The notes: generated by a model from the letters alone, not told the origin. DNA of 56,867 nucleotides from Candidatus Heimdallarchaeota archaeon (GCA_030629105.1 DAOVPS010000001.1:1-56867); one strand, 5' to 3'. Positions 1 through 56,867 are shown, counted from the first letter of the stretch. Numbers and translations: made by a program.

Positions 1-336
1 ATAAATGATTAACCCTCTACGTTTTGCAAATTTCACTGCTGATTCACTGAATATGTTTGACACAATCATTCCTTTTCTCTCATTCAAATCATTTAAAATT
101 CGTTCAAAACGTATTAGACGATCTACACCTACAGCTCGTTTCCAATCAACAATTTTCACAAATAATTGATTTATTTCTAAATCTGAATTTGTTTTCAATA
201 ACATCTCAAAATGGTGTTTTTTTCCGCTTGTACCGACTACATCAATTTCCCTTTGAATTACGAAATCCATACTTTTGAAAAATGCCTTTGCTAACTCTAG
301 TAAATCTTGTAACTCTTCATCGTTGTTTGGTATCAC
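1..336 (-). CDS. PD-(D/E)xK restriction-endonuclease-like (Mrr-type) domain protein; C-terminus cut off by the window edge
   Basis: Absent from the ORF track because it runs off the window. The reverse frame is open from GTG (336-334) to base 1 (112 codons). GGAGGT lies at 348-353, 11 nt upstream. The translation ...REIDVVGTSGKKHHFEMLL...LFVKIVDWKRAVGVDRLIRFERILNDLNERKGMIVSNIFSESAVKFAKRRGLIIY shows a D...DxK strand pattern plus the trailing helix typical of Mrr_cat-like nucleases. The + strand ORFs 57..278 and 275..502 are low-complexity shadows. Confidence 0.4.
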   Translation of the reverse strand, partial: MIPNNDEELQDLLELAKAFFKSMDFVIQREIDVVGTSGKKHHFEMLLKTNSDLEINQLFVKIVDWKRAVGVDRLIRFERILNDLNERKGMIVSNIFSESAVKFAKRRGLIIY

Positions 337-389
337 CTGTATGAGAGACCTCCTAATTCACCTGCAATATTTCATTACTAACAGTACTA

Positions 390-1487
390 CTATTTTAATT
401 CTTGTTCTTTTACTTTTTCTCTTGAAATACGCGATTTTTCCACAATTTCTTCAAGATTTTGCATGCCTATTTCTCGTTTTTTGTTTTCTATTTCACGAAT
501 AGCTTTTACGAGAAAACTATTGAGTGGTGCTTCTAAATCAATTTCTTGTGCTTTCTTTACTATATACCCATTTATGAAATCAATCTCAGTTTTTCGTCCA
601 GCTTTCAAGTCCCATAAGAGAGAAGATTTTATTGCTCCATGTCTTTTAATGCTCATTCGTTTAATGATAATGCTCAATAGTCCAAATTTTATTCTTGTAA
701 AGAGGTTGTCTTTAGGTCTAGCTTTGTAAAAGAAAGAACGGAGATTTATATTATCTACTTTTTCAAGTGTAATATTGTTTGCTTCGGCAATGTGTATGCC
801 TTCTCTTTTTGTATCACCCATTATTTGGGATAAGATTTTGTGTTTACTGAGTTCACCTACTGTTAAATCAAATAATGCACTTATTGGTGCAATTACAGAG
901 TTTACTATTAATTTACCCCACCTATACCCAATAATATTATCAGTTAAAATAGTTGGTCTCCAAAAATCAAGTAAGGTTTTCATCTCAATTAATCTCTGAT
1001 CATCAGAATTATTGCCAGCTTCAAACCCTAAGATAAAATCACCAGTTTTTGAGGTAATCCTTATGCTACCAGGTTCGGATTTAGTAGCTCCCCAACCAAC
1101 TACCCCTGCAACAATTTGTTCTCGAGGGAGATATTTTGCCATAATGTCTGTATTACCAAAACCGTTTTGTAAACTATAGACGAGACTATTAGGAGTTAAT
1201 ACTGGTTTTATATCCTTCATTACCTTATCAGTATCTAAATTTTTTACAACAACTAAGATATGCTTAAATTTCCGATCGAAATCTTTTACGCTATTCTCAA
1301 TTGGTATTGTAAAAGGTTTCTCAAAACCATCTATTTTCAATCCATTCTTCTTGATTGCATTGTAATGATCGCCTTTTCTATTAACAAAACATACATTCTT
1401 ATTTGCTGTATGAATAATTGCTCCTATTGTTCCTCCAATAGCACCTGCTCCAATAATTAGTACTTCTCCTGTTTGTATCTTCTTCAT
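390..1487 (-). CDS. panE: 2-dehydropantoate 2-reductase (ketopantoate reductase, ApbA/PanE family)
   Basis: N-terminal Rossmann motif VLIIGAGAIGGTIG and an ApbA/PanE-like length and layout. I prefer the second in-frame ATG (1487) because GGGGAG lies about 7 nt upstream; the ORF-track start is 1502. Confidence 0.8.
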   Translation of the reverse strand: MKKIQTGEVLIIGAGAIGGTIGAIIHTANKNVCFVNRKGDHYNAIKKNGLKIDGFEKPFTIPIENSVKDFDRKFKHILVVVKNLDTDKVMKDIKPVLTPNSLVYSLQNGFGNTDIMAKYLPREQIVAGVVGWGATKSEPGSIRITSKTGDFILGFEAGNNSDDQRLIEMKTLLDFWRPTILTDNIIGYRWGKLIVNSVIAPISALFDLTVGELSKHKILSQIMGDTKREGIHIAEANNITLEKVDNINLRSFFYKARPKDNLFTRIKFGLLSIIIKRMSIKRHGAIKSSLLWDLKAGRKTEIDFINGYIVKKAQEIDLEAPLNSFLVKAIREIENKKREIGMQNLEEIVEKSRISREKVKEQELK

Positions 1488-1679
1488 TGATATTCTCCCC
1501 ATGATAAGGATTCAAGATTCGAGTTTTTGTAATAAACAATAGATTATCTATAAAACAGTAAATTTATTTCTTTCGCTAAAAGTACTGAAATCAATCAAAA
1601 TAACATTGTTTCCTTATCAATAGACACAGCAATACTAAAAATTCAAAAGCAATTTAAGACACTATAGAATTAGTTTGTA

Positions 1680-2828
1680 ATGGAAGGTACAAATATGGAT
1701 TTGGATTCCTCAAAAGATATTGAACAAGAAGCTCTTTTTGATAAAAAAATAGGTATTAAAAATATATTAACTGAGGATATAGCACAATTCCATTTGAAAA
1801 TCGCAGGAAGTAAAATCTCTGCAGCGAGAATCGAAGGATCATTTGATAATTATCTTGAATACAGTAAGCTGCTGAAAAACAATTCCTGGGAGAAAGGATT
1901 AAACGTTTCTCTTGACCAAGTCACTCTTTATCCATTTCATCTTCAAATTGCTTATGTACAAACTTTTGAAAAATTGCTGGGAAATGCCCTAAAAGTCTCT
2001 AATAGAGCAAAATATCTACGAACAATTATTTTAGAATTAGAAAGAATTTCCTATCATCTCTCATTCATTGGTGTTTTAGGAAAGGGTGTCTCTTATCCAA
2101 TTCTGTTCTCTAAAGCAATATCATTACGAACAATTATTCTTGAATCTATAACTGATATAACAAATTCTTCCGATAGTAACTCCTACATCAATTTTGGAGG
2201 AGTTTCTAGAGATATTGATATGAAACTAACTAATAGATTACTTTCTACTTTAGAGATTATCAATAAAAATAGTATGAAACTGAGAAAGAAAATTTCCAAA
2301 AACTCCCTACTAAAAGGATTATTGCAAGATGTAGGATTTTTATCTCGAGATTCAGCTAGAAAATTATCTTTAGTAGGACCGATAGCAAGAGCCTCAGGAG
2401 TAACAGTTGATGTCAGAAGAACAGATCCTTATGCAGCTTATGAAACGGTACAATTCAGTGTTCCAGTGTATGATTCTTGTGATCTCTACGGAGAAATAAT
2501 GGTTCGACTTGATGAAATCATTGAATCTATATTTATATTGAAACAACTTCTATCAAACCTACCAGAAGGAAGTTTAAATCAAGAATTTACTCATAATCAG
2601 ATTCCTGCAAATAATGCTGTTATGCGTATTGAAACTCCATCTGGAGAGCTCTTTAGTTTTACAATAAGTAAGAAAGGTACACTTGCTGAAAAACCAGTAA
2701 ATTATAGCATTGTCTCTCCAATTAAATTAAATATTCAAGGAGTTCTTTCCAGACTTTCTGGTGAGTCATATGAAAATGTATTAACTATTTTACTGTTAAT
2801 TGGTGAAGGCTGGAATAGTTTCATTTAA
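1680..2828 (+). CDS. NuoD / group-4 [NiFe]-hydrogenase large-subunit homolog lacking the metal-binding cysteines
   Basis: Blocks RAKYLRTIILELERISYHLSFIG, NFGGVSRDI, VGPIARASGVTVDVRRTDPYAAY, DLYGEIMVRLDEIIESI and ETPSGELFSF match the conserved NuoD/HycE/MbhL core. Where the RxCGxCxxxH and DPCxxC ligand motifs would sit, the sequence reads LYPFHLQIAYVQ and LIGEGWNSFI. The whole protein has a single Cys. Confidence 0.7.
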   Translation: MEGTNMDLDSSKDIEQEALFDKKIGIKNILTEDIAQFHLKIAGSKISAARIEGSFDNYLEYSKLLKNNSWEKGLNVSLDQVTLYPFHLQIAYVQTFEKLLGNALKVSNRAKYLRTIILELERISYHLSFIGVLGKGVSYPILFSKAISLRTIILESITDITNSSDSNSYINFGGVSRDIDMKLTNRLLSTLEIINKNSMKLRKKISKNSLLKGLLQDVGFLSRDSARKLSLVGPIARASGVTVDVRRTDPYAAYETVQFSVPVYDSCDLYGEIMVRLDEIIESIFILKQLLSNLPEGSLNQEFTHNQIPANNAVMRIETPSGELFSFTISKKGTLAEKPVNYSIVSPIKLNIQGVLSRLSGESYENVLTILLLIGEGWNSFI

Positions 2829-2848
2829 GAATTCCAAAAATTAGTGTT

Positions 2849-3883
2849 CTACTCTTTTGCTGGTTGATTTTCAGAAGGCTTATTAGCTAATTTTGTCAGT
2901 TTTTTAATTGATTGAATAAATTTTCTCAAGTTTTTTCGTTCAAATATTAAGAAAATTACAAATTGAAGTGAAATTCCACCTATAATCCAATATACTGAAC
3001 CCAGCTCTCTTCCGGGCTCTTCAAATGAACTAGATACAATATCAATACTTTTCGTAATAACAAGTATTCCTTCCGCCGCATTTGGAAAACTACTTATTTG
3101 TTTCACCTTTGAAATAGTCTTTCCGGAAACCAAAAGACCATCGGTATACCCATAAGAAAGCATAGTTTGGTTTTCGAATTCACCAAAATAGACATACTTT
3201 CCTAGGTAATCAGATAAGATGAATTCTTCATATTGTGTAACATTCGAAAGTAAATTAGTTACATTACGTATTCCCTCAAACGTTGAGATAAGACTATAGT
3301 TTGTAGCTTGATAATTAAATGCTTTAATGGTGAGATTTTCCCCAATTGTAAGATTAGCTTTTGTCCAGAAAAATACTGTAGTATTTATCGGATAATAAGT
3401 TGTGTTTGTTGAAGAAGAGATTTGATAGGTATAACTATTGATTGTTATATTATCTTTTGTTAAAATAAAGTGTTCAGTAGAGTGTTTTTGAATAGTTTGG
3501 TTTTCATTTATCATTAATTCCTCATAGGAGGAATAAGTATAATGCTGCTCTATATCAAATTTTATTTCATCATCTGTTACATTTATCACCTTTATTGAAA
3601 TCCCCGTAATTTCTTCTATTGACCATCTCAAAGCAGTATAATTAACAACTTCCAATGTTTGATTATCATTTTTTTCCGAATATAATCCCGTTATATTTCC
3701 TTCGAAATTAAAATTATTAGCTTCTTCATAAGAGAAGATTTCATCTATGTTAAAGAGATAATGATTTGCAGAAGTAGAGTCATCTTGGAATTTTATACCA
3801 GAAATTGAGCTTGTAAATATAATTAAAATGCAAAATATTACAGATAACAGAGTTTGATGTATTCGTTTGTAATTTTTTTGCAT
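2849..3883 (-). CDS. membrane-anchored surface protein rich in N-glycosylation sequons
   Basis: N-terminal signal/anchor LLSVIFCILIIFTSSISG and C-terminal TM helix VYWIIGGISLQFVIFLIF followed by a basic tail. About 14 N-x-S/T sequons (NIT, NQT, NYT, NVT, NTT, NLT...). No family recognised. Confidence 0.6.
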   Translation of the reverse strand: MQKNYKRIHQTLLSVIFCILIIFTSSISGIKFQDDSTSANHYLFNIDEIFSYEEANNFNFEGNITGLYSEKNDNQTLEVVNYTALRWSIEEITGISIKVINVTDDEIKFDIEQHYTYSSYEELMINENQTIQKHSTEHFILTKDNITINSYTYQISSSTNTTYYPINTTVFFWTKANLTIGENLTIKAFNYQATNYSLISTFEGIRNVTNLLSNVTQYEEFILSDYLGKYVYFGEFENQTMLSYGYTDGLLVSGKTISKVKQISSFPNAAEGILVITKSIDIVSSSFEEPGRELGSVYWIIGGISLQFVIFLIFERKNLRKFIQSIKKLTKLANKPSENQPAKE

Positions 3884-4051
3884 GGCTTATTAACTCTCAC
3901 ATTAGCAAATTCAATTGTTGCGTCAAAAGATTTTTAGCATTTCTCAATTAATCATTTAAATATTAAATATCCTTAGTAATAAAAGGGAAAAACTAGATTA
4001 AATTTCCTTCTATATATAGCAACAAAGGATAACAAATTGGAGAAGTGTTAG

Positions 4052-5107
4052 ATGTTTGGTCCATGGTTTGAAATCGTAATATTCCCAGGATTTGTCTTTA
4101 TAGTCATTCTAGCAATTTTAAGTGAACAAATAAATAGTCGACTTAATTCTCGCTTCTACTTCAAAACAGAAAAAACACCAATGTTTATTCCGATTGTTGA
4201 AAACTTCAAGTTTTACATAAAAGGAGAGGAAGAAAGTACAAGTAGAAATTCTATTCTCCAAGGAATAATACTAGTTCTTATGGTAGCTTTACCTTTATTT
4301 GGTTCCTTACTATTACCAATCAATCTTTGGAGATCATTTGAAAATTTACAAATACCAAACTGGATAGGTGTTTATGGTGAGTATGCCGGTACAAACGAAG
4401 GAATTGTAGGAGTAATCACTTTTGAAGGGGACCTTTTATTTCTATTTGCAATAATACTGTTTTTTGGTTTCCTCACATTTTTTGTTCAATACTTGAATAA
4501 AGAGCATTTCACGAAAGAATCTTTAACAAAGACTTTCACTTTTATGATTTTTGACATTCCATTATTGTTTGTTTTAATTGGTCCAATAATCGCTAAGCGA
4601 TCTTTAAGTTTAACAATTCTTGCAGAGGATATTCGTAGGATTGTAAATTCCAATTTAACTTTTGGATTAGTATTTTTACTTCCAATAGCTGTTGTTGTTT
4701 CGTTGTTTTGTCTAGCAATGAAATTTGATCAACCTTATTTTGATCGAATTAATACTGATAGCATTATTAGAAGTAATGCTCCTACTCCTAAGAATTGGAA
4801 ATTAAATTTTTGGAATCTCTCCATGAGACTAATGGAAGTTGTCATCGCAGGCTTAATTGTCTCTGTCTTTCTAGGAGGTTCCTATTTACCAATACCTATC
4901 CATGGAAATTATCAGATATTAGCCAACACTGCGAATTTTGTTTTCAAGTGTCTTGCTGTATTGATGATTACAACAATAATTAGAGCATTAAGACCCCGTA
5001 TGAAAGCAAATCAAACATTCAATTTTGCTTTGAAAATACTTACACCTCTTAGCTTTCTTTCGATTCTTCTAACTGGGGGTTATATTGGTTTAGTTGGTAT
5101 AAATTGA
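4052..5107 (+). CDS. divergent NuoH/HycD/MbhM-like polytopic membrane subunit
   Basis: About 8 hydrophobic helices. The C-terminal block IIRALRPRMKANQTFNFALKILTPLSFLSILL parallels the NuoH signature (R.SLPR.RYDQ...WK.LLPL). MKFDQPYFD and FLGGSY parallel the PFD..EAE.EL and FFGGW blocks, but the acidic residues are replaced. Confidence 0.5.
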   Translation: MFGPWFEIVIFPGFVFIVILAILSEQINSRLNSRFYFKTEKTPMFIPIVENFKFYIKGEEESTSRNSILQGIILVLMVALPLFGSLLLPINLWRSFENLQIPNWIGVYGEYAGTNEGIVGVITFEGDLLFLFAIILFFGFLTFFVQYLNKEHFTKESLTKTFTFMIFDIPLLFVLIGPIIAKRSLSLTILAEDIRRIVNSNLTFGLVFLLPIAVVVSLFCLAMKFDQPYFDRINTDSIIRSNAPTPKNWKLNFWNLSMRLMEVVIAGLIVSVFLGGSYLPIPIHGNYQILANTANFVFKCLAVLMITTIIRALRPRMKANQTFNFALKILTPLSFLSILLTGGYIGLVGIN

Positions 5108-5162
5108 ACTGAGCAAATCATTACGTTAATAAAACATGATGCAATAATCCTTCTTGTATTAG

Positions 5163-5792
5163 GTGAAGTTTGCCATGGTAAGCGACTCATTTCAATTAGC
5201 AATGTTCATTATTTCACCAATCATACTTATTCTAGATGCCATTGTAATTACAACAGGCATTTTTAGAAAGCTAATCAGAAAAGAAAAAGAAGATGTTGAA
5301 GAACGTGATAGACTTTTCTCTATGGTAGATATTATGGAGAAAATTGGCATCGGACTTGGCATTCTTACTTTAATTCTTGCAGGATTTCTTGCAGTTAACA
5401 TTCCACAAGCTGGTGCATGGTTAGGTTGGTTTAATCCAATTACAATTATTTTTCTAATTATTATTGGTTGTTTATTAGCACTAAGAACATTAGATGATAC
5501 ACCTGTAACAGCTCTTATTGCTATTCTCGCAGGTTTATTAGGTGCAGCAGTTTTCGCAGCGGTTTTCGGTGATGCTGGTTATGGCAAGTGGATTTATTTT
5601 GCAGTGTTCTTGGCAGTTGACATAATTGTCTTTATGTTAGTACGAATGTTAACAAAACAAATGGCTATGATTGGAAGAATTCTGAATTGGTTCCCTGTAG
5701 CAATTATTGTAGTATTTGCTTGTTTAGGTTGGGGAATATTTCAAATAGTTTTGTTAGTTATTCATGGTGTAAATCTGATAATACTGCCATAA
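5163..5792 (+). CDS. polytopic membrane protein of unknown function
   Basis: 209-aa ORF with a GTG start and 5-6 hydrophobic helices. Same strand as the NuoH-like gene, 55 nt downstream of it, and followed by a hairpin plus T10 terminator. Confidence 0.55.
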   Translation: MKFAMVSDSFQLAMFIISPIILILDAIVITTGIFRKLIRKEKEDVEERDRLFSMVDIMEKIGIGLGILTLILAGFLAVNIPQAGAWLGWFNPITIIFLIIIGCLLALRTLDDTPVTALIAILAGLLGAAVFAAVFGDAGYGKWIYFAVFLAVDIIVFMLVRMLTKQMAMIGRILNWFPVAIIVVFACLGWGIFQIVLLVIHGVNLIILP

Positions 5793-5801
5793 ATAACGAT
5801 G

Positions 5802-5830
5802 GATCGAGTTTCTCGATCAATTTTTTTTTT
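5802..5830 (+). terminator. hairpin plus oligo-T terminator
   Basis: GATCGAG-ttt-CTCGATC is a perfect 7-bp stem (5802-5818), followed by aa and T10 (5821-5830), 10 nt after the stop at 5792. Confidence 0.6.
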
Positions 5831-5918
5831 CTTATAAAATTATATCTTAAGCTGTTGTGATTATAAAAAAAAAAGAAAAAAAATGGAAAAAGAAAATGAA
5901 ATATTAGATTAAAAATTT

Positions 5919-7397
5919 CTAATAATCATCTTCGTCGTCGTCGTCATCTTCTTCTAAAGCATCCATTTCAGCAATCTCTTCAGCAATTTCGTCGCCTGCT
6001 CCACCATATTCTTCTTCTAGTGCTAGTTCGACTTCGTCAGTTTCTTCAATTTCCTCTGGTTCTTCAAAGAGATCTTCAGGAATTTCCTCAACTAATTCAG
6101 ATGCGTCAGTTTTCAAGGCAATCATGAATCTACGAGCTAATAAATCATAAAACTTAGTTAGTTCACCGAGATCATTGGCTTCGTAAAATTCACCTCTACC
6201 TATTTCGGATAATCTTTTCAATAATCGGTTATCAGCTTCTCCTAAGCCTATAGTATAAAGTACTGTATTTGGATAATCTCGTCCGCATTTTCGAGCGATT
6301 GGTACAGGGTTTATGCCTAAACCATTGCCTTTGTTTGGTTGTCCATCTGTTAAGAGAACAATCATTGCTGGATTCATTTTCCCAGTTATAGAATTTGGCT
6401 CAAATTTTGCGGTCATTTCGTAAGCTTGTTGTAATGCCCCACTCATAAAAGTAAGACCACCACCTGTTGAACATCTTTTTGAAACATAATCTGCAATTAT
6501 TTCTAAACCAGCAGATTTTGCTTGTCCAGTACATGCAATGACTGGTGTTGGGCTCCCTGTTCCATAGTCTACTTCGAATACATCTACGTCACCAGCAAAG
6601 CTAATTATGGAGAGCTGTTCTCCCCATCCTCGAGATACTTTCTGAGATAAGAAAAGTAATGTAGCTAAAGCTGCACCTTTAATTCGTGAAACTTTCTTCT
6701 CATCGAATTCATCTAAGAGATTTTCTAAGTCTTTTCCACCCTTTAAGCCACGTCGAAGACCTTCGACTGCTGTCCCTGTTCCTTTTACAACCATATCTTC
6801 TTTACTCATAGAGCCAGATACATCAAGAACTAAAACTGCATTAAATGACATTTCGCTTGCAGGAACCAATTGTACTTCAATTTCTTTTCCAGAAGGATCG
6901 ATAATTCCTACTTCATCACCTTCAATTTCTGGATCTGATTCTAAGAAGCTTATTTTGACATGGCCACAACCTGCATCAGGCCAATCGACTTGTAAATTTC
7001 TGTAAATTGGGCGATTTCTGATAACCGAAGTCATCTCTTCGAAGTTTTCTAGAATATAAGAAATACATTCTTCAACTGGTTGACCTTCTAAAGGTTCAAT
7101 TCCAAATTTTACTCGAGTAATGGGCTCTCTTTTCAAATGAGCTTTTCTAACCTTTACTCGATCACCATCACTGATATTGGCAGAATCTAATATTCCGTTG
7201 TCTACTGCAATGGTTTCAATCTCAACTTCATCGTTCTCCAATACCTGTACTGCACAGCTATCTTCAAATTCATTGATGAGTTGAATTATATCAAAATCAT
7301 CTACACCGATTCTTTCCATATCACGTTTATTCAGGTAGGATCTTCCATCGATTTCACCTACATTTATGACTGAAATATCAATAATTTTCTCAACCAT
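5919..7397 (-). CDS. CDC48-N (VAT-N)-like domain fused to a von Willebrand A domain, with an acidic tail
   Basis: The N-terminus SYLNKRDMERIGVDDFDIIQL...ISDGDRVKVRKA resembles the CDC48/VAT N-terminal double-psi barrel. RPIYRNLQVDW...VKISFLESDP then resembles the second N-subdomain. The vWA MIDAS DxSxS motif is in LVLDVSGSMSKED, and LLTDGQPN is also present. The last ~60 aa are Asp/Glu-rich, ending DDDDDEDDY. Confidence 0.75.
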   Translation of the reverse strand: MVEKIIDISVINVGEIDGRSYLNKRDMERIGVDDFDIIQLINEFEDSCAVQVLENDEVEIETIAVDNGILDSANISDGDRVKVRKAHLKREPITRVKFGIEPLEGQPVEECISYILENFEEMTSVIRNRPIYRNLQVDWPDAGCGHVKISFLESDPEIEGDEVGIIDPSGKEIEVQLVPASEMSFNAVLVLDVSGSMSKEDMVVKGTGTAVEGLRRGLKGGKDLENLLDEFDEKKVSRIKGAALATLLFLSQKVSRGWGEQLSIISFAGDVDVFEVDYGTGSPTPVIACTGQAKSAGLEIIADYVSKRCSTGGGLTFMSGALQQAYEMTAKFEPNSITGKMNPAMIVLLTDGQPNKGNGLGINPVPIARKCGRDYPNTVLYTIGLGEADNRLLKRLSEIGRGEFYEANDLGELTKFYDLLARRFMIALKTDASELVEEIPEDLFEEPEEIEETDEVELALEEEYGGAGDEIAEEIAEMDALEEDDDDDEDDY

Positions 7398-7584
7398 TTT
7401 ACATCATCACTGTTTTTTTGTGTAATTTTTATATATGATTACATACATTTACATACTTTACCTTTTAAAATGTTTGCATTTGGGGATAACGCAGAAATTA
7501 GAAACAAGATTAATTAACAAAAAATAGCAAGCGGTATGAATAGGAAGAAAAAATAAAGAAAAAGGAAAAATCTAGACAAAGAAA

Positions 7585-8121
7585 TCAATCATCAAAGGTA
7601 AAATCAAAGAATTTCTCTGCCTGAATTCCACCTGACTGATCTTCATAATATATACGTAGGGTGTATTCAAAAAACGGTGCAAATATGAATAATCCTTCAC
7701 CAGTTTTCCCTTCAGGAGGGAGGGGGTCATAAAGTGGATTGGAGGTGAAATTAAATGTTACCGTGATTTCTTGACTTTTATGGAATGTCATCCAATAATC
7801 CGAACCATTTCTTTGGGCAAATGGAGTATTTTCTCCATATGATGCATCATCTCTAATTATAGTGATTTCTTTCAGAATTCCTATATCATAATCGCAAATA
7901 ATCCTAAAGGATAGATGAACATAATCAGTAGTATTTCCTCTAATGGAGTTGTCTTTTATGGTCATATTAAGATCTTGACGATATAACGGAATTGTTGCAG
8001 CCATTATAATAAAAAATACTGATAAGACTGATGCAGCGACAATTAACCCAATCATTAAGGGTGTCATGGCTTTTCTATTTTTTAAGATACTTGAGAGCTT
8101 CATTGATTCAACACTATCCAT
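7585..8121 (-). CDS. N-terminally anchored exported protein of unknown function
   Basis: 178-aa ORF with one N-terminal TM helix (MTPLMIGLIVAASVLSVFFIIMAA), then a beta-rich ectodomain with N-x-S/T sites. Same strand as the vWA gene and upstream of it. Confidence 0.55.
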   Translation of the reverse strand: MDSVESMKLSSILKNRKAMTPLMIGLIVAASVLSVFFIIMAATIPLYRQDLNMTIKDNSIRGNTTDYVHLSFRIICDYDIGILKEITIIRDDASYGENTPFAQRNGSDYWMTFHKSQEITVTFNFTSNPLYDPLPPEGKTGEGLFIFAPFFEYTLRIYYEDQSGGIQAEKFFDFTFDD

Positions 8122-8522
8122 CTTGATTGGTTCTTGGGCGAATTATTCACCGAACCATTTCCAAACACTTTCTGATTGTTAATATTCCTTTAAAGTTATT
8201 TGGATAATTAATAATTTTTCCTTTCAAATGTTAATTGAAATCAGTTTTACTGTTAAAAAATGATTTTTAAAGAATTTGGTCAATTCTTTTTTATTATTAT
8301 AAAATGAGTTTTTATCACTTTTGCACTAATAATTGAATTTATTATAAGATTGATACAATATAATATCAATAAAACACACCCCTTTCAAAAATGAAAAAAA
8401 TTGATATTTGTCGAAGACTAGTACGTATCGAAAACTTAAATAGGCAATTTTTGTAGGGATATGATAAGTTTACTATGAATAAATATAAATCAAGGAAATA
8501 AAATCAATCGGAGATTCTATCA

Positions 8523-9512
8523 GTGGTAACCTTCTTCAAAGTAGTAGTTCTTGGTGATGGCGGAATTGGAAAAACTTCTATATGTAATTATTTAACCACA
8601 GGTGAATTCTTTGGTAGTTATAAATTATCAATTGGGGCAGATTTCTTCAGTAAAAGATTAGTGGTTAATGGCGAGGAAGTAACCTTACAAATATGTGACA
8701 TTGGCGGACAAGATCAGTTCGCTGAAATTAGCAATATTTTTACCAAAGGTGCACATGGATGCATCCTATGTTATGATACAACTCGTCGTGATACTTTAGA
8801 TTCTTTAGATCGATGGCTTGGGAAGCTAGAAGATAATAATATTCCCAAAGTCTTAGTCAGCACTAAAAATGATGTTGAAGATCTTCGTGAAGTATTAGAT
8901 GAAGAAGGGATAGAGAAAGCAAAGCTACTTAATATCTCTTACTATATTCCAACAACAAGCTTGAAAGGAATAGGTATTACAGAAACTTTTGAATCTATAA
9001 GCAAATTAATGCTCTTACACAAAAAAGGAATGGATATGCCTGTAACAGAGTTAGTAGATGTTACACTAGAAACACAACTAGAAGTTCATACAATCTCTGG
9101 CTCACAACACATGCAAGCTCAACCTTTAGGTATAGGACGAGTACCTTCAGCAGCTAATCATCTTGAAGCACCAATGGCTCCCGTTATTGAACCAGTAAAA
9201 GAAGAATACACACCACCAGTCGTTGAACCAACTGAAGCAGAACCATCATTTACCCAACCTATAAGCCTAACACCACCAGTTGTTGAAGAACAAGCAGATG
9301 AAAAAATCATTCCTTCTCCAAAAGAAATACTAGGCATAGAACCCCCTACAGAACCAGAAAAAACTACAACACAACCAATTACTACAATTACACCACCAAT
9401 TTCAGAGCAAAAAACAAATGATGTAAAATCCGAAGAAAAAGATATATCCACTTTTCTAGACAGATTACGTCAAGAGAGTAAAAAAACAGAAGAAGAAGAA
9501 GAAGAAGAATGA
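8523..9512 (+). CDS. Ras/Rab-superfamily small GTPase with a long Pro/Glu/Thr-rich C-terminal extension
   Basis: GTG start with GGAG 9 nt upstream. G1 GDGGIGKTS, G3 DIGGQ, G4 TKND, G5 TSLKG. Residues ~190-329 are P/E/T/V-rich low complexity ending EEEEEEE. Confidence 0.85.
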   Translation: MVTFFKVVVLGDGGIGKTSICNYLTTGEFFGSYKLSIGADFFSKRLVVNGEEVTLQICDIGGQDQFAEISNIFTKGAHGCILCYDTTRRDTLDSLDRWLGKLEDNNIPKVLVSTKNDVEDLREVLDEEGIEKAKLLNISYYIPTTSLKGIGITETFESISKLMLLHKKGMDMPVTELVDVTLETQLEVHTISGSQHMQAQPLGIGRVPSAANHLEAPMAPVIEPVKEEYTPPVVEPTEAEPSFTQPISLTPPVVEEQADEKIIPSPKEILGIEPPTEPEKTTTQPITTITPPISEQKTNDVKSEEKDISTFLDRLRQESKKTEEEEEEE

Positions 9513-9547
9513 ATAGGGAACTAAAGCCTCTATTCTATTAATTTTAT

Positions 9548-9904
9548 TTATTGTTTAATTACCCATATTTCTGGATCCTGAGCAATGGCAATTAATTTTT
9601 TTTGTATTGATTTATATTGCTGAATTAATTTTTTGCCATATTCAGTTAGAGAAGTCTTTCCTCCACCACCAGTTCCTCCTCTTTCACTAATCACAACAGG
9701 TTGTTCTAATTGTTCATTGATTTCAGTTATTAGTTTCCAACCTTTCCTAAATGAAATATTACACTCTTTAGTAGCCTCTGTGAGGGAACTAGTACGGTCA
9801 ATTGCCTCTAGAATAGTCATCCGACCAGGACCAAGAATAGAGACGCCTTTCCTTTCAATCCAAAATTTTACTTTAACTGTGAAATCGTGAGGCACTTTCA
9901 TCAA
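9548..9904 (-). CDS. ModE-N-type winged-helix transcriptional regulator
   Basis: KVKFWIERKGVSILGPGRMTILEAIDRTSSLTEATKECNISFRKGWKLI...ERGGTGGGGKTSLTEYG matches the ModE N-terminal HTH layout, including the Gly-rich loop. No molybdate-binding (Mop) domains are present. Confidence 0.7.
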   Translation of the reverse strand: MMKVPHDFTVKVKFWIERKGVSILGPGRMTILEAIDRTSSLTEATKECNISFRKGWKLITEINEQLEQPVVISERGGTGGGGKTSLTEYGKKLIQQYKSIQKKLIAIAQDPEIWVIKQ

Positions 9905-10072
9905 CTCAAGTATTCACTAATGAACATTGCATAAATATTTTATGAATTATAATGAAAATAGAAGAAGAAAGAGAAATAGCTTTATCAAAACAAAACTTAA
10001 AAGGAACAATGAGTAGAGGATTGATATAATTATCAAAAAAGATATAAAACAATTAACCTACCATTACAACTG

Positions 10073-10672
10073 TTGGAGGAAAATCAATTGGGTTACGAAA
10101 TGACAAGACCATCCCAGAAGTGGATTGGCATAGGCTTAGTATTTATAACTTTCGTATTAATGCTCTTCACACTAGCTGTTCCGTATATTAATCATTTTGG
10201 TGAAGGAACTACTAAATATACCTACTACACAAGATGGAATGGTCAATGGAAGCAAGGGCAACAAACAACTTTTAATGATCCAAACTTATTATTGGACTTT
10301 CCTGGTGCCGCACCTTGGTTTATTGGCATAGGACTTTTCATAACAATTATTGGAGCAGGATATCTCGTCTGGTTAACTTATTCAAATAAAGCATGTTACT
10401 TTACCCGGGAAAAACCTGGACCCATAGGTGGTATTGTATCACTTGTTGGAATAATATTCTATTTCATTGGGAATTTTGTTTATGAGCGCTGGGCTACAGG
10501 AACACCACGACCAATAACTGGTTGGCCAGCCGATAAAGACTTCATTGTCTTAGCTGTTCGTTTGTCACCTACATTCTGGGTTGGTATCGTTTTAGGTATT
10601 ATAGTAATAGCATTATGTGCAATGAATGTAATCTATTATTTCGATACTGTATCAAAGCGTCCTGTGAAATAA
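10073..10672 (+). CDS. four-TM membrane protein of unknown function
   Basis: 199-aa ORF with four hydrophobic helices. No family recognised. Confidence 0.5.
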   Translation: MEENQLGYEMTRPSQKWIGIGLVFITFVLMLFTLAVPYINHFGEGTTKYTYYTRWNGQWKQGQQTTFNDPNLLLDFPGAAPWFIGIGLFITIIGAGYLVWLTYSNKACYFTREKPGPIGGIVSLVGIIFYFIGNFVYERWATGTPRPITGWPADKDFIVLAVRLSPTFWVGIVLGIIVIALCAMNVIYYFDTVSKRPVK

Positions 10673-10742
10673 GTGAAATCCTCTATAATAGAGGATTCAT
10701 ATTTCCTTATTCTTCATTTTTAGAATTTGTTATGATAGCATA

Positions 10743-11924
10743 TTATTTTAGACTTCTTTTTATAGAACCCTTGATTTTTGGAAATGTTAAACCACAAGCA
10801 TCACAAGTTTCCCATACAAGACCATCAATTAAATCACCAGTGTTATACCGAATAAACACAGTTCCACGCCAATCGATATGACTAAAACATAAATATCCAG
10901 GTTCTCCTGCTTCCACAGGTTCTAAAGATTTTTTATCCAAAACTTCCCAGTAGAAATACCTTGGATTTAGATGTATGCCACTGTTTTCAGAGCATTCGTA
11001 GAATGTACCTTTAGTACGATTATTTGTATAGCTTTCAATAATTTCAGGTGTTGAACCAAGTTCCGCAAAAAGATTTTTTATCTCAGCTTCGGTTTCTTGT
11101 AATAATGGTTCTCCTGTTAGTAAACAGACTTTGAAACTACTAATTTTGTTTATTTCTTTTTTACTCAATTTTTCTATAGCTGAAGTTAACCATTTTTTAG
11201 TTAAAGTGGGAGTCCCCAAAAACAACTCAAAAGTGATGTTGTTTGCCAATTTAAATTGCTCTTTAGGAGATGTCTGTTTATCACCACAAGTAAAGAATGT
11301 ACCTCCACCGACTGAGAGTGGTGCCCAAACACTTTGGAAAAAGCTAACAGAGGGTGATGCTGGCATTATATTGAAAACCTCCCAATTTGCTCTAAAACCA
11401 GTCATATATAAATGAGCAATTATCTCTGGAATGTTAACCAATAAATCACGCTTTGTATAAGCAATTAAGGCCGGTTGTTTTGAACCACTTGTATTGTGAA
11501 AGTGAACAGGCAACCACTCATTCGCGGCTTCCATTATTATGCGTTCTTCTTCACCAACAGGTTCCTTAGAAAAGACACCTCTGAGATACGTTTTATTAAG
11601 AGATTTCAACCAATACTTGAAAGATTGAAATGGGGATAATGATTCGGTTTCAAAATTGCATTCCCACCAGTTAGGTTCGTATGGTTTTAGGATAAATTTC
11701 TCAGGGTTTTTCATGTGGTCAGATTTTGTGATCGGGGGAATCTTTTGAAAGTCTGCGAGACTATCTATCCATTTTGGATCTATATTATGTGTTTGGAACC
11801 ATTCACGATAAAAGGGACTGTATTTTGCTACAACCTTTTGTAAATAAACAATGAGTCTATTTTCAGCTTTCCTTTTCTGCTTCTCTTTACTCCAACGGTA
11901 GTTGTAAGATGCCAATAATTTCAC
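10743..11924 (-). CDS. adenylate-forming enzyme, phenylacetate-CoA ligase / coenzyme F390 synthetase-like
   Basis: N-terminal YSPFYREWF...LADFQKIPPITKSD and HNTSGSKQPALIAYTKRDL (a degenerate TSGTTG loop) are typical of PaaK/F390-synthetase-type ANL enzymes. Family-level call only. Confidence 0.6.
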   Translation of the reverse strand: MKLLASYNYRWSKEKQKRKAENRLIVYLQKVVAKYSPFYREWFQTHNIDPKWIDSLADFQKIPPITKSDHMKNPEKFILKPYEPNWWECNFETESLSPFQSFKYWLKSLNKTYLRGVFSKEPVGEEERIIMEAANEWLPVHFHNTSGSKQPALIAYTKRDLLVNIPEIIAHLYMTGFRANWEVFNIMPASPSVSFFQSVWAPLSVGGGTFFTCGDKQTSPKEQFKLANNITFELFLGTPTLTKKWLTSAIEKLSKKEINKISSFKVCLLTGEPLLQETEAEIKNLFAELGSTPEIIESYTNNRTKGTFYECSENSGIHLNPRYFYWEVLDKKSLEPVEAGEPGYLCFSHIDWRGTVFIRYNTGDLIDGLVWETCDACGLTFPKIKGSIKRSLK

Positions 11925-12081
11925 CTTTAATTCACTTAATATTATACAATCAAGAACTGATAATTCTTATTCAAAATAAATATTTTCCGAAGAACACATC
12001 ATTTGATAGAGTAGAGTGTAAAAGAATTTAAAAAACAGCCTTAAATTGTATAAATGAAAAACTCTCTTGTTGGTTTCTACA

Positions 12082-13119
12082 ATGACGAAGAAAATTGGTA
12101 TATTAACAAGTGGTGGAGATGCACCTGGTTTAAATCCTGTTATTGCAGGCTATACAAAAACTGCTATAAAAAATGGTTATGATGTCATAGGTTTTCTTGA
12201 TGGCTGGAAGGGTTTAATTGAAGGACACTATGAGAATCTAACCTTAGATCGCGTTAAGGAAATAGTCCAAGAAGGAGGTACTATCTTAGGTTCATCTAGA
12301 ACTAATCCTCGAAAGGAAGAAAATGGATTTGAGAGAATTATTGATACTTTGAAGAAATTAGATATTTATGCCTTTGCTGCATGTGGCGGTGATGATACAC
12401 TCGGAGTTGCTAAGGAACTCAATGAGAAAGGTGCCAATGTTGTTGGTGTACCAAAAACCATAGATAATGACCTTGAAGCAACAGACCAAACTTTTGGGTT
12501 TGATACTTCGATAAATATCGCCATGGATGCAATTGACCGTTTACGAACAACTGCTCGTTCGCATCATCGTATCTTTGTTTTGGAATTAATGGGAAGACAT
12601 TCAGGATGGATTGCTTTAGAAGCTGGAATGGCGGGAAATGCAACTGCAATTATTATCCCAGAATTCGATTATCCATTAGCTGAATTATGTGAATTATTAA
12701 AGAAACGACATGAGGATAAACGCACTTATAGTATTGTTGTTGTCGCAGAGGGTGTTATCTTTCCGGAAATGAAAGAAAAGGTCGAAAAAGCTGGTAAAGA
12801 TTCTTTTGGTAATGTTATTCTAGCAAATTTGAAAGTTGGGGAATTTTTAGCTGATGAAATAAAAGAACGCACTGAACTCCCAGTACGTGCTGTAACTTTA
12901 GGGCATATTCAAAGAGGTGGACCTCCAAGTGCTTATGATAGATTTTTGGGATTAAGATATGGTGCAAAAGCAGCTGAATTAATTCATGCTGGAAAATTTG
13001 GTCGCATGGCAAGTCTTCAAGGAACAATTATTGCAGATGTTCCGATTGAAAAAGCCGTTGCTAAACGAAAAGTTGTCTCCAAAGAATTGTGGTTATTAGC
13101 GAAGTCGTTTTTTGGTTAG
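12082..13119 (+). CDS. pfk: 6-phosphofructokinase (PfkA family) with PPi-type signature residues
   Basis: ILTSGGDAPGLN, GGDDTLG, PKTIDNDL, MGRHSGWIAL and LGHIQRGG. ATG at 12082 is preferred over the TTG at 12067. Confidence 0.85.
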   Translation: MTKKIGILTSGGDAPGLNPVIAGYTKTAIKNGYDVIGFLDGWKGLIEGHYENLTLDRVKEIVQEGGTILGSSRTNPRKEENGFERIIDTLKKLDIYAFAACGGDDTLGVAKELNEKGANVVGVPKTIDNDLEATDQTFGFDTSINIAMDAIDRLRTTARSHHRIFVLELMGRHSGWIALEAGMAGNATAIIIPEFDYPLAELCELLKKRHEDKRTYSIVVVAEGVIFPEMKEKVEKAGKDSFGNVILANLKVGEFLADEIKERTELPVRAVTLGHIQRGGPPSAYDRFLGLRYGAKAAELIHAGKFGRMASLQGTIIADVPIEKAVAKRKVVSKELWLLAKSFFG

Positions 13120-13256
13120 CTTTTTGTTTTTTCCTTTCATGTATACAAGGGTTTATAGGTTTAGTTGTAAAAGTATGTAATTGTATGTAGATTAGTCTTT
13201 TTAATTAAAGAGATTAAACTATAGTTATTGATAGTCTCACACTAGATAGAAAGAGG

Positions 13257-14693
13257 ATGCCGTTTATGATAATAGTATATGACAAAGAACAGCCTGATAG
13301 TAAACCCCTAACATTAAATGTAATTGACACTCATACACACCTAGGCAAAGAAGAGGTGGTAAGGGGCAAAGGTAAGGATTATCGAATTATTAGACCAAAA
13401 GATCACTTAGATTTCTACGAGAAGTTAAAATTCGATGTTTTTCAAAGAATTACTGCTTATCCTGAGGATTATGCTTTCGCTATGCCAGATGATCCCAAAG
13501 ATTTTAGCATGCCAGCAACGGAACTTCAAAAATTGATCTTTCAAGAAAAAAGAACAACTCAAAATTTAGGTTGGTTTGCAGATAAAATCGTCACTTTTCC
13601 ATTACACGATATATTGCTATCTAAGACTGATCCACATTTTAAGAAATCAAATGATTATATATTGACTAGAGCTCAAACTTTAGAATATGGTTCCCGACTG
13701 GTACCATTTTGTAGAGTAGACCCCAAAGATGGAGAAAAAGCTACAGCTGAAATTAAGCGATGTGTCGATTATGGTGCTAGAGGGTTAAAACTTCACCCAT
13801 TATCTGAAGAATGGATTGAAGAAATTGTGAGTGATAAAGTAATCAACGTTGTTCGTACTGCGGTTGATAATAAACTACCAGTAATCTTTGACTGTCAGAA
13901 TTATAAAACAGCAGAGGAAATTCATCAAGTAGCCATGGAAGTACGAGCACAAAGTAAAAACAAAGATTTTACTTTAATTGTGGGACATTTTGGTTTTGAT
14001 TATCTAACTCCAGGAATGTACGAAATTTTAGGTGATCCAAATATTAAAACAGAAACTTCGGGTATGCGTGGGGATGATTGCGAAGTTTTTTACAAAAATT
14101 GTTTAGATCTTGTTGATGATTGGCATTTTTCAACAATGTATGGTTCAGACCACAGTTACTTTAGTGTTCCTCAAGCAAGCGACCATATAACTTTTCTATT
14201 TTCAAATACTGCAAAAGACTTAGGGATTACATTTGAGCATATCAGACACATTTTGGGAATTAATGCTCTCCGAATTTTGAAGATTTATTGGCCTACGAAA
14301 GTGATCGATAGAAAAGGAGTAAGTAAATCGAAAGTTACTTGGGAAGACTTTAACAAAATAAGGAAATGCACAAATTATGAGGATTTAGCAAAAACTGTAA
14401 CGGATTTATCTGAAATTTCAGGTGTGTATTTTAATACAGATTCTTTGTTTGATCCTTCTGGAGAAAATGTCTATGAGGAACTCTTCATTCTTAATATTTT
14501 TGCAGACATAATTGATCTTCGACGCAGTTTCGTCGTGCAACATTCTGATGATAACAAGCTCAAAATTTCAGAAATTACAAAACTTATGGATTTCGCATCC
14601 AAGATAACTGAGATACTGGAATTAGAGGATGAAACATATCCATTCACTCAACAGTATTTGTTTGATTATTTATTGCATCAAAAACCAAAATGA
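13257..14693 (+). CDS. amidohydrolase-superfamily metal-dependent hydrolase (TIM barrel) with a C-terminal extension
   Basis: VIDTHTHLG (HxH metal site), GLKLHPL, GHFGFD and GSDHSY. A ~130-aa C-terminal region is unassigned. The gene ends 33 nt before the next gene. Confidence 0.65.
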   Translation: MPFMIIVYDKEQPDSKPLTLNVIDTHTHLGKEEVVRGKGKDYRIIRPKDHLDFYEKLKFDVFQRITAYPEDYAFAMPDDPKDFSMPATELQKLIFQEKRTTQNLGWFADKIVTFPLHDILLSKTDPHFKKSNDYILTRAQTLEYGSRLVPFCRVDPKDGEKATAEIKRCVDYGARGLKLHPLSEEWIEEIVSDKVINVVRTAVDNKLPVIFDCQNYKTAEEIHQVAMEVRAQSKNKDFTLIVGHFGFDYLTPGMYEILGDPNIKTETSGMRGDDCEVFYKNCLDLVDDWHFSTMYGSDHSYFSVPQASDHITFLFSNTAKDLGITFEHIRHILGINALRILKIYWPTKVIDRKGVSKSKVTWEDFNKIRKCTNYEDLAKTVTDLSEISGVYFNTDSLFDPSGENVYEELFILNIFADIIDLRRSFVVQHSDDNKLKISEITKLMDFASKITEILELEDETYPFTQQYLFDYLLHQKPK

Positions 14694-14726
14694 GTTTAAT
14701 CAAGTCCTAAAAGTAAGTGAAAAACA

Positions 14727-17700
14727 ATGAGTAATCCCTCCAATAAAATTCCAACAACAAAAAAAACCAATACTTTACGTAAATTGGCTTTTTCACATGG
14801 AATTGAGGCTGAGAATTTTATTACTAACAAAAGAGGGGATATACTCGAAGATGGGAAAGAATTAGTTGCAGTATGGGATCAAATGTTTAATGGGGCATTA
14901 AATTTCTTAAAATCCCTTACTAGCAGTTCTACAAATGTGCCTGAATACATTCGCAGAAAAATAAAAAGAGTAACTCGAAAAGATGTTGAAAGACATGGCA
15001 AAATAATCAGATATGTACAAATTCATTATAAATTTAATGGCAAAACAATCGCAATCAATGTTTTTGGACCGGATCCAAATATTTCTCAAATCACATGGTT
15101 ACTTGAACTAGTTACTCCCCCATGTGAGTACTTTGAGGAATTGGATTGGTGGATTAACACTCTCTATTTAGCAGCATCAAGGTCTTTGACGAGAGGATAT
15201 AGCATACAACCTTTAGGATTTAATCCATATCAAACTGAATACCGAGCAGGGGTAACTTGTGGTGAACATCACCACCTTGGTGGATTTAAGAGTTCAAAAG
15301 AAAAGAAAGCCGCGTATAATATGATAAGAGCTTACATTCCACATCTAATTGCTCTTTCTAATACATCGCCGTTTATCGAAGGAAAACCAGATGGCAGAAC
15401 TATTCTGAAAAAAGGAGAAGATGGTAGAACGCTAATTCTAGCTCCTGATTGTGTCAGAAGTCATAGGTTAAAAGAGAATTCAGGACAGCTTGGACCAAAT
15501 ATCCCTGAATATTTACCATATGTTGGACCTTCCTTCACAAGGCAACAATTTTCAAGATATGTAAGAAAGGAAGTACCTGACGATCGATACGTGGATGCAT
15601 TCCCATTTACTACATATGATACTATTGAGTGCCGTTTTTTTGATGTTCAATATGATCAGAATATTAGAAAAACAATCACAATATTACTACAAGCACTTGC
15701 ACTAAAAGCAGTCAAGATTACTCGAGCAGGAAAAGCTGTTCCGGATGTAAAGGGCAACACATTGTATGAACACAGAAAAAGAGCAGTAAATTTTGGTATG
15801 TTCGCCAAATTTCAAGGCGATCCGAGTATAGAATCTTTAGGCGGACAATTTGTAAAACATTATAATCACAATCCCGAAACCGGTGGACCTCCTGGAAAAA
15901 TCTACGAATCATTAAGATCATTGATAATATGGTTAAAGCCCGAATTCGTTGATTTAAATATAAATGAAAACGATCTTACATCCATTTTAATCATGTTGTG
16001 GGGAACCGCAAGAATTGCTCCGCCTATCTCCGCTGCAACTTATATGTTTTATTTGTATGAAAAAAATCATGGGAATATTGCTAATGTAATAAATTCATTA
16101 GCTTTAATCAATGGTAAACCTCGCAAATCATTCTCAGAAGTATTAGGTAGACCTCAATATTCAATGTCAAACCTAATTTCTACAAAAGTAGCAAAACCAA
16201 TTCATACAGCAGATACAACTAGAAGCTCCTTAGCAAGGAAACTACAATTAGAATCAAGACAACGACGCAAAAAAACTATGGTGAAAGAAAAAGCGAGATT
16301 GCGAGCAAAACAAAGTCTTAAAACAAAAATGATTCGGGAGAAGGTGAAAAAAGATAGGAAAATAGAGAAGAAACGACAAGATCGACTCAGACAACTTGAA
16401 AAGGCTAAAAAACCTCCTCCAAGACCTATAAGAGCATCATCTTCTACTAGAACATCATCAAATATCTATAAAACCAAAATACCTGTTAGTAAAAGTAGAG
16501 TTCCACCGAGAAAAACAGTTTCTGTAAAAACTACAAAAAGAACCACACCTGCAAGAAAATCTTCTACTAAAAGTAGAGCTCAGAAAATTTCTTCTAAACC
16601 CATGCAACCAAAAAGAAAACCAAGCAAAAAGGTTAAGGCAAAAAGAGCTTTCCCAGCTAAAAGTGCAGTTAGAAAGCAACCAAGTAAAAAGAAAGTTCTA
16701 ACAAAATCAGCAATTTCTAACAGATCCAAAGCTATCCATACCACTAGGAAAAAACCTGTTCAAGCATATGCATCAACTGCAACTAGAAGCGCATATTCAA
16801 GAAAACAGATCAAACTTCCACAACCAACAATAAAAAAGCGATCGACAACAAAAACTGTTACTAGAAAAAAGAGCACGCCAAAGAAAGCGACTGCATCAAC
16901 AAAAGCTGTATCTACACAAACGATTCTTCATTATGAATCATATAGAGATACTAAGTTCATAAGAAGTTTAACAATATCAAATATGCCTTCAAGAATTGAT
17001 TACAGTACAATTATACCTGTTATTAAATTAAAATGGAGAAAATCAATTATTCAGTCAATGGTAACATACCCAATAAAAATTGAAGCACAAGTTTCTGCTC
17101 TTGAAAAAAGAAACAAGTTTAGAGCAACTGCTTTTCAAGAGACTATTAAATTAGAGAAATCATCCCTAAAAAACATTTGTTACTTACCAATTCCAATTAA
17201 TCTTAACAATTCAACAGGGGAGTTTCAAGTAAAGTTTATTGTTAGAGATGGTAAAAAGAGCAATATTTTAGGGACAGAATATCGAACCTTTAGTCGAATA
17301 AGGGTTCCAAGTGAGAAGAAACATCAGATCACAAGATTAAGTATTCCACCAAACCAAGTTGGAGATTCAAAAGTTAATATTAAAATAAATGCTTCGAAGA
17401 ATAACTCGAGAGGAAAGATTACTCTTTGGGGTATTTCACAACGAGGAATTATGAAATTTTATGAGAAAAAGGCAAAGTTTAGACAAAGAAAAATTTCTCT
17501 AGAAATACCTATTCTTATACCACCAAGTATGTGTTCCTCACAATGGATGTTATATTTAATATTTAATGCAAGAGGAACGAGTATTTCAGCATATACAAAA
17601 ACACCCCCTCCATTATCAAAGGTAATTAATTTTAGTTTAAGTGGTAACCCACCATTAAGATCAAGAGTTTATTCGGATTTCCACGCAGAAGTAACACCTA

Positions 17701-17996
17701 AACTCATCTTTAAGACCAGATGCGAAATCAGTGAAATCGAAATTCTACAAGTTGAAAATAATAGTAGTATGAAAAATCTCAAGAAATACCGATTAAAATC
17801 AAGAATTAGCAAAGGAGAGAAATTTGTTTTGGAATCCTTTGAATGGAAAGCCCCATCAATGCGAAAAGGGCTTTTTGGTTCGCATAAACAAAAATCAGTA
17901 GAATTCTATTGTCGTATTGTTGATAATTTAGGAGAAATAAATGATTCTTTAATTGGTAAAGTTGAAACACCAAAAATTACAGTATTCAAGAAGTGA
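14727..17996 (+). CDS. giant GCS2/YbdK-like carboxylate-amine ligase, then a polybasic disordered linker, then a beta-rich C-terminal region
   Basis: HGIEAENFI, LLELVTPPCE, CGEHHHLGG, IPHLIALSNTSPFIEGKPDG, SHRL and TIECRFFDVQ are GCS2-type blocks (aa ~20-330). Residues ~500-730 (nt ~16224-16916) are K/R/S/T/P-rich. Residues ~730-1089 belong to no family I recognise. Confidence 0.65.
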   Translation: MSNPSNKIPTTKKTNTLRKLAFSHGIEAENFITNKRGDILEDGKELVAVWDQMFNGALNFLKSLTSSSTNVPEYIRRKIKRVTRKDVERHGKIIRYVQIHYKFNGKTIAINVFGPDPNISQITWLLELVTPPCEYFEELDWWINTLYLAASRSLTRGYSIQPLGFNPYQTEYRAGVTCGEHHHLGGFKSSKEKKAAYNMIRAYIPHLIALSNTSPFIEGKPDGRTILKKGEDGRTLILAPDCVRSHRLKENSGQLGPNIPEYLPYVGPSFTRQQFSRYVRKEVPDDRYVDAFPFTTYDTIECRFFDVQYDQNIRKTITILLQALALKAVKITRAGKAVPDVKGNTLYEHRKRAVNFGMFAKFQGDPSIESLGGQFVKHYNHNPETGGPPGKIYESLRSLIIWLKPEFVDLNINENDLTSILIMLWGTARIAPPISAATYMFYLYEKNHGNIANVINSLALINGKPRKSFSEVLGRPQYSMSNLISTKVAKPIHTADTTRSSLARKLQLESRQRRKKTMVKEKARLRAKQSLKTKMIREKVKKDRKIEKKRQDRLRQLEKAKKPPPRPIRASSSTRTSSNIYKTKIPVSKSRVPPRKTVSVKTTKRTTPARKSSTKSRAQKISSKPMQPKRKPSKKVKAKRAFPAKSAVRKQPSKKKVLTKSAISNRSKAIHTTRKKPVQAYASTATRSAYSRKQIKLPQPTIKKRSTTKTVTRKKSTPKKATASTKAVSTQTILHYESYRDTKFIRSLTISNMPSRIDYSTIIPVIKLKWRKSIIQSMVTYPIKIEAQVSALEKRNKFRATAFQETIKLEKSSLKNICYLPIPINLNNSTGEFQVKFIVRDGKKSNILGTEYRTFSRIRVPSEKKHQITRLSIPPNQVGDSKVNIKINASKNNSRGKITLWGISQRGIMKFYEKKAKFRQRKISLEIPILIPPSMCSSQWMLYLIFNARGTSISAYTKTPPPLSKVINFSLSGNPPLRSRVYSDFHAEVTPKLIFKTRCEISEIEILQVENNSSMKNLKKYRLKSRISKGEKFVLESFEWKAPSMRKGLFGSHKQKSVEFYCRIVDNLGEINDSLIGKVETPKITVFKK

Positions 17997-18135
17997 TTTT
18001 TTACACTATTTCGGTCTCATTTCTACTTTCTTTTACTTTTCTTCAAAAAAGTTAAATACAATTGCAAAAGCAGAAAGGCATAGCTATTTGCTCTAGCGAT
18101 TTTTCTCTGCTGTTCTTGAGAGAAAAAATAGGAGT

Positions 18136-20271
18136 GTGAATATAGTGTTGGAAGATAAGAAAAGATATCTAATAACTAGCGCCTTGCCTTATGTCAACAC
18201 TGTGAAACATCTCGGGAACTTAGTTTCCTCGTTATTGCCTGCTGATATTTTAGCAAGATATCTTAGGCAAAGAGGAGAAGAAGTTCTAGCAGTATGTGGA
18301 ACAGACGATCATGGTACACCCGCAGAGGTTTCAGCATTAGAAGCTGGAATGCCAGTAGAAAAATACGTAGAACAAATGTCCGAGAAACAAAAGGACATCT
18401 ATGAGCGATTCGGTCTTTCCTACGACATATTTAGTAGAACACATACACAAGAAAATGCTGAACTAACACAAGATCTCTTTCTTAAATTGCATGAGAAAGG
18501 ACATATCAAAGAAAAAGAAGTACAATCCTTGTATTGTATAAATTGCAAAAGAAACTTACCAGATAGATATGTCGTTGGTACCTGTCCTAATTGCAAATAT
18601 GAACATGCTCGTGGAGACCAATGTGAAAATTGCTCTAAAGTATTGGATGGAATCGATTTAATTAATCCAAAGTGTATAATTTGTGGTGAAAGCAACACTG
18701 AAATTAGAAATGAAAAACATCTCTTTCTAGATCTTGGAGGTTTAGAAGGAAAAATCAAAGCATGGGTTGATACACACAAAGATTGGCCAAAAACAACTTT
18801 GTCCATAGCAAATAGTTGGTTAAAAGAAGGTTTGCGACCACGTAGTATATCCAGGAATATTAAATGGGGTATACCAATACCACTTGATGGTCATCGCGAT
18901 AAAGTTTTCTATGTTTGGTTTGATGCCCCAATAGGATATATTTCAATTACAAAGCAATGGGCGAAGCAACAAGGTAAGCCTAAACTTTGGGAGAAATATT
19001 GGAAAGATCCAGATACTTATCTCATTAATTTCATTGGAAAAGACAATGTTCCATTTCATGTAATAACATTTCCAGCAACACTAACTGGTGCCGATGATGG
19101 AATAATTTTAGCTAATTATGTTAAGGCATTCCAATGGTTAAATTATGAAAGATCGAAGTTTTCATCAAGTCAAGGAGTGGGAATATTTACTGATACAGCA
19201 CTGGAATTATACCCAGCAGATTATTGGCGTTACTACATAATGAAGATAGCACCGGAAAGGCATGACACAGATTTTCTTTGGACAGAATTCAGAGATAGCA
19301 TAAATAATGATCTTGCAGATATTCTTGGAAATTTTGTGCACCGAACTTTAACTTTCATTAATAATAATTTTGAAGGGAAAATTCCTGTAAGAAGTAAACT
19401 AGAAAAGGAAGACAAAGATATTCTCTCATTCCTAGAAAAAGCAGCAAAGAAAGCAGATTCCGAAATGAGGAAATTAGAATTCCAAAGGACGCTACTAGCT
19501 ATATTCGATTTTGCTCGGGAATGCAATAAATACTTCCAAAGTAAGAAACCATGGGCTGACGTGAAAAACAAGAATATCAAAAGAGCAGCAACAACTTTGA
19601 GTATTTGTGCTCAATGTAGTCGAGGTTTAGCTGTTTTGTTAGCACCATACATTCCATTTTCTACGGAAGAAATCTTTGAACAACTAAATCTAAAGGAAAA
19701 TATTCACAAGCAATCATGGTTCTCAGTAACAGAGGAAATCCTTGATGGTCATAAAGTGAAACAAGATATTCACCCAATTTTCAAGAAGATAGAGCTTGAA
19801 GAGATAATTGAACTTGGATTAAAGTGGGGAAGTGAATCTATTAAAGAACTCCTAGAGAAGAATCCAAATCTTGATCCTTTGAAAAAGAAGAAAAAACAGG
19901 CCCCTAAAAAAGAAGAACAAAAGAAGAAGGTAGAAAAAGTGACAAAAGAGTTAATTTCGTATAAAGAATTCCAAAAACTCGATTTAAGAGTTGGAACAAT
20001 CAAGACGATAGAGCCGATAAAAGATGCAAATAAACTAGTAAAAATCATTGTTGACATTGGAACTGAAGAAAGGCAGATTGTCGCAGGCATTGCAGAACGA
20101 TACAAACCAGAGGAATTAATTGGAAAACAAATTATTATCATTGTTAACCTAGAACCAGCTAAAATAAGAGGAGTTGAATCTAATGGCATGCTGTTAGCAG
20201 CAGATGCTGATCCAGAGATTTCAGTACTCATTCCTCTTAGAAAAGTTCCCAATGGCTCAAAAGTAAGATAA
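18136..20271 (+). CDS. metG: methionine--tRNA ligase with a C-terminal Trbp111/EMAPII-like tRNA-binding domain
   Basis: HIGH-type ITSALPYVNTVKHLGN and KMSKS-type KFSSSQG. Zinc knuckles CINC...CPNC and CENC...CIIC. C-terminal LDLRVGTI...GVESNGMLLAA OB fold. The start is GTG 18136 or GTG 18145. Confidence 0.95.
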   Translation: MNIVLEDKKRYLITSALPYVNTVKHLGNLVSSLLPADILARYLRQRGEEVLAVCGTDDHGTPAEVSALEAGMPVEKYVEQMSEKQKDIYERFGLSYDIFSRTHTQENAELTQDLFLKLHEKGHIKEKEVQSLYCINCKRNLPDRYVVGTCPNCKYEHARGDQCENCSKVLDGIDLINPKCIICGESNTEIRNEKHLFLDLGGLEGKIKAWVDTHKDWPKTTLSIANSWLKEGLRPRSISRNIKWGIPIPLDGHRDKVFYVWFDAPIGYISITKQWAKQQGKPKLWEKYWKDPDTYLINFIGKDNVPFHVITFPATLTGADDGIILANYVKAFQWLNYERSKFSSSQGVGIFTDTALELYPADYWRYYIMKIAPERHDTDFLWTEFRDSINNDLADILGNFVHRTLTFINNNFEGKIPVRSKLEKEDKDILSFLEKAAKKADSEMRKLEFQRTLLAIFDFARECNKYFQSKKPWADVKNKNIKRAATTLSICAQCSRGLAVLLAPYIPFSTEEIFEQLNLKENIHKQSWFSVTEEILDGHKVKQDIHPIFKKIELEEIIELGLKWGSESIKELLEKNPNLDPLKKKKKQAPKKEEQKKKVEKVTKELISYKEFQKLDLRVGTIKTIEPIKDANKLVKIIVDIGTEERQIVAGIAERYKPEELIGKQIIIIVNLEPAKIRGVESNGMLLAADADPEISVLIPLRKVPNGSKVR

Positions 20272-20340
20272 AAACACAATAATTACAAAGAAATCATCTA
20301 AATAAACAATGTAAAAGTTAATAGCTTTTACATTTTCCTT

Positions 20341-20601
20341 CTATTTAACTAATGAGAGGAGGATTAATGCGGCAATAACACCTCTTCTAGCTAATTCAAT
20401 CTTAAAAGGATCCCTTTCAAGTACATCACATAAAGCTTTCCAGCGAACAACTGTTTCAAAACTTGCAGGATATTTACTTAAACAAAAAATCGCTGCAACA
20501 ATCCCCTTATCTTTCTCCTCTCTAAATTGTCTTTGAGTTAGAAGATCGTAAAATGTTTTCCAACGGATAGCAGCATCTAATTCGGGAATTCTTCTAGCCA
20601 T
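20341..20601 (-). CDS. small helical protein with an internal tandem duplication
   Basis: 86 aa with two ~40-aa repeats: AAIRWKTFYDLLTQRQFREEKDKGIVAAIFCLS and TVVRWKALCDVLERDPFKIELARRGVIAALILLS. Divergent from the E2 gene. No family recognised. Confidence 0.45.
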   Translation of the reverse strand: MARRIPELDAAIRWKTFYDLLTQRQFREEKDKGIVAAIFCLSKYPASFETVVRWKALCDVLERDPFKIELARRGVIAALILLSLVK

Positions 20602-20866
20602 GTCGCTTCAACCTGATTTTTCTGGTTCTTTTTCTATCCTATTATTAATATTTAATTATTCAAAAAGTCTTTCGATGTAAGATTGTTTCATAAAGAAATA
20701 CGAAGTTGAGTTAATAAATCTAATTTTAGGAGTAAAATCTTAAGAAATTCATTTCAGTTATTCCGAAAAGCTTTCAAATCAGTTTACATTTTGAAAATTA
20801 CCTAGATAACAAAAGAATAATACTAGTATCTGAAATTATAGATAGAAATCTCAGAAGATGAAATAA

Positions 20867-21334
20867 ATGGAACTCAGCGAAGACGATTTTTGGGCGAGAT
20901 TAGCAATTGAAGCAGGTGAAATGAAGAAAGAACAACCGAACTTCACGCCAGTAAACGGTGATACTAGAGTATGGAGAGGATTCCTCATAGGAACAGGAAT
21001 TTATTCCGGAGGAGTGTTCCAATTTGAATTACGATTACCAAGATCGTTTCCATTTAAACCACCAAAAGGGAAAGCCATAACACCAATATGGCATCCAAAT
21101 ATTTTCAAAGAACGTATTTGTATTGGGATTTTAGGAAAAGATTGGACTCCTGCAAGTAATCTTGTAGATATAGTTGAGTCTCTAAGATTTTTGTTGTCAA
21201 ATCCAAATCCGGATGATCCATTAAATACAACTGCAGCAAAGGAATTCAAAAATAATCGAAAAGAGTTCGAAAGAAAAGCGAAGCAGTATATTGAAAAGTA
21301 CGCGACTTGGGATAATCTCGCAAGCGGTACTTAA
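20867..21334 (+). CDS. ubiquitin-conjugating enzyme E2 (UBC fold)
   Basis: HPN-Cys active-site block ITPIWHPNIFKERICIGIL, followed by WTPASNLVDIVESLRFLLSNPNPDDPLN. Confidence 0.9.
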   Translation: MELSEDDFWARLAIEAGEMKKEQPNFTPVNGDTRVWRGFLIGTGIYSGGVFQFELRLPRSFPFKPPKGKAITPIWHPNIFKERICIGILGKDWTPASNLVDIVESLRFLLSNPNPDDPLNTTAAKEFKNNRKEFERKAKQYIEKYATWDNLASGT

Positions 21335-21733
21335 TTCATTTTTCTCCTTTGAGTCGAAAGAAAATCATTATGAAATTTTTTTCAATTCTTTTTTGCCTCT
21401 TTCTAAACCCATTTTATAAGGGAAGGTTCTATTTTAAATGGGAAATCTCACTCCTGATAATGCAATAATAGTCAGCAAGTATTAATCTCCCATCCGCTCT
21501 TTGAGAGATAATCGCTTTTAGGATCGCGACATGCGTTTGGGGTGGTCTTTCCCGCAATTCTCATATGAATTGTAAAAACAAAAAATAGTATGATATCTCT
21601 CAAAAAAAGCGGCACAGAATATTTTAGAGAAAAGTTTTGATTCTTCCTACCCAATTCATTTTGTTATAAATAACTTGGAAAGATTTATTTGTAAAACGAT
21701 TATCCCTAAACCATACTATCTTGGTGTTAGAAA

Positions 21734-22294
21734 ATGACTAACCTCTGGACTGATGTAAAAACAGGACCTAATCCACCCGAAGTCGTGTATAGTGTAATTG
21801 AATCTCCTAAAGGTTCGAAGAATAAATTTGAATTTGATAAAGAAATTATGGCAATTTATCTTGATAGAGTATTATATTCTTCTGTGGTTTTTCCAATTTC
21901 TTATGGTTTTATACCTAGAACTTTGGGAGACGACAAAGATCCTTTAGACATCATGGTTTTAATAACAGAACCAACATTTCCTGGATGTTTAGTCTCAGCT
22001 AGACCCATTGGTGTCTTACGTATGAAAGACGAAATGGGGAATGATGATAAAATTATAGCTGTAGCAGATACTGACCCAAGACTTGCAGAAGCAAAGGATT
22101 TAGATTGGATTCCAAAACATCAACTATTAGAAATCAAACAGTTCTTTACAGATTATAAGAAATTAGAAAAAGGTAAGAAAACTGAAGTGTTAGGATGGGA
22201 AGATAAGGCTTCAGCTTATGAAATTATAAATCAATCCATCAAATTATTCAGAGAGAAATATTTCTTAATAATGAACAAGAAGCTTGAGAAGTAA
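21734..22294 (+). CDS. ppa: inorganic pyrophosphatase, family I
   Basis: ESPKGSKNKFEFD, YGFIPRTLGDDKDPLDIMVL and DDKIIAV. Confidence 0.9.
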   Translation: MTNLWTDVKTGPNPPEVVYSVIESPKGSKNKFEFDKEIMAIYLDRVLYSSVVFPISYGFIPRTLGDDKDPLDIMVLITEPTFPGCLVSARPIGVLRMKDEMGNDDKIIAVADTDPRLAEAKDLDWIPKHQLLEIKQFFTDYKKLEKGKKTEVLGWEDKASAYEIINQSIKLFREKYFLIMNKKLEK

Positions 22295-22379
22295 AGCTTA
22301 ATGCAATTTAGATTGTGTGTGTGTTTTTTCATTAAATACCTCTTCAATAAAATTAAAGAGGTACCATAATCTGAAAAAC

Positions 22380-23339
22380 ATGGTTATTATGATAGGTGCT
22401 GAAAACCTAACAAAATACTATGGTGACTTTTTAGCTGTTGATCATATAAATTTCGAGATTAAGGAAGGAGAAATTTTTGGATTTTTAGGACCAAATGGTG
22501 CAGGTAAAACAACTACAATACGCATGCTTGCTGCAATTTTCCCTCCAACAGAAGGTTCTGCTAGTGTTGCCGGTTTTGATATCAACGAAGATGCTATGTC
22601 TGTTAGAGCCAATGTAGGAATTCTTTCTGAGAATCCGAGTCTCTATGAAAGATTATCCGCTCGAGCGAATCTAGAATTCTTTGCTAAACTTTATGATGTT
22701 CCTAAAGATCAAATTAACACGCGAATCGAATTTTTAGGCGATTTATTTGACTTAAAAACCAGATTAGATGAAAGAGTAGGAACTTACTCTAAAGGCATGA
22801 AACAGAAATTAGCTATTGCCCGAGCTTTAATACATGACCCAAAAGTACTTTTCTTGGATGAGCCAACATCTGCTTTATCCCCTGAAGCATCTAAATCTAT
22901 CCGAGATCTATTAACTGATTTAGCTAAAGATAGATCAAGAACTATTTGTATATGCACACATAATTTATTTGATGCAGAGAGACTATGTGATCGTGTTGCT
23001 ATCATAAGAGAAGGGAAAATACTAACTATAGGATCACCCGGAGAAATAAGCAATAACTATTCTGGTCCACCCACTATTCAGATTAGTTTTTCCAAATTAA
23101 ATAAGGAGCTTGTTACATCAATTTCTAAATCAGAGGGAGTTATTTCAGTAGAACAACATTCTGTTAAAAACGAAGTTTCAATTAAATTAGAGAATCATGA
23201 GAAACATACTCCATTAATAATCGCTGATCTCATATCGAGGAAAGCTCAAATCTTAGAAGTAAAACCAATCTATGCTTCCCTTGAAGAAGCCTATCTAAAA
23301 CTCATAGAGGAGGATATTATTAATGGGTTTGAGACTTAG
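22380..23339 (+). CDS. ABC transporter ATP-binding protein
   Basis: Walker A GPNGAGKTT, signature YSKGMKQKLAIARAL, Walker B VLFLDEPTSAL and H-loop CTHN. ATG 22380 is preferred over the upstream extension from 22317. Confidence 0.9.
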   Translation: MVIMIGAENLTKYYGDFLAVDHINFEIKEGEIFGFLGPNGAGKTTTIRMLAAIFPPTEGSASVAGFDINEDAMSVRANVGILSENPSLYERLSARANLEFFAKLYDVPKDQINTRIEFLGDLFDLKTRLDERVGTYSKGMKQKLAIARALIHDPKVLFLDEPTSALSPEASKSIRDLLTDLAKDRSRTICICTHNLFDAERLCDRVAIIREGKILTIGSPGEISNNYSGPPTIQISFSKLNKELVTSISKSEGVISVEQHSVKNEVSIKLENHEKHTPLIIADLISRKAQILEVKPIYASLEEAYLKLIEEDIINGFET

Positions 23340-24135
23340 GAAAGCTTTCCTCTTAACTCGAAAAGAGCTCAAAGAATCACTAAAGAGCAAGGAAGTGATT
23401 CTAATTATCACTCTTATGCCACTTATGTTTGCAGTGATTATGCCGTTATGTATACCTCTTGTAAATTTTACAGTTCCAACGGAGGTATTTACTGAAGATG
23501 ATTTTGAATCCTTCCCAGCACTTGTTCCATATTGGGATGAATTAGATTCCAAAGGGCGTTTCTTGATTTTCTTTACAATGATATTTTTTGAATCATTCTT
23601 ATTACTACCCATGATTTTACCTATGGCAATAGCAGGGGATTCGATAGCAGGGGAAAGAGAAAGAAAAACAATCGAATCATTAATTGCGTCACCTCTGACT
23701 ACTGAAGAAATATTACTTGGAAAATTGATGACAACAATGATTCCCTCTGTTCTAATTACATGGTTTTCTGGGATAATTTTCATGGTAATAGCAGATTTAT
23801 CCCTTTATGGCGTAATCGGTAGATTAGTTTTTCCAAATATGATGTCATCTGTTTTGTTATTTGGTCTTTCACCATTTTTCTCCTTGATTACGACACAAAC
23901 AATGATTATTGTATCTACTAGAGCAAGTGGTATGAGGGAAGCTCAACAACTAGGAAGTTTAGTAGTAATTCCTCTATATCTCTTTATTCTAGGGGAGACA
24001 GCCCTTCTAGTGTTGTTAAAAGCTTATTGGACTGCTGTAACTTCTTCCATTTTGTTACTGTGTACAATTTTGCTTTTGCTTATTAATTTGAAGATTTTTG
24101 ATAGAGAATACATGATTGCGAGTGTAAGGGGTTAA
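23323..24135 (+). CDS. ABC-2 type permease
   Basis: Six hydrophobic helices and the motif IAGERERKTIESLIASPLT. The start overlaps the ATPase gene by 17 nt. Confidence 0.75.
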   Translation: MGLRLRKAFLLTRKELKESLKSKEVILIITLMPLMFAVIMPLCIPLVNFTVPTEVFTEDDFESFPALVPYWDELDSKGRFLIFFTMIFFESFLLLPMILPMAIAGDSIAGERERKTIESLIASPLTTEEILLGKLMTTMIPSVLITWFSGIIFMVIADLSLYGVIGRLVFPNMMSSVLLFGLSPFFSLITTQTMIIVSTRASGMREAQQLGSLVVIPLYLFILGETALLVLLKAYWTAVTSSILLLCTILLLLINLKIFDREYMIASVRG

Positions 24136-24137
24136 AA

Positions 24138-24968
24138 ATGGTCAAAGAATTCTTCAAAAAAATACGGAAAGATAAAGTCAATATCATTTTTCGAAAAGAG
24201 GTTAAGGAATTACTGAAAAATAAAGAGATTCTCGTTACTGTTATTATTATGCCAATCATATTTTCATTACTTATACCAATAAGTATGATTACTTTGAATT
24301 TTGCAGAAGGTCAAGAGATTCCGGAAAGTGATCAAGTTCCGGAAATTTTCCGCAATCTTGCTTCTTTTTGGGATGAAAGTACTGATCTCCAAAAAGTTTC
24401 TATTGTTCAAGCAAATCTTTACTTAGCTTTTCTCATCATGATACCAATGATGGTTCCTATGGCCTTATCAAGTGATAGCATTGCAGGTGAAAAAGAAAGA
24501 AAAACAATTGAGGGATTATTAGCAGCACCAATTACCAAAGAAGAAATTCTAATTGGGAAAGCGCTTGCTGCAGCTGTACCTTCTATTGTCATTTCTTGGA
24601 TTGCAGAGATAATTTATATTATTTCCACAGACATTATACTCCACAATATTATGGGTAGAATAATTCTGCCTAATCTTTTTGCGGCTATTATGTTCATCTT
24701 TTTAATGCCAACCCAGACATTATTATCAACTTTACTTATGACGTCATTTTCAAGCAAAGCAAGAGGATCAAGAGAAGCTTTACAGAAGAGCGGATTTTTC
24801 GCAATACCTATCATTTTTATAGTTTCAGCTTTGATTTTTCTCCCATTATTAGTTCATCCTTCATTGACACTTGTTTCTGAAGTTGTTTTGATACTACTAA
24901 TGATCATTATCTTGAGAAGAGCAACAAAGAATTTTAATAGAAATAAACTGCTATCAGTAGGAAGTTAA
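24138..24968 (+). CDS. ABC-2 type permease (paralog of the upstream gene)
   Basis: Same architecture, with the motif IAGEKERKTIEGLLAAPIT. Starts 3 nt after the previous stop. Confidence 0.75.
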   Translation: MVKEFFKKIRKDKVNIIFRKEVKELLKNKEILVTVIIMPIIFSLLIPISMITLNFAEGQEIPESDQVPEIFRNLASFWDESTDLQKVSIVQANLYLAFLIMIPMMVPMALSSDSIAGEKERKTIEGLLAAPITKEEILIGKALAAAVPSIVISWIAEIIYIISTDIILHNIMGRIILPNLFAAIMFIFLMPTQTLLSTLLMTSFSSKARGSREALQKSGFFAIPIIFIVSALIFLPLLVHPSLTLVSEVVLILLMIIILRRATKNFNRNKLLSVGS

Positions 24969-25046
24969 GATAGAGTCAATAGATTTATCAACCAAAAATA
25001 AAACGATTAGAATAAGTGTCTGACAGAATCTTTCGGTGAGCTATCA

Positions 25047-25757
25047 ATGAAAATAGAATTACTGAATCATCCAAACGAAAAGCTTGCAGAAATTGCTATT
25101 AAAATGTGTAGGGGAAAAAAGAGAGTCTCTCTTAGTGAATCTGTTAATGAAGATTTAATAAGAAGAGTTGTAGATTCAGGTCATGAATCCGTCGCAGAAC
25201 ATGTTAATTTTACTTTCAGAATAACAGGTTTAAGTAGAGTTACTTCTCATCAATTCGTTAGACATCGTATAGCATCATATTCCCAAGAAAGTCAAAGATA
25301 TTCAGATCCTTTAGAAGTTAAAGATAAGTATTGGGCAGTTATACCTGATTCAATTCAAGAAAATCCTGAGGCAAAAAAACTAGCTATTGATTTCCTTGAA
25401 GAATCTATAAGAGTAAGAAAGAAAATGGATGAGTTAGGAATAATGCTAGAAGATTCAAGATACTTCTTACCGAATGCTACAAAAACAGCAATGATTGTTA
25501 CAATGAATGCTCGAACACTTTGGAATTTCTTTAATTTTAGAATTTGTAGCAGAGCTCAATGGGAAATTAGACGACTAGCCAAACTGATGTATTATTTGGT
25601 CAATGATGTTGCTCCCGCATTATTTAGCTGGTGGACTCCAAGATGCGAACGTGGTTGCCCTGAAAAATGTGGGGATCCAGTATCAAATGAGATTGAGGAA
25701 GGTACTATCATCACAGGAAAAACCATTGAATATCTACCTAAAGATAAAAGGGATTAG
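25047..25757 (+). CDS. thyX: FAD-dependent thymidylate synthase
   Basis: ThyX motif RHRxxSxxxxSxR, present as RHRIASYSQESQRY. Confidence 0.9.
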   Translation: MKIELLNHPNEKLAEIAIKMCRGKKRVSLSESVNEDLIRRVVDSGHESVAEHVNFTFRITGLSRVTSHQFVRHRIASYSQESQRYSDPLEVKDKYWAVIPDSIQENPEAKKLAIDFLEESIRVRKKMDELGIMLEDSRYFLPNATKTAMIVTMNARTLWNFFNFRICSRAQWEIRRLAKLMYYLVNDVAPALFSWWTPRCERGCPEKCGDPVSNEIEEGTIITGKTIEYLPKDKRD

Positions 25758-25764
25758 TGTTTTT

Positions 25765-27453
25765 TTAAATTTCAAAGTCTTCTTCAGAAACAATCCAATG
25801 ACCATTATTCCATCTATTCTCATTTATTTTATCTCTTTTCTTCTGTATCACAGGTTTTCCCACAATAATTTGAGTATTAATGCTGTCTGGCAAAAGCCCA
25901 TTAAATAAATCCGCTAGTTCCATAGTAATTGAAGAAGGAAGCTTTGATAATAACAATAAACCATTGAAAGTACCTTTGATTTCTCCACAATAAACATGTG
26001 GTAGATAATAACTGAATTTTATTAGTCGCTCTTGTAAATATCTATGATTTTTACTTTTTTTATTAGGATTAATTTCAACAAAAGCTGACAGCTCTCCATC
26101 GCTTCTTGGTAAGACAACTTGAATATTCTCAAAAATAAGATTATTAGCAAATAGTTTCTTTATGCGTTGAGATATTTCATTCATATCCTTCTTAATATTT
26201 TTCTGAATGATTCGTCGATTGTAAATTCCAAACATAAATTGGTTTAGAATTTTTAGATCTAAGATATCTATATTTTCTTGTTGACTTTCCATAATTCTTG
26301 TCGAAACGATTATGTTTTCTAATGTTTTTGCTTGATTTCTATTTACCTCAAAAGAATCACTATCAAATAAGTCGCTTTCAATTGCAACGTCATTCAAATT
26401 AAAATCCAATGATTTTGTTTTTGCATTGAAATATTTTAGCCAATAACTTCTGAATAATGGAAGTAATTCAAAAACAAAAAAATCGACAATATGATTTTTC
26501 TTTTCTAATTTTTGGCAATAATTAATCAATAGATTATAGTATTCTTTTGTTTTTGGTCCTACATAATGTTGATTGATAACACATGTGTTTAGACAATTAT
26601 ATTTATGAGAATATAGAAATGGATTTTTGATAGGTGTTTTATAATAAGCTCTTTGTTTTTTTGTACAAATCAAAAGTACTATATATTGTGATAATCCTAA
26701 TGCGCGATAATTCACAAAATAATAATGCTGTAGAATATTCATATCTAATAGTTTCTTTACTGTTTTAGCTATTGTGTTGTGATGAAAAGGAAGATTCTTC
26801 TCAAGTTCTTTAGTTTTAGAAGTTTGCTTTATTAATGCTACATTCATTATGTCGACAGCTTTATTAGAAATATTTACAGATTTCAAGAAAACATTTGATA
26901 AAATAATTTTCAGCTCATTTGGATCTAAATCATTGACAGGATTACTTCTCAAACTTCTTGTTCTCGATTCTTCATGTTGATATAATGTTTGATACAATCC
27001 TTGCTTAAGAACTTCTATAAGTCCATGTGAACCAGCAGAAGAAATGAGTTTTTTACAAATTTGGATATAATCCAGTAAATCAGAAGATGTTTCTCTCCAT
27101 AGATTTTCCCATTGTTCTTGTTCAATACTTGTTAATTTAACTGAAAGAGGATATGCATTAGCTATTAATCTTACCCACCATGTGTCTCTCACTTGCTTTG
27201 GTGCAAATAATAGCAAAGCTTCACGCCAAAAAATCGCATTTCTATAATGCACATCGTGCAGCAGTTTTTGATTGATAAACAAGGTTTCACCAGAGAATTT
27301 ACTCCACTTACTCTCAACTTCTAGATCGAAGCCAATTCCAGGTTCGACTCTTTTAGGATTATACTTTGTATCATGAAAGTGTTTCTTTATTTTTTTGACT
27401 TTTTCGTATAACTCATTTTCAAGTTGAGTTAAATCACTGGAAATTGTTTCCAT
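25765..27453 (-). CDS. large putative transcription regulator with two Lrp/AsnC-like wHTH modules
   Basis: LEKNLPFHHNTIAKTVKKLLDMNILQHYYFVNYRALGLSQYIVLLIC and LDLKILNQF...ISQRIKKLFANNLIFENIQVVLP..GELSAFVEIN each look like an HTH followed by a RAM-like strand. The ~200-aa N-terminal region is unassigned. Confidence 0.45.
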   Translation of the reverse strand: METISSDLTQLENELYEKVKKIKKHFHDTKYNPKRVEPGIGFDLEVESKWSKFSGETLFINQKLLHDVHYRNAIFWREALLLFAPKQVRDTWWVRLIANAYPLSVKLTSIEQEQWENLWRETSSDLLDYIQICKKLISSAGSHGLIEVLKQGLYQTLYQHEESRTRSLRSNPVNDLDPNELKIILSNVFLKSVNISNKAVDIMNVALIKQTSKTKELEKNLPFHHNTIAKTVKKLLDMNILQHYYFVNYRALGLSQYIVLLICTKKQRAYYKTPIKNPFLYSHKYNCLNTCVINQHYVGPKTKEYYNLLINYCQKLEKKNHIVDFFVFELLPLFRSYWLKYFNAKTKSLDFNLNDVAIESDLFDSDSFEVNRNQAKTLENIIVSTRIMESQQENIDILDLKILNQFMFGIYNRRIIQKNIKKDMNEISQRIKKLFANNLIFENIQVVLPRSDGELSAFVEINPNKKSKNHRYLQERLIKFSYYLPHVYCGEIKGTFNGLLLLSKLPSSITMELADLFNGLLPDSINTQIIVGKPVIQKKRDKINENRWNNGHWIVSEEDFEI

Positions 27454-27707
27454 TTTTTACACTTTCTTTGTTTATTTTTCACGAAAAACGACATTTTTCC
27501 GAAAAAAATTGGAATAACAAAATAGTTTTTTTTCCTAGTATTTGTGCTTATTTGGTTATTATTTAAGGTTTTTATTGAAATACCAGTAACAAAAGAAGGA
27601 TGAAGAAGAAACTAAAACAAAAAAGAAGGTCTAAGAAAACATTTTTTGAGAAAACATCATTACACAGCAAATTATAAATTTATTATAACAATTTATATCC
27701 TATTCAC

Positions 27708-27736
27708 AGTTTTATGGTCTGTAAAACCATAAAACT
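27708..27736. repeat. perfect 11-bp inverted repeat (hairpin) in intergenic DNA
   Basis: AGTTTTATGGT (27708-27718), a 7-nt spacer ctgtaaa, then ACCATAAAACT (27726-27736). Confidence 0.8.
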
Positions 27737-27807
27737 AACTGTTAAAGCAAATCAACCGTCGAATCACTTGGGAAAAGAATGGAAAACTGATGTTTAGGGG
27801 ACATATC

Positions 27808-27844
27808 CCTGACTGTGTCCATAGATTAATGGATATCAGTCAGG
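27808..27844. repeat. 15-bp imperfect palindrome/hairpin in intergenic DNA
   Basis: CCTGACTGTGTCCAT (27808-27822), spacer agatta, then ATGGATATCAGTCAGG (27829-27844). As RNA this gives 15 pairs including one G-U, with one bulged U. It is the most GC-rich stretch of this spacer. Confidence 0.75.
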
Positions 27845-27906
27845 ATCTAATTTTACGAATCTAAATCTTCTTTGTTTTATTTACTTTTAACCAAGTTTTG
27901 CTTTAA

Positions 27907-27914
27907 TTTATAAA
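27907..27914 (+). promoter_or_regulatory. candidate TATA box for the Cys-rich micro-ORF
   Basis: TTTATAAA lies about 49 nt upstream of the ATG at 27963. Confidence 0.3.
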
Positions 27915-27962
27915 CGAGAAGTATTTAGATTTGTTTAGCTAGATATTATGTAGTGATTTACA

Positions 27963-28127
27963 ATGGCTTGTATATTATGTAACAAAGATGTAAATGAAGG
28001 CGATAATACTTTAGAAGTCTATACTACAGATAACAAAACTTTAACTGTTTATAAGGACTGCTATGAAGAGTATGTAAAAAATATGTCAATGTGCAGTAGT
28101 TGCAGTTCTTGTCCTGGCTGTGGATAA
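27963..28127 (+). CDS. unannotated 54-aa Cys-rich protein (TRASH/zinc-ribbon-like N-terminus, CxxCxxCxxC tail)
   Basis: Below the ORF-track cutoff. ATG 27963 to TAA 28125-28127 encodes MACILCNKDVNEGDNTLEVYTTDNKTLTVYKDCYEEYVKNMSMCSSCSSCPGCG, with 7 Cys in 54 aa. A TATA-like box lies upstream. A hairpin (28149-28169) and a long T-rich tract (about 28190-28240) lie downstream. Confidence 0.45.
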   Translation: MACILCNKDVNEGDNTLEVYTTDNKTLTVYKDCYEEYVKNMSMCSSCSSCPGCG

Positions 28128-28148
28128 AAAAGAGAAATACTTGAACGT

Positions 28149-28169
28149 ATAGGTTTCTTGGAATCCTAT
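28149..28169 (+). terminator. hairpin followed by a T-rich tract downstream of the micro-ORF
   Basis: ATAGGTTTC-ttg-GAATCCTAT (9 bp with one mismatch), 22 nt after the stop. It is followed by a pyrimidine/T-rich run. Confidence 0.35.
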
Positions 28170-28360
28170 TAGTTATATTTAAAATATAATTTCATTTTTT
28201 ATTTTCTTCTTTCTTTTCTTTCTTTCATTTTGTTTTTTTCCTAAAGTATGTGGTTAAATGTTGAGATGGTAAAGTAAATATAGTGTAAACCTTTTGTTTA
28301 ATTGTAAATTCTAAAAAGAATGTACAGTAAGACTAACTAAGGAAATTGAGGAAATTAATC

Positions 28361-28744
28361 ATGAGTCAATCTATCGACACACGTTTTGAAAAAGAATGCA
28401 ACGTCCTACATGCATTAAATCCCGGTGTGAAATCAGTAATTGTTATTGAATCATCAGGTTTACTTGTGCTAAATTGGACTTCCACTGAGTTAGACACTGA
28501 ATTTACAAGCTCCTATGTTCGTGAGTTTCTCTCTTTGGTAAAAATGACAACAAATCATTATGGAATTGGAGAACCTATTGGCGTTATGCTTGAGGGAGGA
28601 CAAGGATTCTTCTTAGTTTTCAGGACAAATTCAGGTAATTCTATTGTAATTCTAATTAAGGAAGAAACCACTCGATCCACATTACGTTATCGACTTATGA
28701 AGGATTTCTCCAGTCGTGTTGAAGATATCTTAGTCAATTTCTAG
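28361..28744 (+). CDS. Roadblock/LC7 (MglB-like) domain protein
   Basis: LHALNPGVKSVIVIESSGLLVLNW...(helix)...IGEPIGVMLEGGQGFFLVFRTNSGNSIVILIKE...LRYRLMKDF follows the Roadblock alpha-beta-beta-alpha-beta-beta-beta pattern. ATG 28361 has GAGG 9 nt upstream. Confidence 0.5.
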   Translation: MSQSIDTRFEKECNVLHALNPGVKSVIVIESSGLLVLNWTSTELDTEFTSSYVREFLSLVKMTTNHYGIGEPIGVMLEGGQGFFLVFRTNSGNSIVILIKEETTRSTLRYRLMKDFSSRVEDILVNF

Positions 28745-28840
28745 GAGTCTTTATAATAATTATTTTTCATATCCAAGAATGAATAGTTATTTATATTTAA
28801 CATAACGTTCAAGGTATTAGCTGATTATAGAAGGTAGTTT

Positions 28841-29947
28841 TTGTTGAACATTAAATCTCGCAGATATGATAAAGGGTACGTTGCTTTAGTACCTGAAACC
28901 ATTGATGATTTATATGTTCTATATAACATAATTCTGCCAAACGATCAAGTAAAAGCTCGAACGTCCAGAAGAATAAGACAAGTGGATGATGAAGGTCGAG
29001 CAGATAAAGGTGAAAGAGTACCAATGATTTTAACATTGGTAGCTGAAGATGTTAGTTTCCATGAATTTGCTAATAGATTACGTGTCAAAGGAAAGATAAT
29101 TGCTGGTCCGGAAGATCTCATTTCCTTTGGTACTTATCACACAATAAATATTGAAACTGGAACATTAATAACAATCATCAAAGAGTCTTGGTCAAAAATT
29201 GAGAAAAATCGTATAGAAGAAGCAGTTGAGAAGTCTACCAGCGCAAAAGTTTTGATCGTAGCAATTGACGATAGTGAAGCTACATTAGCAGCAGTCAGTG
29301 CTTTTTCTAGTACAATAATTGCTCATTTCAGGGAACGGATACCTAAGAAAACCGGGAGTAAAGAAAAGATTCGAATGGAATATATTCACAAATTCTTTGA
29401 CAAAGTAACTTTTGCTTTAGAGGATGCTTTCGCTAACAAGTTTTCAGATGCATCTGCAATGGTTTTAGCTGGACCAGGTTTTACTAAAGACAATTATTTT
29501 AGACGTTTAAAGGAAAGGAAAAACCAGACAAAAATACCAATTGAAAAAATAATTGTTGAAACTGCTAGCTGTGGAGGACCAAGCGCAATAGGAGAGATCA
29601 TAAGTAAGAATATTCTTGGCAGAATAATCGAAGAAGAACAAGCGAGTTCAGATGCTGTTTATCTTGAGGAAATAATGTCAAGACTTGGTAAGAATACTGG
29701 AACTGTTGCTTATGGTTCTGAAGCAATCCTTAAAGCAATTGAATTTGGAGCAGTTGAAACAATCTTAATTGTTGATAACCAATTGAGATTACGAGATAAG
29801 TCAAAGAGAAAACAATTAGACAAGTTGCTTAGAGATGTACAAAATGCTGGAGGAAAAATCATAATAATGAGTGAGAATCACCAAGCAGGAAAGCAAGTTG
29901 ATAAGTTTGGGGGAAAAATTGCGCTACTACGATTTCCTATGGTATAA
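28841..29947 (+). CDS. pelA: Pelota/Dom34 ribosome-rescue factor
   Basis: YVALVPETIDDLYVLYNIILPNDQVKARTSRRI (Pelota N-domain) plus central and eRF1-like C-terminal domains. TTG start. Confidence 0.85.
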   Translation: MLNIKSRRYDKGYVALVPETIDDLYVLYNIILPNDQVKARTSRRIRQVDDEGRADKGERVPMILTLVAEDVSFHEFANRLRVKGKIIAGPEDLISFGTYHTINIETGTLITIIKESWSKIEKNRIEEAVEKSTSAKVLIVAIDDSEATLAAVSAFSSTIIAHFRERIPKKTGSKEKIRMEYIHKFFDKVTFALEDAFANKFSDASAMVLAGPGFTKDNYFRRLKERKNQTKIPIEKIIVETASCGGPSAIGEIISKNILGRIIEEEQASSDAVYLEEIMSRLGKNTGTVAYGSEAILKAIEFGAVETILIVDNQLRLRDKSKRKQLDKLLRDVQNAGGKIIIMSENHQAGKQVDKFGGKIALLRFPMV

Positions 29948-29952
29948 ATATG

Positions 29953-31314
29953 TTAAATTGTTTCCGCAAAAAATATGTTGTGACGATTTCTCGTAATTCG
30001 TACTTTTATTTTCTTGCCAAGAGAAAGATGATTTGCGTTTGAAATATGAATTAATCTATTTTTAGCTTTTGCAATGACTTCTCCCATCTGCCTACCTAAT
30101 AATACAATTTCAGCATTAACTATCTCGTTAATTTTCATAGGATTCTGGATCATTTCTGTTTTGTAAGTATTAAACATATATGGTTTTAATACCAAATTTT
30201 TCACACCAAATTTCTTCTCAATTTCCCTTAGTTTTTGGTTAAACTCTGCAAATTTCCTTTGTGGTATTCCTTTCAAGTTTCTCCCAACATCATGTGTGAG
30301 ATAATTCTGAATGCCCAGTGTTGGATACTTTGTTTCATTTGAATTTACTTTTAGCGAAAACTGAACGATTTCTTCAATATCTTGATCGTTTATACTTGGA
30401 ATCCAAAGAGGAGCTAAAAGAAGAGAAATTTTTGAATTGACAATATATTCTGCTAATTCAAGCATTTTATCTATTCTATAATCACCTTTTCCTGATAATT
30501 TTTTACTTAAGGAAGAGTTTAGAGCATTAATTGATAGGTTAATTCTTGTAAGTTTAACATCAGCTAATTCATCTATCAATTGTTCTGTCAAGTACCATCC
30601 ATTTGTTTGTATTGAAACAATTTTTGTGTTCTTATTTTCCTGCAATTTCTGAACCAGTTCAGGCAGATATGGATAAGCCATGGGTTCTCCTTGACCATCT
30701 ATATGGGCTTCAGCTTCTTTCAGTTTTTTTTCTGCTACAATGGAATTATAGGTATTAACCAAATAATCAGTATCAACAATGTAATCCCTTAATTTTGTTT
30801 TAGAGATTGGTCCTTCATCCACGGAGCAAAAAGGGCAATTTAATGGGCACCCTGTGATGGGACGAATTTGTAATAGATTCGTTCCTCTATCAATCACACC
30901 AAAATAGATTGACCCAATTAGTGGAATCCCAAACAAGTCATTTGTAATATAGATTAGAGGTTTCTTTGTATCTTTATTACGCAAAGTTTGAGGCAACTCT
31001 TGAGAAATCGTTTGTTGTAAAACACTGATGATTGTTTCTTGATCTAATTTCAATTCAGAACTGAATTCAACAACAACATTTTGTGTTTTGTTTATTCGAA
31101 AATCAATCGAGCTTATGTTTATTGGAAAGTTCTGTGAAAGCTCTAGTTTCAAACTCTCAATATCAATCTTACCGTGCATAACTCCCCTATTAATCTGTAA
31201 AACATTTTCATCTTGTGGAATTGAGAGAGTAAATGGGATATTTTCAGATAAATTAATTTCTATTCTAAAAGCTTTGTTTTTTGATAATTCTTTTTCTGTC
31301 AAAACAAATCCCAT
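29953..31314 (-). CDS. radical SAM protein with an N-terminal extension and a TRAM/OB-like C-terminal tail
   Basis: CxxxCxxC motif in GCPLNCPFCS, and GQGEPMAY. The C-terminal VNAEIVLLGRQMGEVIAKAKNRLIHI...KIKVRITRNRHNIFFAE resembles a TRAM-like domain. Confidence 0.7.
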   Translation of the reverse strand: MGFVLTEKELSKNKAFRIEINLSENIPFTLSIPQDENVLQINRGVMHGKIDIESLKLELSQNFPINISSIDFRINKTQNVVVEFSSELKLDQETIISVLQQTISQELPQTLRNKDTKKPLIYITNDLFGIPLIGSIYFGVIDRGTNLLQIRPITGCPLNCPFCSVDEGPISKTKLRDYIVDTDYLVNTYNSIVAEKKLKEAEAHIDGQGEPMAYPYLPELVQKLQENKNTKIVSIQTNGWYLTEQLIDELADVKLTRINLSINALNSSLSKKLSGKGDYRIDKMLELAEYIVNSKISLLLAPLWIPSINDQDIEEIVQFSLKVNSNETKYPTLGIQNYLTHDVGRNLKGIPQRKFAEFNQKLREIEKKFGVKNLVLKPYMFNTYKTEMIQNPMKINEIVNAEIVLLGRQMGEVIAKAKNRLIHISNANHLSLGKKIKVRITRNRHNIFFAETI

Positions 31315-31414
31315 TCATTTATTTTCCTAAGTTCATCTAAAGTGATAATTAAAACTATGTTAATGTACAAATAAAAACTATTCACAAAAATAGGAATAAA
31401 GAAAGAGTATAATC

Positions 31415-31900
31415 CTAAATTCTGGGTCTAGACTTCAACCAGAAAAATCGCACATACTCCAAGATTTTGAAGAAATCTTCTTTTTGACTAACAGAAACCA
31501 AACTAATATCATGTTTTGCTGGATCGTAAGTTAAAATTACGTCCATGCTTTCTCCTTTATAATCAAGATTTATTACAACTTGTATTTCTTGGATCGTGAC
31601 AGATTTTGCAATAAAATACATTTTTCTGATTGCGTTTAAAACTCGCATAAATGAATCGCCAGTATCCATCTGTTCCAAAACTATGGTTTGATTAACATAC
31701 AAACCATCTTCAATCGCAGTATCGAAAAGTTTTGAGTATTCGCCTATGATAGAATCTGGGAGAGGTGGTAAATCTATTTGTATGAACTGTACTGAACCTA
31801 TACTATTCAGTCTTTGAAGGCCTTCAGTTATTCTATATACGTAAATTTCTGTCTCTGCATCCCAGTCTTCTTCACTGGTTGTCTTTTCTACTTCGGACAC
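31415..31900 (-). CDS. hypothetical protein
   Basis: 161-aa ORF on the same strand as the radical SAM gene and 100 nt upstream of it. No motif recognised. Confidence 0.5.
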   Translation of the reverse strand: MSEVEKTTSEEDWDAETEIYVYRITEGLQRLNSIGSVQFIQIDLPPLPDSIIGEYSKLFDTAIEDGLYVNQTIVLEQMDTGDSFMRVLNAIRKMYFIAKSVTIQEIQVVINLDYKGESMDVILTYDPAKHDISLVSVSQKEDFFKILEYVRFFWLKSRPRI

Positions 31901-32287
31901 TTGGTTTCCTCCACAGTATTATATGCGCATTCAGATTTTATATTTATCTTAAGGTAACAATTGTGTAAATCTCGAAATTATCGCGAAATTTTTGTGTTCT
32001 ATAGTATAATAGCATGTAGGGTTATTTCAAGCTATCTTATAGAATTCCTCAAAATTTTAAACAGCGAGTTAATTAATTATGAGTATTATTAATTAGTGAA
32101 TAATTTATTTGTGTTTTCAGAGTTCATTTTTGATAACTAAGTCAAAATGTATGCCTTAAACCGCTATCCAAAGATACTCGGGTTGAATTTCCAAAAGTGT
32201 AATTTAGAGCACACCGAAATAGATAAAAAACAATAACTATTACTTTTTGTTTCGGTCTACATGTGTTAGTGAATTCCTAACTGAGGT

Positions 32288-33358
32288 ATGTCTAAAATGA
32301 CTAAGAAATATAAAATTGCATTTATGCCTGGCGATGGGATAGGAAATGATGTTTTAGAAGCTACCAGAATTGTAATAGATGAAGGTACAGACTTCAACGC
32401 TGAATTTATCCCTGGTGATATTGGATGGGTTTTCTGGGAAAAAGAAGGCGAGGCCTTACCAGAACGAACTGTTGAAATGTTGAAGGAAACAGATGCCGCC
32501 TTATTTGGTGCAATAACTTCTAAACCAAATGTTCCTGGATATAGATCACCCATTGTTAGATTACGACAAATTTTTAATCTGTACAGTAACATGCGCCCCT
32601 GTAAAGCATATGAGGGAAATCCATTAAATTATCGTGATGATTTAGACTTAGTGGTTTTCAGGGAAAATACAGAAGGGCTGTATGCTGGAATAGAATTTTA
32701 TGATACTACAGAATTACAAGATGTTAAAGTATTCAAAAAATTCGATCCAAAGAAGACAACTGTATCTTGCAGAGTGTTTACTGAGGAAGGTTGTAGAAGA
32801 ATTGTCAAAAAAGGATTTGAATATGCTAAAAAGCACAACTACCCAACAGTAACACTAGTACACAAAGCAAATGTTATTCGAGCTACAGATGGGATGTTTC
32901 TTAGAATTGCTGATGAAGTTGCAAAAGATTATCCTGATATTGAGGTATGGAAACAAAATATCGATGCTATGTGCATGCAACTTGTTAAAAATCCTCAAAA
33001 CTATGGAGTAATTGTAACTACTAATATGTTTGGCGATATTGTCTCAGATCTCACAGCACAACTTGTTGGTGGTTTGGGATTTGCAGCATCTGCTTCAACT
33101 TCAGATTCATTTGCTCTTTTTGAGCCAACACATGGTAGTGCTCCAAAATATGCCGGTAAATATAAAGTCAATCCTATTGCAGCTATTCTTTCAACAATGC
33201 TAATGTTTGATTGGCTTGGTGAAACTGAAATGGCTAAAAAACTAGAAGATGCTATTAAAATAAACCTAAAGGAAGGGAAAGTTAGAACCTACGATTTAGG
33301 TGGTAGCTCTTCAACTTTGGATGTAGCGAAAGATATAGTCCGAATAATGAATAAGTGA
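32288..33358 (+). CDS. isocitrate / isopropylmalate / homoisocitrate dehydrogenase family enzyme
   Basis: IAFMPGDGIGNDV, SPIVRLRQIFNLYSNMRP and NMFGDIVSDLTAQLVGGLG. Substrate not assignable by eye. Confidence 0.85.
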   Translation: MSKMTKKYKIAFMPGDGIGNDVLEATRIVIDEGTDFNAEFIPGDIGWVFWEKEGEALPERTVEMLKETDAALFGAITSKPNVPGYRSPIVRLRQIFNLYSNMRPCKAYEGNPLNYRDDLDLVVFRENTEGLYAGIEFYDTTELQDVKVFKKFDPKKTTVSCRVFTEEGCRRIVKKGFEYAKKHNYPTVTLVHKANVIRATDGMFLRIADEVAKDYPDIEVWKQNIDAMCMQLVKNPQNYGVIVTTNMFGDIVSDLTAQLVGGLGFAASASTSDSFALFEPTHGSAPKYAGKYKVNPIAAILSTMLMFDWLGETEMAKKLEDAIKINLKEGKVRTYDLGGSSSTLDVAKDIVRIMNK

Positions 33359-33428
33359 GGGAATTTTTTCCCCCTTATATCTTCTTTTTTCAGGTTTCAT
33401 AAGGAATCAATTGAAACATGTTCAAGTA

Positions 33429-33442
33429 AAGATTTTTAAATG
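33429..33442 (+). promoter_or_regulatory. BRE/TATA-like box AAGATTTTTAAATG (distal copy)
   Basis: An exact 14-nt copy of the proximal box, 44 nt upstream of it. Confidence 0.3.
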
Positions 33443-33472
33443 GGGGTCAATGTTTCATTTCGTGTTCAAAAT

Positions 33473-33486
33473 AAGATTTTTAAATG
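33473..33486 (+). promoter_or_regulatory. BRE/TATA-like box AAGATTTTTAAATG (proximal, rpl21e promoter candidate)
   Basis: Ends 44 nt upstream of the rpl21e ATG. The same AAGWTTTTWAAA pattern recurs upstream of several genes in the window (37461, 45601, 46381). Confidence 0.45.
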
Positions 33487-33529
33487 CAATCTTAACCAGA
33501 CAAGAATAATAGCATAGAAGTGATGAAGA

Positions 33530-33820
33530 ATGCCTAATTCAAAAGGATACAGACACAGTACTAGAAGACTATTCAGAAAATCCACAAGAGAAAAAGGAAT
33601 GCAACCTTTAGGTAGATTACTAATAAAGTACAAAGTGGGAGATAAAGTAATTGTAAAAATCGATTCTGCGATTCAAAAAGGCATGCCACATCGAAGATAC
33701 CATGGAAAGTTTGGAGTAATCTCAGAAGTTCGTGGAAGAGCCTATGTTATAAAGATTAAAGATGGTAATGCTATTAAACAAATCATTGCAAGACCAGAGC
33801 ATGTTTATCTTGCCAAATAG
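33530..33820 (+). CDS. rpl21e: 50S ribosomal protein L21e
   Basis: MPNSKGYRHSTRRLF...GDKV.VKIDSAIQKGMPHRRYHGKFG is typical of eL21. Confidence 0.95.
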   Translation: MPNSKGYRHSTRRLFRKSTREKGMQPLGRLLIKYKVGDKVIVKIDSAIQKGMPHRRYHGKFGVISEVRGRAYVIKIKDGNAIKQIIARPEHVYLAK

Positions 33821-33870
33821 ATTTTATAGAATGTCAATTATAATAATCACTATTTATTGGTGTGAGCTAA

Positions 33871-34197
33871 ATGCCTAAAGAAACAATAGATAAAAAACCC
33901 GTTTCATTTCCTGAAGTAGTAACCATATTCAACAAAAGAAAGAAAGCAGGAGAGTTAAATTACTTACAACGAATAGCTTTAGAGCATGCACAACGTTCAT
34001 CAAAAATTAATAGTAAGCAAGCGAAAACTTTGATTAAGAAATTAATGACTGAATTTGAGTTAACTGAACAAATCGCAATTAGCATTGTGAATTTCATGCC
34101 TGAGATTATAGATGAACTCCGAGTATTCATTCAAGACGCATCACGGGTTTATTCTACTGAAGAGGTTGAAAAAATGCTTGATTTGCTTAGAGAATGA
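33871..34197 (+). CDS. rpoF: DNA-directed RNA polymerase subunit F (Rpo4)
   Basis: 108 aa with an RpoF-like helical pattern (FPEVVTIF...ALEHAQRSSK...ISIVNFMPEIIDELRVF), in the conserved archaeal position after rpl21e. Confidence 0.8.
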   Translation: MPKETIDKKPVSFPEVVTIFNKRKKAGELNYLQRIALEHAQRSSKINSKQAKTLIKKLMTEFELTEQIAISIVNFMPEIIDELRVFIQDASRVYSTEEVEKMLDLLRE

Positions 34198-34412
34198 ATC
34201 GCTGAAATCACATGGGATCAAAGATTTTTATTAGGAGTTATTTTCTCATCAATTTTTAGCTGTTTTAAAAAGAACTATTTAAATTGGAAACTCTTTAAAG
34301 TAAAATATATCAATATAGAATCAAACAAAATAATAAAAGTAAAATGATTAAATACCTATAAGTGTAAAATATAATATATAATAGCTAAAGTATAGAATAG
34401 TAGTGGGTTCAA

Positions 34413-35081
34413 ATGTCCGATAGAAACTCAAGAAATAGAGACCGCTCTTCCAGCTACGGTAAAAAACAAGACAATTATAGACCAAACTACAATAGGTCTG
34501 AAGGAGGAGATCGAATAGATAAGCAAAGAAAATACGAAGAATATGCGTGGACATTAGCCTATTTATCAGAAGGAAGCCCTACAGATCCTAATCCATTTTC
34601 CCAGAGAGAAGCTGTTATTCAAGCTATTGGTGAAATATGGTTTACTTTGCTAGAGTTAACCCCAAGAAGAGGAGTAAATATCCAACCTTTAGTTAGAATT
34701 GGGATAGGGAAAGAAAATAGAAAAGTCATTAGTCGAATCAAGAGACGAATAGGTTTTGACGATTTAGCATCTTCATCAGAGAGAGTCCTAGAAGAATGTA
34801 TTGTTGAAATCGTCAACAAGCAAGAATTTAGATTCGTTAATTGGTTTAATAAAGCATCACTAGTTACATCTAGAATGCATTCTTTCAAATTATTGCCAGG
34901 TATAGGTACTACACATCTTGAAAATCTAATTTCAGAAAGAACAAAAGTAAATTTCACTTCTTTTGAAGATATAGCTTCTAGAACAAAAGTATCAGATCCT
35001 AGAAAATTAATCATTGCAAGAATAATGAAAGAATTAACCAATCAAGATGAGAAATATCGACTATTCATTAGAAAACCTTAA
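34413..35081 (+). CDS. DUF655-family protein (OB plus helix-hairpin-helix, putative RNA-binding)
   Basis: EEYAWTLAYL...IQAIGEIWFTLLEL and C-terminal LPGIGTTHLENLISERTKVNFTSFEDI. In the conserved position after rpoF. Confidence 0.75.
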   Translation: MSDRNSRNRDRSSSYGKKQDNYRPNYNRSEGGDRIDKQRKYEEYAWTLAYLSEGSPTDPNPFSQREAVIQAIGEIWFTLLELTPRRGVNIQPLVRIGIGKENRKVISRIKRRIGFDDLASSSERVLEECIVEIVNKQEFRFVNWFNKASLVTSRMHSFKLLPGIGTTHLENLISERTKVNFTSFEDIASRTKVSDPRKLIIARIMKELTNQDEKYRLFIRKP

Positions 35082-35083
35082 TT

Positions 35084-35752
35084 TTATTTTCTATTTTCAT
35101 CTAGAATAATATTCACTATATTTGTTAATCTTGCCAGATCGATTTTTTGTGAGACTACTACCCTATTAATAATAAAATCTTGTGAGTTCAAAGGAATCTT
35201 TGAGAGATGCCCAGAGATAAAAGAATAGGATACAATGAAAGTGTTTTTGTTTTCTGAAAGAGTCACAATTAGATGCTCGAATTCCTTCAATGTTATGCTC
35301 TTTGCATCGGGATTTTTGTGATTATTGTCTAAAGCAACGCTAATTAAAGGAATTGGAGTGCTTGCTTTTACAGATAAATCTTCAAATGGATTATTAGCTA
35401 GTCTTATGAACAACCCAGGATTAGCTTCAAACCAAACATTATTTGCAAAATATTTATTGTAAAAAGCCTCGAGGAATTTTTTCTTAGCTTTAAGCAATAA
35501 TGAAGCTAAACTTCTCAACTCAGGACCTAAATATCTAATTGTTGCACTATCAATCTGTATGATATGTGAAACTGGTTTTTCAATAAAAATACGAATAATC
35601 ACTTTCTCTCTTAATGAATGAGAGAGAAAAATTGCATTAGTAACAATTCGAGATAATAATCCAATAGAGCGACGATTTTCAGAAAAGGAAACGTTTAGAT
35701 CTTTTTTCTCATAGTTTAGTTCAGTCAATGAAATTACAAAAATTCTTTGCAT
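35084..35752 (-). CDS. SPOUT-type methyltransferase, TrmY (tRNA pseudouridine54 N1-methyltransferase)-like
   Basis: LLSRIVTNAIFLSHSLREKV and IRYLGPELRSLASLLLKA resemble the DUF358/TrmY family. Assigned by eye only. ATG 35752 is preferred over GTG 35761. Confidence 0.4.
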   Translation of the reverse strand: MQRIFVISLTELNYEKKDLNVSFSENRRSIGLLSRIVTNAIFLSHSLREKVIIRIFIEKPVSHIIQIDSATIRYLGPELRSLASLLLKAKKKFLEAFYNKYFANNVWFEANPGLFIRLANNPFEDLSVKASTPIPLISVALDNNHKNPDAKSITLKEFEHLIVTLSENKNTFIVSYSFISGHLSKIPLNSQDFIINRVVVSQKIDLARLTNIVNIILDENRK

Positions 35753-35827
35753 TGTAATCACATGTGTTAATACTCACTAAAGCATATACAAGAAAAAAGA
35801 AGAGAAACAACTACAAGTTAGATTAGA

Positions 35828-37219
35828 TTATCTCTTTTTTCCTCGAGTAATTTTTTTACCTTTACTACTGCCTTGTTGCAAAGCGGCTAAATCCGGCATG
35901 CTAGGCATTTTTCCTCCTCTTCTTCCTAATCCTTTCTTCATTCCCTTCATCATCTTTTTCATCTGATTAAATTGAGTCAATAATTGCTTAACATCTTTAG
36001 GATCTGTTCCTGAACCTCGAGCGATTCTTTGGACTCGTGTGCTTTTAATAACAGTAGGATTATCTAGCTCAGCAGCAGTCATTGATTCCATCATACACAT
36101 AAATTTCTTCATATTCTCCTCAGAGGTGTCTTCAAAACCTGCAGGTAATCCAGTAGAGAAGCCAGGTAAGAAAGACAAAATTTTAGACATTGAACCCATT
36201 TTACCAATATTCTGCATTTGAGCATACATATCTCTTAAAGTGAATTTTCCTGAGAGAAAAGCTTTAGCCATTTCTTCATCTGGTTCAATTTGCGCTGCTT
36301 TTACACTCTCAATCAAAGACTCTAGATCGCCCATATTCAATAAACGACCAACAAAACCTGTTGGATCGAATCTTTCAAGATCACCTATTTTTTCTCCAAC
36401 ACCAATGTATTTTATTGGAGCTTTAGTTGCTGCACAAGCACTTAGTGCACCACCACCTTTAGCTGAACCATCTAATTTTGTAACAATTATACTGCCAATT
36501 TCTGTTGCGGCAGCAAAAGCTAGGGCTTGCTCATATGCTTGTTGACCTAGAGTTCCGTCTAAAACCAAAACAATTTCATCGGGTTTTATTTGCCTAGCAA
36601 TTCTGGCCATTTCTTTTAACATAGCTTTTTCTTCTTTATGACGCCCAGCGGTGTCAACTAAAATTACTTCTTGCGTTTTTTGAAACTTGATGATTCCATC
36701 TCTCGCTAATTTTATGGAATTCTTTTCTTTTGGATTTCCATAAACAGGAACATTAGTTTGATCCCCAAGTTGCTTGAGTTGTTCATAAGCACCAGGTCTA
36801 TCAGTATCAGTACAAACTAAAGCCGGTTTCATTCCTCTCTTACTTAACCAACTCCCTAGTTTTCCAACAACTGTTGTTTTACCAGAACCTTGAATGCCTA
36901 CGAATAGCAATACACTCAACTTGCCTGGTTTTATTTTGAGTTTCTTGGCTTTGCCACCAAGAATTGTAACAAGTTCATCATGAACAATAGAAATCACATG
37001 TTTTTGACGAGGAATACCAGGAGGTAACTCCTCCTTTAAAGCTCTTTTTTCAACTCGTTCAGAAACCTCAAGAGCAATCTCAAGCTTGACATCTGCTTCA
37101 AGTAATGCTTTCATTAAGTCATTTTTTAGCTCACGAACGAGTTTAGCATCAACTGTCCCAGCACCGACTAATTTTTTCAATGCATTCGAGATAGATGAGC
37201 CTAATTTACCTAATACCAT
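35828..37219 (-). CDS. srp54: signal recognition particle protein SRP54
   Basis: GIQGSGKTT, DTAGRH, TKLDGSAKGG and a Met-rich M domain. ATG 37219 (MVLGKL...) is preferred over TTG 37231. Confidence 0.95.
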   Translation of the reverse strand: MVLGKLGSSISNALKKLVGAGTVDAKLVRELKNDLMKALLEADVKLEIALEVSERVEKRALKEELPPGIPRQKHVISIVHDELVTILGGKAKKLKIKPGKLSVLLFVGIQGSGKTTVVGKLGSWLSKRGMKPALVCTDTDRPGAYEQLKQLGDQTNVPVYGNPKEKNSIKLARDGIIKFQKTQEVILVDTAGRHKEEKAMLKEMARIARQIKPDEIVLVLDGTLGQQAYEQALAFAAATEIGSIIVTKLDGSAKGGGALSACAATKAPIKYIGVGEKIGDLERFDPTGFVGRLLNMGDLESLIESVKAAQIEPDEEMAKAFLSGKFTLRDMYAQMQNIGKMGSMSKILSFLPGFSTGLPAGFEDTSEENMKKFMCMMESMTAAELDNPTVIKSTRVQRIARGSGTDPKDVKQLLTQFNQMKKMMKGMKKGLGRRGGKMPSMPDLAALQQGSSKGKKITRGKKR

Positions 37220-37460
37220 ATTAAACACCAAATAAGAGATAGTTGGTTAATAATTACCGTTAAATTCTAATCTACTTATAGTTTTATCCTTTTTATTGAC
37301 TGTGTTATTTTGCTAAAAAAACCTTCGCATTTTGTAGAATTATTAAAAGGGTAAAAAAACAATTTATATACTGAAAAAAATCATTGAAAGTATAAAATAC
37401 GATGAAAACTTTAATAACATGAACCAAAAAAGTAAGTTCACTGAAAATAGAAGAGAAGAG

Positions 37461-37474
37461 AAGTTTTTAAAAGG
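37461..37474 (+). promoter_or_regulatory. BRE/TATA-like box AAGTTTTTAAAAGG (rpoE promoter candidate)
   Basis: Lies 37-43 nt upstream of the candidate Rpo7 starts, in the divergent spacer shared with srp54. Confidence 0.4.
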
Positions 37475-37510
37475 CAAAACTACTTTTGCGCATCTGGTTG
37501 TGAAAAAAGC

Positions 37511-38284
37511 TTGTATATGGTTGCTGAAGTCAGAGACACAATAAGGGTTATTCCTCGTCGATTTGGAGAAAATCTCGATGAAGTTGTCCTAGAAATTTGT
37601 CGAGAAACTTTCGAAGGTACGATTAGTAAGGATTTAGGTTTGACTATTGTTGTTATTGATCTTATTGAAATTGGTCCTGGGAGACTTGTCCCGGGAGATG
37701 GTGCTGCATTTTTTGATGTAGCATTTACCACACTCAATTATATGCCTGAAGATAGGGAATTTATCATTGGAGATGTTGTTGAGGTTACTGATTTTGGTGT
37801 CTTTTTAAGATTAGGCTGTGTGGACGCCTTATGCCATGTCAGTCAGGTTGCTGATGATTTCTACTCTTATAGCTCAAAAGAAGGAGCGCTCTTAGGACGA
37901 GAGAGTGGTAAAAGAATCAGTGTTGGTGATCGTGTTCGCGCTAGAATTATTGCCGTTACTATTGGTAAATCCCAAATTCGTGTTGGAGTTACTATGCGAC
38001 AAGCCGGTTTAGGAGTAGAAAGCTGGGTTGAAGAGTGGAAGAAAGCTACTGCGAAAGGGCAGAAAAAAGTAAAGAAAACTGAGAAAACAGAATCCAAGAA
38101 GAAAGAAGTAGCGAAGAAAGTCCCCGCTAAGAAAGCAGAACCCAAGAAAAAAGAAGCAGCTAAAAAGGAAGTAGCAAAGAAAGCCCCTGCCAAGAAAGCT
38201 GCAGCAACCAAGAAGGACGCAGACAAGAAAGCTCCTGCTAAAAAGGCTACTACAACCAAAAAGAAGAAAACAACTAAAAAATAA
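37511..38284 (+). CDS. rpoE: DNA-directed RNA polymerase subunit E (Rpo7) with a Lys/Ala-rich C-terminal tail
   Basis: N-terminal Rpo7 fold (VRDTIRVIPRRFG) and an S1 domain (GDVVEVTDFGVFLRLG..DALCHVSQV). Residues ~186-257 form the tail KKVKKTEK...AKKAPAKKAAATKK...KKKKTTKK. Confidence 0.9.
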   Translation: MYMVAEVRDTIRVIPRRFGENLDEVVLEICRETFEGTISKDLGLTIVVIDLIEIGPGRLVPGDGAAFFDVAFTTLNYMPEDREFIIGDVVEVTDFGVFLRLGCVDALCHVSQVADDFYSYSSKEGALLGRESGKRISVGDRVRARIIAVTIGKSQIRVGVTMRQAGLGVESWVEEWKKATAKGQKKVKKTEKTESKKKEVAKKVPAKKAEPKKKEAAKKEVAKKAPAKKAAATKKDADKKAPAKKATTTKKKKTTKK

Positions 38285-38324
38285 TAGATAGATATAGTAT
38301 TAAGTAAATAATTTGGTGTTTAAA

Positions 38325-38510
38325 ATGGCTAAAGCATGTAAAACTTGCCACAGAATTATTGAAGAAGGGAATCAATGCCCAAATTGTAAGACACACAATT
38401 TTTCTAAAGATTATTCTGGAGAAGTTCATATAATTGATCCAGAGAATTCAGAGATTGCTAAAAAGCTCAATATTAAGAAACCTGGAACTTATGCTCTCAG
38501 AGTGAGATAG
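38325..38510 (+). CDS. spt4: transcription elongation factor Spt4 (RpoE'')
   Basis: Zinc ribbon CKTCHRII...CPNC, about 61 aa, in the conserved position after rpoE. Confidence 0.85.
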   Translation: MAKACKTCHRIIEEGNQCPNCKTHNFSKDYSGEVHIIDPENSEIAKKLNIKKPGTYALRVR

Positions 38511-38533
38511 AAATCAATTTTCTATTTTATTAT

Positions 38534-39112
38534 TTGGTTGATAGTGAAATGAAAGAAAAATCAAATAGTTCTTTTAAGGAATATTTTCTTCCAGAAGAAA
38601 TGCATTCAGAATTAAAAGATCCATTAGGGGAACTCATTACTAAAGAACCAACTTTAAAGCTAATTAAATTAGTCGAAGAAGAAAAACCCCCGATCGTTAT
38701 TTTTGTTGGAGATTTTTGTGTTGAGGATGCATTAAAGCACGGATTAACTCCTGATATTTCCATAATGGACGGTAAGAATCTTCGTGAACCTTACCACGAA
38801 ATCTCAATTCATAACGCAAAAGTAATAAATAGTAATAATCCTCCAGCGAAAATAACCGTTGAATCTTGGACGAAAATAGCACAAGCTATAAAACAACAGA
38901 TCCAGAGAAAGGAAAAGAAATTACCAAAAGAACCAATAGTTCTTTTAATCACTGGAGAAGAGGATTTGCTTGTGTTTCCAGCAGTTTTGGAAGCACCAAA
39001 GAATTCCTTTGTTGTTTACGGACAACCACATGAAGGGATTGTTCTTATTAAAGTAACAATGAACGCAAGATTCAAATTTGAGAAGCTCATCGAACGCATG
39101 AAGGTTGAGTAA
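38534..39112 (+). CDS. DUF359/COG1909 protein (archaeal GTP-dependent dephospho-CoA kinase family)
   Basis: PPIVIFVGDFCVEDALKHGLTPDISIMDGKNLRE matches the DUF359 core. In the conserved position between spt4 and rps24e. Confidence 0.7.
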   Translation: MVDSEMKEKSNSSFKEYFLPEEMHSELKDPLGELITKEPTLKLIKLVEEEKPPIVIFVGDFCVEDALKHGLTPDISIMDGKNLREPYHEISIHNAKVINSNNPPAKITVESWTKIAQAIKQQIQRKEKKLPKEPIVLLITGEEDLLVFPAVLEAPKNSFVVYGQPHEGIVLIKVTMNARFKFEKLIERMKVE

Positions 39113-39113
39113 A

Positions 39114-39404
39114 ATGAAGATTAAAATCGTTGAAAAGAAGACCAATGTATTGCTCGACAGATTAGAAGTATCTTTCGTAGTTGAATCAGAGAAAGAAACA
39201 CCAAAGAGACTTGAAATTAGATCTAAACTTGCAGCATTGATCAACTATGATGAAAATCTAGTAATAATTAAGGGAATACATCAAGAAACTGGAAATCGAA
39301 AAAGCAAGGGAATGGCACATGCCTATAAATCAGTTGATAACTTGAAAAAAGTAGAACCAGAATACTTGATCAAAAGAAATACACCAAAAGCTCCGAAAGA
39401 ATAA
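39114..39404 (+). CDS. rps24e: 30S ribosomal protein S24e
   Basis: MKIKIVEKKTNVLLDRLEVSFVVE...TPKRLEIRSKLAAL... Confidence 0.9.
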   Translation: MKIKIVEKKTNVLLDRLEVSFVVESEKETPKRLEIRSKLAALINYDENLVIIKGIHQETGNRKSKGMAHAYKSVDNLKKVEPEYLIKRNTPKAPKE

Positions 39405-39439
39405 GGAGCCAAGAAAAGCAATTAAGAGGTTAGACTGAA

Positions 39440-39616
39440 ATGCCCAAAGAAAAAAACCAAGAAGTCTGGAAATATTATAGCGTAGATAAATCAGGTCTTA
39501 AACGATTGAAAAAAGAATGTCCACGATGCAAAGGTTCATTCCTAGCCGAACACAAAGACAGAAGAACATGTGGTCATTGTGGGTATACTGAATTCAAAAC
39601 AAAAGGCAGTCGCTAA
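39440..39616 (+). CDS. rps27ae: 30S ribosomal protein S27ae (zinc ribbon, no ubiquitin moiety)
   Basis: Below the ORF-track cutoff. The 58-aa product [58 protein letters not shown] has a CxxC...CxxC ribbon. In the conserved position after rps24e. Confidence 0.85.
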
Positions 39617-39751
39617 ATGTTTCTTTTACTATTTTAAAGATACTCACAAAAATCCTACTAATTATATGATTGCATTCTAATAATTTAATAGAATGTGATT
39701 AAATCTTTTAATTAGAGTTAATTCTTTTAGTATACATAGGTGGCTAATTAG

Positions 39752-40384
39752 ATGAAGGAAGACTTGCGTGGTGCAGAATCAAAATTATTTTTCAAAAAAT
39801 GGTTTAACCTCCAGGCACTACATAAGGTTCGCTTTCCAAAAAGTTACCGGATAAAAGAGCTAGACTTTCAATTCAGAAAATCTAGAACTATTCATGAAGC
39901 GAAATTATTAGCAAAAGCCAAAGAAGCAGGAGTGAGAACTCCAATTATTTTTGAAATTGATATATCAAACACAACTTTGGTTTTGGAATATATAGAAGGA
40001 GAAATTTTGAAAACGTTATTACCGAAAATCAGCGAAAAAGAAATTCAAGAAATCTGTGAACAACTGGGAGAAGACATTGGAAGACTTCACAGTGCAGGAA
40101 TAATACACGGTGATCTTACAACATCAAATATAATAAAAAATCCAAATGAAAAACAATTAGCATTTGTTGATTTTGGACTAGGTTATATTTCAGATAGACT
40201 TGAGGATTTTGGAATTGATTTGTTTTTATTAGAACGAGCTTTCGGAAACACTCATTCTGCAATTTTTGTTGTTGCATGGAAAATGATAATTAAAGGATAC
40301 AAAAAGACTTCATCAAATAGTGAAGATATAGAAAACAAATTACTCGATATATCCTCTCGAGGTAGATATTCAGAAAGAATGTAA
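39752..40384 (+). CDS. bud32: KEOPS complex kinase Bud32/PRPK
   Basis: GAESKLF...RTIHEAKLLAKAKEAGVRTP...LVLEYIEG...IIHGDLTTSNII...FVDFGLG. Confidence 0.9.
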   Translation: MKEDLRGAESKLFFKKWFNLQALHKVRFPKSYRIKELDFQFRKSRTIHEAKLLAKAKEAGVRTPIIFEIDISNTTLVLEYIEGEILKTLLPKISEKEIQEICEQLGEDIGRLHSAGIIHGDLTTSNIIKNPNEKQLAFVDFGLGYISDRLEDFGIDLFLLERAFGNTHSAIFVVAWKMIIKGYKKTSSNSEDIENKLLDISSRGRYSERM

Positions 40385-40385
40385 C

Positions 40386-41057
40386 CTAAAGGTAATATTT
40401 TCTGTGTATACCAATAATAGTAGCCCACGCAAGATGTGGATCAAAATCTTCTGAAAACATTTGTAAATTGAAACCTACTTTACGAGTTATTCTGAAGAGT
40501 ATATTTTCTGGGTTATTAGCATCAATCATGGTAAATTGTCGAGCTGTTTGTAGAGCAACTTTACTATCTTGAGGATCTCGTAATCCAATGATTTTCCCAT
40601 TCGGATCTAAAATCTGCCAAGTATCAGATTCACTTATGAGTTTTATTTCGCCTCGTAAATTCCTTCCATAATCATAGACTTTCCAGGAAGCATCTGTATC
40701 TTTTAGAGGATTGACGGTTTTACCATCTATAGAAGCTATAATTCGATCCATATCATTCAAGAAAATATAACGTATATTGTAATCTTTCTTACTGATATAC
40801 TTCGACAAATCCCTACGTTCACAGGAACCAATCTTAGAATCAATTTCACTGTAAATGAAATAGGCATATTTTTGAGCATTAAATTTGTATTTTTTAAGTT
40901 TGAGAACAGGCAATAATTTTGGATCAGTAGCTGTTGATTCTTTTTGAAATCTTAAGCAACTTGGGCAAAAGAAATCATTATACAATTTCATAAATTCTGC
41001 ATTTTTCTGACAAAATTTACAGTTTAATTTTTTTCTTTTTGAATCTCGAGGTGACAT
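40386..41057 (-). CDS. zinc-ribbon protein with a beta-rich C-terminal domain (possibly tubby/LURP1-like)
   Basis: N-terminal CKFC...CPSC. The C-terminal repeated pattern WKVYDYGRNLRGEI...WQILDPNGKIIGL is reminiscent of LOR/scramblase-type barrels. Weak assignment. Confidence 0.35.
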   Translation of the reverse strand: MSPRDSKRKKLNCKFCQKNAEFMKLYNDFFCPSCLRFQKESTATDPKLLPVLKLKKYKFNAQKYAYFIYSEIDSKIGSCERRDLSKYISKKDYNIRYIFLNDMDRIIASIDGKTVNPLKDTDASWKVYDYGRNLRGEIKLISESDTWQILDPNGKIIGLRDPQDSKVALQTARQFTMIDANNPENILFRITRKVGFNLQMFSEDFDPHLAWATIIGIHRKYYL

Positions 41058-41251
41058 GGGAAGCTCTCCGAAAAACCTGTTGTATTAAGGGTAAACTCCT
41101 TTATTAAACAAACTAAATTTGATAATAAAAATATTGAAACTGCATATATAATTACAAAAGAATCCAATAGATTAAAAATCTTCATGGAAACAACTTTTTT
41201 AAACAGTAAATAAAAACACATGATATAATCTAGCTTTGTTGAGGAATAACG

Positions 41252-41602
41252 TTGAGCTCTGACGAATACGATGACGAAGAATTCTATGATGATGAAGAAG
41301 ACGAAGAAGAATGGGAATACTTTGAAGATGAGGAAAAAGTACCATTCAGAGATCGTGTGTCCATTAAAGATATCATTAAATTAGTGCTACTATTTGTGGT
41401 ATTTGCAACATTCTTCTTATATTTCAGGTATTGGGATTCACTTGTTACAATACTTGCTTTTGGTTCTGAGGATTTAGGACGATCCAGATTACTCTATGCT
41501 ACATTGGTTCTATTTCCATTTCTTGCAGCATTGTTTCTCAAGTTTCTAGTGGATGTTTCAAAAACACTCTTTATTCCACCTAAAGAGACTATATCAGAAT
41601 AA
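41252..41602 (+). CDS. small membrane protein with an acidic N-terminus
   Basis: TTG start. N-terminal SSDEYDDEEFYDDEEDEEEWEYFEDEE is followed by two TM helices. Confidence 0.5.
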   Translation: MSSDEYDDEEFYDDEEDEEEWEYFEDEEKVPFRDRVSIKDIIKLVLLFVVFATFFLYFRYWDSLVTILAFGSEDLGRSRLLYATLVLFPFLAALFLKFLVDVSKTLFIPPKETISE

Positions 41603-41613
41603 AAATGAAGTGT

Positions 41614-41647
41614 GGAGAAGTTTTCTCCAACAATTTTCTTATTTTAG
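41614..41647 (+). terminator. hairpin plus T-rich tract
   Basis: GGAGAA-gtt-TTCTCC (41614-41628) is followed by aacaattttcttatttt, 12 nt after the stop at 41602. Confidence 0.4.
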
Positions 41648-41654
41648 ATTTACA

Positions 41655-42179
41655 TTAAGATTTATGTATTTTCTTTAAGGCGTCTTCTACAACCCAACTC
41701 CAATAGGTTTCAAGAGCAGATTCGCCCCAATTGAATCCATTGTTTCGAAGAAGATTTCTTATGTAGATGCCGATGCCACCTTTATTCTTAATTCCCCAGA
41801 GTTTACCTTCATCTGCCATAATTTCTTCTGCTTTCTTAACAAATGGTTTTTCAAGATTTTTACTTAGAAAAGTAACTGCTTCTTCCCAGGATTTCTTTGT
41901 GATCTTTTTTCCATCATCCTTTGGTAACTTCGTTCTAACCTTCTCACGAATTACTTCTTCTGCAAGATCCGTTCCAATTTTAGTAAAGGTTGCATAAAGC
42001 GATTGTCGCATATGTGGGCTATCATCAACTTTGATTAACTCTGTTAATGGTTCAACAAAGCGATCATCACCGTTTTCTCCAATAAAATCAAAGAGCTCTT
42101 CTCTTTCTTTTGGATCCCTCTTTTCCTTAATCTGTTCTATCATTTTGGTATATTCAAAGTCACTCATCAAATCCCTCAT
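41655..42179 (-). CDS. hypothetical protein (HEAT-like N-terminal half)
   Basis: 174-aa ORF. DDRFVEPLTELIKVDDSPHMRQSLYATFTKIG resembles a HEAT repeat. The C-terminal half is unassigned. Confidence 0.45.
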   Translation of the reverse strand: MRDLMSDFEYTKMIEQIKEKRDPKEREELFDFIGENGDDRFVEPLTELIKVDDSPHMRQSLYATFTKIGTDLAEEVIREKVRTKLPKDDGKKITKKSWEEAVTFLSKNLEKPFVKKAEEIMADEGKLWGIKNKGGIGIYIRNLLRNNGFNWGESALETYWSWVVEDALKKIHKS

Positions 42180-42299
42180 AGATTATTGTCGGTAGAATGT
42201 ATTAATATTAGCTGAAGTAGTTCAAAAACATTTGCACTCGAAAAAATCTAGAAAAGGACATAGTTGTGAAATGTTCTGCTAAATTTTTAGCAGAAACTA

Positions 42300-42980
42300 C
42301 TATGGAGGTTTATTTTTCACGCCTTTCATATTTGCTCCAACTAAGTTAGCGTTCACTAGAATGGCATCCTTCAAGTCAGCACCCTCCAGTATTGCACCGG
42401 ATAAATCAGCGCCTTTAAGGTTAGTCTTTATCAAACGTGCTTCCTTCAAAAGAGCTTTTGTAAATATTGCTCCTGTAAGGTTAGTTTCTCTAAAAGATGC
42501 GAATTGAAGATTACAAAAGGTGAAATCAGCCCCACTAAAATCACTATAATCTAGGCTTGCTAAAGACAATTTTGAGCCATTAAATTTGGAACCTGCACCT
42601 TTAACTTCATAGAGGCTTCCATTCCCCATATCACACTTTGTGAAGATTGTGTTTATAATTATAGAATCATCTAGAACAGCGTCAGGCAATACTGCTTCAT
42701 GGAAATTTGCTTCAGTGAGGTTGGTTTTAATTAGCTTTGCTTCTTCAAGTTTTGTTTTTTTAAGGGAAGCTTTCTTCAAGCTAGCTCCTTCAAGATTAGC
42801 AGCATCTAAGCATGCTGCGTCTAAAATTGCCCCATCAAGGTTTGCATTAGTGAGATCAGTATCAAAGAAATCAACATCAATTAATGTTGCACCACTAAGA
42901 TCAACACCAGATAAATTAGCAGAACAATATGCATGTTTGTCTTCTGTTAATTTGGCTAGAACTTCCTCTCTTGTTGGCAT
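42300..42980 (-). CDS. pentapeptide-repeat protein
   Basis: Continuous A(D/N)LxG-type repeats (ANLSGVDLSGATLIDVDFFDTDLTNANLDGAIL...). ATG 42980 has GGAG 9 nt upstream; the ORF-track start is 43022. Confidence 0.85.
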   Translation of the reverse strand: MPTREEVLAKLTEDKHAYCSANLSGVDLSGATLIDVDFFDTDLTNANLDGAILDAACLDAANLEGASLKKASLKKTKLEEAKLIKTNLTEANFHEAVLPDAVLDDSIIINTIFTKCDMGNGSLYEVKGAGSKFNGSKLSLASLDYSDFSGADFTFCNLQFASFRETNLTGAIFTKALLKEARLIKTNLKGADLSGAILEGADLKDAILVNANLVGANMKGVKNKPP

Positions 42981-43158
42981 ACCGAGTATCTCCAGTGTCA
43001 GCAAACTAAAAACCCAAATCACGTATAATAAGGTTATTTGTGGTTTGGTTTATTGTTTTAAATAGAAAATCTTAGAGGGTTTAGAAGAAATATGCAAACA
43101 TGATCTCATAATTTCAGTTTATTTGAGAATTCAAAGTATTACAAAGGTGCTGATATAA

Positions 43159-43938
43159 TTGGAGTATAACCAATCCAAAGAAAGGTCAACTAGCTTAAAA
43201 AAAGAGGAAGTACGGAAGCTAATCAAATACAAATTAGAAGGAAAAATAGCTCAATTACCTTATGGCTTTTGGCGGTGTGATAAAGGAAAAGAACACTCAA
43301 GAATTGCAATAAAATATCTTATTGAAGAGCATCTGAAATTAAAATTGGAGGATATTCCAAAAACGTTGAGTGCAAAAACATTTCATGAAGCTGGATTATT
43401 TCGAATACTTGTTGAGTTTTTTGATTCTTCATATTACAAAGCCCTCGAGTATGCATATCCTGGTCACTTCGAGCCTTGGCAGTTCAAAAAAGGTATGACT
43501 GGTATATGGTCGGGTTCAACTGGTAAAAGCAGATCACTACAAGCAATCAAGAATTTACTAGAGAAATTAGATATAAAATTAGAAGAAATTCCAAAGAAAG
43601 TAAGCTATAAAATATTCAAACAAAACGGTTTAGGTGGAATGCTACAAACGCTATACAATAGTTCTCCTTATCAAGCAATAAGTGCTTTATACCCTGAAAA
43701 ATTCAAACCGTGGGAATTTAGCGTGAAAAATTACTGGACACAAGAAACATTGCAGACAGCAAGAGAATCAACGAAGTGGTTAATTGAAGAAAAACTGAAG
43801 TTTATTCCTGATGAAATTAGCAAAGTAAAAAGAAAGCATTTTTTGGATTTTAACTTAGGTCAAATGTTAAGAATTTTTTATCAGAATTCTCATCTGTTAG
43901 CTTTAACAGATGTGTATGATTTCCAAAAAAAATTATAG
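43159..43938 (+). CDS. protein built from three ~70-aa tandem repeats, family unknown
   Basis: Three copies of the pattern ...K.LIEE.LK...E(E/D)IPK..S.K.F...GL.GML...Y.SS.Y.A....YP..F.PW.F, e.g. YPGHFEPWQF and YPEKFKPWEF. Confidence 0.55.
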   Translation: MEYNQSKERSTSLKKEEVRKLIKYKLEGKIAQLPYGFWRCDKGKEHSRIAIKYLIEEHLKLKLEDIPKTLSAKTFHEAGLFRILVEFFDSSYYKALEYAYPGHFEPWQFKKGMTGIWSGSTGKSRSLQAIKNLLEKLDIKLEEIPKKVSYKIFKQNGLGGMLQTLYNSSPYQAISALYPEKFKPWEFSVKNYWTQETLQTARESTKWLIEEKLKFIPDEISKVKRKHFLDFNLGQMLRIFYQNSHLLALTDVYDFQKKL

Positions 43939-44085
43939 GTTTCGGGATGTACTTTTTTCGTTTATGAAAAAGTGTAATCTAGATAAAAAGATTTTTTATA
44001 TTATAACAAGAAAAGTGATAACTAATCGATAATACAAAAGCTTTCATATATAGTAACCAGATAAAAAGTACGATGTAGTAATGGA

Positions 44086-44514
44086 GTGAAGGGTAAATTG
44101 AAGCTAAGATTATTAGATATTCTTGTTTGTCCAGATAATAATGAATGGCCATTGAAGGTGCACATTTTTGAAGAAAGAAAAATTGAAAAGTCATTTTTAC
44201 CTGAAGAAGATGCTATTACAAAAGTTGTGTGCAGTTTGTATTGCCCAAAAAAACAACTAAAACTTTCAAAAAAGACTAAGAAAGAAGAAATTGTTGTGAC
44301 TAAGGATGCTAGTAAAATCAACTACGAAACTGATTGCAAAGAGTGTATATCATTTGAAATAGTTTCAGGTCTGATAGAATGTCCTAGTTGCAAGGTTTTC
44401 TATCCAGTTATAGGTGAAATACCACTGATATTGAAGAAAGAACTCAGAAATGAGGATATAGAAAAACAATTTACTGAAAAGTGGGCTGAAAAAATCAAAG
44501 AATTGAAGCTATAG
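44086..44514 (+). CDS. Trm112-like zinc-ribbon protein with a large insertion
   Basis: LLDILVCPDN...PLKV at the N-terminus and LIECPSCKVFYPVIGEIPLILKKE at the C-terminus match the split Trm112/UPF0434 motif. A ~70-aa Lys-rich insert lies between them. Confidence 0.55.
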   Translation: MKGKLKLRLLDILVCPDNNEWPLKVHIFEERKIEKSFLPEEDAITKVVCSLYCPKKQLKLSKKTKKEEIVVTKDASKINYETDCKECISFEIVSGLIECPSCKVFYPVIGEIPLILKKELRNEDIEKQFTEKWAEKIKELKL

Positions 44515-44654
44515 AATCATTATTTTATATGGATAGTTTACCAACTTTTATGCTAAAAAATTAACAAATATATGAAAAATGTCACCAACAAAAGATTATA
44601 ATTAAGAATCGTTAATTAACAATACGTTGGATAGAATGGTGACATGCAAATACT

Positions 44655-44927
44655 TTGAAGCAGGTGCCAGCAAAGGTGAGCAAGGACCTATCACGAATCG
44701 ATCCATTAGTAATCTATAGATGCAAAAATAGGCAATGTCGTCAAACATTCACACCATCCACAATAATGAATGTTGAAGAACAAAAAGTATTCTTCGAATG
44801 TCCAATCTGTGGATCCCAATATGAAGCACAATATTCACCAATATCAGAATTTCCTGATCAAGAAGTAATAATGCTCTTAGAAAGACCACGACTAATATAC
44901 ACAGGAACTAGAATTGCAAGTTCATAA
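44655..44927 (+). CDS. small zinc-ribbon protein
   Basis: YRCKNRQCRQTF...FECPICGSQYEA (CxxxxC...CxxC). TTG start with GGTGA upstream. Ends 20 nt before the GTPase gene. Confidence 0.5.
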   Translation: MKQVPAKVSKDLSRIDPLVIYRCKNRQCRQTFTPSTIMNVEEQKVFFECPICGSQYEAQYSPISEFPDQEVIMLLERPRLIYTGTRIASS

Positions 44928-44947
44928 AAAGAGAATGAGGTCAAAAA

Positions 44948-45493
44948 ATGACTTATCAAAGAGAAAGAGATTCAACATATATTTTCAAAGTGCTGTTAAT
45001 AGGAGAAGCTGCAGTAGGTAAGACTTCATTAACTATAAAATTCGTTCATGGAAAATTCAAATCAGATTATCTTCTTACGGTAGGAATGGAACCATATAGT
45101 AAGTATATTAAAATGGGAAATGATATGGTAACACTTTCAATTTGGGATATTGCTGGACAACAAAGATTCGATGTTTTTCGCACGATGTTTTTCAGGGGAG
45201 CCAAAGCAGCGTTCTTGGTATTTGATCTCACAAGACCCATTACATTAACTAAATTGCATGATTGGCACGAAGACTTGATTAGAAATGCTGGAAAAGATGT
45301 TCTGACTTTTCTTGTTGGAAATAAGAATGATTTAGAGGATTTAAGAAGCATTCCAAAGAAAGATGCTTTAGCTTTTGCTAAGAAAATTAATGCTTTAGCT
45401 TACATAGAAACAAGTGCAAAAACAGGGATAAATGTTAATGAATCATTCACTAGTCTTACAAAGAATCTTGTCGCAAAAGCAAAAACTTACTAA
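44948..45493 (+). CDS. Rab/Ras-like small GTPase
   Basis: G1 GEAAVGKTS, switch I T in YLLTVGMEP, G3 WDIAGQQRF, G4 GNKND, G5 ETSAKTG. No C-terminal Cys prenylation motif. Confidence 0.9.
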   Translation: MTYQRERDSTYIFKVLLIGEAAVGKTSLTIKFVHGKFKSDYLLTVGMEPYSKYIKMGNDMVTLSIWDIAGQQRFDVFRTMFFRGAKAAFLVFDLTRPITLTKLHDWHEDLIRNAGKDVLTFLVGNKNDLEDLRSIPKKDALAFAKKINALAYIETSAKTGINVNESFTSLTKNLVAKAKTY

Positions 45494-45600
45494 TCAAATA
45501 TTGGAGAGATTTTAAAGAATTCCAATTCATTTTTTCTTCTGTTTTAATTAAAATACAGAAATGCAAGTAAAATGACTAGAGAACTTCATTTTTGTAACTT

Positions 45601-45615
45601 AAAGATTTTTTAAAG
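45601..45615 (+). promoter_or_regulatory. BRE/TATA-like box AAAGATTTTTTAAAG
   Basis: Ends 20 nt upstream of ATG 45636, implying a leaderless or very short-leader mRNA. Confidence 0.4.
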
Positions 45616-45635
45616 AAAGATATCTATTATAATAT

Positions 45636-46343
45636 ATGACAGAAAAAAAGGTTAAATCATTAAATATTGTTGCTGTGTTTGCTCATCCGGATGATGAAGC
45701 AGGAGTTATTGGAACTTTAGCGAATCATGCAGATAAAGGAGATAATGTTTATGCTATATTTCTCACTAGAGGTGAAAACGCATCCTCGCTCTGTTGTTCA
45801 CCTGAGGAAATAATCAAAATTAGAACTGGTCATGCAAAACAAATTGAAAAAATATTAGGAGCAGAATATCGTTTATTAGATCTACCAGATTCAGGGGTTC
45901 ATCCATCGGTTGAAAATGCAAATAAATTAGCAGTTCATTTCAAAGAAATAAAACCAGACATAATCATCACTTGGACACAATCTCCTCATCTTGGAATTGG
46001 ACATCCTGATCATCGATATACCTATAACATTACTTTAGATGCAATATCATATGCAAGATATAAGAACGATGATCACACACACCAACCTCATAGAGAATCA
46101 GTAGGTTTGTATACAAATTACTTCGCTATCGGGAATCCCGACAAACCATTTTTTGTTGATGTTTCAAATCAATACGAGAAAATAATGTCTGTTATAGATG
46201 TCTATATCGAAGCATATGGACAATGGCCTGTTAAGGATTATATAACAGCTCAACTCATGATGCAAGGACGAATGGCTGGAGTTAAATTTGCAGAAGCATA
46301 CAATAAAATTCTTTGGCGTACTGCTCAACCCTATTTATATTAG
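45636..46343 (+). CDS. PIG-L/LmbE-family N-acetylglucosaminyl deacetylase
   Basis: VAVFAHPDDEAG and GIGHPDHRYTY motifs. Confidence 0.85.
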   Translation: MTEKKVKSLNIVAVFAHPDDEAGVIGTLANHADKGDNVYAIFLTRGENASSLCCSPEEIIKIRTGHAKQIEKILGAEYRLLDLPDSGVHPSVENANKLAVHFKEIKPDIIITWTQSPHLGIGHPDHRYTYNITLDAISYARYKNDDHTHQPHRESVGLYTNYFAIGNPDKPFFVDVSNQYEKIMSVIDVYIEAYGQWPVKDYITAQLMMQGRMAGVKFAEAYNKILWRTAQPYLY

Positions 46344-46564
46344 AAAACAAGTAGATTTGATTTCTATTTTTGATTTTCTCAAGATTTTTACGTAAATTTA
46401 TTCTTAGAAATTATAATAGGAGACAATACATCTAAGGAGTTTCGATATGTTCATACATGCCTATCGGTTAAGTGTCGCAAAATTTAAGTTTGATTAGTAT
46501 ATTTTGTAAGTCGTCCAAATAAAAAAGGAAAAAATAAAACTGAATAAACGGTGAAGATGTAAAA

Positions 46565-48781
46565 ATGACAAAAACTCTAGCCGAAATGTCATATAAACGT
46601 CAAAATGTAATGAAGGGTTATACCGATAAAACATTGCATATTGACCTTTCTAAGTTATCCATCGAAGAAAATGATGTCGATAAAAAAGTTCGAGAAATTT
46701 TCATTGGTGGTAAAGGTTATGACTTATGGTTAATGTGGGAAAGTTTGCCAAAAAACCGTATCGTTAAATGGAATGAACCCGAGAATCCATTATGTATTGC
46801 AAGTGGTCCACTTGGTGGTACAGCAGGATATCCAGGTGCAGGGAAATCTATTGTAACTGCAATTTCTCCTTTAACTGATATCGTTATTGATTCTAACGTT
46901 GGAGGGTTCTTTGGCCCATGGATGAAATACTCAGGATTTGATGCTCTCAGAATAGTTGGGAAAGCTAAAGAACCTGTGGTGATCGTAATTGATGGAACAC
47001 AAGAAAAAGTCTGGATTGAACCAGCCGGTGATCTACCAACCGAATCACACTTATTAGCTGAACAATTAAATGAGAAATATCGAACAATTGACAAAGAAAC
47101 TGGGAAAGATGATCGATTATATGTTAGTGTTGTATCTGCAGGTCCCGGAGCTGATCATTCTTATTTTGGTTGTTTAAACTTCTCTTGGTGGGATAATAGA
47201 AGAAAGGCAAACCACCTAAAACAAGCAGGTAGAGGTGGCACTGGAACAATCTTCAGAAACAAAAACATAGTAGCAATTGTTGCTCATTCTCCATCTGTAA
47301 ATTTGGAATCACAACACCCTGAAGACCAGGAAGCAGCAAAACTTGTAGGAAGAAAACACTCAAAGGAAATTTTAACTCTTGATGACTCCCAAAATAAAAT
47401 GAGAGTTATTGGTACAGCTCATCTCCCATCAATTATGAGTGAATTTGATCTTTTACCAACTTATAACTTCAAATATGGAAGAGATGATGATGGGAAAGAT
47501 AAAACCCTTTGGGGTGATGCCTATGAGAAGATCTTTTCTAATACAGGTAAAGGTTGGGATGGGTGCTGGCGTGGGTGTGCCAACAATTGTGCACATTGTG
47601 TAGAAGATTACAAATTAGAAACAGGTCCATATAAAGGACAAAAAGTGCTTGTTGACGGTCCCGAGTACGAGACCATCGCAGGTGTTGGGAGTAATTTAGG
47701 AATCTTTGACCCATTACATGTCGTAGAAATAAACTTCTACTGCGACACATATGGTCTTGATACTATAAGCTTCGGAACAGCATTAGGTTTTGTAATGGAA
47801 TGTTATGAAACTGGCATTTTAGACAAGGAAAAAACAAATGGTCTTGATCTTAAATTTGGCAATTTTGAAGCTACTATGGAAATTATGCATCGTATTGCTT
47901 TAGGTAAAGATGAATTTGCATTAATCTTTGCTAGAGGCATTAGAAAGATGAAGGAATACTTCAAAGTAAACTATAATCTAACTCCTGAACAAGAGAAATT
48001 CTGTCAAGACATTGGAATGGAACACAAGGGACTTGAATATAGTGAATACATTACAAAAGAATCACTTGCCCAACAAGGTGGCTACGGATTAACCCTTAAA
48101 GGACCACAACATGACGAAGCATGGTTGATTTTCTTAGATATGGTTCACAACTACATGCCAACTTTTGAAAACAAAGCTGAAGCTCTTTGCTGGTTCCCAT
48201 ATTGGCGAACATGGTTTTCATTAAATGGTCTCTGCAAACTTCCATGGAATGATGTAGTTCCTGAAGATAACAAAGACAGTGATGCTCCTCACAAAGTTCC
48301 AGATCATGTGCAAAACTATGCTACATTATTCGAATCTATTACAGGTGTTCCAATGGGTAAGACCCCTCAAGAACGAGAGGATAGTCTAGTACACATAAGT
48401 CAACGTGTTTATCAATTCCAAAGAGTCTTCCAAGTAAGACTTGGACATGGTCGAAGAATCGATGATAGTAATGTCCCTTATCGATCCGTTGGTCCTGTTA
48501 CTCTTGAAGAATATGAAAGTAGAATGGAACGCTATGATAAGCAACTAGTTGAAATTCTCGGAAAGACCTTGGAAGAAGTACAAAAAATGCCTATTGAAGA
48601 ACGACATGGCATTACTCGTAAACATCGAGAAGAACAATATGATAAATTACAGGATGCTGTCTACGAGAAACGTGGATGGAATCACAAATCCGGTGTTATC
48701 AAACTAGATGTAGCGAAGAAACTCTGGCCTGAATGGTTATTTGATGAAGTTTTACCATTCATCAAAGATTTACAAGATTAG
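46565..48781 (+). CDS. aldehyde:ferredoxin oxidoreductase family (tungstopterin) enzyme
   Basis: N-terminal GYTDKTLHIDLS...FIGGKGYDLWL, NPLCIASGPLGGTAGYPGAGKSIVTAISPLT and the Cys cluster CWRGCANNCAHC. At 738 aa it is longer than classical AORs. Confidence 0.85.
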   Translation: MTKTLAEMSYKRQNVMKGYTDKTLHIDLSKLSIEENDVDKKVREIFIGGKGYDLWLMWESLPKNRIVKWNEPENPLCIASGPLGGTAGYPGAGKSIVTAISPLTDIVIDSNVGGFFGPWMKYSGFDALRIVGKAKEPVVIVIDGTQEKVWIEPAGDLPTESHLLAEQLNEKYRTIDKETGKDDRLYVSVVSAGPGADHSYFGCLNFSWWDNRRKANHLKQAGRGGTGTIFRNKNIVAIVAHSPSVNLESQHPEDQEAAKLVGRKHSKEILTLDDSQNKMRVIGTAHLPSIMSEFDLLPTYNFKYGRDDDGKDKTLWGDAYEKIFSNTGKGWDGCWRGCANNCAHCVEDYKLETGPYKGQKVLVDGPEYETIAGVGSNLGIFDPLHVVEINFYCDTYGLDTISFGTALGFVMECYETGILDKEKTNGLDLKFGNFEATMEIMHRIALGKDEFALIFARGIRKMKEYFKVNYNLTPEQEKFCQDIGMEHKGLEYSEYITKESLAQQGGYGLTLKGPQHDEAWLIFLDMVHNYMPTFENKAEALCWFPYWRTWFSLNGLCKLPWNDVVPEDNKDSDAPHKVPDHVQNYATLFESITGVPMGKTPQEREDSLVHISQRVYQFQRVFQVRLGHGRRIDDSNVPYRSVGPVTLEEYESRMERYDKQLVEILGKTLEEVQKMPIEERHGITRKHREEQYDKLQDAVYEKRGWNHKSGVIKLDVAKKLWPEWLFDEVLPFIKDLQD

Positions 48782-48789
48782 AAAAATAT

Positions 48790-48821
48790 AGCACTCGATG
48801 AGTGCTTTCTCCTTCTTTTTT
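48790..48821. terminator. bidirectional hairpin between convergent genes
   Basis: AGCACTC-gat-GAGTGCT is a perfect 7-bp stem (48790-48806), followed by ttctccttctttttt. It lies between the + stop at 48781 and the - stop at 48820. Confidence 0.5.
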
Positions 48822-49512
48822 ATATTGTTATATAGACTTTGTATTTATCCATTAGAAATGCTGTTGCCCAAATTATTGCTACATTTAGAAATCCGATGAA
48901 AAAGACTAGAGCAACATGCGAATCACTCTTCAAAATTAAAGTAGCTAGACCTAAGAAAATTGGTTGAAGTAGAAATAAGAAAAAGGCATTCTTTCCCTGC
49001 GGTTCTAGAAAATAGCTTTTATTTTTCGTAACGTTGAAGTGATCATATAGGAGCCAGATCACCCAAAAACAGAATGCTGCTAAACCAATTGTCAGCAAGA
49101 TGTAGGAATGAGAAACTCTTAGTTTTGAGAGTCCGCCATAAGAAGGGAATCCATATCCAACCCAAATAAAATGCAAGCTAACTCCAAAAACTGTGAAAAT
49201 AATCCCATAAATTAAGAAAAGTAGTTTTTTAAGCTCGCGAAAATCATCAACAATTGCAGTTGAAAGGAGCATCATAACTCCATACCCAAAACCACCAATG
49301 AACCCACCATGAGCATCTCCAAAATCTATTGCGTGTTTCGACCAAGCAGGAGTGTTCTCAAAAGGAGAAATCGTATTTACAAAAATCATAGCGGCAATTG
49401 CTAAACCTCTGAAGACATCTATACTCATATACCGGATTTTTTCTTTGATTTCATCTACAGGTTCATCTACAATTGACATCTTACTCACAATTTCTAGAGT
49501 GGATTGACTCAC
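48820..49512 (-). CDS. DUF1624 / heparan-alpha-glucosaminide N-acetyltransferase-like membrane protein (short)
   Basis: RYMSIDVFRGLAIAAMIFVN signature followed by hydrophobic helices. The GTG start overlaps the upstream TGA stop (GTGA). Confidence 0.55.
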   Translation of the reverse strand: MSQSTLEIVSKMSIVDEPVDEIKEKIRYMSIDVFRGLAIAAMIFVNTISPFENTPAWSKHAIDFGDAHGGFIGGFGYGVMMLLSTAIVDDFRELKKLLFLIYGIIFTVFGVSLHFIWVGYGFPSYGGLSKLRVSHSYILLTIGLAAFCFWVIWLLYDHFNVTKNKSYFLEPQGKNAFFLFLLQPIFLGLATLILKSDSHVALVFFIGFLNVAIIWATAFLMDKYKVYITI

Positions 49513-50522
49513 TTAAGACCGAAGTATAAAGGTAATAACCAATCAACTATACCATCCGTTACTACTCGACGAATTAGGAAAACTAAGATTCTTTGAATGG
49601 GGTCTCCTGCGTGATAATTTACTCGAGGTTTTCTAGCTTTAATTATTCTATAGAGTTTCTTTGAAATCACTAATGGAGGAGGTGCAACAATAAGATTCTT
49701 CACAATGACTTTCCATACGGGATTTAGATATTTATAATATGGTGAATCGGGAGTCGTAGGAGATTGATTAATCATCTTCTCTAAATCCACGGATTTTGTA
49801 GAAGGATCCATTGATGTTGAAATTGCATGTGTGTTTGCATTGAATGCAGTATTAATATCACTTGGCAGAATTGTTGAAACCTTAATGTTGAATTTTTTAA
49901 CCTCGACTCGTAAACCTTCACTAAAGACTTTAATTGCAATCTTTGATGCGGAATAATGAGATTGAAATGGGATAACTGCTAATGCTCCAAGAGTACTTGT
50001 GTTAATTATTCGTCCTTCTCTTCTCTCCCTCATTTGTGGTAAAACAGCTTTTGCAACTCTCACCATACCAAACAAATTCGTATCAAATGTTATTTTCCAA
50101 TCCTCAATGGACAATACTTCTGCACTTCTGAAAAAACTAATGCCTGCGTTGTTAATTAGTATATCAATTCCACGATCATTGATTTTTTTTGCTTCAGTTT
50201 CCATTTCACTTATAGCTTTTTCTACGGAATCATCAGAAGTAACATCCAAATTGAAAAACCTAATTTTGTCAATTAATTCATCTAAGTTCTTTTCTATTTT
50301 TTTGGGAATTAGATTTTTTGTGGGTTTAACAATGGTTTTTTCTTTGTTTGTGAATTTCCATTTCGTATGATCTCTGACAAAATCCTCTTTCAATTTCTTT
50401 TTATCAAGTGTTTGACTTCTACGACTTGTTCCAAAAACTGTATATCCTTTATATGTTAGAAAAATAGCATGAGATAATCCTATGCCAGAGGATGCTCCTG
50501 TTATTACAACTACTTTATTCAT
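49509..50522 (-). CDS. short-chain dehydrogenase/reductase
   Basis: VVVITGASSGIGLS, NNAG and YSASK. Confidence 0.9.
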   Translation of the reverse strand: MNKVVVITGASSGIGLSHAIFLTYKGYTVFGTSRRSQTLDKKKLKEDFVRDHTKWKFTNKEKTIVKPTKNLIPKKIEKNLDELIDKIRFFNLDVTSDDSVEKAISEMETEAKKINDRGIDILINNAGISFFRSAEVLSIEDWKITFDTNLFGMVRVAKAVLPQMRERREGRIINTSTLGALAVIPFQSHYSASKIAIKVFSEGLRVEVKKFNIKVSTILPSDINTAFNANTHAISTSMDPSTKSVDLEKMINQSPTTPDSPYYKYLNPVWKVIVKNLIVAPPPLVISKKLYRIIKARKPRVNYHAGDPIQRILVFLIRRVVTDGIVDWLLPLYFGLK

Positions 50523-50689
50523 TTGAGAACCACCAAATGATGCTATGTGGGGTTCTTATTTCACTTTTTAGGTTTTTTCCTTATTATCATGAATTGAACT
50601 GCTTATAATTCCTAAACCATCATTTTAAACCAAAGATTCAATTAAGAAGAGCAATTAAAGAAATTCATTGCATTATAAGGAGCTTCAAA

Positions 50690-51340
50690 ATGATCAAACT
50701 AGTTACTCTAGATTTTGATGGTACTACAGCCGATACGATGCCTACATTAGAAGAAATCGCTGTCAAATTAATTACGAAATACTATGAGCTAGAGATAGAG
50801 GATGCAAGAACAAAATATCAAATCACAACTGGATTACCTTTTGAACAGCAAATGGAAATAGTATTCCCCGAAAATCCAAACAATAAATTGGTAATTTCTC
50901 AATTTGAGAAAGAAAAAATCGAAAGTATATTTGATCTGCCGTTATTCAATGATGCCAAATCCACAATTAATCTGCTAAGAGAATTGGGTTATCTTGTAGC
51001 AATTTCAAGTTCTACAACGCAACCCATTATTGAGAAGTATTGTAAAAAAAATGAATTAATTGTTGATCAAATTGTAGGATATAGAATAGGATTTGAGAAA
51101 GGGAAGGATCATTTTGATTTCTTAAAAAAAGAGTTTAATCTAAAAGCAGAAGAACTAGTTTATGTTGGTGATTCCTTAAAAGACTGTGAAAGAGCACAAA
51201 ACAGCGATATAGTATTTATTGGGAAAACGGGTATGTTTACTCGAGAGGATTTCAATAAAATCTCTAAATCAAAAATAGTAATCTCTGATTTGGAAGAGTT
51301 AATTAAAATAATACCTGATTTAAATCAAGAATTAGATTAA
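50690..51340 (+). CDS. HAD-superfamily hydrolase
   Basis: DxDGT motif in LVTLDFDGTTADT, plus SSS and GDS..D motifs. Confidence 0.8.
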   Translation: MIKLVTLDFDGTTADTMPTLEEIAVKLITKYYELEIEDARTKYQITTGLPFEQQMEIVFPENPNNKLVISQFEKEKIESIFDLPLFNDAKSTINLLRELGYLVAISSSTTQPIIEKYCKKNELIVDQIVGYRIGFEKGKDHFDFLKKEFNLKAEELVYVGDSLKDCERAQNSDIVFIGKTGMFTREDFNKISKSKIVISDLEELIKIIPDLNQELD

Positions 51341-51372
51341 ACCTAATTGCATAATATTGAGGAAGTAAATTC

Positions 51373-52365
51373 TTGAAAATAAGAGCATCAATAGGAACAG
51401 CAGCAGTAATTGGTTTGGAAAAAATACTTTTGCAAGCTAAACCAATGACAGCATATTTGCTGATGTATTCTGATACTAATTGTTTGTCAAATTGCAGTTT
51501 TTGTCCCCAAGCAAAAGAAAGTGAGGGTAGAAAAGATGGTCTCTCGAGAGTTTTGTGGCCAACGTATGATCTTGATGAAATTATTGAGCGCATAATTGAT
51601 CAAGAAACAGGATTAAAACGAATATGTATTCAAACAATTAGATATGAAAATTCCACTGAAGATTTATTGGAGATAATTGGACAGTTCTCTGAAAGCAAAA
51701 TTGCAACACCACTAACTGTTTGTTGTTATCCAACAACAAAAGAGATATTTTCGAAAATGAAGAATTCTGGAGTTTCAAGAGTTGGAATATCTTTTGATTG
51801 TGCTACACCTGAAATATATAACAAAATCAAAGGTAAAAAGAGAGGATCAGATATTTCTTGGGAAATGATGGAAAAATCAATACAAGATGCAGTGGAAATT
51901 TTTGGTAAAAGATTTGTTAGTACACACTTGATTATTGGATTAGGAGAAACTGAGAAAGAAGCAATCCAATTTTTACAGAAATTCTATGACCAAAATATTA
52001 CTGTTGGATTATTTGCATTTACCCCAGTAAAAGGAACAGCATTGGAAAAGCATCCACAACCTGATATTGAAAGCTATAGAAGAATACAATTGGCTCGATA
52101 TTTAATCAATGCAGGAAAAACATCATTTTCAAAAATTACTTTTAGTAAGAAGGATGAACAAAGAGACCAAATTCTTGATTTTGGTGTTAAGAAAGAGGAA
52201 ATAGAACAAATAATATCTTATGGAAAACCTTTCAGAACTAGTGGGTGCCCTCATTGTAATAGACCCTTTTACAATGAATCCCCCGGAAAAGATCTGTATA
52301 ATTTTCCAAGCGAACTTACGGATGATGATATTGCTGTTGTAAGAAAATCATTTTTCAAAATTTGA
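51373..52365 (+). CDS. radical SAM enzyme, biotin-synthase-like (candidate archaeal LipS-type lipoyl synthase component)
   Basis: CxxxCxxC in CLSNCSFCPQA, BioB-like IIGLGETEKEA...FTPVKGTAL, and extra C-terminal Cys (SGCPHCN). Lies 600 nt upstream of a lipoate-protein ligase family gene. Confidence 0.55.
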   Translation: MKIRASIGTAAVIGLEKILLQAKPMTAYLLMYSDTNCLSNCSFCPQAKESEGRKDGLSRVLWPTYDLDEIIERIIDQETGLKRICIQTIRYENSTEDLLEIIGQFSESKIATPLTVCCYPTTKEIFSKMKNSGVSRVGISFDCATPEIYNKIKGKKRGSDISWEMMEKSIQDAVEIFGKRFVSTHLIIGLGETEKEAIQFLQKFYDQNITVGLFAFTPVKGTALEKHPQPDIESYRRIQLARYLINAGKTSFSKITFSKKDEQRDQILDFGVKKEEIEQIISYGKPFRTSGCPHCNRPFYNESPGKDLYNFPSELTDDDIAVVRKSFFKI

Positions 52366-52443
52366 AAAGCAATATATATAAGACATCTATATTTAAGATA
52401 GGAACTCAACAGGAAAGACATTCATTATTCAGGAGATAAAAAA

Positions 52444-52896
52444 TTGTCTGAAGAGAAATTCATAATCTGCCCAAATTGTGGAGCAATTCTGGAAAAAGAA
52501 GTACAATTCTGTGGTTTTTGTGGTAGCGATGTTACAAAAAAGAAAAGTTCCTATACACAACCACAACAATCAGGTTATAGTCAACCATCAACCCAGCAAT
52601 ATGGTGCTGGTGCTCCTGGACAACATTCTGTTTATGGTATAGGAGCACTCACACAACAGCAACAAGCTGAGGCGAAATTAAGATTGGCTGGGATATTTGC
52701 TTGGTTAACTTTTTGTGGTGGTAGTTTAGTGTTCCTTATTTTAACAATAATTTTTGCAATGAATGCGAAAAAACTTGGTAGTACCAGTCCAAAAATAAGA
52801 CAATCAATAGGAATTGCTGTTCTTGGTACTTTGCTAAGTATTGCATCTATTATTTTTTACGTGTGGTATTTCTGGGGTTTTCCACTTTATTTTTGA
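52444..52896 (+). CDS. zinc-ribbon membrane protein
   Basis: CPNCG...CGFCG ribbon, a Q/S/Y-rich linker, then two TM helices. Confidence 0.55.
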   Translation: MSEEKFIICPNCGAILEKEVQFCGFCGSDVTKKKSSYTQPQQSGYSQPSTQQYGAGAPGQHSVYGIGALTQQQQAEAKLRLAGIFAWLTFCGGSLVFLILTIIFAMNAKKLGSTSPKIRQSIGIAVLGTLLSIASIIFYVWYFWGFPLYF

Positions 52897-52962
52897 GCTT
52901 GAGGATAATATTTTATCCTAAAAGTTCAATGTTTTCATAATTCAGTTAAGGAATGTAACTTT

Positions 52963-53745
52963 ATGTCTGAAGAAAAATGGCGATTGATTTGGGTAGAAAA
53001 TGCGGCTGATTGTTATTACAACATGGGTCTTGACAAAGCGATTCAAGAAGCCGTTGCAGCACACAAAGCCAAAAATACAATAAGGTTTTATCGTTGGAAG
53101 CCTTCTGCTGTCTCAATTGGCTATTTCCAATCTATGAATAAAGTTGTGAATATTGAGAATTGTAAAGAGAAAAAAGTAGATTATATCAGAAGGATCACAG
53201 GTGGGGGGGCAGTATATCACGATTTTGAAGGAGAATTAACGTATTCAGTGAATTGTCTTGACGATGATCCAAGATTACCTCAAGAGATATCAAAGATATA
53301 TGAGAAAATCTGTGGAGGAGTTGTTCTTGGATTAATGGAATTAGGGATAGAAGCAGAATTCAAACCAATAAATGATATCAACCTAAAAAGTAATGGTAAG
53401 AAAATTTCAGGGAGTGCTCTTACAAGGAAGAGTGGTGTGATTTTGCAGCACGGGACAATTCTCAGGAAAGTAAATGTAGAAAAGATGTTTTCATTATTAG
53501 TAGTTCCTGATGAGAAATTTAAAGCGAAAATGATATCCTCTGCAAAAGAGAGAGTTTCAAGTTTAGAGGAGGAATTAGGTGTTGCCCCATCATTTGAGAA
53601 AATCAGAAATGCTATGATAAATGGTCTTAGCTCTGTATTAGATGTTGAATTAATTCATGAAAAGATTTCAGATGTGGAACAGGAAAGTGCAAATAGAATT
53701 GCTCATGAATTATTTAAAGATGAAGAATGGTTATTTAAACGATGA
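52963..53745 (+). CDS. lplA: lipoate-protein ligase / octanoyltransferase family protein (catalytic domain only)
   Basis: RRITGGGAVYHD and the catalytic Lys motif GKKISGSA. At 260 aa it lacks the LplA C-terminal accessory domain. Confidence 0.85.
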   Translation: MSEEKWRLIWVENAADCYYNMGLDKAIQEAVAAHKAKNTIRFYRWKPSAVSIGYFQSMNKVVNIENCKEKKVDYIRRITGGGAVYHDFEGELTYSVNCLDDDPRLPQEISKIYEKICGGVVLGLMELGIEAEFKPINDINLKSNGKKISGSALTRKSGVILQHGTILRKVNVEKMFSLLVVPDEKFKAKMISSAKERVSSLEEELGVAPSFEKIRNAMINGLSSVLDVELIHEKISDVEQESANRIAHELFKDEEWLFKR

Positions 53746-53881
53746 GAGCTAAAATCATGACTGAAGAAAGGCAATTAAACTATTGAGAACCAATGCCTTT
53801 TTGATTTAAAATCGGAAAATACTAATGTAGAAATAGAATTTATTGTTTAATTGCAGGTAAACCATAAACTGGAGCATTGTA

Positions 53882-54574
53882 TTGATGAGCGGTCGAAGAA
53901 CAAGAGAATTGAGGTTTTATCTCGAGTATGAATATGATTCTGAGACCAAAGATCAAATCGAGGATTTACTAACTCGTTATTCTTCAGCTGCGGACATTCT
54001 TACAAAATCAATTGCTGCTCTTCATGAGAAACACTTTGGATTAATTTCTACGAAAACTCCACCTCAAACTTATTCGGAAACCTTCTCAGGATCAGATGAT
54101 ACTGCAACTACAAAACTGAATGAATTGTGGGAATACTTTGTAGAAGTCAAAGAACAATTTCGACCACAACCACCGGTTGAATCTGAATCAAACGCTCAAA
54201 TCGTTCATCAATTATCTGAAGAAGCTAATGAAAAAATAATACAGAAAATCGAAGAGTTAGGAATGAAGTTTAGTAAAATAATTCCTAAAAATGAACAAAG
54301 CACAGAACAAAAAACAGCTGAAATGAGCAAAGAAGAAGTCTTGCAATTAATAAAAAGAATCGATCAGCTCGAATCCAAATTAACTCGAGCAATTTCGCAG
54401 TCCAGAGCAACTACTGCTGCTCCTGCAAGAAGAGGAGCAAGAGATCTAGGCAAACCACCCGAAATAAGAGAAGCAAAAATAATTGATGGTTCACCACCTG
54501 AACCAGAGGAAAGACCATTATTAGATGACGTTCTTAACACTGTCATAGTGTCAGTCGATAAGGATGATGATTAA
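53882..54574 (+). CDS. hypothetical coiled-coil / disordered protein
   Basis: 230-aa ORF. Charged helical segments and a Pro/Glu-rich C-terminus. No family recognised. Confidence 0.45.
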   Translation: MMSGRRTRELRFYLEYEYDSETKDQIEDLLTRYSSAADILTKSIAALHEKHFGLISTKTPPQTYSETFSGSDDTATTKLNELWEYFVEVKEQFRPQPPVESESNAQIVHQLSEEANEKIIQKIEELGMKFSKIIPKNEQSTEQKTAEMSKEEVLQLIKRIDQLESKLTRAISQSRATTAAPARRGARDLGKPPEIREAKIIDGSPPEPEERPLLDDVLNTVIVSVDKDDD

Positions 54575-54595
54575 TCAAAACTTCATTGTTCCAGG

Positions 54596-55453
54596 TTAAT
54601 ATACAGCTTTTAGTACATCATAATATTGTGAGAGGTCTTCATCTTCTAACATTTCTTTGAGAAATTTCTCTGCAGATTTACTATCTAAATTATAGAGAGT
54701 TCTACAAATTTCGATACAATCATTAATGAAATTCTCTTTTCGCATTTTCTTGTAAGCATCTTTTAAAGCAGCTATTGCGTCCCTTTTCTTTAGAATTTTA
54801 GAAAGTGCCCATGAAGCATCCTTGGATTCACCTTCCTTTATCATTTGTAGTTTTAATGCATTACCTGCTGCACTATCTTGTATTCGACCTAATGCATATG
54901 CAACATTTTTCCTAACAGATAATCGTTCATCATTTAACGCTGAGATTAATACTACAGTAGCTCGTTTATCTTTGATTTCACCCAAAGCCCAAGCAGCCAT
55001 TTCTCTTACGTGGTAATTTTCATCAGTTTTCAGAATGTCAATTAAAGATCTCACAGCTTTTCGTCGTTTTATTTTTCCTAAAGCAAAAGCTACGTTCTGA
55101 CGAACTAAATAATGCTCATCCTTTAATTCTAAAAATAAGTCATCAATTTCAAAACTAAATCTGGTAAAATATCCCAAAGCAAATGCTGCTTCTGCTCTTA
55201 CTTCTGCAGAAGTATCATCTAGAAGTACAGTAATTAAAGGTTCAATTGAACGTCTATTGGAAATTTCTTTTAGTGCTCGAGCAGATGTACGCCGTAAATT
55301 TTCATCTGGATGTAAAAGTGCCTCTATTAGAGGAGTCACCGCTCGATCATTTCCCCAATCTCCAAGAGCCACAGCTGCTTCAATACGAACGTTTGCGTCT
55401 TCTGATTCGAGTTCATGAATGTATTCCGTAAGTGTTTTCTCGTGTTCAGACAT
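54596..55453 (-). CDS. HEAT-repeat (PBS-lyase type) protein
   Basis: Repeated VR..AA.ALG......AV..LI..L.D units, about 6 copies. Confidence 0.85.
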   Translation of the reverse strand: MSEHEKTLTEYIHELESEDANVRIEAAVALGDWGNDRAVTPLIEALLHPDENLRRTSARALKEISNRRSIEPLITVLLDDTSAEVRAEAAFALGYFTRFSFEIDDLFLELKDEHYLVRQNVAFALGKIKRRKAVRSLIDILKTDENYHVREMAAWALGEIKDKRATVVLISALNDERLSVRKNVAYALGRIQDSAAGNALKLQMIKEGESKDASWALSKILKKRDAIAALKDAYKKMRKENFINDCIEICRTLYNLDSKSAEKFLKEMLEDEDLSQYYDVLKAVY

Positions 55454-55614
55454 AGTTACCCTTTCTCTTCCTTAACTTTGAAAATCACTGTGTAGGTTAA
55501 GTTAGGTATAGTTAAATGAATATTTCGACAATGAATTTTTTTGAGTCATTATTCCTTTTCTGGAGAGAAAATGAACATAACTATAGCTTTTAATGAATGT
55601 GAAATAAGCAAAAA

Positions 55615-56352
55615 ATGATGTTCAAGAGTGTTCTAGATATGACAACTCATGCTATTAGGGGACTATTATTTGACTACGATGGAGTAATTTCCTCTTTAAT
55701 GGCTCGAGTGGGTTGGTCCTATCTTTATGCATTAAGGAAAGTAAAGCCAGACATTAAAAGAGAAGTAGTCTATGAAGCACTTTTTAGCACAGCTCAAAAT
55801 CTGCTTACAGCAACAGAGAAATTAGGTCCACTATATATTCCACAAATTATTGTCAAAGTTTCCAATATTCCTGGATTAAATTTCTTTCAAAAAGTGAACT
55901 TTGTGATAAGTGGGGGATTAATGTTTAACAAATGTAAAATGAATGTTGTTCCTCAACCTGGAGCAATTGATACATTAAATCTTCTAGCTACAGATTATAA
56001 AATGGGATTAGTTACATCAGCTAATAGAGAAATTGTAAATAAAGCGTCAGAACATATTCCAATCTTAAAGGAATTTGATGTCTTAATAACTCGAGAGGAT
56101 TGTGTTCATGCAAAACCCCATCCCGAGGGAATTTTGAAAGGGATCAAAGGTCTGGGGTTATCAGCCAGTAAATGTCTGTATATTGGAGATATGCCAACTG
56201 ATGTAATTGCAAGTAGAAAAGCAAATGTTAAAATCGTTGGTGTCTTAGGAGAATTCAAAGAAATTGCTCAGCATTCTTTCAAATCTTTGAAGCCAGATTA
56301 TATCATACCTTTGCTAAAAGATTTACCTGCTTTACTACAAAAAATCAAATGA
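55615..56352 (+). CDS. HAD-superfamily hydrolase (phosphoglycolate-phosphatase-like)
   Basis: LLFDYDGVISS, VTSANRE, K..PHPEG and YIGDMPTD motifs. Confidence 0.8.
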   Translation: MMFKSVLDMTTHAIRGLLFDYDGVISSLMARVGWSYLYALRKVKPDIKREVVYEALFSTAQNLLTATEKLGPLYIPQIIVKVSNIPGLNFFQKVNFVISGGLMFNKCKMNVVPQPGAIDTLNLLATDYKMGLVTSANREIVNKASEHIPILKEFDVLITREDCVHAKPHPEGILKGIKGLGLSASKCLYIGDMPTDVIASRKANVKIVGVLGEFKEIAQHSFKSLKPDYIIPLLKDLPALLQKIK

Positions 56353-56415
56353 TAAGAAAAAATATGGATAAATGATAAATAAAAAAAAATAAAAGAAAAA
56401 AAGGGATTAATGAGA

Positions 56416-56867
56416 TTATGTTTTTAGGATCTCATCAATGTCTTTTTGACTTAAAACTTGGACTAATCCATCTTTTGTCTCAATAACAGCCATCTCAGCG
56501 ATAAGTACGGTTTCATCTTCCTCTATAGCTGCTTTAAGAGCATCAAGAGCTAATTTAATTGCCGCTTTCTTGGTAAGATTCCTTTTGTAACCTTTCTTCA
56601 AAGTTTCTTTTGCTGCTGCTTCGTTTGAACCGATTGCAGTAGCAAGGCAGCTGAAAATAGCCCCACCAGGATCTATGAAATACAAAGAAGTTTCTCGTTC
56701 ATAGACACTACCAAATAAGACAGCAATACCAAATGGTCTTACACCGCCGTATTGGGTAAAGGATTGTAAATAATCACCTATTTTTTCAGAAAGCACTTCA
56801 GGATCAATCTTTTCACCATAAGTGATTCTTTCAATCTGTGCTTCGATTCTTGCTCTTTGGAGTAAAG
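56416..56867 (-). CDS. psmA: proteasome subunit alpha; N-terminus lies outside the window
   Basis: The frame stays open to the window end. ...RARIEAQIERITYGEKI...FTQYGGVRPFGIAVLFG...DPGGA...ATAIGSNEAAAKETLKKGY is alpha-type (YGGVRPFG block, with AIG rather than the beta-type GSGS). Confidence 0.8.
   Translation of the reverse strand, partial: LLQRARIEAQIERITYGEKIDPEVLSEKIGDYLQSFTQYGGVRPFGIAVLFGSVYERETSLYFIDPGGAIFSCLATAIGSNEAAAKETLKKGYKRNLTKKAAIKLALDALKAAIEEDETVLIAEMAVIETKDGLVQVLSQKDIDEILKT

Follow-up and report, generated by a model that had tools for sequence, protein, structure and literature searches.

We found that positions 1,680 to 5,792 of a 56,867-nt stretch of DNA from Candidatus Heimdallarchaeota archaeon (GCA_030629105.1 DAOVPS010000001.1:1-56867; this whole stretch is called the window below) contain three genes of a conserved unit, namely a NuoD homolog (D-like), a NuoH homolog (H-like) and a six-helix membrane protein (T). 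Sequence comparison across one Heimdallarchaeial family shows all three genes to be intact and subject to purifying selection. The role of this trio must be non-redox, and the trio is unlikely to act as a hydrogenase, a quinone reductase or a canonical proton pump. We give about even odds to the trio being the membrane-interface module of a dispersed, redox-dead complex that resembles the Ehr (energy-converting-hydrogenase-related) complexes, which were reportedly defined by Marreiros et al. in 2013. The original prediction, made from the window's sequence, mostly held and was confirmed in part, except that the N-terminus of D-like is not shortened to any meaningful extent and that T had been overlooked.

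Organization and conservation of the locus

The features of the locus and of its candidate partners are listed in Table 1. D-like, H-like, and T were adjacent in every locus examined (about 20, counting the loci that are not cut by contig ends), with T immediately 3' of H-like in all of them; the D and H genes overlap by 4 nt in locus L039 and are 5 nt apart in locus L041. The pair of D and H subunits proposed as a minimal module was thus recovered, but the module has to be amended to D, H and the 6-TM protein T, joined by a glycoprotein in three lineages; T, which had not been singled out, is a strictly conserved third member rather than a bystander. The start of D-like in annotated relatives is the second Met, at position 1695, which gives a protein of 377 aa, and the true start of T is likely the ATG at position 5175 (205 aa).

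Table 1. Genes of the locus and candidate partner loci in the same genome
Feature	Position	Strand	Length	Description
D-like	1680..2828	+	382 aa	Cys-less NuoD / group-4 [NiFe]-hydrogenase large-subunit homolog, soluble
G	2849..3883	-	344 aa	Type-I surface glycoprotein gene rich in sequons, lying antisense between D-like and H-like
H-like	4052..5107	+	351 aa	Degenerate NuoH/HycD/MbhM-type polytopic membrane subunit, ~8 TM helices
T	5163..5792	+		Orphan 6-TM protein
C-like	contig C155:10301-10711			Orphan NuoC-like gene
K-L-N operon	contig C178:216-4137		five genes	Two small TM proteins and NuoK-, NuoL-, and NuoN-like proteins

The gene that separates D-like and H-like had been read as a glycoprotein gene, and its product does have 14 N-x-S/T sequons, an N-terminal signal anchor (residues 12-30) and a C-terminal TM segment (residues 296-314), with no Pfam match. 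Homologs of G (37-85% identity) were found at the same locus position only: 4 of the 12 genomes of the family have one, as do loci L040 and L042, and none were found elsewhere in those genomes. G is an accessory gene of the locus and varies between lineages, joining the trio in three of them.

An exhaustive search of 1.84 billion proteins delimited a D-like clade of 11 representatives at 50% identity, all from one Heimdallarchaeial family, after which the score dropped from 340 to 213 bits. Among 400 Asgard genomes, D-like scores above 240 bits were obtained in the 11 species of the window's genus only. H-like and T occur in the sister genus too, where the search for D-like returned only ordinary homologs and where the contig breaks off 500 nt short of the 5' side of H-like. 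The trio was present in 11/11 genomes of the genus, compared with 8/11 for a true group-4 hydrogenase operon.

The trio evolves 2-3 times faster than the genuine group-4 hydrogenase. Between genome G081 and genomes G082 and G087, identity was 39-41% for D-like, 48-50% for H-like and about 45% for the NuoL-like protein of the K-L-N operon, compared with 80%, 75%, and 69% for the D, H, and L subunits, respectively, of the true hydrogenase in the same genomes. This fast evolution, the loss of all canonical catalytic residues and of most transport residues (see below), a premature stop in one D-like copy and the lack of D-like transcripts among sparse Logan contigs would fit the decay of a second, ancestral hydrogenase operon whose scattered, functionless remnants are being lost. 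We give such decay a very slim chance, since more than 20 loci, at roughly 36-98% identity, have intact genes, with 50-72 invariant columns per protein, since their dN/dS values (0.16-0.44 for D-like, 0.10-0.22 for H-like and 0.06-0.12 for T) are well under 1, and since the AF2 model of D-like is highly confident.

Metatranscriptome contigs from sediment were found on H-like and T. None was found for D-like even at 80% likeness, an absence that is uninformative because the Logan metatranscriptome contigs are short, sparse and derived from related strains. D-like is also the least constrained member of the trio (dN/dS up to 0.44), and its gene carries an in-frame TAA in one MAG (G084); taken together, these three observations suggest that D-like may be dispensable.

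D-like has a large-subunit fold and lacks the Ni-Fe and quinone sites

The description of D-like as a protein with the NuoD core and a single cysteine was borne out. It matched Pfam PF00346 (Complex1_49kDa) with an E value of 2e-40 (139 bits, cut-off 24), scored 180 bits with the NCBIfam NuoD model, whose equivalog cut-off is 360, and also matched NCBIfam FpoD, far under the equivalog cut-off, with positions 23-359 of 372 of the profile covered. Residues 31-375 aligned with the true large subunit of the genus (hhalign, 99.9%), and MbhL and MbsL were among the hits. The AF2 model (pLDDT 91.3; Foldseek TM 0.79-0.85 to NuoD/HycE) predicts a full-length NuoD/[NiFe]-large-subunit fold, with a three-stranded sheet at residues 19-52 and disorder at residues 1-14 only. 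Residue 60 corresponds to residue 65 of Thermus Nqo4 and residue 28 to residue 49 of M. smegmatis NuoD, which argues against the N-terminal shortening that had been proposed.

The four positions of the Ni-Fe cysteines are occupied in D-like by V81, Y84, G377, and approximately S380, and the sole cysteine, C267, is located within a D.CD..GE motif. With neither the N-terminal RxCGxCxxxH nor the C-terminal DPCxxCxxH/R at the aligned positions, D-like is not a catalytic group-4 large subunit. The quinone-site residues of Thermus Nqo4 are His38, from the beta1-beta2 loop, and Tyr87; D-like has E32 and T82 in their places, at positions that vary within the clade, and N28 in place of His34. The loss of His38 and Tyr87 and the score below the NCBIfam equivalog cut-off speak against a quinone-reducing NuoD. 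The non-redox role put forward in the original prediction is well supported by these replacements of the Ni-Fe cysteines and of the quinone-site His and Tyr and by the failure to detect a NuoB-like subunit or to single out a NuoI-like one.

In the phylogenetic tree, D-like was monophyletic with a long stem, was located among the 4-Cys group-4 large subunits and not with NuoD, and was separate from the clade of Cys-less NuoD-like proteins. The tree lent no support to D-like being a paralog of the hydrogenase D found in the genus itself; inside group 4 it gave a polytomy.

H-like is a degenerate NuoH homolog

The search of H-like against the NuoH/HycD families that had been suggested as a check gave a significant match to Pfam PF00146 (NADHdh; E 3.6e-17, 63 bits, cut-off 27), covering positions 6-297 of the 298 of the profile; the score with NCBIfam NuoH was 36 bits, for a cut-off of 305. 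H-like has about eight hydrophobic segments and aligned with the true H subunit (hhalign, 98.7%). It retains E25, R30, R34, an FEGD motif (SFEGD, in common with the H subunit of the true group-4 operon), FLGG, PR316, Q321, and K328, and the C-terminal motif ...PR...Q...K..P.. is preserved. Several fold-signature charges are thereby kept, the TM5 carboxylate among them. The acidic EAE.EL loop was said to be replaced, and the acidic TM5-6 loop (PFDxPEAExEL...EYS) is indeed lost: only D231, at the Asp of PFD, and D168, at the Glu of SYE, are left, the rest reading N/T..., NW, and MR. According to these alignments, H-like is a full-length but degenerate NuoH homolog with the NuoH fold; the acidic TM5-6 loop, the E-channel carboxylates and the equivalog score all speak against a functional NuoH coupling subunit.

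T is an orphan membrane protein

All of the 44 homologs of T come from Heimdall/Asgard genomes, and a Pfam domain was found in none of them. Its AF2 model has six helices (pLDDT 66), and neither Foldseek nor a profile search of the PDB returned a fold or sequence match. T is the best conserved member of the trio, and the invariant polar residues D25, D153, and Q194 lie inside its helices. We also considered whether T might be a NuoA/J/K or MbhI-type subunit in disguise and rejected this: compared by hhalign with the small subunits of the genus, it reached a probability of at most 2.6%, and a Pfam scan of all 15 T members returned only noise.

The trio is separate from the true group-4 hydrogenase

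The true operon of the eight genomes is complete and ordered NuoA-B-C-D-H-I-J-K-L-M-N, with a 4-Cys large subunit whose site is intact in G081 (RVCGICSHVH / DPCFSCEDR). Because the sister species carry this complete group-4 operon with its own D and H, the trio is a separate paralogous module and not a piece of it. The original prediction had named a canonical operon elsewhere as an argument against its reading; one is present in the sister species, but there is no trace of it in the window's genome and in two close relatives, all of which hold the trio. A slim chance can be given to the trio being exchanged into the genuine [NiFe]-hydrogenase as its alternative or regulatory subunits, for example in an inactive or assembly-intermediate form, as the co-occurrence in 8/11 genomes and the common SFEGD motif would allow. 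The three genomes with the trio and no operon argue against such swapping, as do the identities to the true subunits of only 31% and 22% and the tree, where D-like and the D subunit of the genus itself are not sisters.

Candidate partners elsewhere in the genome

No NuoB, NuoC, or antiporter-like gene is present in the window, as originally stated: in whole-genome Pfam scans, all PF01058, PF00329, and PF00361 hits fell on other contigs, the antiporter-like genes on contig C178 only, unlinked to the window. The proposed search of the genome for NuoB, NuoC, NuoI, and NuoL yielded the C-like and L-like genes, but not NuoB, and singled out no NuoI-like gene among the many ferredoxin-like ORFs. The only PF01058 matches came from two cytosolic group-3 hydrogenases, whose small subunits they are, and an HMM of the genus's NuoB found nothing beyond these; Pfam, tblastn, and custom HMMs revealed no hidden NuoB or NuoA. 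With a genome that is 83% complete, a partner or operon may have gone undetected.

C-like matched PF00329 at 29.6 bits (cut-off 22.5), and a PDB profile search with it returned NuoC/MbsK. Its orthologs are present in 10/11 genomes of the genus and in the sister genus and were found nowhere else among 83 genomes of the class; the NuoL-like protein, with orthologs at >480 bits, is confined to the family in the same way. The C, D, H, K, L, and N types are each present in exactly one copy. Like the trio, the C-like and K/L/N-like loci evolve at accelerated rates and are without most of their canonical functional residues: the N-like protein, whose nearest solved relative is MbhH, has lost TM5 Glu, TM7 Lys, and TM12 Lys, and the L-like protein retains TM5 Glu and TM7 Lys only. 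The idea that partners are borrowed from elsewhere receives indirect support from this NuoC-like gene and this NuoK/L/N-like operon, with their matching family restriction and fast evolution. Comparison of the small K-L-N operon proteins with NuoA and NuoJ was not significant; neither they nor T have a detectable relation to these subunits, and the 115-aa protein gave a weak HMM match to an 'x140' subunit (E 0.018).

From phyletic co-occurrence and rate similarity only, we infer that C-like and the K/L/N-like proteins would belong with the trio in a dispersed complex. The trio would then be the membrane-interface module of a paralog, specific to the lineage and devoid of cofactors, of the group-4 membrane hydrogenase/complex-I-type machine, assembling with the orphan NuoC-like protein and joining the five-gene membrane module, to give an Mbh/Ehr-like assembly minus the two Fe-S subunits, NuoB and NuoI, and hence unable to transfer electrons. 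Its most likely role would be that of a structural or conformational membrane complex or of a passive or gated ion path, for which D168 of H-like and D25 and D153 of T are candidate residues. It is possible, though doubtful, that the family maintains a complete 'dead' complex-I/Mbh-like assembly whose role is purely one of structure, membrane organisation or gating.

As read here, such a 'dead' assembly includes C-, D-, H-, K-, L-, and N-like proteins and new small membrane proteins, encoded at three loci, and it has neither a Ni-Fe site nor Fe-S subunits, with its proton-channel residues mostly ablated. Whole-genome synteny is high in the family, and co-distribution at the family level and likeness of rates are circumstantial. 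NuoB is normally part of the D/H interface, and its absence calls into question the assembly of a complex-I-like head.

Strict physical linkage concerns only D, H, and T (plus G), and the trio, the C-like locus and the K-L-N operon are never adjacent. This would suit a stand-alone small complex unrelated to the C-like and K/L/N-like proteins, with H-like and T as an ion-conducting or sensing core and D-like as a cytoplasmic cap, which in some lineages would work with the extracellular glycoprotein G. The conservation of T and its invariant intramembrane Asp and Gln residues, the TM5 carboxylate of H-like and the transcription of H-like and T in sediment also favour it. We regard it as rather unlikely: the C-like and K/L/N-like proteins would match the trio in phyletic pattern and in degeneracy by mere coincidence, the T model is of low confidence with no fold match, and we know of no NuoD/NuoH pair that functions without NuoB.

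Comparison with known systems

The Ehr complexes, known relatives of complex I that have no cofactor, are not yet understood. Their subunits are EhrA, EhrB, EhrC, EhrD, EhrL, and EhrS, the last being the NuoB-like small subunit, and to our knowledge all Ehr complexes described so far are encoded by single operons that always include a NuoB-like subunit. The dispersed set resembles them in combining a D-like protein devoid of Ni-Fe cysteines with a NuoH-like subunit, in having NuoK/L/N-like subunits, if the inferred partners are real, and in having no electron-input module, with a presumed non-redox role. It differs from them in that no EhrS-type subunit is encoded with the trio, the antiporter-like genes are outside the trio's operon, with the genes spread over three loci, the novel 6-TM protein T is obligatory, and most channel residues are gone from the antiporter-like subunits.

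The fold of D-like (TM 0.8-0.85 to NuoD chains) and the full-length Pfam NADHdh match of H-like recall NuoD and NuoH of complex I, but the quinone-site His and Tyr and the acidic TM5-6 loop are missing, the NCBIfam scores are sub-equivalog, and D-like is on the hydrogenase side of the phylogeny. A D/C/H head with an Mrp-like arm would reproduce the Mbh architecture of Pyrococcus MBH and MBS (PDB 6CFW and 6U8Y), which, unlike the proposed set, have MbhJ/N (NuoB/NuoI) Fe-S subunits, an active site and a single operon.

The complex-I-like group-4 [NiFe]-hydrogenases of Heimdallarchaeia belong to groups 4j/4m/4p/4q (Appler et al., bioRxiv 10.1101/2024.07.04.601786). They share with the trio the organisms, the superfamily, the hydrogenase-side branching of D-like and the SFEGD motif in H, but they have NuoBCDI and the membrane arm in one operon, an intact 4-Cys site and slow evolution, whereas the trio is Cys-less, is accompanied by neither NuoB nor NuoI, evolves fast and is retained where the operon is absent. 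No Cys-less set is mentioned in that preprint (10.1101/2024.07.04.601786), and our literature search found no paper combining Ehr with Asgard.

The proposed set would be more extreme than Ehr, with no Fe-S-carrying subunit, few pump residues, dispersed genes and a novel membrane partner. In public records the D-like and C-like genes are labelled 'NADH:ubiquinone oxidoreductase subunit D/C', and such labels risk being miscounted as respiratory capacity in Asgard metabolic reconstructions. The trio is more universal in its family than the genuine hydrogenase. If its products and their candidate partners form one complex, a complex-I scaffold would be retainable for a non-energetic purpose. On the doubtful 'dead' reading, a respiratory complex would exist as a pseudoenzyme in a lineage with ties to the ancestor of eukaryotes.

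Identity of the open reading frames

The window corresponded to contig C82 of a 2.9-Mb MAG with a completeness of 83%; its GC content was about 32%, its nearest database proteins carried the label Candidatus Heimdallarchaeota, and its DNA was seen again in cold-seep, subsurface and marine-sediment metagenomes. The four ORFs of the original prediction were present as claimed, the single cysteine of the D-like protein was borne out, and the proposed homologies of the D-like protein to NuoD and of the H-like protein to NuoH were confirmed by Pfam matches, as shown in the table. A whole-genome scan showed that the D-like protein was the sole PF00346 match and the H-like protein the sole PF00146 match of this genome. 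Against the NCBIfam models, the D-like protein matched NuoD/FpoD over nearly the full length with bit scores at most half of the equivalog cut-offs, and the score of the H-like protein with the NuoH equivalogs was only 36 bits, where the cut-offs start at 305 bits. No Pfam or NCBIfam family was matched by the antisense ORF or by the orphan ORF T.

Features of the window and of unlinked loci (C, contigs; L, individual loci; coordinates without a prefix are those of the window)
Feature	Location	Strand	Description
D-like	1680-2828	+	Pfam Complex1_49kDa, E 2e-40
Glycoprotein	2849-3883; L040:5653-6714; L042:5677-6729	- (window)	Sequon-rich surface protein
H-like	4052-5107	+	Pfam NADHdh, whole profile, E 3.6e-17
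T	5163-5792	+	No Pfam, PDB-sequence or fold relative
CDC48-N/VWA gene	5919-7397	-	Convergent, follows T at every locus
3b-like group-3 [NiFe]-hydrogenase set	C63:397-4448		With FAD/NAD gamma and beta subunits
Mvh-like group-3 [NiFe]-hydrogenase set	C146:3746-8708		Adjoins HdrA and MvhD
Orphan NuoC-like gene	C155:10301-10711	-	136 aa; PF00329, 29.6 bits (cut-off 22.5)
Five-gene operon	C178:216-4137	+	Two small TM proteins, then NuoK-, NuoL- and NuoM/N-like

Conserved fold and lost ligands

The AF2 model of the D-like protein, built from a 49-sequence alignment, was confident (pLDDT 91.3, pTM 0.91) and superposed on NuoD, 49-kDa and HycE chains with TM scores of 0.79-0.85. Alignment to solved NuoD and comparison with this model did not uphold the shortened N-terminus proposed originally. 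Residues were mapped by alignment to solved NuoD and by hhalign (99.9%) to the true large subunit of this genus. The four Ni-Fe cysteine positions were occupied by V81, Y84, G377 and approximately S380, while His34, His38, Arg84 and Tyr87 of Thermus Nqo4 corresponded to N28, E32, D79 and T82, respectively, of which only N28 was kept across the clade. The 61 invariant columns clustered at 208-286 and were mostly structural positions found throughout the superfamily. The protein thus retains the fold, but with its Ni-Fe and quinone positions replaced it can bind neither Ni-Fe nor a quinone head group in the known way. Annotation of D-like relatives mostly begins at the second Met (1695). The D-like gene of the sister-species genome G084 (C128:16232-17377; L031:3001-3963) carries an in-frame TAA at codon 321 and is thus a pseudogene unless the stop is an assembly error.

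The H-like protein has about eight hydrophobic segments and aligned at full length with the true H subunit in hhalign (98.7%). It kept E25, R30, R34, P47, K53, FLGG, P315-R316, Q321 and K328, as well as the FEGD motif that is common to the genus's true H subunit; D168, at the position of the SYE Glu, and D231, the PFD Asp, were also kept. Other residues had taken the place of the acidic TM5-6 loop and of the EYS and AEY glutamates, and a loop insertion of about 23 residues was located ahead of FEGD.

T was found directly 3' of the H-like gene at every locus examined. Six helices were predicted (AF2 pLDDT 66), and 72 columns were invariant, including D25, D153 and Q194 within helices. No relative of T was found in Pfam, PDB sequences or the fold search, and profile comparison with the true complex's small subunits showed no similarity. 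From its GTG, T is 209 aa long, while an identical database protein has 205 aa, so the ATG at 5175 is the likely true start.

Distribution and phylogeny of the trio

At about 20 loci, drawn from a range of MAGs and metagenomes, the D-like, H-like and T genes were adjacent on one strand, with a 4-nt overlap between D and H at one locus (L039) and a 5-nt gap at another (L041). Among 400 Asgard genomes, D-like proteins above 240 bits were confined to the GTDB genus of the window, where all 11 species had one. When 1.84 billion representatives were searched exhaustively with a profile, 11 members of the D-like clade were returned (340-575 bits), below which the score fell to 213 bits, that of ordinary 4-Cys hydrogenases. 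At the syntenic site of the sister genus (G091), H-like (30% identity) and T (64% identity) were present, and the contig stopped before the expected D-like start. Seven genomes from other Heimdall families had no T. FastTree recovered the D-like clade as monophyletic (support 100) with a long stem; the clade branched with the hydrogenases, across the split from the Cys-less NuoD-like clade, and the genus's own hydrogenase was not its sister.

In three lineages, represented by the four-species subclade of the window and by the more distant loci L040 and L042, homologs of the glycoprotein (37-85% identity) sit between the D-like and H-like genes. No homolog was found at any other position, and the remaining family genomes had none at all; the gene is therefore a locus-specific accessory.

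Selection and transcription

Nei-Gojobori dN/dS on close pairs was 0.16-0.44 for D-like, 0.10-0.22 for H-like and 0.06-0.12 for T, and 0.15-0.30 for the glycoprotein. Identity to the window across the genus was 38-86%, 44-94% and 60-97% for D-like, H-like and T, respectively. Between the sister species G081 and G082/G087, the D, H, B and L subunits of the true hydrogenase were 80%, 75%, 84% and 69% identical, whereas the D-like, H-like and T paralogs were 39-41%, 48-50% and 65-66% identical. On these figures the trio genes are functional yet fast-evolving, and D-like is the least constrained of them. That these genes are decaying relics, a reading that the G084 stop codon favours and the dN/dS values count against, is most improbable. 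The neighbouring CDC48-N/VWA gene is unusually conserved beside the fast-evolving trio (88-98% identity, dN/dS 0.02-0.06).

Short marine-sediment metatranscriptome contigs, 93-99% identical to the window, lay on H-like, T and the VWA gene, and one contig lay on the glycoprotein gene (88% identity); none was found on D-like, even at 80% likeness. Sparse and derived from related strains, these data document transcription of H-like and T somewhere but give nothing firm for D-like.

Other hydrogenases of the genome and the genus

The two PF01058 matches of the window's genome both belong to cytosolic group-3 hydrogenases, as the small subunits of the 3b-like set on C63 and the Mvh-like set on C146. 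In 8 of the 11 genus genomes there was a second large-subunit homolog, about 424 aa long. The copies inspected (G081, G082 and G087) stood in an operon of the order NuoA-B-C-D-H-I-J-K-L-M-N, and the G081 true large subunit has both CxxC motifs; this operon is the complex-I-like group-4 hydrogenase of Heimdallarchaeia (10.1101/2024.07.04.601786). No trace of it was found in the window's genome or in its close relatives G084 and G089, which at 83%, 85% and 69% completeness, respectively, is suggestive of its absence but not proof. We consider it very unlikely that the trio supplies alternative subunits for this hydrogenase. The core of the trio is a paralogous, cofactor-less derivative of the group-4 hydrogenase large-subunit/NuoH interface.

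Candidate partners at unlinked loci

The profile of the orphan NuoC-like protein matched NuoC and MbsK in the PDB. Its orthologs (41-90% identity) occurred in the sister genus as well as in 10 of the 11 genomes of the genus itself; in the rest of the 83 class genomes, matches reached at most 27 bits and were to ordinary NuoC genes. All 28 of its clusters in a large database were Heimdall/Asgard. Its dN/dS was 0.12-0.27. A gene located about 185 nt downstream in the same orientation encodes a polytopic protein of 852-862 aa with a poly-acidic N-terminus of about 170 aa and no Pfam family, and synteny of the two genes is kept throughout the genus.

The five-gene operon was complete in G081 (L043:8840-13518) and G083, and contained no MrpE/F/G. 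It encodes a NuoK-like protein (PF00420), a NuoL-like protein of 639 aa and a NuoM/N-like protein of 553 aa. NuoL-like orthologs above 480 bits were found in all 11 genus genomes and the sister genus, with scores of at most 160 bits elsewhere, and dN/dS was about 0.13. Alignment with the true L/M/N subunits, MrpA and MbhH showed that, of the four canonical channel residues, the L-like protein kept just two, the TM5 Glu and the TM7 Lys, and that the N-like protein had lost all four, the TM5 Glu, TM7 Lys and TM12 Lys among them. The PolD large-subunit genes of G081 (L043:13603-16724) and of the window's own genome (C178:4223-7327) diverge right after '...AAKRRNC', where the G081 copy continues as intein-like 'FPGDTEVLV...', suggesting an intein in one species that is absent in the other.

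The trio and the unlinked loci provided exactly one copy each of the C, D, H, K, L and N types, a set whose members are all family-specific, fast-evolving and functionally degenerate. Neither NuoB nor NuoA was detected in the window's genome, and NuoI was indistinguishable from other ferredoxin-like ORFs there. We see about an even chance that the trio serves as a module in a dispersed complex of the Ehr/Mbh kind that is free of Fe-S subunits; a trio that stands alone, apart from these loci, seems rather unlikely. Ehr (energy-converting-hydrogenase-related) complexes, whose NuoD-like subunit likewise lacks the Ni-Fe cysteines, differ from the trio in having a NuoB-like subunit and a single operon, and because both were lacking here we class the trio as a variant of the Ehr kind and not a member of it. 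For the trio we propose a non-redox role, which would be structural, conformational or in an ion path. The locus holds a cofactor-less D/H derivative that has been joined to a new membrane protein in one Heimdallarchaeial family only and is maintained by selection.
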